A stretch of DNA of 29,397 nt, from NCBI GenBank assembly GCA_035568795.1, contig DATMNR010000294.1, positions 1-29,397 of the forward strand, given 5' to 3'. A program made the position numbers and the translations under genes. Shown piece after piece: positions 1 through 29,397 of the stretch. This DNA is from Ktedonobacteraceae bacterium (GTDB lineage Bacteria > Chloroflexota > Ktedonobacteria > Ktedonobacterales > Ktedonobacteraceae). The notes under the pieces are model-generated. The model ran no database searches. It worked only from the letters and a program-made list of their open reading frames with translations, and was not told where the DNA came from. Within the stretch, counting starts at the first letter, position 1. Every line of letters starts with the position of its first letter.

Positions 1-76
1 TGGGAAGATCCCAACTGAGTGGGTATCCCCTGTCTCCCTTCTGTCAAACCCGCTGTACGGGGAGATCAGTCTCCCC

Positions 77-733
77 GTGCTTGCTGCGCTTAGCATGAAG
101 GAACTCAACACCTATCGCAGGGGAGAGCCATGCCCAGAGAGGTATGGCATCGAGCTCATACGCCGTGCTACCCTGCAAGGCAACCATGCGGCCAGGGCAT
201 GGGTGCAACACTGCTTCGGTGGAGTTGTGCTCAGCTGGCTATATCGACATCCCAAAAGATCTCACGCGTGCCGTCTAGAAAACGAGGAGTACTACGTGAC
301 TCAAGCGTTTGATCGCTTCTGGCAGGCTACCGCCTCAAACCAACGGGTGGAATTCACCACGCTTGCTGCGGTATTGCACTCCCTGCGGGCCAGTCTGAAT
401 GGTGCTATTCTGGATATGCTCCGGGTGGATGCGCGGCCGAGAGAAAGCACGAGGCCTGTGCCAGCAGGGCTGGGAGAATCACACATGGAAGATGTGTCTT
501 CCAGTCATGAGATCTGGGAGATGCTCAAAGCGGTGCTTTCCAACCCGCGTGAGCGGCGATTAGCATACTTACTCTTTCACTGCTGTCTCAAGCCAAGGGA
601 GATTGTACGTTTCTGTCCACAAGAGTGGAGTGGCGTGCAAGAAATCTATCGCCTGCGGCGCACCATCATGGAGCGACTACTGTGCCATGCGGACCAACTC
701 GCGCTCGTGACGCATAGCTGTGACCCGGATTGA
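77..733 (+). CDS. ECF-like (sigma-70 family) RNA polymerase sigma factor, Chloroflexota type; possibly 5'-truncated
   Basis: ORF of 218 aa. It has a sigma2-like part (ELIRRA...AWVQHCFGGVVLSWL...QAFDRFWQA) and a C-terminal HTH-like part (RERRLAYLLFHCCLKPREIV...EIYRLRRTIMERL). The frame stays open to position 2, so the true start may lie outside the window. Family call is from recalled similarity. Confidence 0.55.
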   Translation: MLAALSMKELNTYRRGEPCPERYGIELIRRATLQGNHAARAWVQHCFGGVVLSWLYRHPKRSHACRLENEEYYVTQAFDRFWQATASNQRVEFTTLAAVLHSLRASLNGAILDMLRVDARPRESTRPVPAGLGESHMEDVSSSHEIWEMLKAVLSNPRERRLAYLLFHCCLKPREIVRFCPQEWSGVQEIYRLRRTIMERLLCHADQLALVTHSCDPD

Positions 734-1401
734 GGGAGAAAGTTCTTTTGAAACAACTTCAAAGCAGAGGATATCCCTCAACACCTATGAACACTTTGCG
801 CCTGCACGAAATACCCTTCTTCTCTGAACTGAGACAAGAGTTTTCCGAGATATGTTCCAGTTTTACATCAGCAATGAAAGCGAAAGATGTGGAGCTCTAC
901 CAGCACTCATTGCGCGTGCAATCCCTCGCGCTTGCTTTTACCAAGACCGTTCTGCATCTTCCAAAAGCTGAGACTTTTACGATTGGACTGGCCGCATTTC
1001 TCCACGACCTTGGTAAAATGCACATCAGCGAAACCATATTACACAAAGCGTCAGGTCTGACACGTCAAGAGTTTGAGTGTATTCAAGAGCATCCGGCCTA
1101 CGGTGCACTCATGTTCAACCAGTTCAAGCTGCTACAGCATATTGTGCCCTCGGTGTATCATCATCATGAGCGTTGGGACGGGAAAGGTTACCCCGATGGA
1201 ATACGCGGTGCAGCTATTCCACTAGGAGCACGCATCATAGCGATTGTTGATGCATTCGAGGTCATGACTTCACGTCGCATCTACCAGAAGAGTCGTACTG
1301 CGCAACAGGCATTTGAAGAACTCTACGAGCATGCGGGAACACAGTTTGATGCAGAGCTAGTAGAACTTTTCTGCCATTCCTTCAACCTGGATCTTGTGTA
1401 G
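730..1401 (+). CDS. Stand-alone HD-GYP domain protein (putative c-di-GMP phosphodiesterase)
   Basis: Motifs HSLRV, LHDLGK, HHHERWDGKGYPDG and IPLGARIIAIVDAFE. The TTG start at 730 overlaps the upstream TGA (TTGA); ATG at 787 is an alternative start. Confidence 0.9.
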   Translation: MREKVLLKQLQSRGYPSTPMNTLRLHEIPFFSELRQEFSEICSSFTSAMKAKDVELYQHSLRVQSLALAFTKTVLHLPKAETFTIGLAAFLHDLGKMHISETILHKASGLTRQEFECIQEHPAYGALMFNQFKLLQHIVPSVYHHHERWDGKGYPDGIRGAAIPLGARIIAIVDAFEVMTSRRIYQKSRTAQQAFEELYEHAGTQFDAELVELFCHSFNLDLV

Positions 1402-1518
1402 TGTATGTTTTGAGTGGGAACGTGATATGATTGCAAGCAAGATTGACATCTCACTGGAAGCGTAGTGCGTACTTTTCTCGCATTACAGCGCCAGAAAGGC
1501 AGCTTGAAGAGAGTAACC

Positions 1519-3630
1519 ATGAGCACAACTCTGGGCGATGCATTGGTAGACAGTCAGGCAAAGGGGCGTTCCGATCGACCAGGAGCGCCAGACACTCGTT
1601 TGCAGGGACGGTGGCTTGCTCTTCTTCGTGTGGCGTGGGTTGTACTGAGCGTCCTTGCTTTCATTATCTTCATTGCTAGTCTTCCTGGGTACTTTACGGA
1701 CCAGCTGAAGTCGTACCTGGTCGGCTACGCTGTCTTCCTTCTCGCCCTGGATATTTTCGTCGCATCGGTATGGTTCTTCGTCGCTCTCCTGATCTTCTGG
1801 CGCAAGTCCAACGATTGGCTGGCACTACTGGTCTCATTTATGCTGGTGTTGCAAGGCGCAAATACCACCATCAACCCATTGAATAATAGCCCCTCGCTCT
1901 GGCTGCTGCCGGCAGTAATACTGAACCAGCTTGCTTTCTTTGTGCTCCTCTTAGTCCTCTGCCTCTTCCCGACAGGACGTTTTGTGCCACGCTGGATAGG
2001 TTGGCTCGCAGTGATGTTCTCAGCTCTGTGGCTTGCAGCGGTACTCGGTAAAATCTTCGACTTCTTACCTGTATTGAATAATCCGCTCTTTATTCTTGTG
2101 TTGTACTGCTTATTTGGGGGCTTCGTCGTCGCTCAACTCTATCGTTACCACTCCGTCTCCAATCGAATAGAACGCCAGCAGACCAAGTGGATCGTCTTCG
2201 GAGTCACCGCGACCTACCTCATAGAGTTCGTGTTTAGTTTCAGTTCGGTCCTCTTTCAATCAGTCTTGTCTTCGACTTCACTAGCTATCCTGATTCTCTT
2301 ACCACTTGGGAACGCTGTCCCAATCCTAATTCCGCTCTCCTTTGGCTTTGCGATTCTGCGCTACCGGCTCTGGGACATTGATATCATCATTCGCCGCACG
2401 CTGGTCTACGGCACGCTCACTGCCTGTGTGGTTGCACTCTACATGCTTATCGTCGTCGGGCTTGGCGCGCTGCTGCAAGCACGAGGCAACCTGGGCTTGT
2501 CCCTGCTGGCTACAGGCCTCATTGCCGTGCTCATTCAGCCATTGCACACCCGTCTCCAGCGGGCTGTGAACCGTCTGCTCTATGGGGAACGCGATGAACC
2601 CTACAAGGTCATTTCCCGCCTGGGACAACGCCTGGAGGCGACGCTGGCACCGGAGGCCGTGCTGCCCACGATTGTCGAGACTGTGACCCAGGCGCTCAAG
2701 CTCCCGTATGCCGCCATCAGCTTGAAGCAGGATGGCGAGGACGTGATTGCAACATCCTCTGGCCAAGCTGCGGATGAGCTGACACGCCTGCCGCTGATCT
2801 ATCAGAGTGAACACATCGGCGACCTTTTGCTTGCTCCGCGCGCTCGTGGCGAAACCTTCTCGTCAGCAGACCGGGACTTGCTCGCTGACCTGGCCCGTCA
2901 AGCTGGCATCGCCGTTCAAGCTGTCCACCTGACCACGGATTTGCAGCGTCTGACGACCGAACTGCAATCCTCGCGCACGCGCCTGGTCACCGCGCGTGAG
3001 GAAGAGCGGCGCCGGCTGCGCCGCGATCTGCATGACGGTCTCGGCTCGGTGCTGGCTTCCCTCAATTGGCGTGCCGGAGCATTGCGCCTGCTGCTCTCGC
3101 GCGACCCGGTAGCTGCCGATGCTCTCGTGGTCGAACAACAAACCACCATTCAAGCGGCGATTGGCGATATTCGCCGCCTGGTCTACGACCTGCGCCCCCC
3201 TGCCCTGGATGAACTGGGGTTGATTGGAGCTATCCGCGAACGTGCGGCAAAGCAAAGTGCGCCGACAGAGCGTGACAGCATCCTCGGGCTGCATATAGAC
3301 GTAGTGGCACCCGATCAGCTGCCAGCGCTTCCCGCAGCCGTCGAGGTTGCCGCCTACCGCATCGTGCAGGAGGCCCTGACCAACGTGGCGCGCCATGCCC
3401 AGGCTCACAGCTGTTGTGTCTGCCTCTCGTGCGAAAACGACCTGCTGCACGTCGAGGTCAGCGATGATGGCATCGGGTTGCCGGAGAGCTATCGCGCCGG
3501 GGTCGGAGTGCTCTCACTGCGCGAACGAGCTGCAGAACTGGGCGGGACAAGCGAGATTGCACGCATGCCCGAAGGTGGGACGTGTGTGCAGGCCTGCCTG
3601 CCGCTTTTTACACATGACCAGCAGCTGTGA
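1519..3630 (+). CDS. Membrane sensor histidine kinase (multi-TM + GAF-like + HisKA_3 + HATPase_c)
   Basis: About 9-10 hydrophobic segments, H-box ERRRLRRDLHDGLG, N-box QEALTNVARHA, G1 SDDGIG and GGT. Start set at ATG 1519 (the ORF track starts at 1465). Confidence 0.92.
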   Translation: MSTTLGDALVDSQAKGRSDRPGAPDTRLQGRWLALLRVAWVVLSVLAFIIFIASLPGYFTDQLKSYLVGYAVFLLALDIFVASVWFFVALLIFWRKSNDWLALLVSFMLVLQGANTTINPLNNSPSLWLLPAVILNQLAFFVLLLVLCLFPTGRFVPRWIGWLAVMFSALWLAAVLGKIFDFLPVLNNPLFILVLYCLFGGFVVAQLYRYHSVSNRIERQQTKWIVFGVTATYLIEFVFSFSSVLFQSVLSSTSLAILILLPLGNAVPILIPLSFGFAILRYRLWDIDIIIRRTLVYGTLTACVVALYMLIVVGLGALLQARGNLGLSLLATGLIAVLIQPLHTRLQRAVNRLLYGERDEPYKVISRLGQRLEATLAPEAVLPTIVETVTQALKLPYAAISLKQDGEDVIATSSGQAADELTRLPLIYQSEHIGDLLLAPRARGETFSSADRDLLADLARQAGIAVQAVHLTTDLQRLTTELQSSRTRLVTAREEERRRLRRDLHDGLGSVLASLNWRAGALRLLLSRDPVAADALVVEQQTTIQAAIGDIRRLVYDLRPPALDELGLIGAIRERAAKQSAPTERDSILGLHIDVVAPDQLPALPAAVEVAAYRIVQEALTNVARHAQAHSCCVCLSCENDLLHVEVSDDGIGLPESYRAGVGVLSLRERAAELGGTSEIARMPEGGTCVQACLPLFTHDQQL

Positions 3631-3645
3631 GGAAGGAGAAGAGCC

Positions 3646-4290
3646 ATGGCACCTGTGCGTATCCTGATTGCCGATGACCATCCACTGGTGCGGAGTGGAC
3701 TGCGTGCGCTCCTCGGGGCGGCAGAGGATATGGAGGTGGTAGGCGAGGCGGCGACGGGCGAGGAGGCAGTGACGCTGGCCGCGAGTTTGCAACCGGAGGT
3801 GATCGTGATGGACCTGCGCATGCCAGGCATCAATGGCATCGAAGCCACACGCCGCATTATGCAAGCCCATCCGCAGATTCGTATCCTCGTCGTCACGCTC
3901 TTTGAGGACGACGACTCGGTGTTCGCGGCCCTGCGTGCTGGAGCCCGCGGCTACCTCCTCAAGGATGCCAACGAGGTTGAGGTGCTGCGAGCGATCCGCG
4001 CCGTGAGCAGCGGGGATGCCATTTTCAGTGCTACGATTGCCCAACGCCTCATTGATTTCTTCGCTACACCTCGTCCAGCCCAAGCTGCCCTCCCATTTCC
4101 CGATCTGACGGACCGTGAGCGTGAGATTCTCACCCTCATCGCCCAGGGACGAAGTAACGCCGAGATTGCGCAATCCCTGGTCATCAGCATGAAGACGGTG
4201 CGTAATTATATTTCGAGCATCTTCAGCAAACTGCAGGTAGCCGACCGCTCCCAGGCCATCATCCGGGCGAGAGAGGCTGGTTTAGGGTAA
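3646..4290 (+). CDS. NarL/LuxR-family response regulator
   Basis: REC domain ADDHPLVR...MDLRMP...LLKD and LuxR HTH LTDREREILTLIAQGRSNAEIA...KTVRNYISSIFSKL. SD GGAG upstream; cognate of the adjacent kinase. Confidence 0.95.
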   Translation: MAPVRILIADDHPLVRSGLRALLGAAEDMEVVGEAATGEEAVTLAASLQPEVIVMDLRMPGINGIEATRRIMQAHPQIRILVVTLFEDDDSVFAALRAGARGYLLKDANEVEVLRAIRAVSSGDAIFSATIAQRLIDFFATPRPAQAALPFPDLTDREREILTLIAQGRSNAEIAQSLVISMKTVRNYISSIFSKLQVADRSQAIIRAREAGLG

Positions 4291-4604
4291 CTGCCGTTTG
4301 TCCTGGCTCCTCTGAGCGTTGGTTTTTGGCTTGAAAAGAAACATCGGTGGGAAATTGCTCTTGATACCGTAACGCCTTTCCCTGTGATCAAGCTTTGTTG
4401 ATGAAGGATGAGAACGCTTGCATTCAGAGATAGAAACATCATAACTTTTTTCTCTGTTTTCTATAACAGCCCCTTATAGACACTAGCGATGTATTCTTCT
4501 GCTCATTTTTTGGCGACAATCGCGTGTGTTTCCTCCTGGCTCAACAAACCACCGCTTTATAAGACGGGAGAATATAGCTACTACATAAGGTATCATAGCA
4601 AGGC

Positions 4605-4668
4605 AAAACGTGAAAGCAAAACAGCCTTCTGTTCTACTTTCACTTTTCCTGTTCTGCTTTCACTTTTC
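4605..4668 (-). terminator. Probable terminator hairpin of the minCDE transcript, with one arm tandemly duplicated
   Basis: Minus strand AAAAGTGAAAGTAGAACAG-aagg-CTGTTTTGCTTTCACGTTTT pairs with G-U wobbles. The 20-mer 4629-4648 is repeated at 4649-4668 (19/20 identical). Confidence 0.5.
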
Positions 4669-4798
4669 AGTCAAGGTCAATGAATATTACTACTCAATCG
4701 ACTTCATGACGCGCTTGAGTACGAGAGAAGCTTAAATCGCGTGTATCAAACACAGGCATATCGGGAGGGTCAATAAAATTACCTGCGGGTCATATGCT

Positions 4799-5149
4799 TT
4801 ACTCGTCGTCCAACCGTTCCACATCCACTCGTATTTTGTTGCCACGTAAGGCATTACTCGCAGGGGTATATGACGGAGGATCCCATTCAAACGAAATTTT
4901 CTGCCGTTTTATAGGAATATCAGCATGCAATTTGTCCCAGTGATCATCGCGGGCCATGATAACTTGTACGTGTTGTTCGTCCACCTCGAGACGGCGCGAA
5001 ATCACCGCGAGCAGGTCAGTTTTAATCTGTTCCAGTAATTCAGGATTCACTTTGAGACGATCGTGCGCCAGAACGACTTTCAAGCGTTCTTTTGCCATCT
5101 CGCCAGGGGTAGGCTTTTTGCGACCAGTCATAAAATCAAAAATACCCAT
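4799..5149 (-). CDS. minE: Cell division topological specificity factor MinE (C-terminally extended)
   Basis: MGIFDFM amphipathic N-terminus, AKERLKVVLAHDR, IKTDLLAVISR, LHADIPIK; directly downstream of minD. Confidence 0.92.
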   Translation of the reverse strand: MGIFDFMTGRKKPTPGEMAKERLKVVLAHDRLKVNPELLEQIKTDLLAVISRRLEVDEQHVQVIMARDDHWDKLHADIPIKRQKISFEWDPPSYTPASNALRGNKIRVDVERLDDE

Positions 5150-5175
5150 ATATACTGCCTGCCTTCTCAGGATCG

Positions 5176-6003
5176 CTATGAACGTACACGTTTCTCAGCC
5201 ATAGCCGGTCCAAATCCAAACATGCGTCTCAAACGTTCCATAAATGATTGCACTTCTTCGACTTCTTCCAGAGGCACTTCTTTACCAATTATACGCTGAG
5301 CGGCGTTTAGATATGCGCTTCCAGCACGTGAGTGTTTTTCGTAGACAATTGGCTCGCCTTTATTGATTGCCACGATGATCATTTCATCTTCGGGTACTAT
5401 GCCGACAAGATCAATACCTAACACTTCCAATACATCAGCCACATCCATCATATCTCCGCGTTTCACCATTTCAGCACGCAGGCGATTGAGTATGAGACGC
5501 GGTTCGGGCTTACCCGCGGCCTCAACCAATCCAATGATACGATCTGCATCACGCACCGAGGCCATTTCAGGATTTGCAACTATGATAATCTCATCAGCGC
5601 CAACAATTGCATTACGAAAACCTTGCTCGATGCCTGCAGGCGAATCAATCAACACAAAATCAAAATCCTGGCGTAATTGTTCGCAAAGCTGCTCCATCTG
5701 GATACTATTTATAGCGTTCTTATCGCGTGTCTGGGCAGCAGGCAACAAATAAAGTTCAGGCTGGCGTTTGTCTTTGATCAATGCTTGTCGTAGATGACAC
5801 TGCCCCTCCACAACATCTACAAGATCATAGACAATGCGATTCTCCAATCCAAGTACAGCATCAAGGTTCCGCAGGCCAATATCTGAGTCCACAACAGCAA
5901 CTTTTTTACCTTGCATTGCAAGGGCTGTTCCCAAATTCGCCGTGGTCGTGGTTTTGCCAACACCACCCTTCCCTGAAGTGATGGTTATCACCCGGCTATC
6001 CAT
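5176..6003 (-). CDS. minD: Septum site-determining ATPase MinD
   Basis: Deviant Walker A SGKGGVGKTTT, DSDIGLRNLD, DSPAGIEQGF, and C-terminal membrane-targeting FMERLRRMFG. Start set at ATG 6003 with SD GGAG. Confidence 0.97.
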   Translation of the reverse strand: MDSRVITITSGKGGVGKTTTTANLGTALAMQGKKVAVVDSDIGLRNLDAVLGLENRIVYDLVDVVEGQCHLRQALIKDKRQPELYLLPAAQTRDKNAINSIQMEQLCEQLRQDFDFVLIDSPAGIEQGFRNAIVGADEIIIVANPEMASVRDADRIIGLVEAAGKPEPRLILNRLRAEMVKRGDMMDVADVLEVLGIDLVGIVPEDEMIIVAINKGEPIVYEKHSRAGSAYLNAAQRIIGKEVPLEEVEEVQSFMERLRRMFGFGPAMAEKRVRS

Positions 6004-6093
6004 AAACATCTCCATCATTAGCAACTGTTCAACATTCTCATTTGTAAAGGCAAGGTAAAACCTGCTCTCTACAATGTGTAAACGTTCTTCATG

Positions 6094-6912
6094 CTATTTT
6101 CGCGTTGTACGCCCGTGACCATTCAGCCAGGCTTCGACAACAATCTGCCCATTCTTGATTGTCGCAAACTCTGGACGCGCCTGTACCTGAAATCCATCAG
6201 GCGGTCGCGAGAGAAGGTTGGCAATGCGCAACTGTACAGGTGCAAGCACTAGTGAACAAACAAGAGCGTTCTCATTATTCGGATACCCTGCATGCACCAT
6301 TCCTCGTAAAGCTCCCCAAACCAAAATATCTCCACTTGCAACAATTTCTGCACCTGGATTCACATCGCCCAGGACAACGACATTGCTGCTATGGTGGATT
6401 GCCTGCCCAGAACGAATAGTGCGTCGTAGAAAGAGGGTATCATCCGAATCACGGGGATCAAGCCTACCGATCAGTGCCAGGGTTTGTTCGCTAAGAATTT
6501 CTGCTGTGATAGTTGGCTCACTACTAACATCAATAGATGGCTCACTTACAACTTCAGTAGAAATAACATCTGGCTCGTGCTGTTTCACTAAGAACGTCTG
6601 TTCCAGAGGTGTTACTGACATTTGATAATTTGCCAGCAATTCCTCGAGTTGAGTGCGCTCACTAATTCGGAGATTCCGACGCCTGGTATCAAGAGCAAGC
6701 GAAGCTCCCTGAAAGAAACCAGGAGCCTCTGAAAGTCGATGTGAAAGGGCATTGAGTAATTCGCTAAAAGGGGTTTCAGGCTCCAGGGTTAAAAGCAGAC
6801 CATTGCGCGTGCCTTTGATTGCAATATTTCCTTGCACCGACTGCTTCTCCTCCCTTTCCAGATTGCTTTGCGCTTCGGAAATGTTGCTTTCCGAAGTGTC
6901 CTCCATTCCCAT
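6094..6912 (-). CDS. minC: Septum site-determining protein MinC
   Basis: IKGTRNGLL N-domain and RTIRSGQ...GDVNPGAEIVASG...GMVHAG beta-helix. Start uncertain (6906, 6912 or 6927); a promoter motif at 6949-6957 argues against 6966. Confidence 0.93.
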   Translation of the reverse strand: MGMEDTSESNISEAQSNLEREEKQSVQGNIAIKGTRNGLLLTLEPETPFSELLNALSHRLSEAPGFFQGASLALDTRRRNLRISERTQLEELLANYQMSVTPLEQTFLVKQHEPDVISTEVVSEPSIDVSSEPTITAEILSEQTLALIGRLDPRDSDDTLFLRRTIRSGQAIHHSSNVVVLGDVNPGAEIVASGDILVWGALRGMVHAGYPNNENALVCSLVLAPVQLRIANLLSRPPDGFQVQARPEFATIKNGQIVVEAWLNGHGRTTRK

Positions 6913-6948
6913 ATGTTGTCTATCCATCCTATTACTGGATAAAGGACC

Positions 6949-6957
6949 AATATAACA
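6949..6957 (-). promoter_or_regulatory. Extended -10 element (TGTTATATT) for minCDE
   Basis: TGn + TATATT on the minus strand, about 35 nt upstream of the proposed minC start. Confidence 0.4.
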
Positions 6958-7058
6958 ATGCTTCAAGGGGACTTGTATGCATCTACATCAAGAGTAAGTA
7001 TATGCCGCCAAATGACAAAACGCAATAGTTTTAGGTATTCTGTCCGAATGTGTCCCGC

Positions 7059-7087
7059 TTGTAGTAACCTTGAAATATGCGTACAAT
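7059..7087 (+). promoter_or_regulatory. Sigma-70-type promoter TTGTAG-N17-TACAAT
   Basis: Hexamers at 7059-7064 and 7082-7087 with 17 nt spacing, upstream of ATG 7121. Confidence 0.35.
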
Positions 7088-7120
7088 ACCAACCAAATAC
7101 GCACGAAAGGTAATTTCTCG

Positions 7121-7942
7121 ATGCCTGAGTTCATGAGTTTTCCTACACCACGTGAATACGTTTTGACATGTGGAAACACGACAATCGGCGTGATACCCGA
7201 AATTTGTCTGATTACACATTTTCAAGTTGGATCCTGGCAAATACTCTATCGCCCCATACAAACGGGCAATATCAAACGTTGGGGTATGCCATTGATGATA
7301 CCCAACTTCTCTCGACTCAACAAGGGCACACTTCAAGAAAAAGGGACGAAACTTCCCATCCATGGTTTTGGACGCATTTTACCCTGGGAGATCATCGAGA
7401 GAGACAGCACCCACCTTGTGATCCAATTAACCAGCAGTGAAGCAACTCTTAAGAGCTATCCATATGAGTTCACATTCAATGTGAACATTTCAGTTGAAGA
7501 AGGAATTTTAACCTATATACTAACAATGGAGAACCACAGTAACGAGAACATGCCTATCGCACCGGGATTTCATCCTTATTTTACGGTTGCTCACTCAGAA
7601 AAGTTGAAAATAAAGACCGGTAACCTGCCGGGATTTGAAGCGCAAACATTCGATTGGGTTGAACATATACCTGACAATCCTTACCCATTTCCACACCATG
7701 TTACTATACGATTTCCTGGAAGCGGCACGTTGACCATAGGGGAGAAACCACAGAACGGTCAATACGCCCTGTCAAATATGCAGGTTTGGTCTGAGCCACC
7801 AACAAAACCCGATCACAATTTTATCTGCTTCGAGCCATCCGTTGGAAGTGAAGATGCACTAAATCGACCTGCCGATCGTTTGAATATTGATCAGCATAGC
7901 TCAAGACGGATTGTATTGCAATTGCAAGCAGAACCTTTTTAG
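7121..7942 (+). CDS. Aldose 1-epimerase / galactose mutarotase-like protein
   Basis: Motifs WGMPLMIP, HGFGR, GFHPYF and ICFEP. SD GAAAGG precedes ATG 7121. Confidence 0.82.
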   Translation: MPEFMSFPTPREYVLTCGNTTIGVIPEICLITHFQVGSWQILYRPIQTGNIKRWGMPLMIPNFSRLNKGTLQEKGTKLPIHGFGRILPWEIIERDSTHLVIQLTSSEATLKSYPYEFTFNVNISVEEGILTYILTMENHSNENMPIAPGFHPYFTVAHSEKLKIKTGNLPGFEAQTFDWVEHIPDNPYPFPHHVTIRFPGSGTLTIGEKPQNGQYALSNMQVWSEPPTKPDHNFICFEPSVGSEDALNRPADRLNIDQHSSRRIVLQLQAEPF

Positions 7943-7954
7943 GATAAGCCTCTT

Positions 7955-8016
7955 GTAGGGACGAGGGCTGCTGGGATGGCGGGTGGGGGCGCTCGCGCCG
8001 TCCTGGTACCCTTCCC
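7955..8016 (+). repeat. GTAG-tagged REP-like palindromic element
   Basis: Begins GTAGGGAC. Contains the 25-mer GGTGGGGGCGCTCGCGCCGTCCTGG (7982-8006), identical to 16631-16655. Confidence 0.8.
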
Positions 8017-8264
8017 GACACATGCTGGGATTCGCACAAACAAGACGTATTGGCCCTCGCATCGTTTTGGTTCATCATGGACTTTTCCCAAGAAGCATCA
8101 GATAGGTGGTGGAACCCGCACCCTATATTCTACGTGCATTTTAAGCATCCATAGGATATAATATGATAATGGTTCATATGCTCACTTCATCGAACTGCAA
8201 GAGATAGAGAAGCCAGAATGATTCCTTGTAATAAGTCGGGGTCAGAAAGCAGGATTCGTCTGTT

Positions 8265-10331
8265 ATGGAGAAACAACCAGCCAACGTGCTTTGGCTACAA
8301 AATAATAACAATTCGCCTCAACGTCAACCAAATCAACTTCGCCAGGGCCCAAATGGACAGCCAAAGCAAAAAGGAATATCTCCTCTCAATCGCTGGTTGC
8401 TCGTAATTGTGCTGATGATGCTTGGGATATTCCTCTTCCAAATTTTTAATAACAATAGTAGCTCGAATACTCCCCAACGTGCTGAACTGACTTACAGCAA
8501 TCTTTACAACCAGATAAACGCAGGAAACGTCAAGTCCGTCACTATCACCGGAACAACTGATATAACGGGGACCTTTTGCCAACCTGTAAACAACTTCAAT
8601 GAGTTCCACGTCACACAATTGCCAAACGGGGATCCAAATCTTGTTCCAGTACTCACTGACCCTACGAACAAAGGCTATCAAAAACCCACCAAATGTACTG
8701 GTGCAGATTCCACAATCGTTATTACTCAACCAGCACAAGATAACAGTTTCTGGCTGAATATCTTGATTGCGTTTCTTCCATGGGTATTCTTAATTGCAAT
8801 CTTCATCTTTATTAGTCGCCGTGCATCACAAGGTCAACAGGGCATCTTTAGTTTCGGCAAGAGTCGTGCCAAACTCATACTCGAGGATCGCCCTAGCACA
8901 ACATTTGCGGATGTCGCGGGTGTAGACGAATCCAAGTATGAATTGCAAGAAGTAGTTGAATTCCTGAAGACGCCAGAGAAGTTTCAGCGATTGGGTGGTA
9001 AGATTCCACGCGGTGTTCTTCTGGTAGGCCCTCCTGGAACAGGTAAAACTCTACTGGCACGAGCCGTTGCTGGTGAGGCCGGAGTTCCTTTCTACTCTAT
9101 GTCTGGATCAGAGTTCGTTGAAGTGCTCGTAGGTGTTGGAGCTAGTCGTGTGCGTGATCTGTTCGATCAGGCGAAGAAAGCAGCTCCCAGTATCATTTTC
9201 ATCGATGAAATTGACGCGGTTGGAAGACAACGCGGCTCGAGCATCAATACCAATGACGAGCGCGAACAAACTCTAAACCAATTGCTTGTAGAAATGGATG
9301 GATTTGATACCCGCCAGGCAGTTGTCGTCATCGGCGCTACTAACCGCCCCGATGGTCTTGATATAGCACTATTGCGACCAGGCCGCTTCGATCGGCGTGT
9401 GACAGTTGATCGACCTGACTGGACTGGTCGTTTAGCTATTCTCAAAATTCACGCGCGTGAAGTGCCAATGGGCCCTGATGTAGACCTAGTTGCTATGGCT
9501 CGAGCTACTGTAGGAATGGTAGGCGCCGACCTGGCAAACCTGATCAACGAAGCAGCGCTCCTGGCAGCACGCCGTAACCTCGATTATGTCAACCAGAAAT
9601 GTTTTGAAGAAGCATTAGACAAAATTCTGCTTGGGGCAGAACGTCCCTTAGTTTTACACGACGATGATCTCAACGTCATTGCATATCACGAGGGAGGCCA
9701 TGCTCTTGCTGGCATTCTTTCAGTACATGCTGATCCCGTCAGTAAAGTCACAATTGTGCCACGCGGACAGGCATTAGGTGTCACTATGTCAGTACCTATA
9801 GATGATCGTTACAACTACTCGAAAGAGTATTTGCTCACACAGATTGTGACCGCGCTTGGCGGAAGAGCGGCTGAGCAGATAGCTATTGGGCATATTACAA
9901 CGGGGGCAGAGAATGATCTCCAACGTGTGACCGCAATTGCTCGTCAAATGGTCACTCGCTGGGGTATGAGCGAACGTCTAGGGACAATTTCTTTCAGTGA
10001 ACGCCAAAGCCCATTTATGAGTGTTGGTGATACGGGTGCTCCTGGTGATTATAGTGAAACGACCGCGGAGTTAATTGACGATGAGGTTGATCGCATTGTG
10101 CGTGAGTGTTACGAACGCGCGCTGGAACTTCTGTCAACACATCGTACAGCGCTTGACCGGATTGCGCAAGAGCTTCGTCGTCAAGAAACAATCGACGCAC
10201 GTCAGCTACAGCAGATTCTGGAGGAGACAGGAATAACGGTACCTATGCCAGATCCTGATCAAGTTAGCTTACCACTTGAGATTGTGCCACCGCCACCAAC
10301 TGAGTTTCCTTTCTCAGCAGAAAACCCATAG
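8265..10331 (+). CDS. ftsH: ATP-dependent zinc metalloprotease FtsH
   Basis: Two TM segments, Walker A GPPGTGKT, Walker [22 protein letters not shown], and zinc motif HEGGH. Confidence 0.97.
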
Positions 10332-10346
10332 TGTGCTAAAGCCACA

Positions 10347-10829
10347 TTATGGCTCGTTTTGCTCAAAGAAATCGCGTAGCTCTGGATAATCCTGTAATAT
10401 TACATTCACAGCATCTGGTGAAAGCGGTAGAAACGTCCCATGCCCTTCAGCTAGAACTATACTCTCGTCGGCAGCCAGAGTTATTACACCTGAAGCCTGA
10501 AGTGCGCGTCTTCGCTCTACATCAAGCGTAGCACGCACTCTCAACACAGGTCCATAGGGAACATAACGTCGATATCGCACCTCCAGGCGACCTGTCATAG
10601 TCCACTCCCGGTTATTGCCAAGTAAGGAAGTACGCCCAAGGGCTTCATCAAGCACGGCAGCTACAATACCACCATGAATAACTCCCGGAAAACCTTGATG
10701 TTCTTCTCGCGGCTGAAAGTCAGCTACGATAGTGTTTTGATCAAGCCGGAAGAAAAGATGCAAGCCGTAGGGATTTCGATGTCCACAAACAAAGCAACGT
10801 TGATAGCTGCTTGTATCGTTCAATTCCAT
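10347..10829 (-). CDS. PaaI-family hotdog thioesterase
   Basis: CFVCGHRNPYGL, HQGFPGVIHGGIVAAVLDEALG and LEVRYRRYVP. Start set at ATG 10829 (MELND). Confidence 0.88.
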   Translation of the reverse strand: MELNDTSSYQRCFVCGHRNPYGLHLFFRLDQNTIVADFQPREEHQGFPGVIHGGIVAAVLDEALGRTSLLGNNREWTMTGRLEVRYRRYVPYGPVLRVRATLDVERRRALQASGVITLAADESIVLAEGHGTFLPLSPDAVNVILQDYPELRDFFEQNEP

Positions 10830-11099
10830 ATTCACTATTCCAAACGCTGAAAAGTTGACACATATGTAGCATTCTATCAAAAGGAAGACATCTGCTGCAA
10901 ATGAGGAGTATTCTGCCATCCTGCCAATTTCTGCCGCACACACAATAGTAATCTCATGAATCATATGCTATAGTAAAAAGTATCAAAGGAGAAAGAAGCC
11001 GCACGCCATGCGTAATGCGTGTGGTTACCTATCCTTAAACGCTAGTGCGATCTACAAAAACTCCTAGAGTGTTTCCATTGTAAGAATGAGGTTAACAAC

Positions 11100-11555
11100 A
11101 TGGCAAAAAAAGCAAACACCACAACAACACCTTCTAACGCAGAAGTGAACGAACAAAAAGACCGCAAGAAGCAAGCCAAACGAGAAGCTAAAATGATGTT
11201 GGAAATCGAGGAAGCGAAATCCAGTATTGAGAAGGCAGAGAAAAGGCTCGCTAAAGCGCAGGTCAGACTCGAGGCAAGCAATACGCATCTCCGCACACTT
11301 GAGGCCGAATTATCTGAATTTCGCGCACTACACGAGGGAACCGAAGTGAGTGCTCCAGACACAGGTTTCGATCATCAGAACGGGCAACCTGAACCCGGCA
11401 AGCAAACCATTGTCAGCGCCCAAAACAGTGACACTGATCAGCAGGCACAACAACCTGTGTTAAAGGACGAAGAAGCAACGATTATACCAGCTATAGGTTC
11501 CAATCATCAGACTCAACAACCTGATCCCAAAGAGATCACCAGTTCAAATCAATAG
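11100..11555 (+). CDS. Hypothetical coiled-coil protein with disordered Q/D/T-rich tail
   Basis: SD GAGG before ATG; heptad-like KQAKREAK...AEKRLAKAQVRLEA...LEAELSE. A TGCTATAGT extended -10 lies at 10966-10974. Confidence 0.75.
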   Translation: MAKKANTTTTPSNAEVNEQKDRKKQAKREAKMMLEIEEAKSSIEKAEKRLAKAQVRLEASNTHLRTLEAELSEFRALHEGTEVSAPDTGFDHQNGQPEPGKQTIVSAQNSDTDQQAQQPVLKDEEATIIPAIGSNHQTQQPDPKEITSSNQ

Positions 11556-11635
11556 GACTCACATTCCAATTGTATAGAACCCACGACAGTGAAACTCATC
11601 ACCCGTAGTACTCTATCAAGCTTGATTCGACTCTA

Positions 11636-11686
11636 GGACAGGTAGGGACACCCCTCGCGGGTGTCCGGCTTGCGGGTGTCCTGTCC
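11636..11686 (+). repeat. GTAG-tagged REP-like palindrome
   Basis: GTAG (11642-11645) followed by GGACACCC-ctcgc-GGGTGTCC. The right arm is repeated (GCGGGTGTCC to 11681), and the element is nested in GGACAGG/CCTGTCC. Confidence 0.75.
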
Positions 11687-11738
11687 ATTCCGCCAAATGA
11701 ATCCAGACAGAGTAGTAGGGGCCTAGAATGTGCTCTTT

Positions 11739-11793
11739 TGTCATCCTGAGCGTCAGCGAAGGATCTCATCGCCCATCACACGAGATCCTTCAC
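11739..11793. repeat. TGTCATCCTGAG-type REP-like element, paired inverted copies
   Basis: TGTCATCCTGAGCGTCAGCGAAGGATCTC (11739-11767) plus a truncated inverted copy GAGATCCTTCAC (11782-11793). Confidence 0.85.
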
Positions 11794-12650
11794 TTTAAAT
11801 ATTTTTCACGAAAATGTTCGGCTCTAGTACTTCTCGGAGCCAGTACGCCTCTTCCCTTTAAATACAGGTAAATCCATAGAGAAACTCCAAGCAAGAGGCC
11901 ACCTATAAGGTAAGCACCTAACACATCAGTAGCCCAGTGATCACCCAGGTAGATACGCGATGGTCCAACCAGTACAACAAAGAGCCCCGAGATAATTAAT
12001 AGTATATCGCGCCACCAATGATTACCTTTAAAGAGGATGATTCCGAAAGAGAACAGTAGCCCCCAAAATGCGACATAAGCCATGACATGACCGCTGGGGA
12101 AACTATTTCCGCCAGCCTGCTGAATGACATCCACCAGGCCAGGAGTAGGACGAGGGCGACCCACAATATATTTAATCAACCCATTAAGAATGGAACTGAC
12201 TGCGGAAACAGCCGCGACCATGACCGCTTCCAAACGCAAATCAACAATCCACAATAATACGATAGCCAGAATAATAAGACCTAATGAGAGAAGGGACATA
12301 TTACCGATATAACTGATAGCTACCATGCTATATTGCAACCAGGGAGATTGGTTTTCTTGAAACTCTCGCGTTATTGTGACATCAATAGCTAGAACAGGAT
12401 GATAAAATACCCACAAGGCAAGTAATCCAAAAAGTACAAATAGAATAGCATACAAAACTATCAATATTCGACCCCATTTGACTATTTGATACCATGGCCT
12501 ACGTGCTTCAGTAACATCCTGCCAGGCTTCTTTGACGACTCCTTCCGTCTCTTCTTCGATCTTTTCTCCAATAGAAGTGCCATTGGTATTGGGAGCATTC
12601 TCTTCCGTATTTTGCTTTTCTTGATCTTGATCGCTCTGTTTTTGCTGCAT
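11790..12650 (-). CDS. PAP2-family membrane phosphatase
   Basis: C1 KYIVGRPRP, C2 SFPSGH, C3 SRIYLGDHWATDV; multiple TM segments. Confidence 0.93.
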   Translation of the reverse strand: MQQKQSDQDQEKQNTEENAPNTNGTSIGEKIEEETEGVVKEAWQDVTEARRPWYQIVKWGRILIVLYAILFVLFGLLALWVFYHPVLAIDVTITREFQENQSPWLQYSMVAISYIGNMSLLSLGLIILAIVLLWIVDLRLEAVMVAAVSAVSSILNGLIKYIVGRPRPTPGLVDVIQQAGGNSFPSGHVMAYVAFWGLLFSFGIILFKGNHWWRDILLIISGLFVVLVGPSRIYLGDHWATDVLGAYLIGGLLLGVSLWIYLYLKGRGVLAPRSTRAEHFREKYLK

Positions 12651-12775
12651 ACTACTTCCTATTTTGCTCTACGAAGAACATGCTCATCCCTGCGGATAGT
12701 ATATCTCTATTACGTTTCTAAAACTCTGATCGTTGCTCATCAGGTGTTTAATCAACCGGCCTTATATCTTTTGCA

Positions 12776-12804
12776 TTGACTATTACCGAATTTCTCGCTA
12801 CATT
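12776..12804 (+). promoter_or_regulatory. Sigma-70-type promoter TTGACT-N17-TACATT
   Basis: Hexamers at 12776-12781 and 12799-12804, upstream of the GNAT gene. Confidence 0.5.
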
Positions 12805-12839
12805 CTAACGTAGTAGAGTAAACAAAGGAGAAGCCGAAC

Positions 12840-13724
12840 ATGCATGATTTTGAAGTCCGACCAGCGCGCCCAGAAGACCGCGAAGCCGTCCTGGCTTTTT
12901 GCCAACAAACCTGGGAATGGGGTGATTACCTAGAATACGTCTGGGATGAGTGGCTGAATAACTCACAAGGCAAATTATTCGTTGCTACTAAAGATGGTCA
13001 ACCTGTCGCTGTAGCCAATATGCGCATGCTTAATAAAACAGAAGCCTGGTTTGAAGGAATGCGCGTAGACCCGGCATTTCGCCAGCACGGCATAGCTTCA
13101 GCTCTCTTTGATGCACAACTGGTCGAGGCAAAACATCGTGGAGCGACTACTGTCAGGCTCATTACCGAATCAACCAACACTACTGCCATTCGTCTACTGG
13201 AAAGAAGTTTTATGAATCGCATAGGAGCCTATACGATTTATCGAGCAGTAGCTGCCACAATACCCACGAAAAAGTCTTATGCCCTCGAAACACCAGTTTT
13301 AGCCACTTCTGCCGACCTTTACGACATTATTGATTACCTCAACACCTCAAACATCTTTCCAGCAATAGGCGGTTTATATTATCAGGGTTTTACTGCTTAC
13401 ACCATCACCAAGGATCTTGTACTCGAGAAAATAACAGCTCAGCAACTCTATATTTTGCGACGCTGGGATCGTCTGGATGGGCTGGTAATAGCTGAACCTC
13501 GCGCAGGCCACCAGGGAAAGCATCTATTCGTAGGATATATTGACGGCACAACAGAATCGATCAGTATGATTGCCTATGCCTTACGACACTTTCTCCACGA
13601 TCTAGATCTGGAAAGCATCATTGCTCATGTACCAGACCTGATGATGGTACGTGACGCCTTTGTGGGGGCAGAATACGAGTGGGATGGCAGAATATTCTAT
13701 ACGTACGAACGGATTTTAGTATAA
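12840..13724 (+). CDS. GNAT-family N-acetyltransferase
   Basis: Acetyl-CoA motif A FEGMRVDPAFRQHGIASAL and N..AI.L.E; SD AAGGAG. C-terminal half unassigned. Confidence 0.88.
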   Translation: MHDFEVRPARPEDREAVLAFCQQTWEWGDYLEYVWDEWLNNSQGKLFVATKDGQPVAVANMRMLNKTEAWFEGMRVDPAFRQHGIASALFDAQLVEAKHRGATTVRLITESTNTTAIRLLERSFMNRIGAYTIYRAVAATIPTKKSYALETPVLATSADLYDIIDYLNTSNIFPAIGGLYYQGFTAYTITKDLVLEKITAQQLYILRRWDRLDGLVIAEPRAGHQGKHLFVGYIDGTTESISMIAYALRHFLHDLDLESIIAHVPDLMMVRDAFVGAEYEWDGRIFYTYERILV

Positions 13725-13752
13725 CCGATCCATGCAAAAGTAAAAACTTTCT

Positions 13753-13775
13753 AACGAAACCTCTGCTGTTTCGTT
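13753..13775. terminator. Hairpin between convergent GNAT and KAS III genes
   Basis: AACGAAAC-ctctgct-GTTTCGTT, 8 bp stem with no clear U tract. Confidence 0.3.
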
Positions 13776-13784
13776 GCCACCATT

Positions 13785-15032
13785 TTATTGAGGATCCAGC
13801 ACAGCCTCCAAATTCTTGAACTCATGGAAGCGCAAAAGCCAGCAACCATAGTTCATACCTCCACCAACAGCAGGAAGAGCCATCCACTGGCCCTCGTGCA
13901 GGCGTCCCTGGCGTAGAAGTTCCACCAGTGCGGTCGCTATACTGGCATTAGAGAGGTTACCATAATAACGGAAATTATCCACCAGCTTCTCCATTGTTGA
14001 AGACGGCCAACCATAGTCATGGATCAGTAATTCTCCCATGCGGCGCGTAATGCGCGAATTGGCCTGGTGTGGCACGATATGCGTTAAATCGTCATACCCT
14101 AACCCGGCATGGCGACACAGCACATCTACAGATTCTGCCATAGCGCGTGGAGCTTCGCGAAAAACCTCTTTACCATTCATTTTAGTATAGCCTACCATGT
14201 ACTGTGAAAGCATTAAATTCAGATCCGCACCCCTCCCAGCCTGGTAGAGCTCGCGCATTTTCATATCGACTTCAGCCATCTCGACGACATCTTTGCGCAG
14301 AGGTGTCTGATAGAAAAGTGATTCAGCCTGGTTTGCATCAGAACCATTAATCACATAGGTCTCTTCCTCACCCAGTTCCAATAAAAAAGCGCTGGCCCCC
14401 TCGCCAAAAAGGGAACTCGTTTTCCAATCCAGAACATTCAAGATATTGGGAAGTAATCCTTCAGAAGTAACCATGAGTACGAGATTGGCAGAACCGGCCT
14501 TTAGCACTTCGCTGCACACCTGAAAAGCCTCGGTTTGGCAAGCGCAAGCGCCTTTGAGCATACTTGCGCGTACAGGTCCTAATCCCAGGCGATTCTGAAC
14601 AAGACCGGCGATAGTTGGGAATGCGTCATTATCAGAAGAAGAAGCTCCGATCACCGTATCGATTTCAGAAGCGTCACGACCCGAGCTGGCGATGGCGCGC
14701 CGGGCAGCAACCACAGCCATATCCGCTAGTGTCTCTTCTCTGGGAGCCTTTGGATTGTCAATCAGTCCTGGAGCATCCGCTCCCGCCATTTTACGGCAAA
14801 GTTCCAGTGTGCTGGCACGCACATGCCGCGTACTCAAACCCGTTACACGTTCCAGGTCATCGGCGCTACGAGGATCTCCCAGGCGCGTGGATATAGCAGC
14901 AAAAAATTCGTTTGTAATCATACCAGCGGGAGCATAGGTGCCTAAACCTATCAGGCGTACTTTTGCTTTGGTGTAGACTTGAGGCACGACATAGACATAC
15001 TCAGGCCATTGCCCTGTGCGGCTTTGTGACAT
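13785..15032 (-). CDS. 3-oxoacyl-ACP synthase III family (FabH-like) condensing enzyme
   Basis: Cys-His-Asn triad: KGACAC, PHQAN, YGNLSNAS. Also IGLGTYAP, FGEGASA, MNGKEVF and GGGMNYG. SD GGAGG before ATG 15032. Confidence 0.9.
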   Translation of the reverse strand: MSQSRTGQWPEYVYVVPQVYTKAKVRLIGLGTYAPAGMITNEFFAAISTRLGDPRSADDLERVTGLSTRHVRASTLELCRKMAGADAPGLIDNPKAPREETLADMAVVAARRAIASSGRDASEIDTVIGASSSDNDAFPTIAGLVQNRLGLGPVRASMLKGACACQTEAFQVCSEVLKAGSANLVLMVTSEGLLPNILNVLDWKTSSLFGEGASAFLLELGEEETYVINGSDANQAESLFYQTPLRKDVVEMAEVDMKMRELYQAGRGADLNLMLSQYMVGYTKMNGKEVFREAPRAMAESVDVLCRHAGLGYDDLTHIVPHQANSRITRRMGELLIHDYGWPSSTMEKLVDNFRYYGNLSNASIATALVELLRQGRLHEGQWMALPAVGGGMNYGCWLLRFHEFKNLEAVLDPQ

Positions 15033-15068
15033 CAATTTAACCTCCTGGAGGGGACTGCTTCTGCCTGT

Positions 15069-15077
15069 AGTATAACA
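15069..15077 (-). promoter_or_regulatory. Extended -10 element (TGTTATACT) for the KAS III gene
   Basis: TGn-TATACT about 35 nt upstream of ATG 15032. Confidence 0.5.
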
Positions 15078-15111
15078 CACAACGGCGAATCAGGCGTCAG
15101 AAGTGCCCACA

Positions 15112-15150
15112 TAAAATGAAGCAGGTGACCGGTAGAGCCACCTGCTTCAT
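15112..15150 (-). terminator. Intrinsic terminator of the zinc-ribbon gene
   Basis: Perfect 12 bp stem ATGAAGCAGGTG / CACCTGCTTCAT (15116-15127 and 15139-15150), followed by TTT on the minus strand. Confidence 0.8.
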
Positions 15151-15177
15151 CGTCGCTACTTGAAAGTAGACCTGGAT

Positions 15178-15549
15178 TTACCAGCCAGAGTTGTAGCGAT
15201 CACGACCATCCTGACCGCGACTGCTGCTATAGCTGTGTGTATTGCGAGCGGGACGATGCGACTGGTAACAATCACTACAGTATACAGGACGGTCTTGACG
15301 TGGAATGAATGGGACAGAGGTAGGTCGTCCGCAGTCAGCGCACGTCGTTTCATAATGCTCGACATTACGTGAACGAGGGGCTGTTGACTGGGAATTACGT
15401 CGAGCAGCACGGCAACTGGGGCAGCGTCCTGGCTCATTGGTCAGATTGCGACTGGCGAAAAACTCTTGTTCTCCAGCGCTAAAGGTAAAGTCCTGACCGC
15501 AGTCGCGGCAGGTAAGGATACGATCCTGGTATCCTCCATTGGACATCAT
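15178..15549 (-). CDS. Zinc-ribbon / CxxC-x17-CxxC domain protein
   Basis: YQDRILTCRDCGQDFTFSAGEQEFFASRNLTNEPGRCPSCR, then TTCADCG...VPFIP..DRPVYCSDCY, then an S/R/G-rich tail. SD AAGGGGA. Confidence 0.92.
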   Translation of the reverse strand: MMSNGGYQDRILTCRDCGQDFTFSAGEQEFFASRNLTNEPGRCPSCRAARRNSQSTAPRSRNVEHYETTCADCGRPTSVPFIPRQDRPVYCSDCYQSHRPARNTHSYSSSRGQDGRDRYNSGW

Positions 15550-15559
15550 GGGTAATAGT

Positions 15560-15776
15560 TCCCCTTCTTGTTTGTTCGCTCCGCCCAATTGATCTAATAC
15601 GTTGCATGGATGTTCAGGAGACTCGTTTAATACTTGTAGTAGAAGTGTCTCGGGGTGGCCAGAGAAGTCTAGGGACTTTCAGTGAGGCAGGCAGGCACTC
15701 CTGGATTCCGGGTGGCGGAGCGAAACCAGGGATTGGATATTACTTACCTTGTCCTAAACCACCTTTTCATTGTACC
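15560..15776 (-). promoter_or_regulatory. Extended -10 promoter plus ~210 nt structured 5' leader (candidate cis-regulatory RNA)
   Basis: TGGTACAAT at 15768-15776. 11 bp long-range complement 15714-15724 / 15575-15585. Local hairpins 15699-15731, 15665-15678 and 15618-15651. Confidence 0.55.
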
Positions 15777-15845
15777 ATAGAAGAAGCAAAAAAGATATGT
15801 TTCGCCTGGTGAGATAATACGCATTAATCCCTATTTGGAGGCGCC

Positions 15846-16607
15846 TTGGACATCGCTACCGAGATCAAACAAGATGAACCTCTACTCGTCCAGCAGGCTC
15901 GTCAGGTACATACCATTACTGATCGTTTTTCAAGGGCAAACACCTACCTTGTCAATGATGAGGAGCATTGTTTTGTCATTGATCCTGGTTCTGTGCTCAA
16001 CACACACTTAACGCTACATTACCTCCAACGATTCCTACATCGCTCCCCCAGCGATATCGATCTTATCGTGCTGACACATTTACATCCCGATCATACAGCC
16101 GGAGTCGAAGCTCTACGCAAAGCCTGTAAGGCGCCCATTGCCGCGTCTATTGTCGCGCAACAATTTGTGCAATCATGGATAGATGGTAACCAGGAAATTC
16201 GGAGCAAACCGGGAATGAGCCATTTCGTTGGACATATGCTGAGCCAGCACCCTTTACCAGGCGCCTTGCATCATTTGGATCTCTTTCCACCACACTATGA
16301 GCAACAGGCACAAATGGTGGATATCTGGTTAGAGGATGTAGCAGGACTCCCAAATCATCTTAACTGGCGTGTCATCGCAAGTCCCGGGCACACACCCGAA
16401 AGCCTTTGTCTTTACAATCCCTTTAGCTACGAACTGGTGTGTGGAGATACTGTTGTCACGCTTGAGGGGGGAGCAGCGCTTGTGCACCAGCGCACCCTAC
16501 AAATGACACTTCAAACACTACGCAACCTGAACGTGCTCTACCTCTATCCCGGTCACGGTAGGCCAATTCTATCAAGACACGCCCTGGCAAACATCCAGGA
16601 TTCGTAG
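15846..16607 (+). CDS. MBL-fold metallo-hydrolase (glyoxalase II-like)
   Basis: THLHPDHTAG (HxHxDH), SPGHTPES, CGD and YPGHG. TTG start with SD GGAGG. Confidence 0.92.
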   Translation: MDIATEIKQDEPLLVQQARQVHTITDRFSRANTYLVNDEEHCFVIDPGSVLNTHLTLHYLQRFLHRSPSDIDLIVLTHLHPDHTAGVEALRKACKAPIAASIVAQQFVQSWIDGNQEIRSKPGMSHFVGHMLSQHPLPGALHHLDLFPPHYEQQAQMVDIWLEDVAGLPNHLNWRVIASPGHTPESLCLYNPFSYELVCGDTVVTLEGGAALVHQRTLQMTLQTLRNLNVLYLYPGHGRPILSRHALANIQDS

Positions 16608-16729
16608 GGACGGGGGAGTGGATGATGGGCGGTGGGGGCGCTCGCGCCGTCCTGGCATCCCCATCCACGAATGACTGATAAGGTGCACTACCAATTTGTA
16701 TTGGCGCTCGCGCCGTCCTGGTGCCCTAC
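16604..16729. repeat. Cluster of GTAG-tagged REP-like elements
   Basis: GTAGGGACGG...CCGTCC at 16604-16655; a second core GGCGCTCGCGCCGTCCTGG at 16703-16721; inverted tag CCCTAC at 16724-16729. Confidence 0.8.
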
Positions 16730-16775
16730 ACACCATCATCCCCTTTTTATGCGACCCGCCTCGAGGTGGGGTACC

Positions 16776-18230
16776 CTATTTCGGCTTGCTAGGCAATCGC
16801 AGCGGTCCTGGTCCACCCAGTTGATATGCGCTTATTGGCATTGGGAGAGGAGGAAAAGACGAAGTTTGTGCTTCTGGTATAAAGGTATACTCCAAATGCA
16901 CATTACCTAAGCTAATCATATCTCCTTTACGGAGCAAAAGCGACCCTTTCAGTTGCACACCATTCACTGCGGTGGCATTCTGGCCGCTAAGATCTTGTAC
17001 GTAATCCCCATCAGCCCGGCACAAAAACGTAGCATGTTGAGATGCAACTGAGTCATCTTGAATAATCACATCACATTCAGCAGATTTCCCAATAGTCAAT
17101 ACAGATCGATCCAACAAGAAGCTTCTTCCCGCCATTTCTCCATTACAGATCGTGCAAAGACTACCAGGCCTTTCAGATACTATCGGTGGAGTGATGGGGT
17201 TAAATCCCAGGGCATCATGCGATGTGTCAGGATTACTTGACTCAATGTTGAATTCACCAGGTGTTGAGCGCGGTAATTGCAATGCCAAATGATCCAGTTC
17301 CAGACTATCAAATTCCAAAGGCGTCTCGTCACCCATAGGCCTTGTCGGGGTGGCATTTGTGCTGGCAAGTCTCCCGCTATTTTCTGGGAACCCTGTTTCA
17401 GGTGCAATGGACAGGCGTCGTGCATGATGCATCAGAGGATCATCCTGCTCAGCCAGCGGGATGGGACGTTCCGCAATCTCAAATATAAAACGATGGGAAC
17501 CAATTTCTACCAGGTCTCCGTTTTTGACAACCAGTGTGCCACGTATGCGCCGTCCATTCAGTAGCACTCCGTTCAAACTATCGCAATCAGTAATATAGAC
17601 CTGTCCGCTATCCCAGACCAATTCAGCATGATAACGCGAAGACGTCTCGTCATCGAGCCATATATCATTATCCTCTTCGCGCCCAATACTGGTTACGGTT
17701 CGATTCAACGCCAATTTTTGCCCCTGAAAACGTCCTGAGCGATGCTCTAACCAGCCCCAGGGAATGTCTTCTCCAAAAACAAAAGGAGCAAGTACTCCTG
17801 GTTGGCGTTTAGGCAGCGAAACCGAGCGACCTACAGCATTACCGCGTGTGGTTCGTTTACGATGATTCAGTTGGCGGGGAAGACGTACCGAGGTATTTGA
17901 GTCCCGTGGCTGTGTAAAGAGACAATACACGGTTGTTACGCTCAAAGGCAGTACCCAGCCACATAATGCCACAAAAGCAAGCGCAAATGTAACCTCTATA
18001 ACAGAAATGGCCGCTTGTGTAGAACTGAAACGTGTCTCATACCAGATAATCGCAGGCAGCAGAAGCAACGCGGAAATCACACAGGCAACGATCGCGCCAG
18101 CGAGTTGTCGCGTTGTGCCGCGTTTACGTAACGTAGTATAGAGTGCATTGACAGCGATCGCGAGCATACATGTGGCTAAACCGCCAAAGCACCCATATCT
18201 AAACCATGTTGGAAAATCTACAGTGCTCGT
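16776..18230 (-). CDS. Membrane-anchored protein with two FHA domains
   Basis: About 3 N-terminal TM segments. FHA1: SIGREEDNDI...SSRYHAEL...SLNGVLLNG. FHA2: TIGKSAECDV...VASQHA...GQNATAVNG. First ATG is 18167; start extended to the SD-preceded ACG at 18230 (see findings). Confidence 0.88.
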   Translation of the reverse strand, partial: TSTVDFPTWFRYGCFGGLATCMLAIAVNALYTTLRKRGTTRQLAGAIVACVISALLLLPAIIWYETRFSSTQAAISVIEVTFALAFVALCGWVLPLSVTTVYCLFTQPRDSNTSVRLPRQLNHRKRTTRGNAVGRSVSLPKRQPGVLAPFVFGEDIPWGWLEHRSGRFQGQKLALNRTVTSIGREEDNDIWLDDETSSRYHAELVWDSGQVYITDCDSLNGVLLNGRRIRGTLVVKNGDLVEIGSHRFIFEIAERPIPLAEQDDPLMHHARRLSIAPETGFPENSGRLASTNATPTRPMGDETPLEFDSLELDHLALQLPRSTPGEFNIESSNPDTSHDALGFNPITPPIVSERPGSLCTICNGEMAGRSFLLDRSVLTIGKSAECDVIIQDDSVASQHATFLCRADGDYVQDLSGQNATAVNGVQLKGSLLLRKGDMISLGNVHLEYTFIPEAQTSSFPPLPMPISAYQLGGPGPLRLPSKPK

Positions 18231-18253
18231 TGTAGTATTCCTCTCTTACCAAT

Positions 18254-19342
18254 TCATAGCATCGGGTCAACGCCCTTATGACGAGCATCACTAATCACAA
18301 TCGTATCGACAATTTGCTTGGTGTTCAGCTTATACTCTTTATCGGCCCACACGTTTGCAGAATCACCTGCAATATTGTCATTCACCTGCACTGCGTCCCA
18401 GTAATCAAACTGTGTATTATCCTGTGTAACTGCAACACCAAGAAAGGCGTGCCCCGGAATAATCACGATTTCAGAGTGCAATCCTATTTTTTCCACTGCC
18501 GATGCCAGCAACACAGTTAGCTCAATACACATCCCGCTACCCTGTTGCAACACCTCAGCCGGTAATTTTATTTTTTGCAAAGCCACGCTTGTGTCCCCAG
18601 GTCCGCTGTATGGGACACTTTCCTGGCTATACTGTATATGATAATCAAGCCGCATAGCATCAAAAATCGCATCAACCTGGTCTTTTACAGCCCTTTCGCT
18701 TGCCCGCCCATTTGCATACCCAAACATCGCAGGTGGGATAGGTTGTGGTTGTGACTGCAATAGCACTTTAGCTCTATTGTCCAATGCTTCCACAGCAAGG
18801 TCGTCCGGTGTTACCCATGCAGCAATCTTCAAGCGGTTCGCTGCAATCCACTGCATTAACCATCGTGAACGCAGCAATAACGGGCTATCATCGGCATAAT
18901 ACACATGCCCTGCTGCATCTGTAATATGCAGCTGCAGCCAGGTATTAGTATCTACTGTCAACTGTCGTAACGCTTGGGCTATTGCTAGCGGCCTGAAGCT
19001 GATTGACTGCACACTTGATGTCGCGGTTACTGTACGCATCTCTGACTGGCTAAACCCCTCAATGCTCACACTCATCAACAATGTAATTGGTCTGCTACTG
19101 CTGTACTGTATGACAAACACATTAGACTGCGTAGCAACATAATAAGGGTAATACGCACTGAAGATCTCTAATGGAGATTGCACGCAGATATGTACTGGAG
19201 ACTGGCCTCCACAATGCTCCTGGCTAGCTATGTTACTCTGCTGATATCGAGAGTAAGCCTGGATACCACCAACAACGTACCATCCGGAGAGTCCCATCAG
19301 GACCATCATTGTAAGGAGCAGAGTAGCCACTTTTTTGCCCAT
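18254..19342 (-). CDS. Exported/membrane-anchored protein with transglutaminase-like (Cys-His-Asp) domain
   Basis: N-terminal signal/anchor. C-terminal GSGMCIELTVLLASAVEKIG...IIPGHAFLGV...YWDAV matches the transglutaminase-like cysteine protease pattern. Confidence 0.7.
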   Translation of the reverse strand: MGKKVATLLLTMMVLMGLSGWYVVGGIQAYSRYQQSNIASQEHCGGQSPVHICVQSPLEIFSAYYPYYVATQSNVFVIQYSSSRPITLLMSVSIEGFSQSEMRTVTATSSVQSISFRPLAIAQALRQLTVDTNTWLQLHITDAAGHVYYADDSPLLLRSRWLMQWIAANRLKIAAWVTPDDLAVEALDNRAKVLLQSQPQPIPPAMFGYANGRASERAVKDQVDAIFDAMRLDYHIQYSQESVPYSGPGDTSVALQKIKLPAEVLQQGSGMCIELTVLLASAVEKIGLHSEIVIIPGHAFLGVAVTQDNTQFDYWDAVQVNDNIAGDSANVWADKEYKLNTKQIVDTIVISDARHKGVDPML

Positions 19343-19483
19343 GTGCTGATCAACCTCGTACTATGGCATGTGTACTTCAGTTTGTGAGGATAATTGCCGA
19401 TGGGATTATATCATCTTGTTTCAGGAGCGGCAATTAAATGGGACTTGTGGATTGGAAAACCATACCCTCCAGCATTTGCTGCA

Positions 19484-19882
19484 TTAATGATACCGAAACG
19501 CATATGGCAACAAATCCTCAATTGTGAAATCTCGCATATCTCCATCAACATAAATAATGGCATGCGGAGCAAGATCAGCCAACCATTGGCGGCAAGCTCC
19601 GCAAGGAGTGCGATCCTGAATAGGTGCCCCTTGCGGCACATCGATACACGCTACCGCAACCTGGGTAACCGATCCCGCTACCACACCAGCCGCCATCGCA
19701 GCAGCTAGAGCAGAACGTTCCGCGCACAAAGTCAAACCATAACTCGATATCTCGACATTCACACCGATATAGGTCTTTCCATCTGCCACTACCGCAGCGC
19801 CAACCCGAAATCGTGAGTAGGGGCAATGCGCTTTTAACGCGACTTCACGAGCTAGAGACAAAAGTTCTTCGCGAGTAATCAT
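19484..19882 (-). CDS. cdd: Cytidine deaminase (homotetrameric type)
   Basis: PYSRFRVGAA, GVNVE..SYGLTLCAERSA and PCGACRQ. ATG 19882 has SD GGAG (the ORF track uses TTG 19897). Confidence 0.95.
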   Translation of the reverse strand: MITREELLSLAREVALKAHCPYSRFRVGAAVVADGKTYIGVNVEISSYGLTLCAERSALAAAMAAGVVAGSVTQVAVACIDVPQGAPIQDRTPCGACRQWLADLAPHAIIYVDGDMRDFTIEDLLPYAFRYH

Positions 19883-19937
19883 GGCTTTCTTCTCCAATCA
19901 GTTCAAAAGATAACATTTTTGGCTCTACGTACACCAA

Positions 19938-19946
19938 ATTGTACCA
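19938..19946 (-). promoter_or_regulatory. Extended -10 element (TGGTACAAT) for cdd
   Basis: TGn-TACAAT about 55 nt upstream of ATG 19882. Confidence 0.5.
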
Positions 19947-20008
19947 CGATGTTACTCCCTGAATTTCATCGCGTTGAAGCAATTAGAACAAGTTTATCAA
20001 CAAAAGGC

Positions 20009-20182
20009 CTGCCTTTTAGGGAGTGCAGAGGGTTACAGGGTCTGGGGGACCCGTCATGTATACTCTTTTCGGGGTGTGGAATATCCCCATTGGCGTGGAC
20101 TTTAGCAAATTTCTTGCCGCCTTCGGCGACAAGGATGAAGAACAAAGCAGTCCCCAAGCACTCTCCTCTCTCCCAAAGGCAG
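20009..20182. ncRNA. Candidate structured RNA (sRNA or 5' leader), unassigned
   Basis: Closing stems 20009-20016/20175-20182, 20019-20023/20170-20174 and 20027-20031/20165-20169 enclose three to four hairpins. Confidence 0.35.
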
Positions 20183-20233
20183 TTTGAATCGCACACCCTA
20201 TTTTTAAGAGCAGGATTGTAGGAGGAAACACGA

Positions 20234-20932
20234 GTGAAAATCATGGTGGCGGACGATGATCGCGACATGGTTGACATGCTGAGCTACTGGCTCAAAGGGC
20301 ATGGATACGATGTAATACGTGCATTTGACGGCGAACAAGCCATTAAGCGCTGGCGTGAAACATTACCAGATCTTGTCATCCTGGATGTGCAAATGCCCAA
20401 ACTGGATGGCTTCGAGGTATGTCGTCAAATGCGAAGTGAAACCAATTCAATGGTTTTAATACTGACCGCACATGATCGTGAAGATGACGAGATACGTGGA
20501 TTAGAAATGGGAGCCGACGATTATCTGAGAAAACCATTTAGTCCTCGGCAGCTACTAGCTCGCATTAAAGCAATTATGCGTCGCTCAAACAGTGCAAAGG
20601 GGTCCTCCAATTCATCAGCAATTACTGTCGGCCCGGTGACGTTAGATGCAATGCGCCATGAGGTAACTCGGGAAGGCGCAAAAGTGCGTCTAACTCCCAC
20701 TGAGAGCCGTCTGCTCCACTTGCTCATTACACATACCGGCCAGGTATTAACAACTGATATGATTATCGAGCGAGTTTGGGGATATGACGAAGCTGGTGAC
20801 TCCGGCCTTGTGAAAACGCACATTCGCCATTTGCGTCAGAAAGTCGAACCTGAAGCCAACAATCCACAATATATTATGACAGTACCAGGTGTTGGATATA
20901 CCTTTACAGCACCCATCACGATTGAATCCTGA
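20234..20932 (+). CDS. Orphan OmpR/PhoB-family response regulator
   Basis: MVADDD, ILDVQMP, YLRKPF, and wHTH LTPTESRLL...VKTHIRHLRQKVE...IMTVPGVGY. SD AGGAGG with GTG start; no adjacent kinase. Confidence 0.95.
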   Translation: MKIMVADDDRDMVDMLSYWLKGHGYDVIRAFDGEQAIKRWRETLPDLVILDVQMPKLDGFEVCRQMRSETNSMVLILTAHDREDDEIRGLEMGADDYLRKPFSPRQLLARIKAIMRRSNSAKGSSNSSAITVGPVTLDAMRHEVTREGAKVRLTPTESRLLHLLITHTGQVLTTDMIIERVWGYDEAGDSGLVKTHIRHLRQKVEPEANNPQYIMTVPGVGYTFTAPITIES

Positions 20933-20944
20933 GATGTATAGCGC

Positions 20945-20984
20945 GAAGCGATTGAGATAACACATACGTTATCTCAATCGCTTC
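20945..20984. repeat. Perfect 17 bp inverted repeat (terminator or operator)
   Basis: GAAGCGATTGAGATAAC-acatac-GTTATCTCAATCGCTTC. Confidence 0.85.
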
Positions 20985-21005
20985 ATCTTCATCTAGCTTT
21001 ATTTC

Positions 21006-21045
21006 TTCTTAACCGATTCTCGTTATTCTTAACCATTCTTCAACG
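21006..21045 (+). promoter_or_regulatory. 10-bp-phased direct repeats upstream of a TATACT -10 element (21078-21083)
   Basis: TTCTTAACCG (21006), ATTCTCGTTA (21016), TTCTTAACCA (21026), TTCTTCAACG (21036). Confidence 0.5.
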
Positions 21046-21125
21046 CACTCTGCATTTTTTCCATAGCTTTTCCGCAGTATACTCTTCTACATAATCTATT
21101 TTCTTGATCTAAAGGCATCTGTATC

Positions 21126-22106
21126 ATGACATATGTAGAAAGAGGAACGTTAACATCGGCCGTCACATATCTTGATAGTCCAGCAAGCGATCTATGCACG
21201 TGCTTGCCACTTTCCAGACTACATCAGGGGCCTTGGGTGGATCATGCAGAAAATTCCGAACAGTTGACGGAAGTGACTCTGGCAACACCTGAAATGAATA
21301 GTTCTTTGCGCTCTCAACTCGAGAACTACTTCCCACGTTCCTCATCTCTCAGCGTTTTGCTATTGCACATTTCGCAACTTGAGCATATTCATATCACACC
21401 GAAATCAGCGATCTTACATAAACGGCTTCGCTATCACGTTTCAGCCAGTCTCCTGAAACAAATTCTTATCAATGTGCACCGCACGATTAGAAGCAGCGAT
21501 CACATTCTAGTGCATATAGGCGCTAGCATCGCTATCATACTACCTGATGTTGATCAAGAAGGATCACAGGCTCTGCTTCAACGCGTGTATCATAGTATCA
21601 ACCTCCTTCAACCTGAGACAGTAATTCCACCCTTGAAACGCGAAACTGATATTACTTTAGGAATCGGGTCTTACCCCAAACCCGGAGCTTCACTGGAAGA
21701 ACTACTCTACCAGACTGGTTTTATTGCATCCAGGATAATACTGCGGCCGGCTGTTACGACTCAATTACATGGTACCAGGTCGATCGGTGTAGTGGAGGTA
21801 AATCTGTTAAATCGCCATCAAAATGAAGAGGATGATTCTTGTGTTGCTGCTCGCACTAGTGGCATCCCATTCATGCTATTACCTGCGCGACTGTCATCGC
21901 GATTAAAGCATCTCATTCCATATGCTCTGGCGTGTGAACTGCGTTGCGCACCCGTCGGCCGTGATCATAATCGCCTGACTATTGCAATGGCTTTTCCTAC
22001 TGATACACAGGCTATTGATCGCTTGCGTTCGGCAACTGGCATGACCATTTTTCCTGTATCATGTGAAACCAAAGCGCTCGATAGCTTGCTAGAACAGAGT
22101 TGGTAA
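21126..22106 (+). CDS. Degenerate GGDEF-like domain fused to a T2SSE_N (PilB/MshE N-terminal type) subdomain
   Basis: GGDEF fold pattern SLSVLLLHI...IRSSDHILVHIGASIAIILPD...ITLGIGSYP...LEELL. C-terminal GIPF...LIPYALACELRCAPV...LTIAMAFPTD..AIDRLRSATGMTIFPV. Confidence 0.78.
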   Translation: MTYVERGTLTSAVTYLDSPASDLCTCLPLSRLHQGPWVDHAENSEQLTEVTLATPEMNSSLRSQLENYFPRSSSLSVLLLHISQLEHIHITPKSAILHKRLRYHVSASLLKQILINVHRTIRSSDHILVHIGASIAIILPDVDQEGSQALLQRVYHSINLLQPETVIPPLKRETDITLGIGSYPKPGASLEELLYQTGFIASRIILRPAVTTQLHGTRSIGVVEVNLLNRHQNEEDDSCVAARTSGIPFMLLPARLSSRLKHLIPYALACELRCAPVGRDHNRLTIAMAFPTDTQAIDRLRSATGMTIFPVSCETKALDSLLEQSW

Positions 22107-22112
22107 TCAATA

Positions 22113-22227
22113 TCTCACCTGAGAACCGCTAATTTTAACCAAATCACAACTATTCCTCAACACAAAAGCGTATCAACAATGGTTACAATAACATGCAATG
22201 AGACAGTAATGTGTATCACCTGATACA
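22113..22227. promoter_or_regulatory. Two related palindromes (TCA-CC-TGA core), candidate operators
   Basis: TCTCA-cc-TGAGA at 22113-22124 and TGTATCA-cc-TGATACA at 22212-22227. Confidence 0.45.
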
Positions 22228-22291
22228 AAATATTCAGCATTCACTTTTTATCTAAGTGCATCGAATTAGTATATCCAAGGAGAGAACAAAG

Positions 22292-22513
22292 ATGGTCGTG
22301 CAAGTGATCCAGGATGATGTCCTTTTAACATTCAAAGAAGCTATGAGCTACCTGCGGGTAAGTCGCTCTACCTTGTATCGCCTGATGTGGTCTGGACAAC
22401 TTACTGGCCATAAAGTCGGCAGCACATGGCGGTTCTATCGCGACGATCTCCGCGCCTGTGTAGGCAGTGAAGTACCAATGATGAGCATGCAGCCCAGTAT
22501 TGCCGTAAGCTAG
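22292..22513 (+). CDS. Small MerR-like HTH protein (excisionase / HTH_17 / BldC family)
   Basis: LLTFKEAMSYLRVSRSTLYRLMWSGQLTGHKVGSTWRFYRDDL; SD AAGGAGA; 73 aa. Confidence 0.9.
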   Translation: MVVQVIQDDVLLTFKEAMSYLRVSRSTLYRLMWSGQLTGHKVGSTWRFYRDDLRACVGSEVPMMSMQPSIAVS

Positions 22514-22615
22514 CCAGGTTCTCTTTTCTCTAAGCTAGACAATACTCCAATCTTTTCATATATGTATTGAAAAAGATTGATCTCCTCTTATTTGGAGTCT
22601 ATGTATTACGAACAA

Positions 22616-22644
22616 TGAGGTCGAAGGGCAATCGTTCGACCTCA
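22616..22644. terminator. Probable terminator between convergent genes
   Basis: Perfect 10 bp stem TGAGGTCGAA / TTCGACCTCA. A second imperfect inverted repeat lies at 22548-22579. Confidence 0.6.
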
Positions 22645-22679
22645 AATTTCTATTTCAGACATCTTAAAGATATATTTAA

Positions 22680-23411
22680 TTAGTACCGATCAATATACGT
22701 TATCTTCCAGCTTCCTCCTATTTTTTCAACAGTGACCAACACAGGATAGGAATTTTTCGCTCTTGTCACATTCACTGTATAGCTCCACTGAGACAAATCA
22801 GGTCCTGAACTAGAATTCGTGCCAAAGGTTGGCTGCCCTATAACATAAGATAGAAGCGTACCACTCTGTGTATCGCTTGTCTGTACCTGCTTAAGATAGT
22901 CTTCCAGTGTCAAACCGCTAATCTGCAAGTTCTGATAAGCTTGAGCATATCTTTGATTTTGAACATCTTGAAAGTAAGTATTCACAACATCCGTTGCTCC
23001 AGTTTCCTGCGTGATTACGCTATCAAACAGTTGGTACGCTCCCCAGCCGCATAATCCACACGTAGCAAGAAAACCTACACTAAAAATGGAAACGATAATC
23101 CAAACCCACTTGTAGGACTTTTTAATCGGCGCTTGCATTTCAGGATAACGCGTTGGCACAGAAGGAGGAGCTTGAACACCCATCGTGTTCAGTTGTGCCT
23201 GCGTGCCGGGTACGCCTGGCTCTAACGGTAATGCAGGGCGCTCTGCTGGAATTTGCATATTTTGATAATAGGAAGGTGGTGGCGGATAAACCATCCCTTG
23301 CTGATCAGCAGGAAATTCATAAAGTGGTATTGCCGCCTGTTCATTCGTGCCTTCGATTTCCGCGTTCTCGCGCTCTATTTTTTCTTTCGGCTGCTGGCCA
23401 GAGGACTGCAT
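22680..23411 (-). CDS. Single-pass membrane protein: Pro-rich N-terminus, extracytoplasmic NTF2-like (DUF4878-like) domain
   Basis: YPPPPSYY region, TM WVWIIVSIFSVGFLATCGLCGWG, then VVNTYFQDVQNQRYAQAYQNL...LVTVEKIGGSWKITYI. Confidence 0.75.
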   Translation of the reverse strand: MQSSGQQPKEKIERENAEIEGTNEQAAIPLYEFPADQQGMVYPPPPSYYQNMQIPAERPALPLEPGVPGTQAQLNTMGVQAPPSVPTRYPEMQAPIKKSYKWVWIIVSIFSVGFLATCGLCGWGAYQLFDSVITQETGATDVVNTYFQDVQNQRYAQAYQNLQISGLTLEDYLKQVQTSDTQSGTLLSYVIGQPTFGTNSSSGPDLSQWSYTVNVTRAKNSYPVLVTVEKIGGSWKITYIDRY

Positions 23412-23655
23412 TGGCGCAAAGCTCCTACTATCAAATGTTGTTGATCCCGTTTGATCTCAATACCTGATTATCATGAGATAGAGTATATCGGTTTGTATGT
23501 ACATTGACAAGCAGAAATGAGGCCAAACTCTCCGTATTCCCAGGAAAATTACCGTCCTGTATTTTTCACTACAATTTCGCTCACACTTTATTCCACATAG
23601 TATACACTTTGGTACTACATTTATGTGCAAAGTATTGTTGGGAAACATAGATGCA

Positions 23656-23664
23656 TGTTATACT
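23656..23664 (+). promoter_or_regulatory. Extended -10 element (TGTTATACT) for the methyltransferase
   Basis: TGn-TATACT about 70 nt upstream of ATG 23734. Confidence 0.5.
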
Positions 23665-23733
23665 TCCAACATCATAAAAATCACTATGCAATGACACAGC
23701 ACAGCGAATAATAACAATGGTTGAGGTAGTGCA

Positions 23734-24651
23734 ATGGCAGTAAACGACCCACTTCACGTCAATGAGAGTGGCTTGCCACTAAATGCAATAGAATGGCTAG
23801 AAACACATCATCGCAGTAAAATGCCCGAACGTGAACAAATGATTCGGGACATTTCGTTCAAACATGGCAGCTACATTGTTGACGCAGGTTGTGGTCCAGG
23901 TCTGTGGACACCTTTATTAGCTCACGCCATTGGCTACCAGGGATGCGTACTAGGAGTCGATGTTTCTCCCGAGGCATTGGTAACTGCATACAAACGCATG
24001 CACGGGCAACGTTACGAGCGGATAGTCAAGTACAAGCACGGCCTGTTGGAACAATTACCGCTACCCTATGGTAGTGTAGAGCTTATTTTTAGTGCTAATG
24101 TCAGCCAGTACCTCCCTGAACCTGTAACGACATTCGCTGCTATGGGCCGCTATCTTGTTCCGGGCGGACGTTTGGTTATAAAGGATATCGACTTTGGCAC
24201 AATGCGTTTTCACAATATCGATACAGCATTGCAGGCGCGTGTCTTCCAGGCTCGTGAGCGTTGGGAACAGGTACGCGTAGATAGAGGATATTCTTTTGAA
24301 GATAGTTGGGTTGGTTCAAAACTTGCAAGCTATATGAGATCTGCTGGTTTCGAAGAGGTTCAAGAGAAAAGCTACCGCATTGTGCGCCATTTTCCACTTT
24401 CTCAAGATTTTCGTTTCTACTTACAGGGCATTGCAGAATGGTTTGTTTGTGAGGACGCACCTCTGCTTCATCCGGAAGATCGCAAGCATTGGTTACAATA
24501 TTTTGAAGATGGGGAACGATGTGTTTTAGATAAGCATAATTTCACGAGCGAAGAAACCGAATACGTTGTTACAGGGGTTTGGAATAAGACACTTTCAACT
24601 GTGCGTCACTTCGATATGTATTTCAACACTCTCAAAGAAGTGCTTGTCTGA
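23734..24651 (+). CDS. Class I SAM-dependent methyltransferase
   Basis: Motif I IVDAGCGPG, acidic GVDVSPE, LPLPYGSV, and YLVPGGRLVIKD. Confidence 0.92.
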   Translation: MAVNDPLHVNESGLPLNAIEWLETHHRSKMPEREQMIRDISFKHGSYIVDAGCGPGLWTPLLAHAIGYQGCVLGVDVSPEALVTAYKRMHGQRYERIVKYKHGLLEQLPLPYGSVELIFSANVSQYLPEPVTTFAAMGRYLVPGGRLVIKDIDFGTMRFHNIDTALQARVFQARERWEQVRVDRGYSFEDSWVGSKLASYMRSAGFEEVQEKSYRIVRHFPLSQDFRFYLQGIAEWFVCEDAPLLHPEDRKHWLQYFEDGERCVLDKHNFTSEETEYVVTGVWNKTLSTVRHFDMYFNTLKEVLV

Positions 24652-24654
24652 GAT

Positions 24655-24885
24655 TTAGTCTGAGCTATTCAATGCATCTACGATCAGGGCCATAGCGGAA
24701 TCACCCACAATTGTTTGCAACTCGCTATGGAGTTGACCCATCGTCTCCATACGTGCACTAATGAATTCGTGTTGTGCTGTCCCGTAAGCAAGTCCCGTCA
24801 AACCACGCTGCGCTGCTTCATATTCCGCAGTTATTTGAGAAAGTAATCTCGCCACTTCACTTCCATGTCCTTCATAGCTAAGCAT
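24655..24885 (-). CDS. Small helical hypothetical protein (SEVARL...EYEAAQRGLTGLA family)
   Basis: SD AAGGAGAG before ATG 24885; 76 aa. The motif resembles a multi-copy Ktedonobacteria family (recalled, not searched). Confidence 0.75.
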   Translation of the reverse strand: MLSYEGHGSEVARLLSQITAEYEAAQRGLTGLAYGTAQHEFISARMETMGQLHSELQTIVGDSAMALIVDALNSSD

Positions 24886-24971
24886 ATTATTTCTCTCCTT
24901 TATAACCACTTTCATATTTACCAACAGGTGAAACATAACATTCGCACCGAACGATAGTATATATTCGGTTG

Positions 24972-25001
24972 ATGTCAAACAATGTCATAACATGTATGAA
25001 C
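24972..25001. promoter_or_regulatory. Three 10-bp-phased direct repeats
   Basis: ATGTCAAACA / ATGTCATAAC / ATGTATGAAC. Confidence 0.45.
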
Positions 25002-25244
25002 AAGCCCTTCAACATATATACCTATAGTATGCATGATAGTATACTTTCTTGTCTAGTCCTTTAATGCCCTTTTTTCAGTTTGGGCGGCTGTTTAACAGAA
25101 ATCACACATTTTGATGCTTATGCATCCAGAAAAAAGCACAATATCTCAACAATTTCTCTGTTTCAATGGTAAAATTAGAGATTTGATGTCTGGAAAGAGG
25201 AAAATCGTGTGTATGCAGGTAGTACTTTCGGGATACATGCCCTT

Positions 25245-25385
25245 TGTCATCCTTCGTTTCACTCAGGATGACAAGTGCGTTGTATTATCACAAACATTCT
25301 CCACTTATCATCTTTCCATTTTGTCATCCTGAGCGTAGCGAAGGATCTCGCTTGCTAGGTCGATGCTCCTTCGCAACACTCAAAG
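25245..25385. repeat. TGTCATCCTGAG-type REP-like elements (three copies, one degenerate)
   Basis: Reverse copy 25245-25273 (self-complementary TGTCATCCT...AGGATGACA); forward copy 25322-25349; decayed inverted partner at about 25362-25385. Confidence 0.85.
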
Positions 25386-25388
25386 TTC

Positions 25389-27791
25389 TTAATTCCTTAG
25401 TGGCTTCCCTGTCATCAAAATAGCCTGCATTCGATCCTGTGACTTCTCCGTTCCAGCGAGACTTAGGAATGCTTCACGTTCGAGGTCAAGTATGTATTGT
25501 TCTGTGACAGGTGTAACAGGAGAACATTCACCGCCTGTTACAACGCGCGCAAGGTGACTGCTAACGACAACATCATGCTGGCTGATCTTCCCTGTAAGTA
25601 GCAGATTTTCTAACTGCTGCTCCAGCACCAGGCGAGCGCCAGGCCCTGGCAAAAGCAGCATGGGAGGTTGTGCTGGCTGCCATTTTCCAGTCTCACGCTC
25701 ATCAGCCAGACGCAGAGCATCGACTTTGGCGTCGCGCAATAGCAGGTCGCGATTGACAGTAACAGCATCACTCTTACGTAAGAACCGCAGATCTTGCGCA
25801 TCCGCTGCGCTGGTAGAGACAGTAGCAAATGCAATAGTCTCAAAAGCACGGCGTGAAGGTGTAAAGGGTCCACCTGTTTTACGCGCCATCTGATCTTCTA
25901 AGGTTGCCCCCAGGCGCACAAGCAGTTCTTTACACCCGCCACCGGCAGGAATCAATCCGACGCCTACTTCAACAAGGCCAATATACGACTCCGCGTGCGC
26001 ACGCACATGATTGGCATGCATAATGATTTCACAGCCACCGCCCAGAGCGCGTCCCGATGGAGCTGCTACGATCGGAATAGGACTATACTTGAGTAGCTGG
26101 TGAGCCTGCTGAAGTCCATTGATCGCCGCCTCTATCTCTTTCCATTGACCGGCCTTCGCTCCCATGAGAACTAGCATGAGGTTAGCCCCGGCCGAGAAAT
26201 CCATCGCATCATTGTTCAGAACCACGGCGCGGAATTGCTTCTGGCCTTCCTCAGCGACATAGCGAAGCGTTTCAATAATGCCCTCGTCTATAGCATTCAT
26301 CTTGGTATGGAATTCAAGACAGGCCACACCATCACCAATGTCGATCAATGAGGCAGATTCATTGTCGCGTATTACCTTATTGGAAGACTTTGCTGCTGCC
26401 AGTGAGATGGCGCCATTTGGCACAGGCTCGGGTTTGTATGTATCCGTGTTGAAATCATAATACTGGCGATTTCCCGTTGTTCCAATATAGAACGTGCCCT
26501 TCCCTTTGCTCTTCACACGCTGCACCAACTCGGGCAATTCCTGCGAACCAGTGCCATCATCTAGCACTTTTTGCAAAATGTCGGGATGCTGCAACAATAC
26601 ATCCCATGTCTCGAAGCTGCCCATCTCGAAATTGAAACCCCAGCGGATTGCCTCGTCAATCGCTACAATACTATCGGCAATCTCTTGAGCGTGATTGGCA
26701 GCATAGATAAGAGAATCGGCAGTCGTCTCGCGAGCCAATTTCCCGGCGCGATCATCAGCAGCCAGCATAGTCAACACGCGTTGCACAGGGTCATCGATGT
26801 TACGGACAGCGCCAAGTGATGGATAACGTACCTTCTGTTGCGGTTCATACTCGAGCGTCTTCAGATTCAGCTCCAGAATTGTCGTTTCGCCCGAAGGACT
26901 TTTAATGCGCTTATAGAATCCCTGCCCACTCTTCTCTCCCAGCCAGCCCCGGCGTATGATCTCGCGAAAGAATTCCGGTAGACGGAAAGTTTCCCGCTGC
27001 TCATCACCTGGCACATTTTCGTAAAGATTATCAGCTACGTTTACAAGCGTATCGAGACCTGAGAGGTCGCCTGTGCGAAATACAGCAGACCTGGGGCGTC
27101 CCATACTCGGACCCAGGATTGTATCCACTTCGCCAATGGTATAACCTTCGTTCAATGTGCGGTAAACTGTCGACAATGATCCATAAACACCTATGCGATT
27201 GGCGATAAAATTCGGCGTGTCCTTACACAGCACTACGCCTTTCCCTAGCACCTCTGTGCCGAACTCTTGCATGAATTGCAGCAATGCAGGTTCGGTGACA
27301 ACATCAGGAACAATCTCCAGCAGGCGCATATAGCGCACAGGATTGAAGAAATGGGTGATGAGAAAGTTGCGACGAAATGCTTCGCTACGTCCCTCTGTCA
27401 GCATATAAGCTGGTATGCCAGACGTGTTAGAGGTAATAATTGTGCCAGGTCTCAATACCGTTTCTATTTTTGCATATAGCGAACGCTTAATGTCCAACCG
27501 CTCAACGACAGCCTCGATGATCCAATCAACATCGGCCAGCTTACCCAGGTCGTCTTCGATGTTACCTGCCGTGACAAGTTTAGCTGCTCTCTTACTATAA
27601 AACGCGGCAGGTCGTGCAGTTATGGCCCTCTCCAGGCCCATCCGTGCTATTTTATCGCGATCCTGGCCAGCATCAGCAGGCACAATATCCAGCAAAAGGC
27701 TAGGAATACCAACATTGGCTAAATGAGCAGCAATCGCAGCACCCATCACGCCAGCTCCCACAACCGCTGCCTTCCGAATCTCGTACACCAT
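25389..27791 (-). CDS. fadN: 3-hydroxyacyl-CoA dehydrogenase / enoyl-CoA hydratase (FadN/YusL-type multifunctional)
   Basis: Rossmann VVGAGVMG, IEAVVE, SNTSG, HFFNP, PNFIANRIG. C-terminal crotonase FSAGANL...ALGGGCE...GLVEVGVGLIPAGGG. ATG 27791 with SD AAAGGA. Confidence 0.93.
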   Translation of the reverse strand: MVYEIRKAAVVGAGVMGAAIAAHLANVGIPSLLLDIVPADAGQDRDKIARMGLERAITARPAAFYSKRAAKLVTAGNIEDDLGKLADVDWIIEAVVERLDIKRSLYAKIETVLRPGTIITSNTSGIPAYMLTEGRSEAFRRNFLITHFFNPVRYMRLLEIVPDVVTEPALLQFMQEFGTEVLGKGVVLCKDTPNFIANRIGVYGSLSTVYRTLNEGYTIGEVDTILGPSMGRPRSAVFRTGDLSGLDTLVNVADNLYENVPGDEQRETFRLPEFFREIIRRGWLGEKSGQGFYKRIKSPSGETTILELNLKTLEYEPQQKVRYPSLGAVRNIDDPVQRVLTMLAADDRAGKLARETTADSLIYAANHAQEIADSIVAIDEAIRWGFNFEMGSFETWDVLLQHPDILQKVLDDGTGSQELPELVQRVKSKGKGTFYIGTTGNRQYYDFNTDTYKPEPVPNGAISLAAAKSSNKVIRDNESASLIDIGDGVACLEFHTKMNAIDEGIIETLRYVAEEGQKQFRAVVLNNDAMDFSAGANLMLVLMGAKAGQWKEIEAAINGLQQAHQLLKYSPIPIVAAPSGRALGGGCEIIMHANHVRAHAESYIGLVEVGVGLIPAGGGCKELLVRLGATLEDQMARKTGGPFTPSRRAFETIAFATVSTSAADAQDLRFLRKSDAVTVNRDLLLRDAKVDALRLADERETGKWQPAQPPMLLLPGPGARLVLEQQLENLLLTGKISQHDVVVSSHLARVVTGGECSPVTPVTEQYILDLEREAFLSLAGTEKSQDRMQAILMTGKPLRN

Positions 27792-27793
27792 TG

Positions 27794-28990
27794 CTACGAC
27801 ATCCTTTCGATAATCGTTGCCAGGCCTTGACCACCACCAATGCAAAGTGTGGCAATTCCAAACGTCTTATCATAAGTTTGCAAATCGTTAATGAGCGTGG
27901 CAATAATACGCGCCCCGCTGCATCCTAATGGGTGTCCAAGTGCAATCGCTCCTCCGTGCGGATTGAGTTTCTCTTCATCGATCCCCATTGCTTTTACAAC
28001 CGATAGTGTCTGTGCGGCAAATGCCTCGTTGATCTCAATAATATCAATATCGCTCAGTTGCATACCCGCGCGTTGGAGAGCCTTCTTCATGGCAGGCACA
28101 GGACCAATCCCCATGATATCCGGGCGCACACCCGCAACTGCCATCGAGTGTACCTTCGCTAATGGCGTAATACCCAGGTCGCGCGCTTTCTCAGCAGACA
28201 TCAGCACAGCAGCAGCGGCGCCATCATTCAACGGACTCGAATTGCCAGCAGTAACCGATCCACCTTTAATAAAGGCTGGTTCGAGACTGGCTAACTTTTC
28301 CAACGAAGTATCGCGACGTGGGCCTTCGTCGATTTCCATCAGTCCACCATTAGGTAGAGGAACAGGGACGATCTCACGTTTGAACACGCCATTCGCAGTA
28401 GCAGCTAAGGCCCTCTGGTGACTGCGCAGCGCGAAAGCATCCTGGGCTTCTCGGCTAATGTTGTATTCGCGAGCAAGATTTTCCGCGGTTATACCCATCG
28501 GAATATAACTGGAATAGCCATACTCCAACTCGGATGGAGGATATGGCGAACTAACTTTCTCACCTTCGCGAGGCTTCATGAGGCGAGGATTGAAGCTAGG
28601 ATTAAACCCACCCATTGGCACCCTCGACATGTTCTCAACACCACCAGCTACGAAGACATCACCCATACCCAGCATGATATTCTGTGCAGCCATGTTTACA
28701 GCCTGCAAGCTGGAGGCGCAGAAGCGATTGACAGTCACGCCACCCGCTGTTTCCGGCAATCCCGCAAGTGCTCCAACAAGGCGCGCAAGGTTCATTCCCT
28801 GCTCACCTTCAGGAAAAGCACAGCCCAAAATGACATCTTCAATAAGTGAACGATCAAGTCGAGGCACGCGATCAACCGCCGCTCTGACAGCAATAGCGGC
28901 AAGATCATCTGCTCGTACATTTCTGAGTACACCCTTGTTCGCTCGCCCGATAGGTGTGCGCACCGCACTGACAATAACAGCTTCTGGCAT
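27794..28990 (-). CDS. fadA: Acetyl-CoA C-acyltransferase (3-ketoacyl-CoA thiolase)
   Basis: VNRFCASSL, NEAFA, GAIALGHPLGCSG and TLCIGGGQG; in an operon with fadN. Confidence 0.96.
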   Translation of the reverse strand: MPEAVIVSAVRTPIGRANKGVLRNVRADDLAAIAVRAAVDRVPRLDRSLIEDVILGCAFPEGEQGMNLARLVGALAGLPETAGGVTVNRFCASSLQAVNMAAQNIMLGMGDVFVAGGVENMSRVPMGGFNPSFNPRLMKPREGEKVSSPYPPSELEYGYSSYIPMGITAENLAREYNISREAQDAFALRSHQRALAATANGVFKREIVPVPLPNGGLMEIDEGPRRDTSLEKLASLEPAFIKGGSVTAGNSSPLNDGAAAAVLMSAEKARDLGITPLAKVHSMAVAGVRPDIMGIGPVPAMKKALQRAGMQLSDIDIIEINEAFAAQTLSVVKAMGIDEEKLNPHGGAIALGHPLGCSGARIIATLINDLQTYDKTFGIATLCIGGGQGLATIIERMS

Positions 28991-29072
28991 ATGTTTCTTT
29001 CTCCTTACAGCATGTAAATGCTATAGTATTCCTTATTCAAAAAAATACTCCTAACACCCCCCATGATCTTTC

Positions 29073-29113
29073 GTAGGTGCCGATTTATCGCGCACACCGC
29101 CGATTCATCGGCC
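29073..29113 (+). repeat. GTAG-tagged REP-like palindrome
   Basis: GTAG-GTGCCGATTTATCGCGCAC followed by CCGATTCATCGG. Confidence 0.7.
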
Positions 29114-29177
29114 ATTGGTGGGTCTTCACTATTGCGCCTCCACCATTTATCATACCCCATTTGTCACCCCTCCCACT

Positions 29178-29205
29178 TGTCATCCTGAGCGCAGCGAAGG
29201 ATCTC
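29178..29205 (+). repeat. TGTCATCCTGAG-type REP-like element
   Basis: TGTCATCCTGAGCGCAGCGAAGGATCTC, nearly identical to the copies at 11739 and 25322. Confidence 0.85.
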
Positions 29206-29397
29206 CCTCGCCATGCAGTGCTTCCGCCGCATGCTTCAACCTGTCCAACGAATCTTCTACTCCTCTATGAAGCACACCAGCCCCAAAGTGTTCAATCAGC
29301 CAGCCCATCCATCCTGGAGGGAGGGTAAAGTCTCACCCATATTGCACGCGACAGGACATAGCATCTACGGGTGTACAAGTAAGAGTAGCATGATCAA

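Follow-up and report, generated by a model that had tools for sequence, protein, structure and literature searches.

The mRNA 5′ untranslated stretch of a small double zinc-ribbon gene from a Ktedonobacteraceae bacterium, about 215 nt long, is almost certainly a real structured cis-acting RNA. It is a new RNA family of a known kind of element, absent from RNA catalogues, and it probably controls translation of the gene that it precedes. The source genome is a soil metagenome-assembled genome of 4.0 Mb in 621 contigs. The window is the whole stretch of DNA that was analysed (29,397 nt); all leader features are read on its minus strand, and positions are those of the window. In the direction of transcription, the promoter, leader, gene and terminator contain the following features.

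15769–15777, minus strand: extended −10 promoter element TGGTACAAT (TGn in 77 and TACAAT in 64 of 77 aligned upstream regions).
15757–15763, minus strand: 5′ strand of helix H1, GGUGGUU, which pairs with GGCCACC at 15661–15655 (genus-level p ~0.002).
15746–15749, minus strand: 5′ strand of helix H3, AGGU, which pairs with ACC(N) at 15656–15653 (genus-level p ~0.002).
15740–15745, minus strand: conserved unpaired joiner AAGUAA, in the GGUAAGUAAU motif (consensus), where the RNA contig 5′ ends lie.
15735–15739, minus strand: 5′ strand of P3, UAUCC, which pairs with GGA at 15701–15699 (3′ strand within 15698–15703; p 0.026, suggestive only).
15728–15731, minus strand: C-run CCCU, a candidate anti-Shine-Dalgarno that overlaps CCNGG at 15730–15726 (duplex and column tests).
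15714–15724, minus strand: 5′ strand of helix H5, UUCGCUCCGCC (comparative covariation).
15708–15711, minus strand: 3′ arm of H4, CCGG, a possible local hairpin with 15730–15726 (conserved; genus-level p 0.04).
15662–15686, minus strand: optional inserted hairpin AAGUC/GACUU (an insert relative to the model, in some genera only).
15652–15661, minus strand: 3′ strands of H1 and H3, GGCCACCCC (consensus AACCACCNN; duplex and column tests).
15618–15651, minus strand: H7 hairpin GAGAC...GUCUC with a variable top (genus-level p 0.011).
15586–15617, minus strand: variable linker, unconserved in sequence and length.
15575–15585, minus strand: 3′ strand of H5, GGCGGAGCGAA (comparative covariation).
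15559–15569, minus strand: Shine-Dalgarno region AAGAAGGGGAA, then a conserved spacer ending UACCC (consensus).
15178–15549, minus strand: gene for a 123-aa double zinc-ribbon protein with an Arg/Ser/Gly-rich tail (zf_Tbcl and zf_Tbcl_2; ATG at 15549).
15115–15151, minus strand: intrinsic terminator hairpin with a 16-bp stem (z −4.05), then UUUAU.

An earlier note on this DNA had described a CxxC-x17-CxxC zinc-ribbon gene that ends in a strong terminator, and both descriptions are borne out, the first by the domains of the protein and the second by the 16-bp stem at 15151–15115. Pfam zf_Tbcl (PF13451) covers residues 8–54 of the 123 and zf_Tbcl_2 (PF23477/TIGR04272, CxxC-x17-CxxC) residues 64–99. 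Read from the sequence, the protein has 17 Arg and no Lys, with an R/S/G tail, and its N-terminus, MMSNEGY.DRILTCRDCG, is nearly invariant across genera. In the AlphaFold model (mean pLDDT 80) two small zinc-knuckle domains are accompanied by a tail that is disordered, and Foldseek returned no significant structural neighbour for it in the PDB or among Swiss-Prot models. PDB sequence search, Foldseek, ESM Atlas and the literature together yield only ‘zinc-binding, function unknown’ for the protein, and for the CxxC-x17-CxxC domain the literature gives zinc binding only (PMC12704099). The two-domain family is widespread across phyla, with members in Bacillota, Eremiobacterota, Methylomirabilota and other Chloroflexota (L122–L201).

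Both the promoter and RNA data place a long leader in front of this gene. In the 77 aligned upstream regions the −10 element is always 6 nt ahead of a conserved GTGGTT, which predicts a transcript start at approximately 15762, and sequence conservation starts precisely at the predicted +1. The promoter from which a long leader had been deduced earlier is thus present and conserved, at 15777–15769, one base away from the 15768–15776 originally given. Seven soil metatranscriptome runs contain the locus, and contigs of four of them were compared with the window. They span 15155–15741 without a gap (one contig of 587 nt has no mismatches) and stop on the 3′ side at 15155–15185, by the terminator, and the flanking genes (14900–15145 and 15761–16100) have zero contig coverage. 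A single RNA thus carries both the long leader and the coding region, and the start near the ATG that the earlier note had named as fatal to its reading is not what the RNA contigs show. This mRNA can be assembled from four or more soil metatranscriptomes, at a word depth of up to ~88, with no RNA coverage of the neighbouring KAS III and metallo-beta-lactamase-fold genes, and expression of the zinc-ribbon gene in situ must therefore be very high.

The 5′ ends of the contigs fall at 15740–15741 in three metatranscriptomes and two strain variants, and one contig joins an Illumina adapter after 15743. These ends are approximately 20 nt inside the predicted start, within the conserved GGUAAG/UAAU (AAG/UAAU) joiner, and they may reflect either the usual loss of 5′ ends in libraries or processing in the joiner. 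The 5′-most 20 nt, which hold the 5′ strands of H1 and H3, are outside the RNA contig coverage, and therefore the abundant RNA species may lack these two strands.

The leader DNA is conserved in 18 of 36 family genomes by BLAST, well past the genus. An alignment of 30 orthologous leaders (A1) was the basis of a covariance model (R1), which finds one or two full-length copies in 76 of 112 Ktedonobacteraceae genomes and in 31 of 39 genera, and has no match in 57 genomes of three sister families of the order. Eighty of the 82 matches end at the ATG of an orthologue that begins with the N-terminal sequence given above; the two exceptions are one truncated match and a congener (G001) that has lost the gene together with the 3′ half of its leader. 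In this congener (L035, G001:C3:9947–10231) the deletion extends from just past the H7 hairpin to the terminator, and the 5′ remnant, 88% identical and with its −10 mutated to TACACT, lies directly before the KAS III gene. We rejected an independent small RNA because here the 3′ half was lost along with the gene, leaving a decaying 5′ remnant. A second alignment (A2) consists of 82 rows from the model. The BLAST, R1, sister-family and second-leader genome tallies include two unpublished genomes, G022 and G099, once each; G022 is one row (L015) of A1 and hence part of the building of R1, and A2 excludes both, so that the structural statistics are independent of them.

Rfam 15 covariance models gave no match at the gathering score over the whole window, nothing relevant at E ≤ 10 over 15100–15900, and none in eight other members of the leader family, a scan in which the detection of a nearby glmS ribozyme was a positive control. 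That ribozyme (RF00234, 71 bits; L057:1199–1365, minus strand, in G009) is an unrelated neighbour, encoded on the other strand approximately 140 nt upstream of the leader. The paralogue loci and 20 distant homologue loci likewise gave nothing relevant in Rfam, and a literature search found no publication describing the leader. No riboswitch consensus had been recognised by eye before, and the Rfam scan agrees. The leader contains neither a leader peptide nor a terminator; an upstream open reading frame was rejected, given that the sole candidate falls in the unconserved linker.

The structure is best seen in H5. The perfect 11-nt complementarity first noticed in the window is exact (TTCGCTCCGCC at 15724–15714 against GGCGGAGCGAA at 15585–15575, with 128 nt between the arms), and its 3′ arm is indeed close to the Shine-Dalgarno, ending 7–8 nt before GAAGGGG. 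In the window alone there are five perfect inverted repeats of at least 11 nt within 200 nt, against 1.3 ± 1.1 in shuffles, and the single-sequence fold of the whole leader is no better than that of shuffles (z −0.55). The 11-nt repeat by itself is at chance level, and its significance comes solely from comparison with relatives. Other such repeats with short spacing are found at 5904/6050, 20945/20974 and 25262/25323.

In the comparison, H5 is the only consensus helix that RNAalifold finds in the 30 leaders of A1, with one column pair divided into 15 C-G and 15 U-A. Across A2 the core of H5 is 98.6% paired, and seven of its eight pairs change on both sides, in 71 such cells, a count reached by none of 500 shuffles. 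The full 11 bp are 93% paired, with 77 double-change cells in 10 of the 11 pairs, across 32 genera; the covariation that the earlier note had proposed to look for upstream of orthologues is thus found. One pair has flipped between C-G and U-A at least six times on the tree of the coding region, with no mismatch in 74 sequences. A single-column covariation scan was swamped by G-U noise, and pair probabilities averaged across leaders recover H5 only. When the leader of the window is folded without pseudoknots, H5 belongs to the thermodynamic ground state; a fold from which it is barred is 14 kcal/mol less stable, and H5 is predicted to be 94–97% formed from 15 to 55 °C.

The other helices were evaluated by column counts and by a test of cognate against non-cognate duplexes, with one sequence per genus (32 genera), for which six control segment pairs gave p values of 0.10–0.94. 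H1 has compensatory variants among relatives (GUGAU/AUCAC and GUGGUC/GACCAC). In H3, CUGGU/ACCAG alternates with AAGGU/ACCUU, giving 31 double-change cells, a number reached by 2 of 500 shuffles; in the window the flanking A of H3 is opposite C. The H7 stem varies as GAGAUAU/AUAUCUC and CAGUUAUAU/AUAUACUG, and P3 as AUAUCC/GGAUAU, UCCC/GGGA and UUCUAG/CUAGGA. Two hairpins that had been placed at 15678–15665 and 15651–15618 both exist, the former as the optional insert and the latter as H7. A further optional hairpin, P2 (GGGA..UCCC), is present in 46 of 78 leaders and absent in the window. Strongly conserved unpaired motifs are GGUAAGUAAU, ACUGCCUGA and the spacer ending UACCC. The 3′ strands of H1 and H3 overlap by two nucleotides, and each of these helices crosses H5. 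Not all of the supported helices can therefore be nested, and the RNA must be pseudoknotted or alternate between states.

Several further pairings were rejected by the cognate/non-cognate and column tests, namely UCUCCU with the Shine-Dalgarno, a local CAGG/CCUG hairpin, AGGA with UCCUG, and CCAGGA as the partner in a local hairpin. H10, in which GGUAAG would pair with the pre-AUG spacer UACCC, was also rejected, as it shows no covariation (genus-level p 0.12) despite variants such as GGUAGG/CCUACC.

At the ribosome site, the C-run with the G-run of the Shine-Dalgarno is the best duplex in 62 of 78 leaders (genus-level p ~0.002; 15 of 500 by column shuffles), and its covariation rests essentially on one pair, m57/m211, which is C-G in 39, U.G in 16 and U-A in 10. 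A local hairpin that competes with H5 is harder to find. The TCCTGG/CCAGGA hairpin (15699–15731) proposed for this role does not hold up: its 5′ arm is in fact TCCCTGG (15732–15726), which needs a bulged C, and the hairpin is not conserved. The conserved candidate, H4 (CCNGG/CCGG), shows no covariation (199 of 500 column shuffles), so that of the two mutually exclusive folds in the earlier note only H5 has comparative backing, and because of this the word switch is used by inference only. The gap between the CCNGG arm and H5 is 1 nt, so a closed local hairpin and the full 11-bp H5 should exclude each other sterically under the general rules for pseudoknot loops; this is the only sense in which the competing folds may hold. 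In pseudoknot-free folding, ribosome-site accessibility of the full leader does not differ from that of shuffled controls (0.46 against 0.48) and is in the lowest 5% of shuffles in only 5 of 32 genera, so these calculations do not demonstrate occlusion.

An effect of the leader on translation or on mRNA stability, by way of H5 and the ribosome site, is fairly likely. Our best explanation, mechanism included, is a folded cis-acting leader of approximately 215 nt with a clamp on the ribosome site, and as a whole it is tentative, somewhat short of an even chance. The first transcript bases, GGUGGUU, pair with GGCCACC approximately 100 nt downstream as H1, H3 takes adjacent bases on the same 3′ strand, and H5 links the middle of the 5′ domain to the sequence immediately ahead of the ribosome-binding site. 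With the C-run (15731–15728) paired to the Shine-Dalgarno G-run as an extension, H5 would clamp the ribosome site and limit translation initiation, and the base-paired 5′ end may shield the mRNA from decay. During transcription the local P3/CCNGG hairpin around the 5′ strand of H5 would form first, and is the likely open state.

The most likely trigger, which is speculative, is the gene's own product; as the effector, the protein is a possible candidate, at appreciably less than even probability. It could bind the conserved unpaired motifs and the pseudoknot and so exert autogenous control in the style of a ribosomal-protein operator. As in autogenous leaders, the structured element is in the gene's own leader, with the 3′ strand of H5 7–8 nt before the Shine-Dalgarno. 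A gene-specific effector is favoured because the leader is associated with a single gene in a single bacterial family, because the protein is rich in Arg and without Lys (a matter of composition only), because paralogous genes carry a second, different conserved leader, and because distant homologues are modestly enriched for ribosome-site occlusion (11 of 72 against 3.6). Searches of solved and reviewed proteins yielded no relative that is informative about RNA binding by this protein. In the E. coli L20 operator, control likewise depends on a pseudoknot formed over a long range next to the ribosome site (PMC1888825), and ribosomal-protein operators of this kind have a narrow distribution (PMC3616713). 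Like the L20 operator in the infC-rpmI-rplT leader, in which a far-upstream sequence pairs next to the ribosome site of the regulated cistron to form a pseudoknot, the Ktedonobacteraceae element precedes the coding sequence of a small basic protein, as part of its leader, and is narrowly distributed. However, it has no sequence or Rfam similarity to the L20 operator, its helix ends 7–8 nt before the Shine-Dalgarno instead of covering it, and the zinc-ribbon product is not a ribosomal protein, with RNA binding only putative.

The second leader is shared by the two zinc-ribbon paralogues that the source genome also encodes, L002 (G000:C338, 5282–5602, plus strand) and L003 (G000:C42, 9507–9851, minus strand), and takes up ~115 nt upstream of each. 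It has the −10 element TGTTATACT, an outer stem UGUAU.GUGC/GC..AUACA and a covarying hairpin (GGGAU/AUCCA, GGGUA/CACCC, GGAGA/CUCCC) just before a purine-rich ribosome site, and occurs in 17 of 36 family genomes and in none of 24 sister-family genomes, without a match in Rfam. Among the distant homologues, the 11 of 72 mentioned above (3.6 expected) are those in which the 100 nt of native sequence upstream hides the ribosome site to a greater degree than >95% of dinucleotide shuffles. A more general, and rather doubtful, proposal is a rule across phyla, by which double zinc-ribbon (zf_Tbcl and zf_Tbcl_2) genes would sit behind lineage-specific structured leaders that control access to the ribosome site, for the reason that their abundant product binds RNA and represses its own synthesis, the Ktedonobacteraceae pseudoknot being a high-affinity operator.

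Other explanations account for part of these observations. The 5′ domain (H1, H3, P2 and P3 with the joiners GGUAAGUAAU and ACUGCCUGA) could be an aptamer that recognises a small molecule or an ion, with Zn2+ among the possibilities, the binding of which sets the H5 pseudoknot and the closure of the ribosome site by the C-run. The multi-helix pseudoknotted fold with strongly conserved unpaired nucleotides, the linker of variable length ahead of the distal pseudoknot strand, a leader without leader peptide or terminator, and conserved structure with covariation in H5, H1, H3 and H7 are all as in riboswitches. In ZTP/pfl, SAM-II and preQ1-II riboswitches, similarly, the conserved 5′ domain forms a pseudoknot, across an unconserved linker, with a distal strand close to the ribosome site. 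Unlike these, the leader has no Rfam match, to any aptamer, and is tied to a single non-metabolic gene: it occurs with one gene family (80 of 82 matches) in one bacterial family, with no metabolic or transport theme, the zinc-ribbon gene being related to neither. The different leaders of paralogues and distant homologues also fit a gene-specific effector better than a metabolite, and we regard a riboswitch as improbable. An element without any effector, in which the paired 5′ end protects the mRNA and the local hairpin delays the clamp by H5 and the C-run so that ribosomes load on young transcripts only, is rather unlikely as well. It would fit with H1 starting at the +1 predicted from the conserved −10, with a transcript that is abundant in several soil metatranscriptomes while its neighbours are silent, and with H5 as by far the most stable state (14 kcal/mol to forbid), the 3′ strand of which is made approximately 130 nt after the 5′ strand. 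Delayed closure by which ribosomes load on young transcripts is familiar from the maturation-gene leader of MS2 (Levivirus), where an upstream complement closes on the ribosome site over a long distance and, as might be the case here, a local hairpin could delay closure; however, MS2 is a phage genome RNA and not a bacterial mRNA, and the delaying hairpin of the zinc-ribbon leader is only putative. As with the stabilising 5′ stem-loops of the ompA leader, a helix starts at the very 5′ end, here a predicted one, of the long leader of a highly expressed mRNA, although here the 5′ end pairs with a strand approximately 100 nt away, inside a larger conserved fold, and a stabilising effect is putative. 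Neither a pure stability element nor a timer needs such extensive conservation of unpaired joiners, the delaying hairpin shows no covariation, and the RNA contigs lack the 5′ strands of H1 and H3.

An RNA thermometer, in which temperature melts the pairing around the ribosome site, had been among the earlier suggestions; in its favour are the length of the leader, as in cspA-type mRNAs, and the high expression of the gene in soil. In known thermometers of the melting type, the Shine-Dalgarno sits in a short hairpin with mismatches. H5, by comparison, consists of 11 perfect base pairs, and the melting type is disfavoured because H5 is predicted to remain about 95% formed (94–97%) over the whole range from 15 to 55 °C; predicted accessibility of the Shine-Dalgarno shifts only from 0.40 to 0.49 over the same range in pseudoknot-free folding, and we consider a thermometer highly improbable. 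Chance complementarity in an ordinary untranslated region, conserved as promoter or operator DNA only, would suit an inverted repeat that is expected about once per window and the unremarkable single-sequence fold, but it deserves almost no credence: the leader is present in RNA, and the compensatory double substitutions in 10 of 11 pairs across 32 genera already refute this reading.

The folded leader is a well-supported structured RNA, uncatalogued and with the topology of a long-range pseudoknot, and comes from a phylum that has been little studied (Chloroflexota, Ktedonobacteraceae); its mRNA is one of few from the source organism that are abundant enough to assemble from soil metatranscriptomes. 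At least one carrier, Ktedonosporobacter rubrisoli SCAWS-G2 (genome G012), in which the leader lies at NZ_CP035758.1:6,791,383–6,791,610, is cultured, which makes the proposal testable at the bench. Should the protein prove to use the leader as its operator, this would provide a defined RNA ligand for working out the role of a protein whose family spans many phyla, and if the cross-phylum rule is true, the Ktedonobacteraceae leader would be a direct handle on the cellular RNA target of the protein.

Follow-up and report, generated by a model that had tools for sequence, protein, structure and literature searches.

Three regulator genes at the locus

The window, which is the whole stretch of DNA analysed here (29,397 nucleotides), comes from an uncultured Ktedonobacteraceae MAG. 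It contains genes for an orphan response regulator (RR), for a protein that we call mid and for a small helix-turn-helix protein (HTH). A sequence-only reading of this DNA had proposed three co-oriented regulator genes, possibly in a Ktedonobacterium, with repeats or palindromes between them and without integrase or att-like context. These points were all borne out. The three genes are present (Table 1), the host is indeed one of the Ktedonobacteraceae, and repeats or palindromes lie at 20945-20984, 21003-21034, 22207-22232 and 22616-22644. Neither an integrase nor a tRNA was seen in the window, and the genes flanking the trio are core genes (MinCD, FtsH, thiolase and cytidine deaminase), which are kept across genera. 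An Rfam search of positions 19800-22800 in E-value mode gave no known RNA family; the sole match (Peptidase-S11) was sub-threshold and lay inside mid. PADLOC gave nothing beyond weak generic matches, and the number of sites in a consensus promoter and terminator scan was not above that in shuffled sequences.

Table 1 Genes and sequence features of the three-regulator locus (positions are those of the window).
Feature	Position	Strand	Basis or remark
RR 5′ leader	20003-20233	+	Metatranscriptome contigs, 16-locus alignment
RR gene (orphan OmpR-type response regulator)	20234-20932	+	Pfam profile matches
Perfect 17-bp (17-nt) hairpin just 3′ of the RR stop	20945-20984	+	Inverted repeat I1
mid-upstream direct repeat TTCTTAACC	21003-21014 and 21023-21034, spacing 20	+	Repeat search
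mid-upstream phased units	TCTTAACC 21007-21014, degenerate unit, TCTTAACC 21027-21034, TCTTCAAC 21037-21044	+	Layout 0/+20/+31
Candidate -10 of mid, TATACT	21078-21083	+	TATACT/TATAAT at this position in most genera aligned
mid gene (degenerate GGDEF and GspE/PilB N-terminal-type domain)	21126-22106	+	Pfam, AF2, Foldseek
HTH-upstream conserved block, ~110 nt	22100-22210	+	Better conserved than the mid coding sequence (16 loci)
HTH-upstream tandem boxes, 11-nt spacing	TTAACC 22135-22140, ACAAC 22146-22150, TCAAC 22157-22161	+	Alignment, genome scan
TACAAT in the HTH-upstream block	22184-22189	+	Alignment of 16 loci
Palindrome TGTATCA..TGATACA in the HTH leader	22207-22232	+	Inverted repeat I3; conserved in part of the genera only
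HTH gene (73-aa HTH_17 protein)	22292-22513	+	Pfam, alignment, AF2
10-bp hairpin between the convergent HTH and 243-aa membrane-protein genes	22616-22644	.	Inverted repeat I4

Soil metatranscriptome contigs that extend into the RR gene begin at 20003 (X16), 20007 (X17), 20027 and 20037. The RR leader has an insertion of ~130 nt (~20040-20185), which is found in the window only and is missing from 15 loci of other genera. An RR-side contig stops at 21009, and the depth is zero at 21028-21215 in all four metatranscriptome runs; the hairpin behind RR is likely the RR terminator. Over HTH, the X16 contig begins at 22210. The HTH contig stops at ~22540 and the depth is zero past 22626; the hairpin between the convergent genes is likely a terminator. 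These data suggest that RR, mid and HTH are three separate transcripts; the contigs are directionless and gaps in them prove nothing.

RR is an orphan regulator of the OmpR/PhoB family

RR matches Response_reg (3.3e-33) and Trans_reg_C PF00486 (1.4e-25, residues 149-224). It has the complete receiver and the C-terminal winged-helix Trans_reg_C domain of the OmpR/PhoB family. The acid pocket is intact, and D7, D8, the phospho-acceptor D51, T78 and K100 do not vary among 24 orthologues. Nor does the recognition helix LVKTHIRHLRQK in 24 sequences, including those from the sister family. RR starts at GTG, which is preceded by a conserved TAGGAGGA. Among 301 genomes sampled from the phylum, RR orthologues occur only in the order Ktedonobacterales, and the identity across the family is 85-99%. 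The alignments show that RR and HTH, as judged by their protein sequences, are under extreme purifying selection. No histidine kinase adjoining RR was found in the window.

The best NCBIfam matches of RR are MtrA (227 bits), RpaB (223 bits) and WalR/YycF (216 bits). Like RR, these regulators are very strongly conserved within their own lineages. However, the RR scores are all under the equivalog cut-offs and RR has no adjacent kinase. Its recognition helix is unlike those of MtrA, RpaB and WalR/YycF. RR is not the PhoB/PhoP/SphR phosphate equivalog, because its TIGR02154 (PhoB) score is 203 bits against a cut-off of 296 (sixth best in the genome) and the pst-linked response regulator is another gene.

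mid combines a degenerate GGDEF domain with a GspE/PilB N-terminal-type domain

In mid, a degenerate GGDEF domain (2.7e-6, residues 109-195) is followed by a disordered linker and by a GspE/PilB N-terminal-type domain (MshEN/T2SSE_N PF05157; 1.2e-12, 48 bits, residues 246-324). The AF2 model (pLDDT 80.6) agrees with this order and shows segment 212-234 as disordered. With Foldseek, mid matched GGDEF structures (E ~1e-5), and its C-terminal ~80 residues matched XpsE-N, PilB-N of the PilB-PilZ complex, PilF GSPIIA and MshE (structures 2d27, 7lko, 9g1w and 5htl). mid evolves fast (34-82% identity to orthologues) and retains an RxxD site (R122/D125), which is invariant among the aligned orthologues. 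The GG(D/E)EF signature is absent from mid of the window, which has IGASI at this position, and from all 66 other aligned orthologues, in which the position is variable (for example, EGTGA). Therefore, mid is ruled out as a diguanylate cyclase. Furthermore, none of 68 mid orthologues has the MshEN 24-residue motif RLGxx(L/V/I)(L/V/I)xxG(L/V/I)(L/V/I)xxxxLxxxLxxQ, which belongs to an N-terminal helical subdomain, or its looser form; the disordered segment 212-234 lies just ahead of the domain in mid. Thus, the c-di-GMP step of the cascade that had been proposed was not borne out as stated. The RxxD site is the only candidate in the mid sequence that could bind c-di-GMP.

Degenerate GGDEF proteins such as PopA and PelD are c-di-GMP receptors that use an RxxD I-site. 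Like them, mid has a GGDEF fold that has lost its signature and an RxxD that precedes the position of the signature by five residues. In contrast to these receptors, the fusion partner in mid is a GspE/PilB N-terminal-type domain and not a receiver or GAF domain. The C-terminal 80 residues share the Pfam MshEN match and the fold with the MshEN, PilB and XpsE N-domains; however, mid has only the alpha/beta subdomain, lacks the motif and has no ATPase domain. No characterised protein with the mid architecture was found, and the best 120 of 477 family members have automatic names or none. The host genome also contains an unlinked mid-type paralogue. It is poor in c-di-GMP enzymes, with one strong GGDEF domain and an HD-GYP protein, which is encoded in the window. 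If binding is shown, the dead-GGDEF/GspE-N architecture would represent a c-di-GMP effector of a new type.

HTH is a small winged HTH protein whose nearest solved fold is BldC

HTH matches HTH_17 (2.2e-13). Its 73-aa frame starts at an ATG preceded by a conserved AAGGAGAGAA Shine-Dalgarno sequence; an 85-aa frame with a GTG start is unsupported. The protein is a stand-alone MerR/Xis-type winged HTH, in which residues 11-53 are nearly invariant. The AF2 model consists of helices 14-21 and 25-34, a beta hairpin, helix 50-58 and a disordered tail, with pLDDT >90 in the core. HTH is thus a small stand-alone MerR-like winged HTH protein without coiled-coil or effector domains.

In this architecture HTH resembles Streptomyces BldC, which is likewise a ~70-aa stand-alone MerR-like winged HTH protein without dimerisation or effector domains (PMC5859096). 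BldC (6AMA/6AMK) was the top Foldseek match (TM 0.70 by target, 29-31% identity), at an E-value of ~1e-2, level with the RdfS/Xis excisionases and MerR DNA-binding domains. We judged the relation by pairwise scores and fold ranks, a ~50-aa domain giving trees little resolution. The E-value against BldC was 1.5 with phmmer and 1.6 with a profile, and nine of the 12 other HTH_17 domains of the genome outscored HTH (tenth of 13). Thus, HTH is ruled out as a BldC orthologue. BldC is the nearest solved fold, barely ahead of the excisionases, and the BldC likeness that had been noted is only weakly supported. In BldC, Arg30 contacts a base, and Phe21, Trp31 and Leu43 form a hydrophobic head-to-tail core (PMC5859096). 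At these positions HTH has an invariant R30 and hydrophobic L21 and L31; however, the position of Leu43 is G43 or a gap, and this residue is not clearly kept. HTH also differs from BldC in its ancestral setting, which is an exopolysaccharide cluster.

The trio is linked across the family

The full trio is present in 65 of 80 named related loci, seven cultured genera included; this tally and the set of pstS promoters described below each include one locus (L011 and L154, respectively) of the unpublished genome G022, on which none of the conclusions rests. Ktedonobacter, Dictyobacter, Tengunoibacter, Ktedonosporobacter, Thermosporothrix and Ktedonospora are among the trio-bearing genera. The order cda<-RR->mid->HTH was found in 19 loci from ~18 genera. 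Given this synteny throughout the family, the objection that the genes are not linked in other genomes falls. In Thermogemmatispora, mid is lost and the adjacency of RR and HTH is kept. In the sister family (f2), RR and mid are adjacent and HTH lies elsewhere, in an exopolysaccharide cluster with genes for an EpsU-like glycosyltransferase, a chain-length determinant and a tyrosine autokinase. In family f1, some genomes have the chain-length determinant and tyrosine kinase, and no HTH or boxes were found nearby. The trio was therefore assembled secondarily, from an older RR-mid pair and an HTH of exopolysaccharide setting, in agreement with the independent assembly that the sequence-only reading had supposed. 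At the base of the family, the HTH gene may have come to lie beside its regulator, and mid would be an accessory component, lost in some lineages. We conclude that the three-regulator module is real, previously undescribed and vertically inherited on the Ktedonobacteraceae chromosome.

Phased direct repeats precede mid, its paralogue and HTH

Direct repeats of the TCTTAACC type in a phase of 10-11 nt precede mid, the unlinked mid paralogue and HTH. The family consensus of the mid-upstream boxes is TCTtAACC-N12-TCTTAACCAtAccacAAC (48 loci). mid and its paralogue share the 0/+20/+31 layout in the host genome; of 12 other genomes, 11 show it for both as well. TCTYAAC-N13-TCTYAAC occurs four times in the 4.0-Mb genome, whereas ~0.1 copies are expected by our estimate; therefore, chance does not account for the direct repeats. 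Two of the four copies precede the two mid-type paralogues, at sites that are conserved across genera. The strict tandem YTYAACC-N3-4-YTYAACC gave nine matches in five other family genomes and 15 for the reversed control; thus, no large regulon is shown.

The HTH-upstream boxes are kept where HTH is unlinked from RR, namely in the sister family and at two loci of the family (L039 and L080), and are also kept in Thermogemmatispora. In the sister family, the HTH promoter has TTCTTAACCtgTTCTCAACCcggTCTCAAT although it is 43 kb from RR, and boxes in the same arrangement lie between RR and mid. In family f5, which is outside the order and has no RR orthologue, HTH is not preceded by boxes. Thus, the presence of RR and the HTH boxes go together, in a comparison of three clades only. 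A complex prediction for RR, mid and HTH gave a score of 0.01, which speaks neither for nor against binding.

Alternative explanations

HTH might be the excisionase of a mobile element, or part of a defence system, with incidental neighbours. It does match excisionase-type profiles (TIGR01764, 1.6e-12; phrog_66, 9e-10; MADS mad1, 4e-9), and RdfS and Pukovnik Xis are near it in the structure search. However, integrase, tRNA and att context are all missing, and the core flanks are kept across genera. Furthermore, nearly all family genomes sampled carry one copy of the gene, which diverges with the family (75-99% identity), and the MADS1 score is 44 against a cut-off of 80. We therefore regard this explanation as extremely improbable; the earlier opinion that HTH is unlikely to be a phage excisionase holds for this vertically inherited, single-copy core gene. 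A convergent circuit of Streptomyces type, in which phosphorylation and c-di-GMP feed a BldC-like oligomeriser that acts on direct repeats and times sporulation, is more attractive. The 73-aa stand-alone winged HTH with BldC as best structural match and a conserved Arg30, the near-invariance of HTH, which fits a global regulator, and the small number of c-di-GMP enzymes in the organism are consistent with it. Moreover, the cultured Ktedonobacteraceae genera are mycelial spore-formers. However, the similarity to BldC is at the family level only, and the head-to-tail residue Leu43 is not clearly matched. In addition, the repeats that are conserved are TTAAC boxes of OmpR/PhoB type and not AATTxxxxC, and mid is dispensable in Thermogemmatispora. 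Thus, the linkage, the secondary assembly and the host proposed in the sequence-only reading stand, whereas the c-di-GMP enzyme or motif does not and the BldC likeness is weak; we consider the circuit as a whole unlikely. A search of the literature for developmental or c-di-GMP regulation in Ktedonobacteria found no studies.

The repeats may instead be PHO boxes bound by a pst-linked PhoB-like regulator. In this case, mid, its paralogue and HTH would belong to a phosphate-starvation regulon, and the orphan RR would have other targets and be linked for another reason. The cyanobacterial SphR PHO box is CTTAACCT, with at least three tandem 8-bp units and 3-bp linkers (PMC1906773). The box core of the module equals this sequence, and the module shares with the PHO boxes of SphR, PhoB and PhoP the 8-bp direct units CTTAACC(T/A), the 11-bp periodicity and the position upstream of the -10 element (PMC1906773). 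A PhoB-like response regulator with the canonical RTVDVHVRWLREK helix (C8:5775-6497) directly follows the pstSC(AB) operon, and TTAAC repeats with 11-nt spacing precede pstS in 22 family genomes. In the host genome, three tandem repeats lie upstream of a phosphoesterase gene. Family f3 lacks the trio RR but keeps TTAACA boxes at pstS; therefore, the binder may be PhoB and not the neighbouring RR. There is also a precedent: S. coelicolor PhoP has bldC, cdgA and cdgB as in vivo targets (PMC3479208). However, the sites differ. The mid-type promoters have the 0/+20/+31 layout, and their TC and CC flanks are fixed (0.92 for T at -2, 0.91 for C at -1 and 0.97 for C at +6), whereas the pstS sites have a tandem TTAACA 0/+11/+22 layout and prefer A at +6 (0.62). 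Furthermore, f5 has HTH without the trio RR and shows no boxes, and no boxes were found at the phosphoesterase promoters of f3. Therefore, we regard this explanation as possible but rather doubtful. Because the boxes are PHO-like and the ancestral context of HTH is exopolysaccharide, control by phosphate or slime polysaccharide may, from the sequences, fit the module at least as well as sporulation.

Proposed mechanism

Our preferred explanation is a module wired by RR, with mid as c-di-GMP sensor and HTH as output; we put it forward tentatively, the balance lying slightly against it as a whole. The orphan RR would be phosphorylated by an unlinked kinase. Phosphorylated RR would then bind the repeats as head-to-tail oligomers and activate mid, the mid paralogue and HTH. 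mid may sense c-di-GMP via RxxD and pass the signal on through its GspE/PilB-N-type domain, acting as a protein-interaction domain. The small winged HTH would be the DNA-binding output. In sister groups, the HTH lineage belongs to an exopolysaccharide cluster; matrix or envelope genes, which would be relevant to mycelial multicellular growth, are therefore probably among the HTH targets.

Among bacteria that are mycelial, form spores and are rich in antibiotics, Ktedonobacteria are the second great lineage. A wider proposal is that Ktedonobacteraceae have a small-HTH master switch of their own. In it, an ultra-conserved BldC-fold protein relocated from an exopolysaccharide cluster, an orphan RR and a new c-di-GMP receptor (a dead GGDEF domain with a pilus-ATPase N-domain) would be joined by one direct-repeat element and control matrix and multicellular development, in convergence with BldC/BldD/c-di-GMP of Streptomyces and possibly gated by phosphate. 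In this complete form we think it improbable. The module provides three candidate regulators with strong conservation, together with a defined cis-element, and cultured hosts exist: Ktedonobacter racemifer, Dictyobacter, Thermosporothrix and, as a natural mid-less control, Thermogemmatispora. Thus, the comparison with Streptomyces (BldC, c-di-GMP and PhoP control of bld genes) is directly testable.

Conservation of the trio

The sequence-only reading had described three co-oriented regulatory genes with intergenic repeats or palindromes in a context that is not a mobile element, and had proposed a developmental circuit convergent with that of Streptomyces. Domain profile matches confirmed the genes, an orphan response regulator (RR), a GGDEF-T2SSE_N protein (mid) and a helix-turn-helix protein (HTH), and all four repeat elements were located. 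Elsewhere the window is core chromosome of the usual kind, with genes for MinCD and FtsH, a LuxR-type two-component pair, cytidine deaminase and fatty-acid oxidation, and neither integrase nor tRNA was found in it, which bears out the non-mobile context. The window is contig C294 of a MAG of 4.0 Mb, 86% complete, which named relatives assign to Ktedonobacteraceae as GTDB defines the family.

Features of the trio and of related clusters
Feature	Position	Strand	Description
RR	20234-20932	+	complete receiver domain; OmpR-type winged helix
Hairpin	20945-20984		perfect, 17 bp
Direct repeat	21003-21014 and 21023-21034		TTCTTAACC
mid	21126-22106	+	partial GGDEF match, residues 109-195; MshEN/T2SSE_N match, residues 246-324
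Palindrome	22207-22232
HTH	start ATG 22292	+	HTH_17 domain, 73 aa
Hairpin	22616-22644
HTH orthologue in exopolysaccharide cluster, sister families	loci L022:3017-6763, L024, L116, L117

Across about 18 genera, 19 loci have the order cda<-RR->mid->HTH-><-membrane protein, with identities of 86-99% for RR, 75-99% for HTH and only 34-82% for mid. Linkage across the family holds: among the 80 best named loci, 65 carry the full trio, including Ktedonobacter racemifer, five Dictyobacter species, Tengunoibacter, Ktedonosporobacter rubrisoli, Thermosporothrix hazakensis and Ktedonospora formicarum. Four have RR-HTH without mid, five have only HTH, with 5 kb or more of sequence upstream of it, one has mid-HTH with no RR orthologue found upstream, and five are cut by contig ends. 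Thermogemmatispora has cda<-RR->HTH without mid (RR 85% and HTH 86% identical to those of the window), as do all eight species sampled of genus g34, which we take to be Thermogemmatispora. Therefore, the linkage that persists most is RR-HTH, and mid can be dispensed with. The module is genuine and old within the family, with strong selection acting on it, and is not a mobile-element remnant. G008, a genome of the family, encodes three further HTH paralogues (52-54% identity) on contigs C521, C687 and C6; in the others a single copy was found.

Transcript coverage came from contigs of four soil metatranscriptomes, which carry no direction, may include DNA carry-over and have gaps that prove nothing. 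Contigs covering RR begin at 20003-20037, none of the four runs has any depth across 21028-21215, mid has thin coverage in only one run and HTH is covered in three (one contig is 22210-22540). Together with the hairpins, this pattern is what three separate transcripts, with a long leader on that of RR, would give, but is suggestive only. An insertion of about 130 nt in this leader (20040-20185) lies under the contigs and is absent from 15 loci of other genera. Therefore, the structured-RNA candidate of the leader in the sequence-only reading is not shared family-wide. The cda-RR intergenic region contains a conserved block, CCAAATTGTATCATGATGTTAC (19934-19956), which shares the word TTGTATCA with the HTH-leader palindrome; there, TTGTATCA is the consensus of other genera and the window has TTGTACCA. 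Block and palindrome may represent a second shared site.

Shared direct-repeat boxes

The main new result is a set of cis-elements. Upstream of mid, 48 family loci carry TCTtAACC-N12-TCTTAACCAtAccacAAC with sites at 0/+20/+31, followed by TATACT/TATAAT; the sister family f2 has the same arrangement. A genome scan found the mid-type element also upstream of an unlinked mid paralogue with an MshEN domain (C28:7796-8692), which is preceded by ATCTTAACC-N12-GTCTTAAC-N6-TAACC in 11 of 12 other family genomes. Upstream of HTH, a stretch of about 110 nt that is better conserved than the coding region of mid contains TTAACC, GCAAC and CTTAAC at 11-nt spacing, about 20 nt before TAC(T/A)AT. These boxes are kept in Thermogemmatispora and where HTH is unlinked from RR, namely in f2 (as TTCTTAACCtgTTCTCAACCcggTCTCAAT) and at L039 and L080 within the family; none were seen upstream of HTH in f5, a family outside the order that has no RR. 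Common boxes at mid, its paralogue and HTH, even when unlinked, point to a single direct-repeat-binding factor that most likely controls all three, a link that would predate physical linkage. The shared element lends support to the proposed regulatory cascade, whose regulator is a candidate and whose c-di-GMP binding and developmental role are putative.

Origin of the trio

Among 301 Chloroflexota genomes sampled, RR orthologues (at least 64% identity; paralogues reach at most 53%) occur only inside the order. In f2, RR adjoins a mid-type gene and the HTH orthologue, about 74% identical with the same invariant core, is sited away from RR (43 kb in one genome), with an EpsU-like GT2 glycosyltransferase on one side and, on the other, a polysaccharide chain-length determinant plus a tyrosine autokinase. 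The HTH/chain-length determinant/kinase arrangement is found again in f5. These arrangements indicate secondary assembly: an older RR-mid pair was joined later by an HTH lineage formerly housed in an exopolysaccharide cluster.

Candidate binder of the boxes

Phased direct repeats are a hallmark of OmpR/PhoB regulators. RR has every phospho-acceptor residue, and its recognition helix, LVKTHIRHLRQK, does not vary. The top-scoring families (MtrA, RpaB, YycF and PhoB) each fall under the curated cut-off, and no histidine kinase lies next to it. Two paralogues, G000:C480:4058-4756 and G000:C14:612-1358, share the helix type (LVKPHIRHLRQK, LIKAHIRHLRQK), but their acid pockets are altered (DVD, DPD); some 1 kb downstream of the latter is a TTCAACCtgTTCTTAACC site, ahead of a DegT aminotransferase gene.

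We propose that the adjacent RR would bind the boxes of mid, the mid paralogue and HTH, to which we give a nearly even chance. Phosphate control and exopolysaccharide control of the module are serious alternatives. The cyanobacterial SphR PHO box, CTTAACCT, is the core of the trio boxes (PMC1906773). As a precedent for phosphate control, Streptomyces coelicolor PhoP has bldC, cdgA and cdgB among its targets (PMC3479208). In the window's genome, related repeats precede pstS, a neighboring lipoprotein gene and a phosphoesterase gene, and next after the pst operon comes a PhoB-like RR whose recognition helix is canonical. At pstS, tandem TTAACA-type boxes occur in 22 genomes of the family and also in f3, a family without the trio RR. 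However, the pstS sites lack the fixed TC and CC flanks and the 0/+20/+31 layout of the mid-type sites. Moreover, box presence follows trio RR presence across the three clades compared, and the mid boxes sit immediately 3' of the RR gene. These features and the invariant helix count for the adjacent RR. In our estimate, binding by the PhoB-like regulator is less likely.

The phosphate locus (G000:C8:137-6497, L130) comprises three TTAAC boxes, a 380-aa lipoprotein of no assigned role, more boxes, PstS, PstC onwards and the PhoB-like RR (5775-6497); its pstS promoter, GTTTAAC-N6-CTTAACATATCCATAAAGCATAGTTAAT, is conserved in the 22 genomes. At G000:C35:3391-4318 (L131), three tandem TCTYAACC boxes precede the Phosphoesterase-family gene, read in two frames (3507-3830 and 3842-4318), which may reflect a frameshift or assembly error.

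HTH and mid proteins

HTH is a stand-alone winged HTH in which residues 11-53 are almost invariant across families. The Shine-Dalgarno before its ATG is kept across genera; the f4 orthologue has an N-terminal extension (154-aa ORF). In a fold search, BldC was the top match (TM 0.70, E about 1e-2), closely followed by RdfS excisionase, Pukovnik Xis, SoxR and RacA. By sequence, the match to BldC had E = 1.5, and 9 of 12 other HTH_17 domains of the genome outscored HTH against BldC. BldC Arg30 is conserved, whereas Phe21 and Trp31 are both Leu in HTH and Leu43 has no clear counterpart (BldC residues, PMC5859096). Thus, the BldC likeness holds for fold and architecture, not for orthology.

In the model, mid has a GGDEF fold (about 22-206) joined by a disordered linker to a GspE/PilB-N-type alpha/beta domain (237-326). 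The GG(D/E)EF signature is replaced (IGASI in the window, variable among orthologues), which rejects a cyclase, and the 24-residue MshEN c-di-GMP motif is absent from all 68 orthologues, which rejects an MshEN-type binder. R122-x-x-D125 is invariant, at canonical I-site distance; a role as c-di-GMP receptor through RxxD is thus plausible for mid. The best 120 of 477 mid homologues have automatic names or none. The window also encodes a stand-alone HD-GYP-type protein (730-1401), and the single strong GGDEF domain in the MAG outside the trio (E <= 1e-20) is at G000:C74:2822-3283. It appears that the c-di-GMP network is a small one, in which mid and its paralogue are candidate effectors.

Follow-up and report, generated by a model that had tools for sequence, protein, structure and literature searches.

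The question raised by this locus is what a small protein could do that carries a degenerate GGDEF domain at one end and, at the other, the kind of domain that forms the head of pilus and secretion ATPases. The window analysed here, a stretch of 29,397 nucleotides from a Ktedonobacteraceae genome, encodes a 326-aa protein of this type. Degenerate GGDEF domains that serve as I-site receptors, and the T2SSE_N heads of pilus and secretion ATPases, are each known separately; here they are fused in one small protein, and the fusion occurs in a lineage that has neither pilus nor type II secretion machinery and that lacks both the PilZ domain and the MshEN motif. The best explanation for the protein is that it is a cytoplasmic signalling adaptor specific to the Ktedonobacteraceae and their close relatives.

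Both domains are recognised by sequence profiles and in a predicted structure (Table 1). The Pfam GGDEF profile (PF00990) matches aa 109-195 with an E-value of 2.7e-6 and 27.7 bits (cut-off 23.8), a match spanning profile positions 58-145 of 161, and the MshEN/T2SSE_N profile (PF05157) matches aa 246-324 with an E-value of 1.2e-12 and 48 bits (cut-off 23.1). The AlphaFold2 model, made from an input alignment of 34 orthologues and having a mean pLDDT of 80.2, consists of a short N-terminal extension, a GGDEF-like alpha/beta core at aa ~55-206, a disordered linker at aa 212-237 and a beta-beta-alpha-beta-alpha domain at aa 237-326. When compared with the PDB by Foldseek, the GGDEF-like domain retrieves the diguanylate cyclases 5llx, 4urg and 3ign as well as PleD (2v0n); the probability is 1.0 for many diguanylate cyclases, with a target-normalised TM score of about 0.5. 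The profile score above cut-off, together with the GGDEF fold, places this domain in the PF00990 superfamily, and model and Foldseek search gave the N-terminal region no other fold. The C-terminal domain retrieves XpsE-N (2d27), the GSPII-A domain of PilF (9g1w), PilB-N (7lko) and MshE (5htl), all with probability 1.0, and in a profile search it also matches the N-terminal region of PilB; its initial annotation as the T2SSE_N alpha/beta subdomain of PilB, GspE and MshE is thereby supported from two sides, by Pfam and by structure comparison. The ATG at 21126 is favoured as the start codon over the internal start at residue 38 in the ESM Atlas record, since the CxC motif that lies upstream of the latter is conserved (C24 in 152/152 and C26 in 151/152 ungapped orthologues).

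Table 1. Features of the locus in window coordinates
Feature	Coordinates	Strand	Details
Orphan OmpR-family response regulator, conserved upstream neighbour	20234..20932	+	REC + Trans_reg_C
Perfect 17-bp hairpin past the regulator's stop codon, likely terminator	20945..20984	+	dG -30.1 kcal/mol, z -7.8
Two direct TTAACC repeats 20 nt apart, putative activator site in the promoter of the 326-aa protein gene	21009..21044	+	
Putative -10 box TATACT	21078..21083	+	49 nt from start of second repeat
Whole ORF, 326 aa, degenerate GGDEF + T2SSE_N protein	21126..22106	+	ORF call + Pfam
N-terminal extension, aa 1-54, with C24-x-C26 motif	21126..21287	+	Orthologue conservation
Degenerate GGDEF domain, aa ~55-210	21288..21755	+	Pfam PF00990, AF2 secondary structure, Foldseek
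RSSD, RxxD I-site motif (R122, D125)	21489..21500	+	Aligned to RRSD of 4urg
IGASI at GGDEF signature position, aa 131-135	21516..21530	+	Aligned to GGDEF of 4urg
R153, invariant Arg, helix alpha3, 28 residues past D125	21582..21584	+	Aligned to Arg of LLERI, 4urg
Disordered, poorly conserved linker, aa 211-237	21756..21836	+	pLDDT <50 (aa 212-237); mean conservation 0.50
T2SSE_N / MshEN_C-type alpha/beta domain, aa 238-326	21837..22103	+	Pfam PF05157, profile, Foldseek
HTH_17 promoter: TTAACCA-N5-YAAC, then GGTTAC/TACAAT (-10)	22135..22189	+	Same 49-nt geometry
Small HTH_17 (excisionase-type) DNA-binding protein, conserved downstream neighbour	22256..22513	+	PF12728, E 2.2e-13

The existence of about 477 full-length homologues, nearly all of about 326 aa, indicates that the architecture is more than a chance joining of domains. 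All named homologues come from the Ktedonobacteraceae (Chloroflexota). An exhaustive homologue search gave only 57 clusters at E <1e-30, and a search of the ESM Atlas returned the same Chloroflexota clusters and no others. Across a class sample of 121 genomes, one of them unpublished (G056, which adds one unit to the tallies and bears on no conclusion), the family has matches in 76/78 genomes of the window's own taxonomic family, in 4/4 of the sister family f4, in 6/31 of f3 and in 0/7 of f2. Full-length orthologues occur in most genera of the window's family, and the matches in f3 are confined to the C-terminal domain. Genus g3, represented by eight genomes of which one is closed, has lost the gene. 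The sister-family orthologues are 354 and 357 aa long and match MshEN and, weakly, GGDEF. A paralogue of 278-300 aa, sharing ~30% identity in the region aa 110-324, is encoded in most genomes as well; in this assembly it lies on contig C28 beside an epimerase gene and a SIS-domain gene. T2SSE_N domains number two or three per genome and always reside in ORFs of 150-350 aa that have no ATPase. The host of the present locus is a soil bacterium. The database names of the protein family and its clusters are generic, a literature search for c-di-GMP signalling in Ktedonobacteria found only papers in which the two words occur in connection with other subjects, and the degenerate GGDEF-T2SSE_N family is uncharacterised.

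By the loss of its GG(D/E)EF signature, the first domain is predicted to be a GGDEF fold unable to make c-di-GMP. In a phmmer search of the PDB, this part of the protein aligns without gaps to the Thermotoga maritima diguanylate cyclase 4urg, with RSSD matched to RRSD, IGASI to GGDEF, and R153 placed opposite the Arg of LLERI. The alignment agrees with the initial annotation, which had placed RSSD exactly five residues ahead of the signature position and read IGASI there in place of GGDEF. In 4urq, an I-site mutant structure of the same enzyme, the residues at the RSSD position are ARSD, and this identifies RSSD as the I-site motif. Conservation was assessed in an alignment of 157 orthologues of 31-94% identity. 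At the signature position these follow the variable pattern x-G-[AT]-[GS]-[IAV], never with an acidic residue, so that the GG(D/E)EF with acidic catalytic residues by which an active cyclase is recognised is lacking throughout. R122 and D125, on the other hand, are each present in 156/157 orthologues and R153 in 157/157, which puts them amongst the most conserved residues of the protein; as read from this alignment, the primary inhibitory-site triad of R122-x-x-D125 and R153 is retained almost without exception. We take R153 to be equivalent to R390 of PleD, and the gap of 28 residues between D125 and R153 would then equal the D362-R390 spacing in the primary I-site of PleD. RRSD and the alpha3 Arg are retained in both sister-family orthologues, and the in-genome paralogue has RKTD followed by an Arg at +27. 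The earlier suggestion of a dead GGDEF domain that keeps its I-site is thus supported, RxxD being conserved in the homologues.

The degenerate GGDEF domains of PelD and BcsE sense c-di-GMP through the I-site (PMC7439463). For the 326-aa protein, binding of a cyclic dinucleotide at the corresponding site is judged somewhat more probable than its absence, and the triad suggests that such a ligand would most likely be c-di-GMP. Two candidate sources are encoded in this assembly: contig C74 has the gene for a single GGDEF-EAL protein, and contig C83 that for a single REC-GGDEF-like protein of 360 aa with a GGDDF motif. The REC-GGDDF protein is nearly always single-copy and was found in 116/121 genomes of the class, including 31/31 of the high-quality ones, and a cyclic dinucleotide is plausibly made in all of these organisms. 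A search for PilZ domains in five genomes found none. With no PilZ domain and no MshEN_N motif, the dead GGDEF proteins are left as the only recognisable c-di-GMP receptors; if binding proves true, the family and its paralogue would have that standing for the Ktedonobacteraceae. An Rfam scan of the window returned nothing, including no c-di-GMP riboswitch.

The closed genome G014 has an orthologue and a REC-GGDDF protein, together with a protein of 727 aa whose match is weak and partial, and no canonical GGDEF or EAL domain was found in it; the ligand may therefore not be c-di-GMP. The protein might instead be a receptor for (p)ppGpp or for a cyclic dinucleotide other than c-di-GMP, for instance 3'3'-cGAMP; or it might be a pseudo-enzyme that pairs with the cyclase domain of the REC-GGDDF protein and regulates it. 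Only one cyclase-like gene is universal in the class; its product combines a GGDDF motif with a C-terminal half that is atypical, and the one characterised GGDDF enzyme, GSU1937 of Geobacter, is active and makes cGAMP besides c-di-GMP (PMC8835794). Moreover, there is a crystal structure of PleD that contains ppGpp as well as c-di-GMP (PDB 9g85). However, the RxxD...R triad is the canonical I-site for c-di-GMP, GGDEF heterodimers find no support here, and the two genes are unlinked (contigs C83 and C294), so that a different ligand or a pseudo-enzyme role is regarded as unlikely. Conservation of the triad could also reflect some other ligand or a structural role.

A second set of conserved residues invites a different interpretation. 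C24, C26, H81, H104, C274 and C313 are each present in 151-156 of the 157 orthologues. H81 lies on beta1, which reads LLLHISQ and falls outside the stretch aligned by the Pfam tool (profile positions 58-145), and by our mapping onto PleD it presumably occupies the position of the metal-binding Asp of active cyclases. Both of the sister-family orthologues are without H81, H104 and C313, and of the CxC motif one has nothing and the other the first Cys alone. This family-specific Cys/His set suggests a lineage-specific metal or redox site. It could be that the protein is a metal- or redox-sensing scaffold that works independently of any nucleotide, with C24, C26, H81, H104 and C313 forming a metal or thiol site and RxxD...R being kept for fold stability or protein contacts. 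Such a scaffold would account for the near-invariance of the six residues, for the joint disappearance of H81, H104 and C313 in the sister family and for a His in place of the presumed beta1 metal-binding Asp. The sister-family orthologues that have dropped the Cys/His set still have RxxD...R, however, and the I-site triad is therefore the older and more general constraint; on this ground a purely metal- or redox-based function is judged improbable. Metal or redox sensing and nucleotide binding are compatible with each other.

In MshEN domains the nucleotide is bound by the four-helix MshEN_N subdomain and not by the alpha/beta MshEN_C part (Wang et al. 2016, PMC5013675). Here the MshEN_N part is covered neither by the Pfam match nor by the model, only the alpha/beta part being present, and a relaxed form of the 24-residue MshEN motif of that study has no match in the 326-aa protein. 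The Pfam scan likewise found no T2SSE ATPase domain (PF00437) in it. In both respects the protein is as it was first described. The same cannot be said of the partner that was first proposed for it.

The initial annotation had the protein acting as a c-di-GMP-gated adaptor or decoy that docks through its T2SSE_N domain on the PilM/GspL platform of a type IV pilus or type II secretion system. The C-terminal domain shares homology with the N1 domains of GspE and PilB. In GspE this N1 domain contacts GspL, and in the complex of PilB (N-terminal) with PilZ that was amongst the Foldseek matches (7lko) it contacts PilZ. However, no machinery for it to dock on was found. PF00437 has no match above cut-off in this assembly, which is 86% complete, or in any of the genomes of the host genus (0/4), and it occurs in 27/81 genomes of the family as against 76/78 for the 326-aa protein. 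The one T2SSE ATPase that was examined, a protein of 593 aa from G015, is without a T2SSE_N head. PilC/GspF (T2SSF, PF00482) was not found in any of five genomes, the closed G014 among them, and PilM (PF11104) has nothing above cut-off in five genomes, again including G014, its sub-threshold matches being to a 456-aa ORF that is taken to be FtsA-like. Absence from an 86%-complete assembly has to rest on the relatives, and the closed G014 gives the same result. A protein present in 76/78 genomes, where the machinery is present in a third at most, does not depend on that machinery. Docking on a pilus or secretion platform, very improbable on these counts, is rejected for this lineage, the T4P and T2SS parts being absent or unrelated at every level searched, from the assembly through genus and family to closed relatives. 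In genomes without such machinery, the partner of the T2SSE_N domain would be something else.

The gene lies between those of two very highly conserved transcription factors. Among loci taken from different genera, 13/14 have the genes arranged as cytidine deaminase (-), OmpR-type regulator (+), the 326-aa protein gene (+), HTH_17 (+), a 243-aa membrane protein (-) and a methyltransferase (+). Identity across the loci is 88-97% for the regulator (13/14) and 75-95% for the HTH_17 protein (14/14), and 37-82% for the 326-aa protein between them. The regulator has no adjacent kinase, and its best NCBIfam models are MtrA, RpaB and YycF, all below cut-off. A sequence comparison of the HTH_17 protein with a solved BldC structure gave no hit, and the label BldC-like comes from its Pfam family.

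The strong hairpin after the regulator gene implies that the regulator and the 326-aa protein gene are separate transcription units and not an operon. The pair of TTAACC repeats in front of the 326-aa protein gene recurs with identical spacing in 9/14 loci from different genera, in spacers that otherwise vary in length and sequence, and a TATA[AC]T box at the 49-nt distance is conserved in the same nine loci. The second repeat extends to TTAACCA-N5-YAAC. This longer element is also found upstream of the HTH_17 gene in 12/14 loci, where a TAC(A/T)AT box begins 49 nt on. The identical geometry at both promoters argues for one DNA-binding protein controlling both genes, which are probably co-regulated. 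The OmpR-type regulator plausibly binds the shared TTAACC element, whose half-sites, repeating at ~11 nt, would fit the OmpR family.

TTAACCA-N5-YAAC has 8 matches genome-wide against 7 in the control, that is, no enrichment, and the spacings of TTAACC pairs are too few for statistics. Three further intergenic tandem copies stand ahead of genes whose products are secreted or membrane proteins. A scan of the window for consensus promoters and terminators was uninformative and missed the A+T-rich 17-bp hairpin. Contigs from a soil metatranscriptome assembly match the locus with 0-1 mismatch at 21227-21460, at 21806-22040 and on the HTH_17 gene, and none were found over the 21044-21180 spacer or over 22551-22961. 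These RNA-library contigs are consistent with transcription of the ORF; DNA carry-over is possible.

The arrangement of the locus and the make-up of the protein can be combined in one scheme, in which the 326-aa protein would be a nucleotide-sensing adaptor in a transcription-factor circuit. As a combined statement it is offered tentatively, with a likelihood a little short of evenly balanced. The I-site would bind a cyclic dinucleotide, most likely c-di-GMP, for which the likely sources would be the near-universal REC-GGDDF cyclase-like protein and, in this genome, also the GGDEF-EAL protein. Ligand at the I-site would alter the way in which the tethered T2SSE_N domain, as a protein-docking module, engages its partner. 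The best candidates for that partner would be the orphan OmpR-type regulator upstream and the HTH_17 protein downstream; that it is indeed one of these neighbouring transcription factors is possible, but the chances are taken to lie against it. With the regulator plausibly controlling both TTAACC promoters, the 326-aa protein may serve the circuit as a connector, or as a feedback element, that depends on a nucleotide. If binding is true, the T2SSE_N fold would be a general docking module that can work outside secretion systems. With its conserved place between two transcription factors of very high conservation, and with a promoter element shared at the locus, the gene provides a concrete, testable way into second-messenger signalling in the Chloroflexota.

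A more elaborate scheme, and a decidedly improbable one, would make the protein a dual-input sensor, in which a cyclic dinucleotide is read at the I-site and metal or redox state at a Cys/His site in the former catalytic pocket, whilst the pilus-ATPase-type head binds the OmpR-type regulator or a BldC-like HTH protein. The Ktedonobacteraceae are mycelial and spore-forming. Were the dual-input scheme true, it would represent a nucleotide-controlled developmental switch independent in origin from the c-di-GMP switches of Streptomyces, BldD and RsiG-WhiG.

Several characterised systems share parts of this design. In PelD of Pseudomonas aeruginosa and BcsE of enterobacteria, as here, a GGDEF fold without the signature keeps its RxxD I-site, which in those proteins is the ligand site, and both pass the signal to a partner protein as adaptors (PMC7439463); for the 326-aa protein the adaptor role is a proposal. 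PelD and BcsE work for machines that secrete exopolysaccharide, and their further modules are of TM/GAF or REC*-like type, whereas the 326-aa protein has a T2SSE_N output domain and a CxC-bearing N-terminal extension, and its gene lies between two transcription-factor genes. A sequence relationship with PelD and BcsE is undetectable beyond the GGDEF superfamily. In PopA of Caulobacter, a REC-REC-degenerate GGDEF protein, a dead GGDEF domain bearing an I-site is a c-di-GMP-dependent adaptor for protein recruitment. PopA, which directs proteins to ClpXP at the cell pole, contains receiver domains, whereas the 326-aa protein is without any.

At its other end the protein resembles MshE, PilB and GspE, whose N-terminal domains contain the same alpha/beta MshEN_C subdomain that is found in its C-terminal 90 residues (PMC5013675). 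Unlike them, it has no MshEN_N with the two 24-residue motifs and no ATPase, the domain is C-terminal, and the host is without the machinery. A parallel in terms of coupling is FimX-PilZ-PilB of Xanthomonas, where a c-di-GMP sensor with degenerate domains is connected by protein contacts to a T2SSE_N-type domain (7lko; PMC10333796). In that system, however, the sensor and the pilus ATPase to which the T2SSE_N domain belongs are different proteins, whereas in the 326-aa protein sensor and T2SSE_N domain are in one chain, with no pilus and no PilZ domain.

The association of the protein with the OmpR-type regulator can be followed outside the window's family. In the sister family, an orthologue of the regulator (~69% identical) again adjoins a degenerate GGDEF-T2SSE_N gene. 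Regulator orthologues are present in 73/78 genomes of f1, 4/4 of f4, 9/31 of f3 and 0/7 of f2, and co-occur with the 326-aa family across the class, in genomes that are kin, so that the co-occurrence is not an independent statistical test. The association is not obligatory. In f3 the genes for T2SSE_N proteins are unlinked to the regulator, and in genus g3 the regulator and HTH_17 genes are adjacent with the 326-aa protein gene missing, from which it follows that the circuit works without the protein. Finally, in two genomes (and absent from two others) a paralogous OmpR regulator, ~51% identical, is followed by a protein of 148-156 aa that is nearly T2SSE_N only; here the pairing recurs a second time, in partial form.

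The promoters of the GGDEF*-T2SSE_N gene and of the downstream HTH_17 gene share a conserved TTAACC(A-N5-YAAC) element that in both cases precedes the -10 box by 49 nt, and the HTH_17 promoter is in addition surrounded by a block that is near-invariant across genera and includes ATGCAATGAGACA. Tandem CTTAACC-type repeats are also found in three other intergenic regions of the assembly (see table), and those on C86 and C344 lie upstream of genes whose encoded proteins have signal-peptide-like N-termini. It is possible that all three are additional members of the same regulon as the two window promoters.

The upstream OmpR-type regulator gene is followed directly after its stop codon by a perfect inverted repeat and then a T-rich tract. 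This is likely to be a terminator. The hairpin was not picked up by a consensus scan for promoters and terminators.

The GGDEF*-T2SSE_N protein carries a family-specific set of conserved Cys and His residues that may form a metal or redox site. H81, H104 and C313 are lost together in two orthologues from the sister family, one of which also lacks the CxC motif. The whole gene is missing from genus g3, where the regulator adjoins the HTH_17 gene with ~490 bp and no remnant of the GGDEF*-T2SSE_N gene between them (locus L042); this genus is a natural deletion lineage.

A candidate for the core cyclic-dinucleotide synthase of Ktedonobacteria is a REC-GGDDF protein present in 116 of the 121 class genomes, nearly always in single copy. 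The Pfam match of the protein in this assembly is limited to profile positions 20-89, and there is an insertion C-terminal to its GGDDF motif.

The T2SSE_N domain recurs in other settings. In a paralogue on C28, followed by genes for an NAD-dependent epimerase and a SIS-domain protein, it is combined with RKTD at the I-site position and GHTLY at the signature position. At one locus in each of two other genomes (L046 in G057, L047 in G025), a second, ~51% identical OmpR-type regulator is immediately followed by a protein of 148-156 aa that is essentially the T2SSE_N domain alone, a pairing absent from the closed genome G014 and from the window's assembly. Separately, this assembly has a second regulator of its own, on C480, which is as similar to the window's regulator as are the sister-family orthologues. 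It may be either a paralogue or a contaminant of the bin; the contamination estimate for the assembly is 4.3%.

Features in the window and in related loci (C, contig of the window's assembly unless stated)
Feature	Location	Details
TTAACC(A-N5-YAAC) element	window 21009-21044, 22135-22189	conserved
Tandem CTTAACC-type repeats	C86:167, C237:6995-7048, C344:1865-1891	spacings 11, 22, 31 nt
Inverted repeat	window 20945-20984	17 bp, dG -30.1, z -7.8
C24-x-C26, H81, H104, C274, C313	window 21195-21203, 21366-21368, 21435-21437, aa 274, 313	
Regulator and HTH_17 pair	L042 (G011 C1:409000-418700)	
REC-GGDEF-like protein	C83:1262-2344 (L034)	outside window
GGDEF*-T2SSE_N paralogue	C28:7796-8692 (L036 1297-2193)	298 aa; 278 aa from internal Met
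Second regulator	C480:4058-4747	69% identity to window's regulator
243-aa protein	window 22680-23411 (-)	no Pfam family

In most loci the HTH_17 gene is adjoined by a conserved, divergently oriented gene for the 243-aa protein (27-75% identity), which has a Pro/Gln-rich N-terminus and one predicted membrane helix. Elsewhere in the window, positions 3001-4000 have a G+C content of 0.64, compared with 0.41-0.57 for the remainder.
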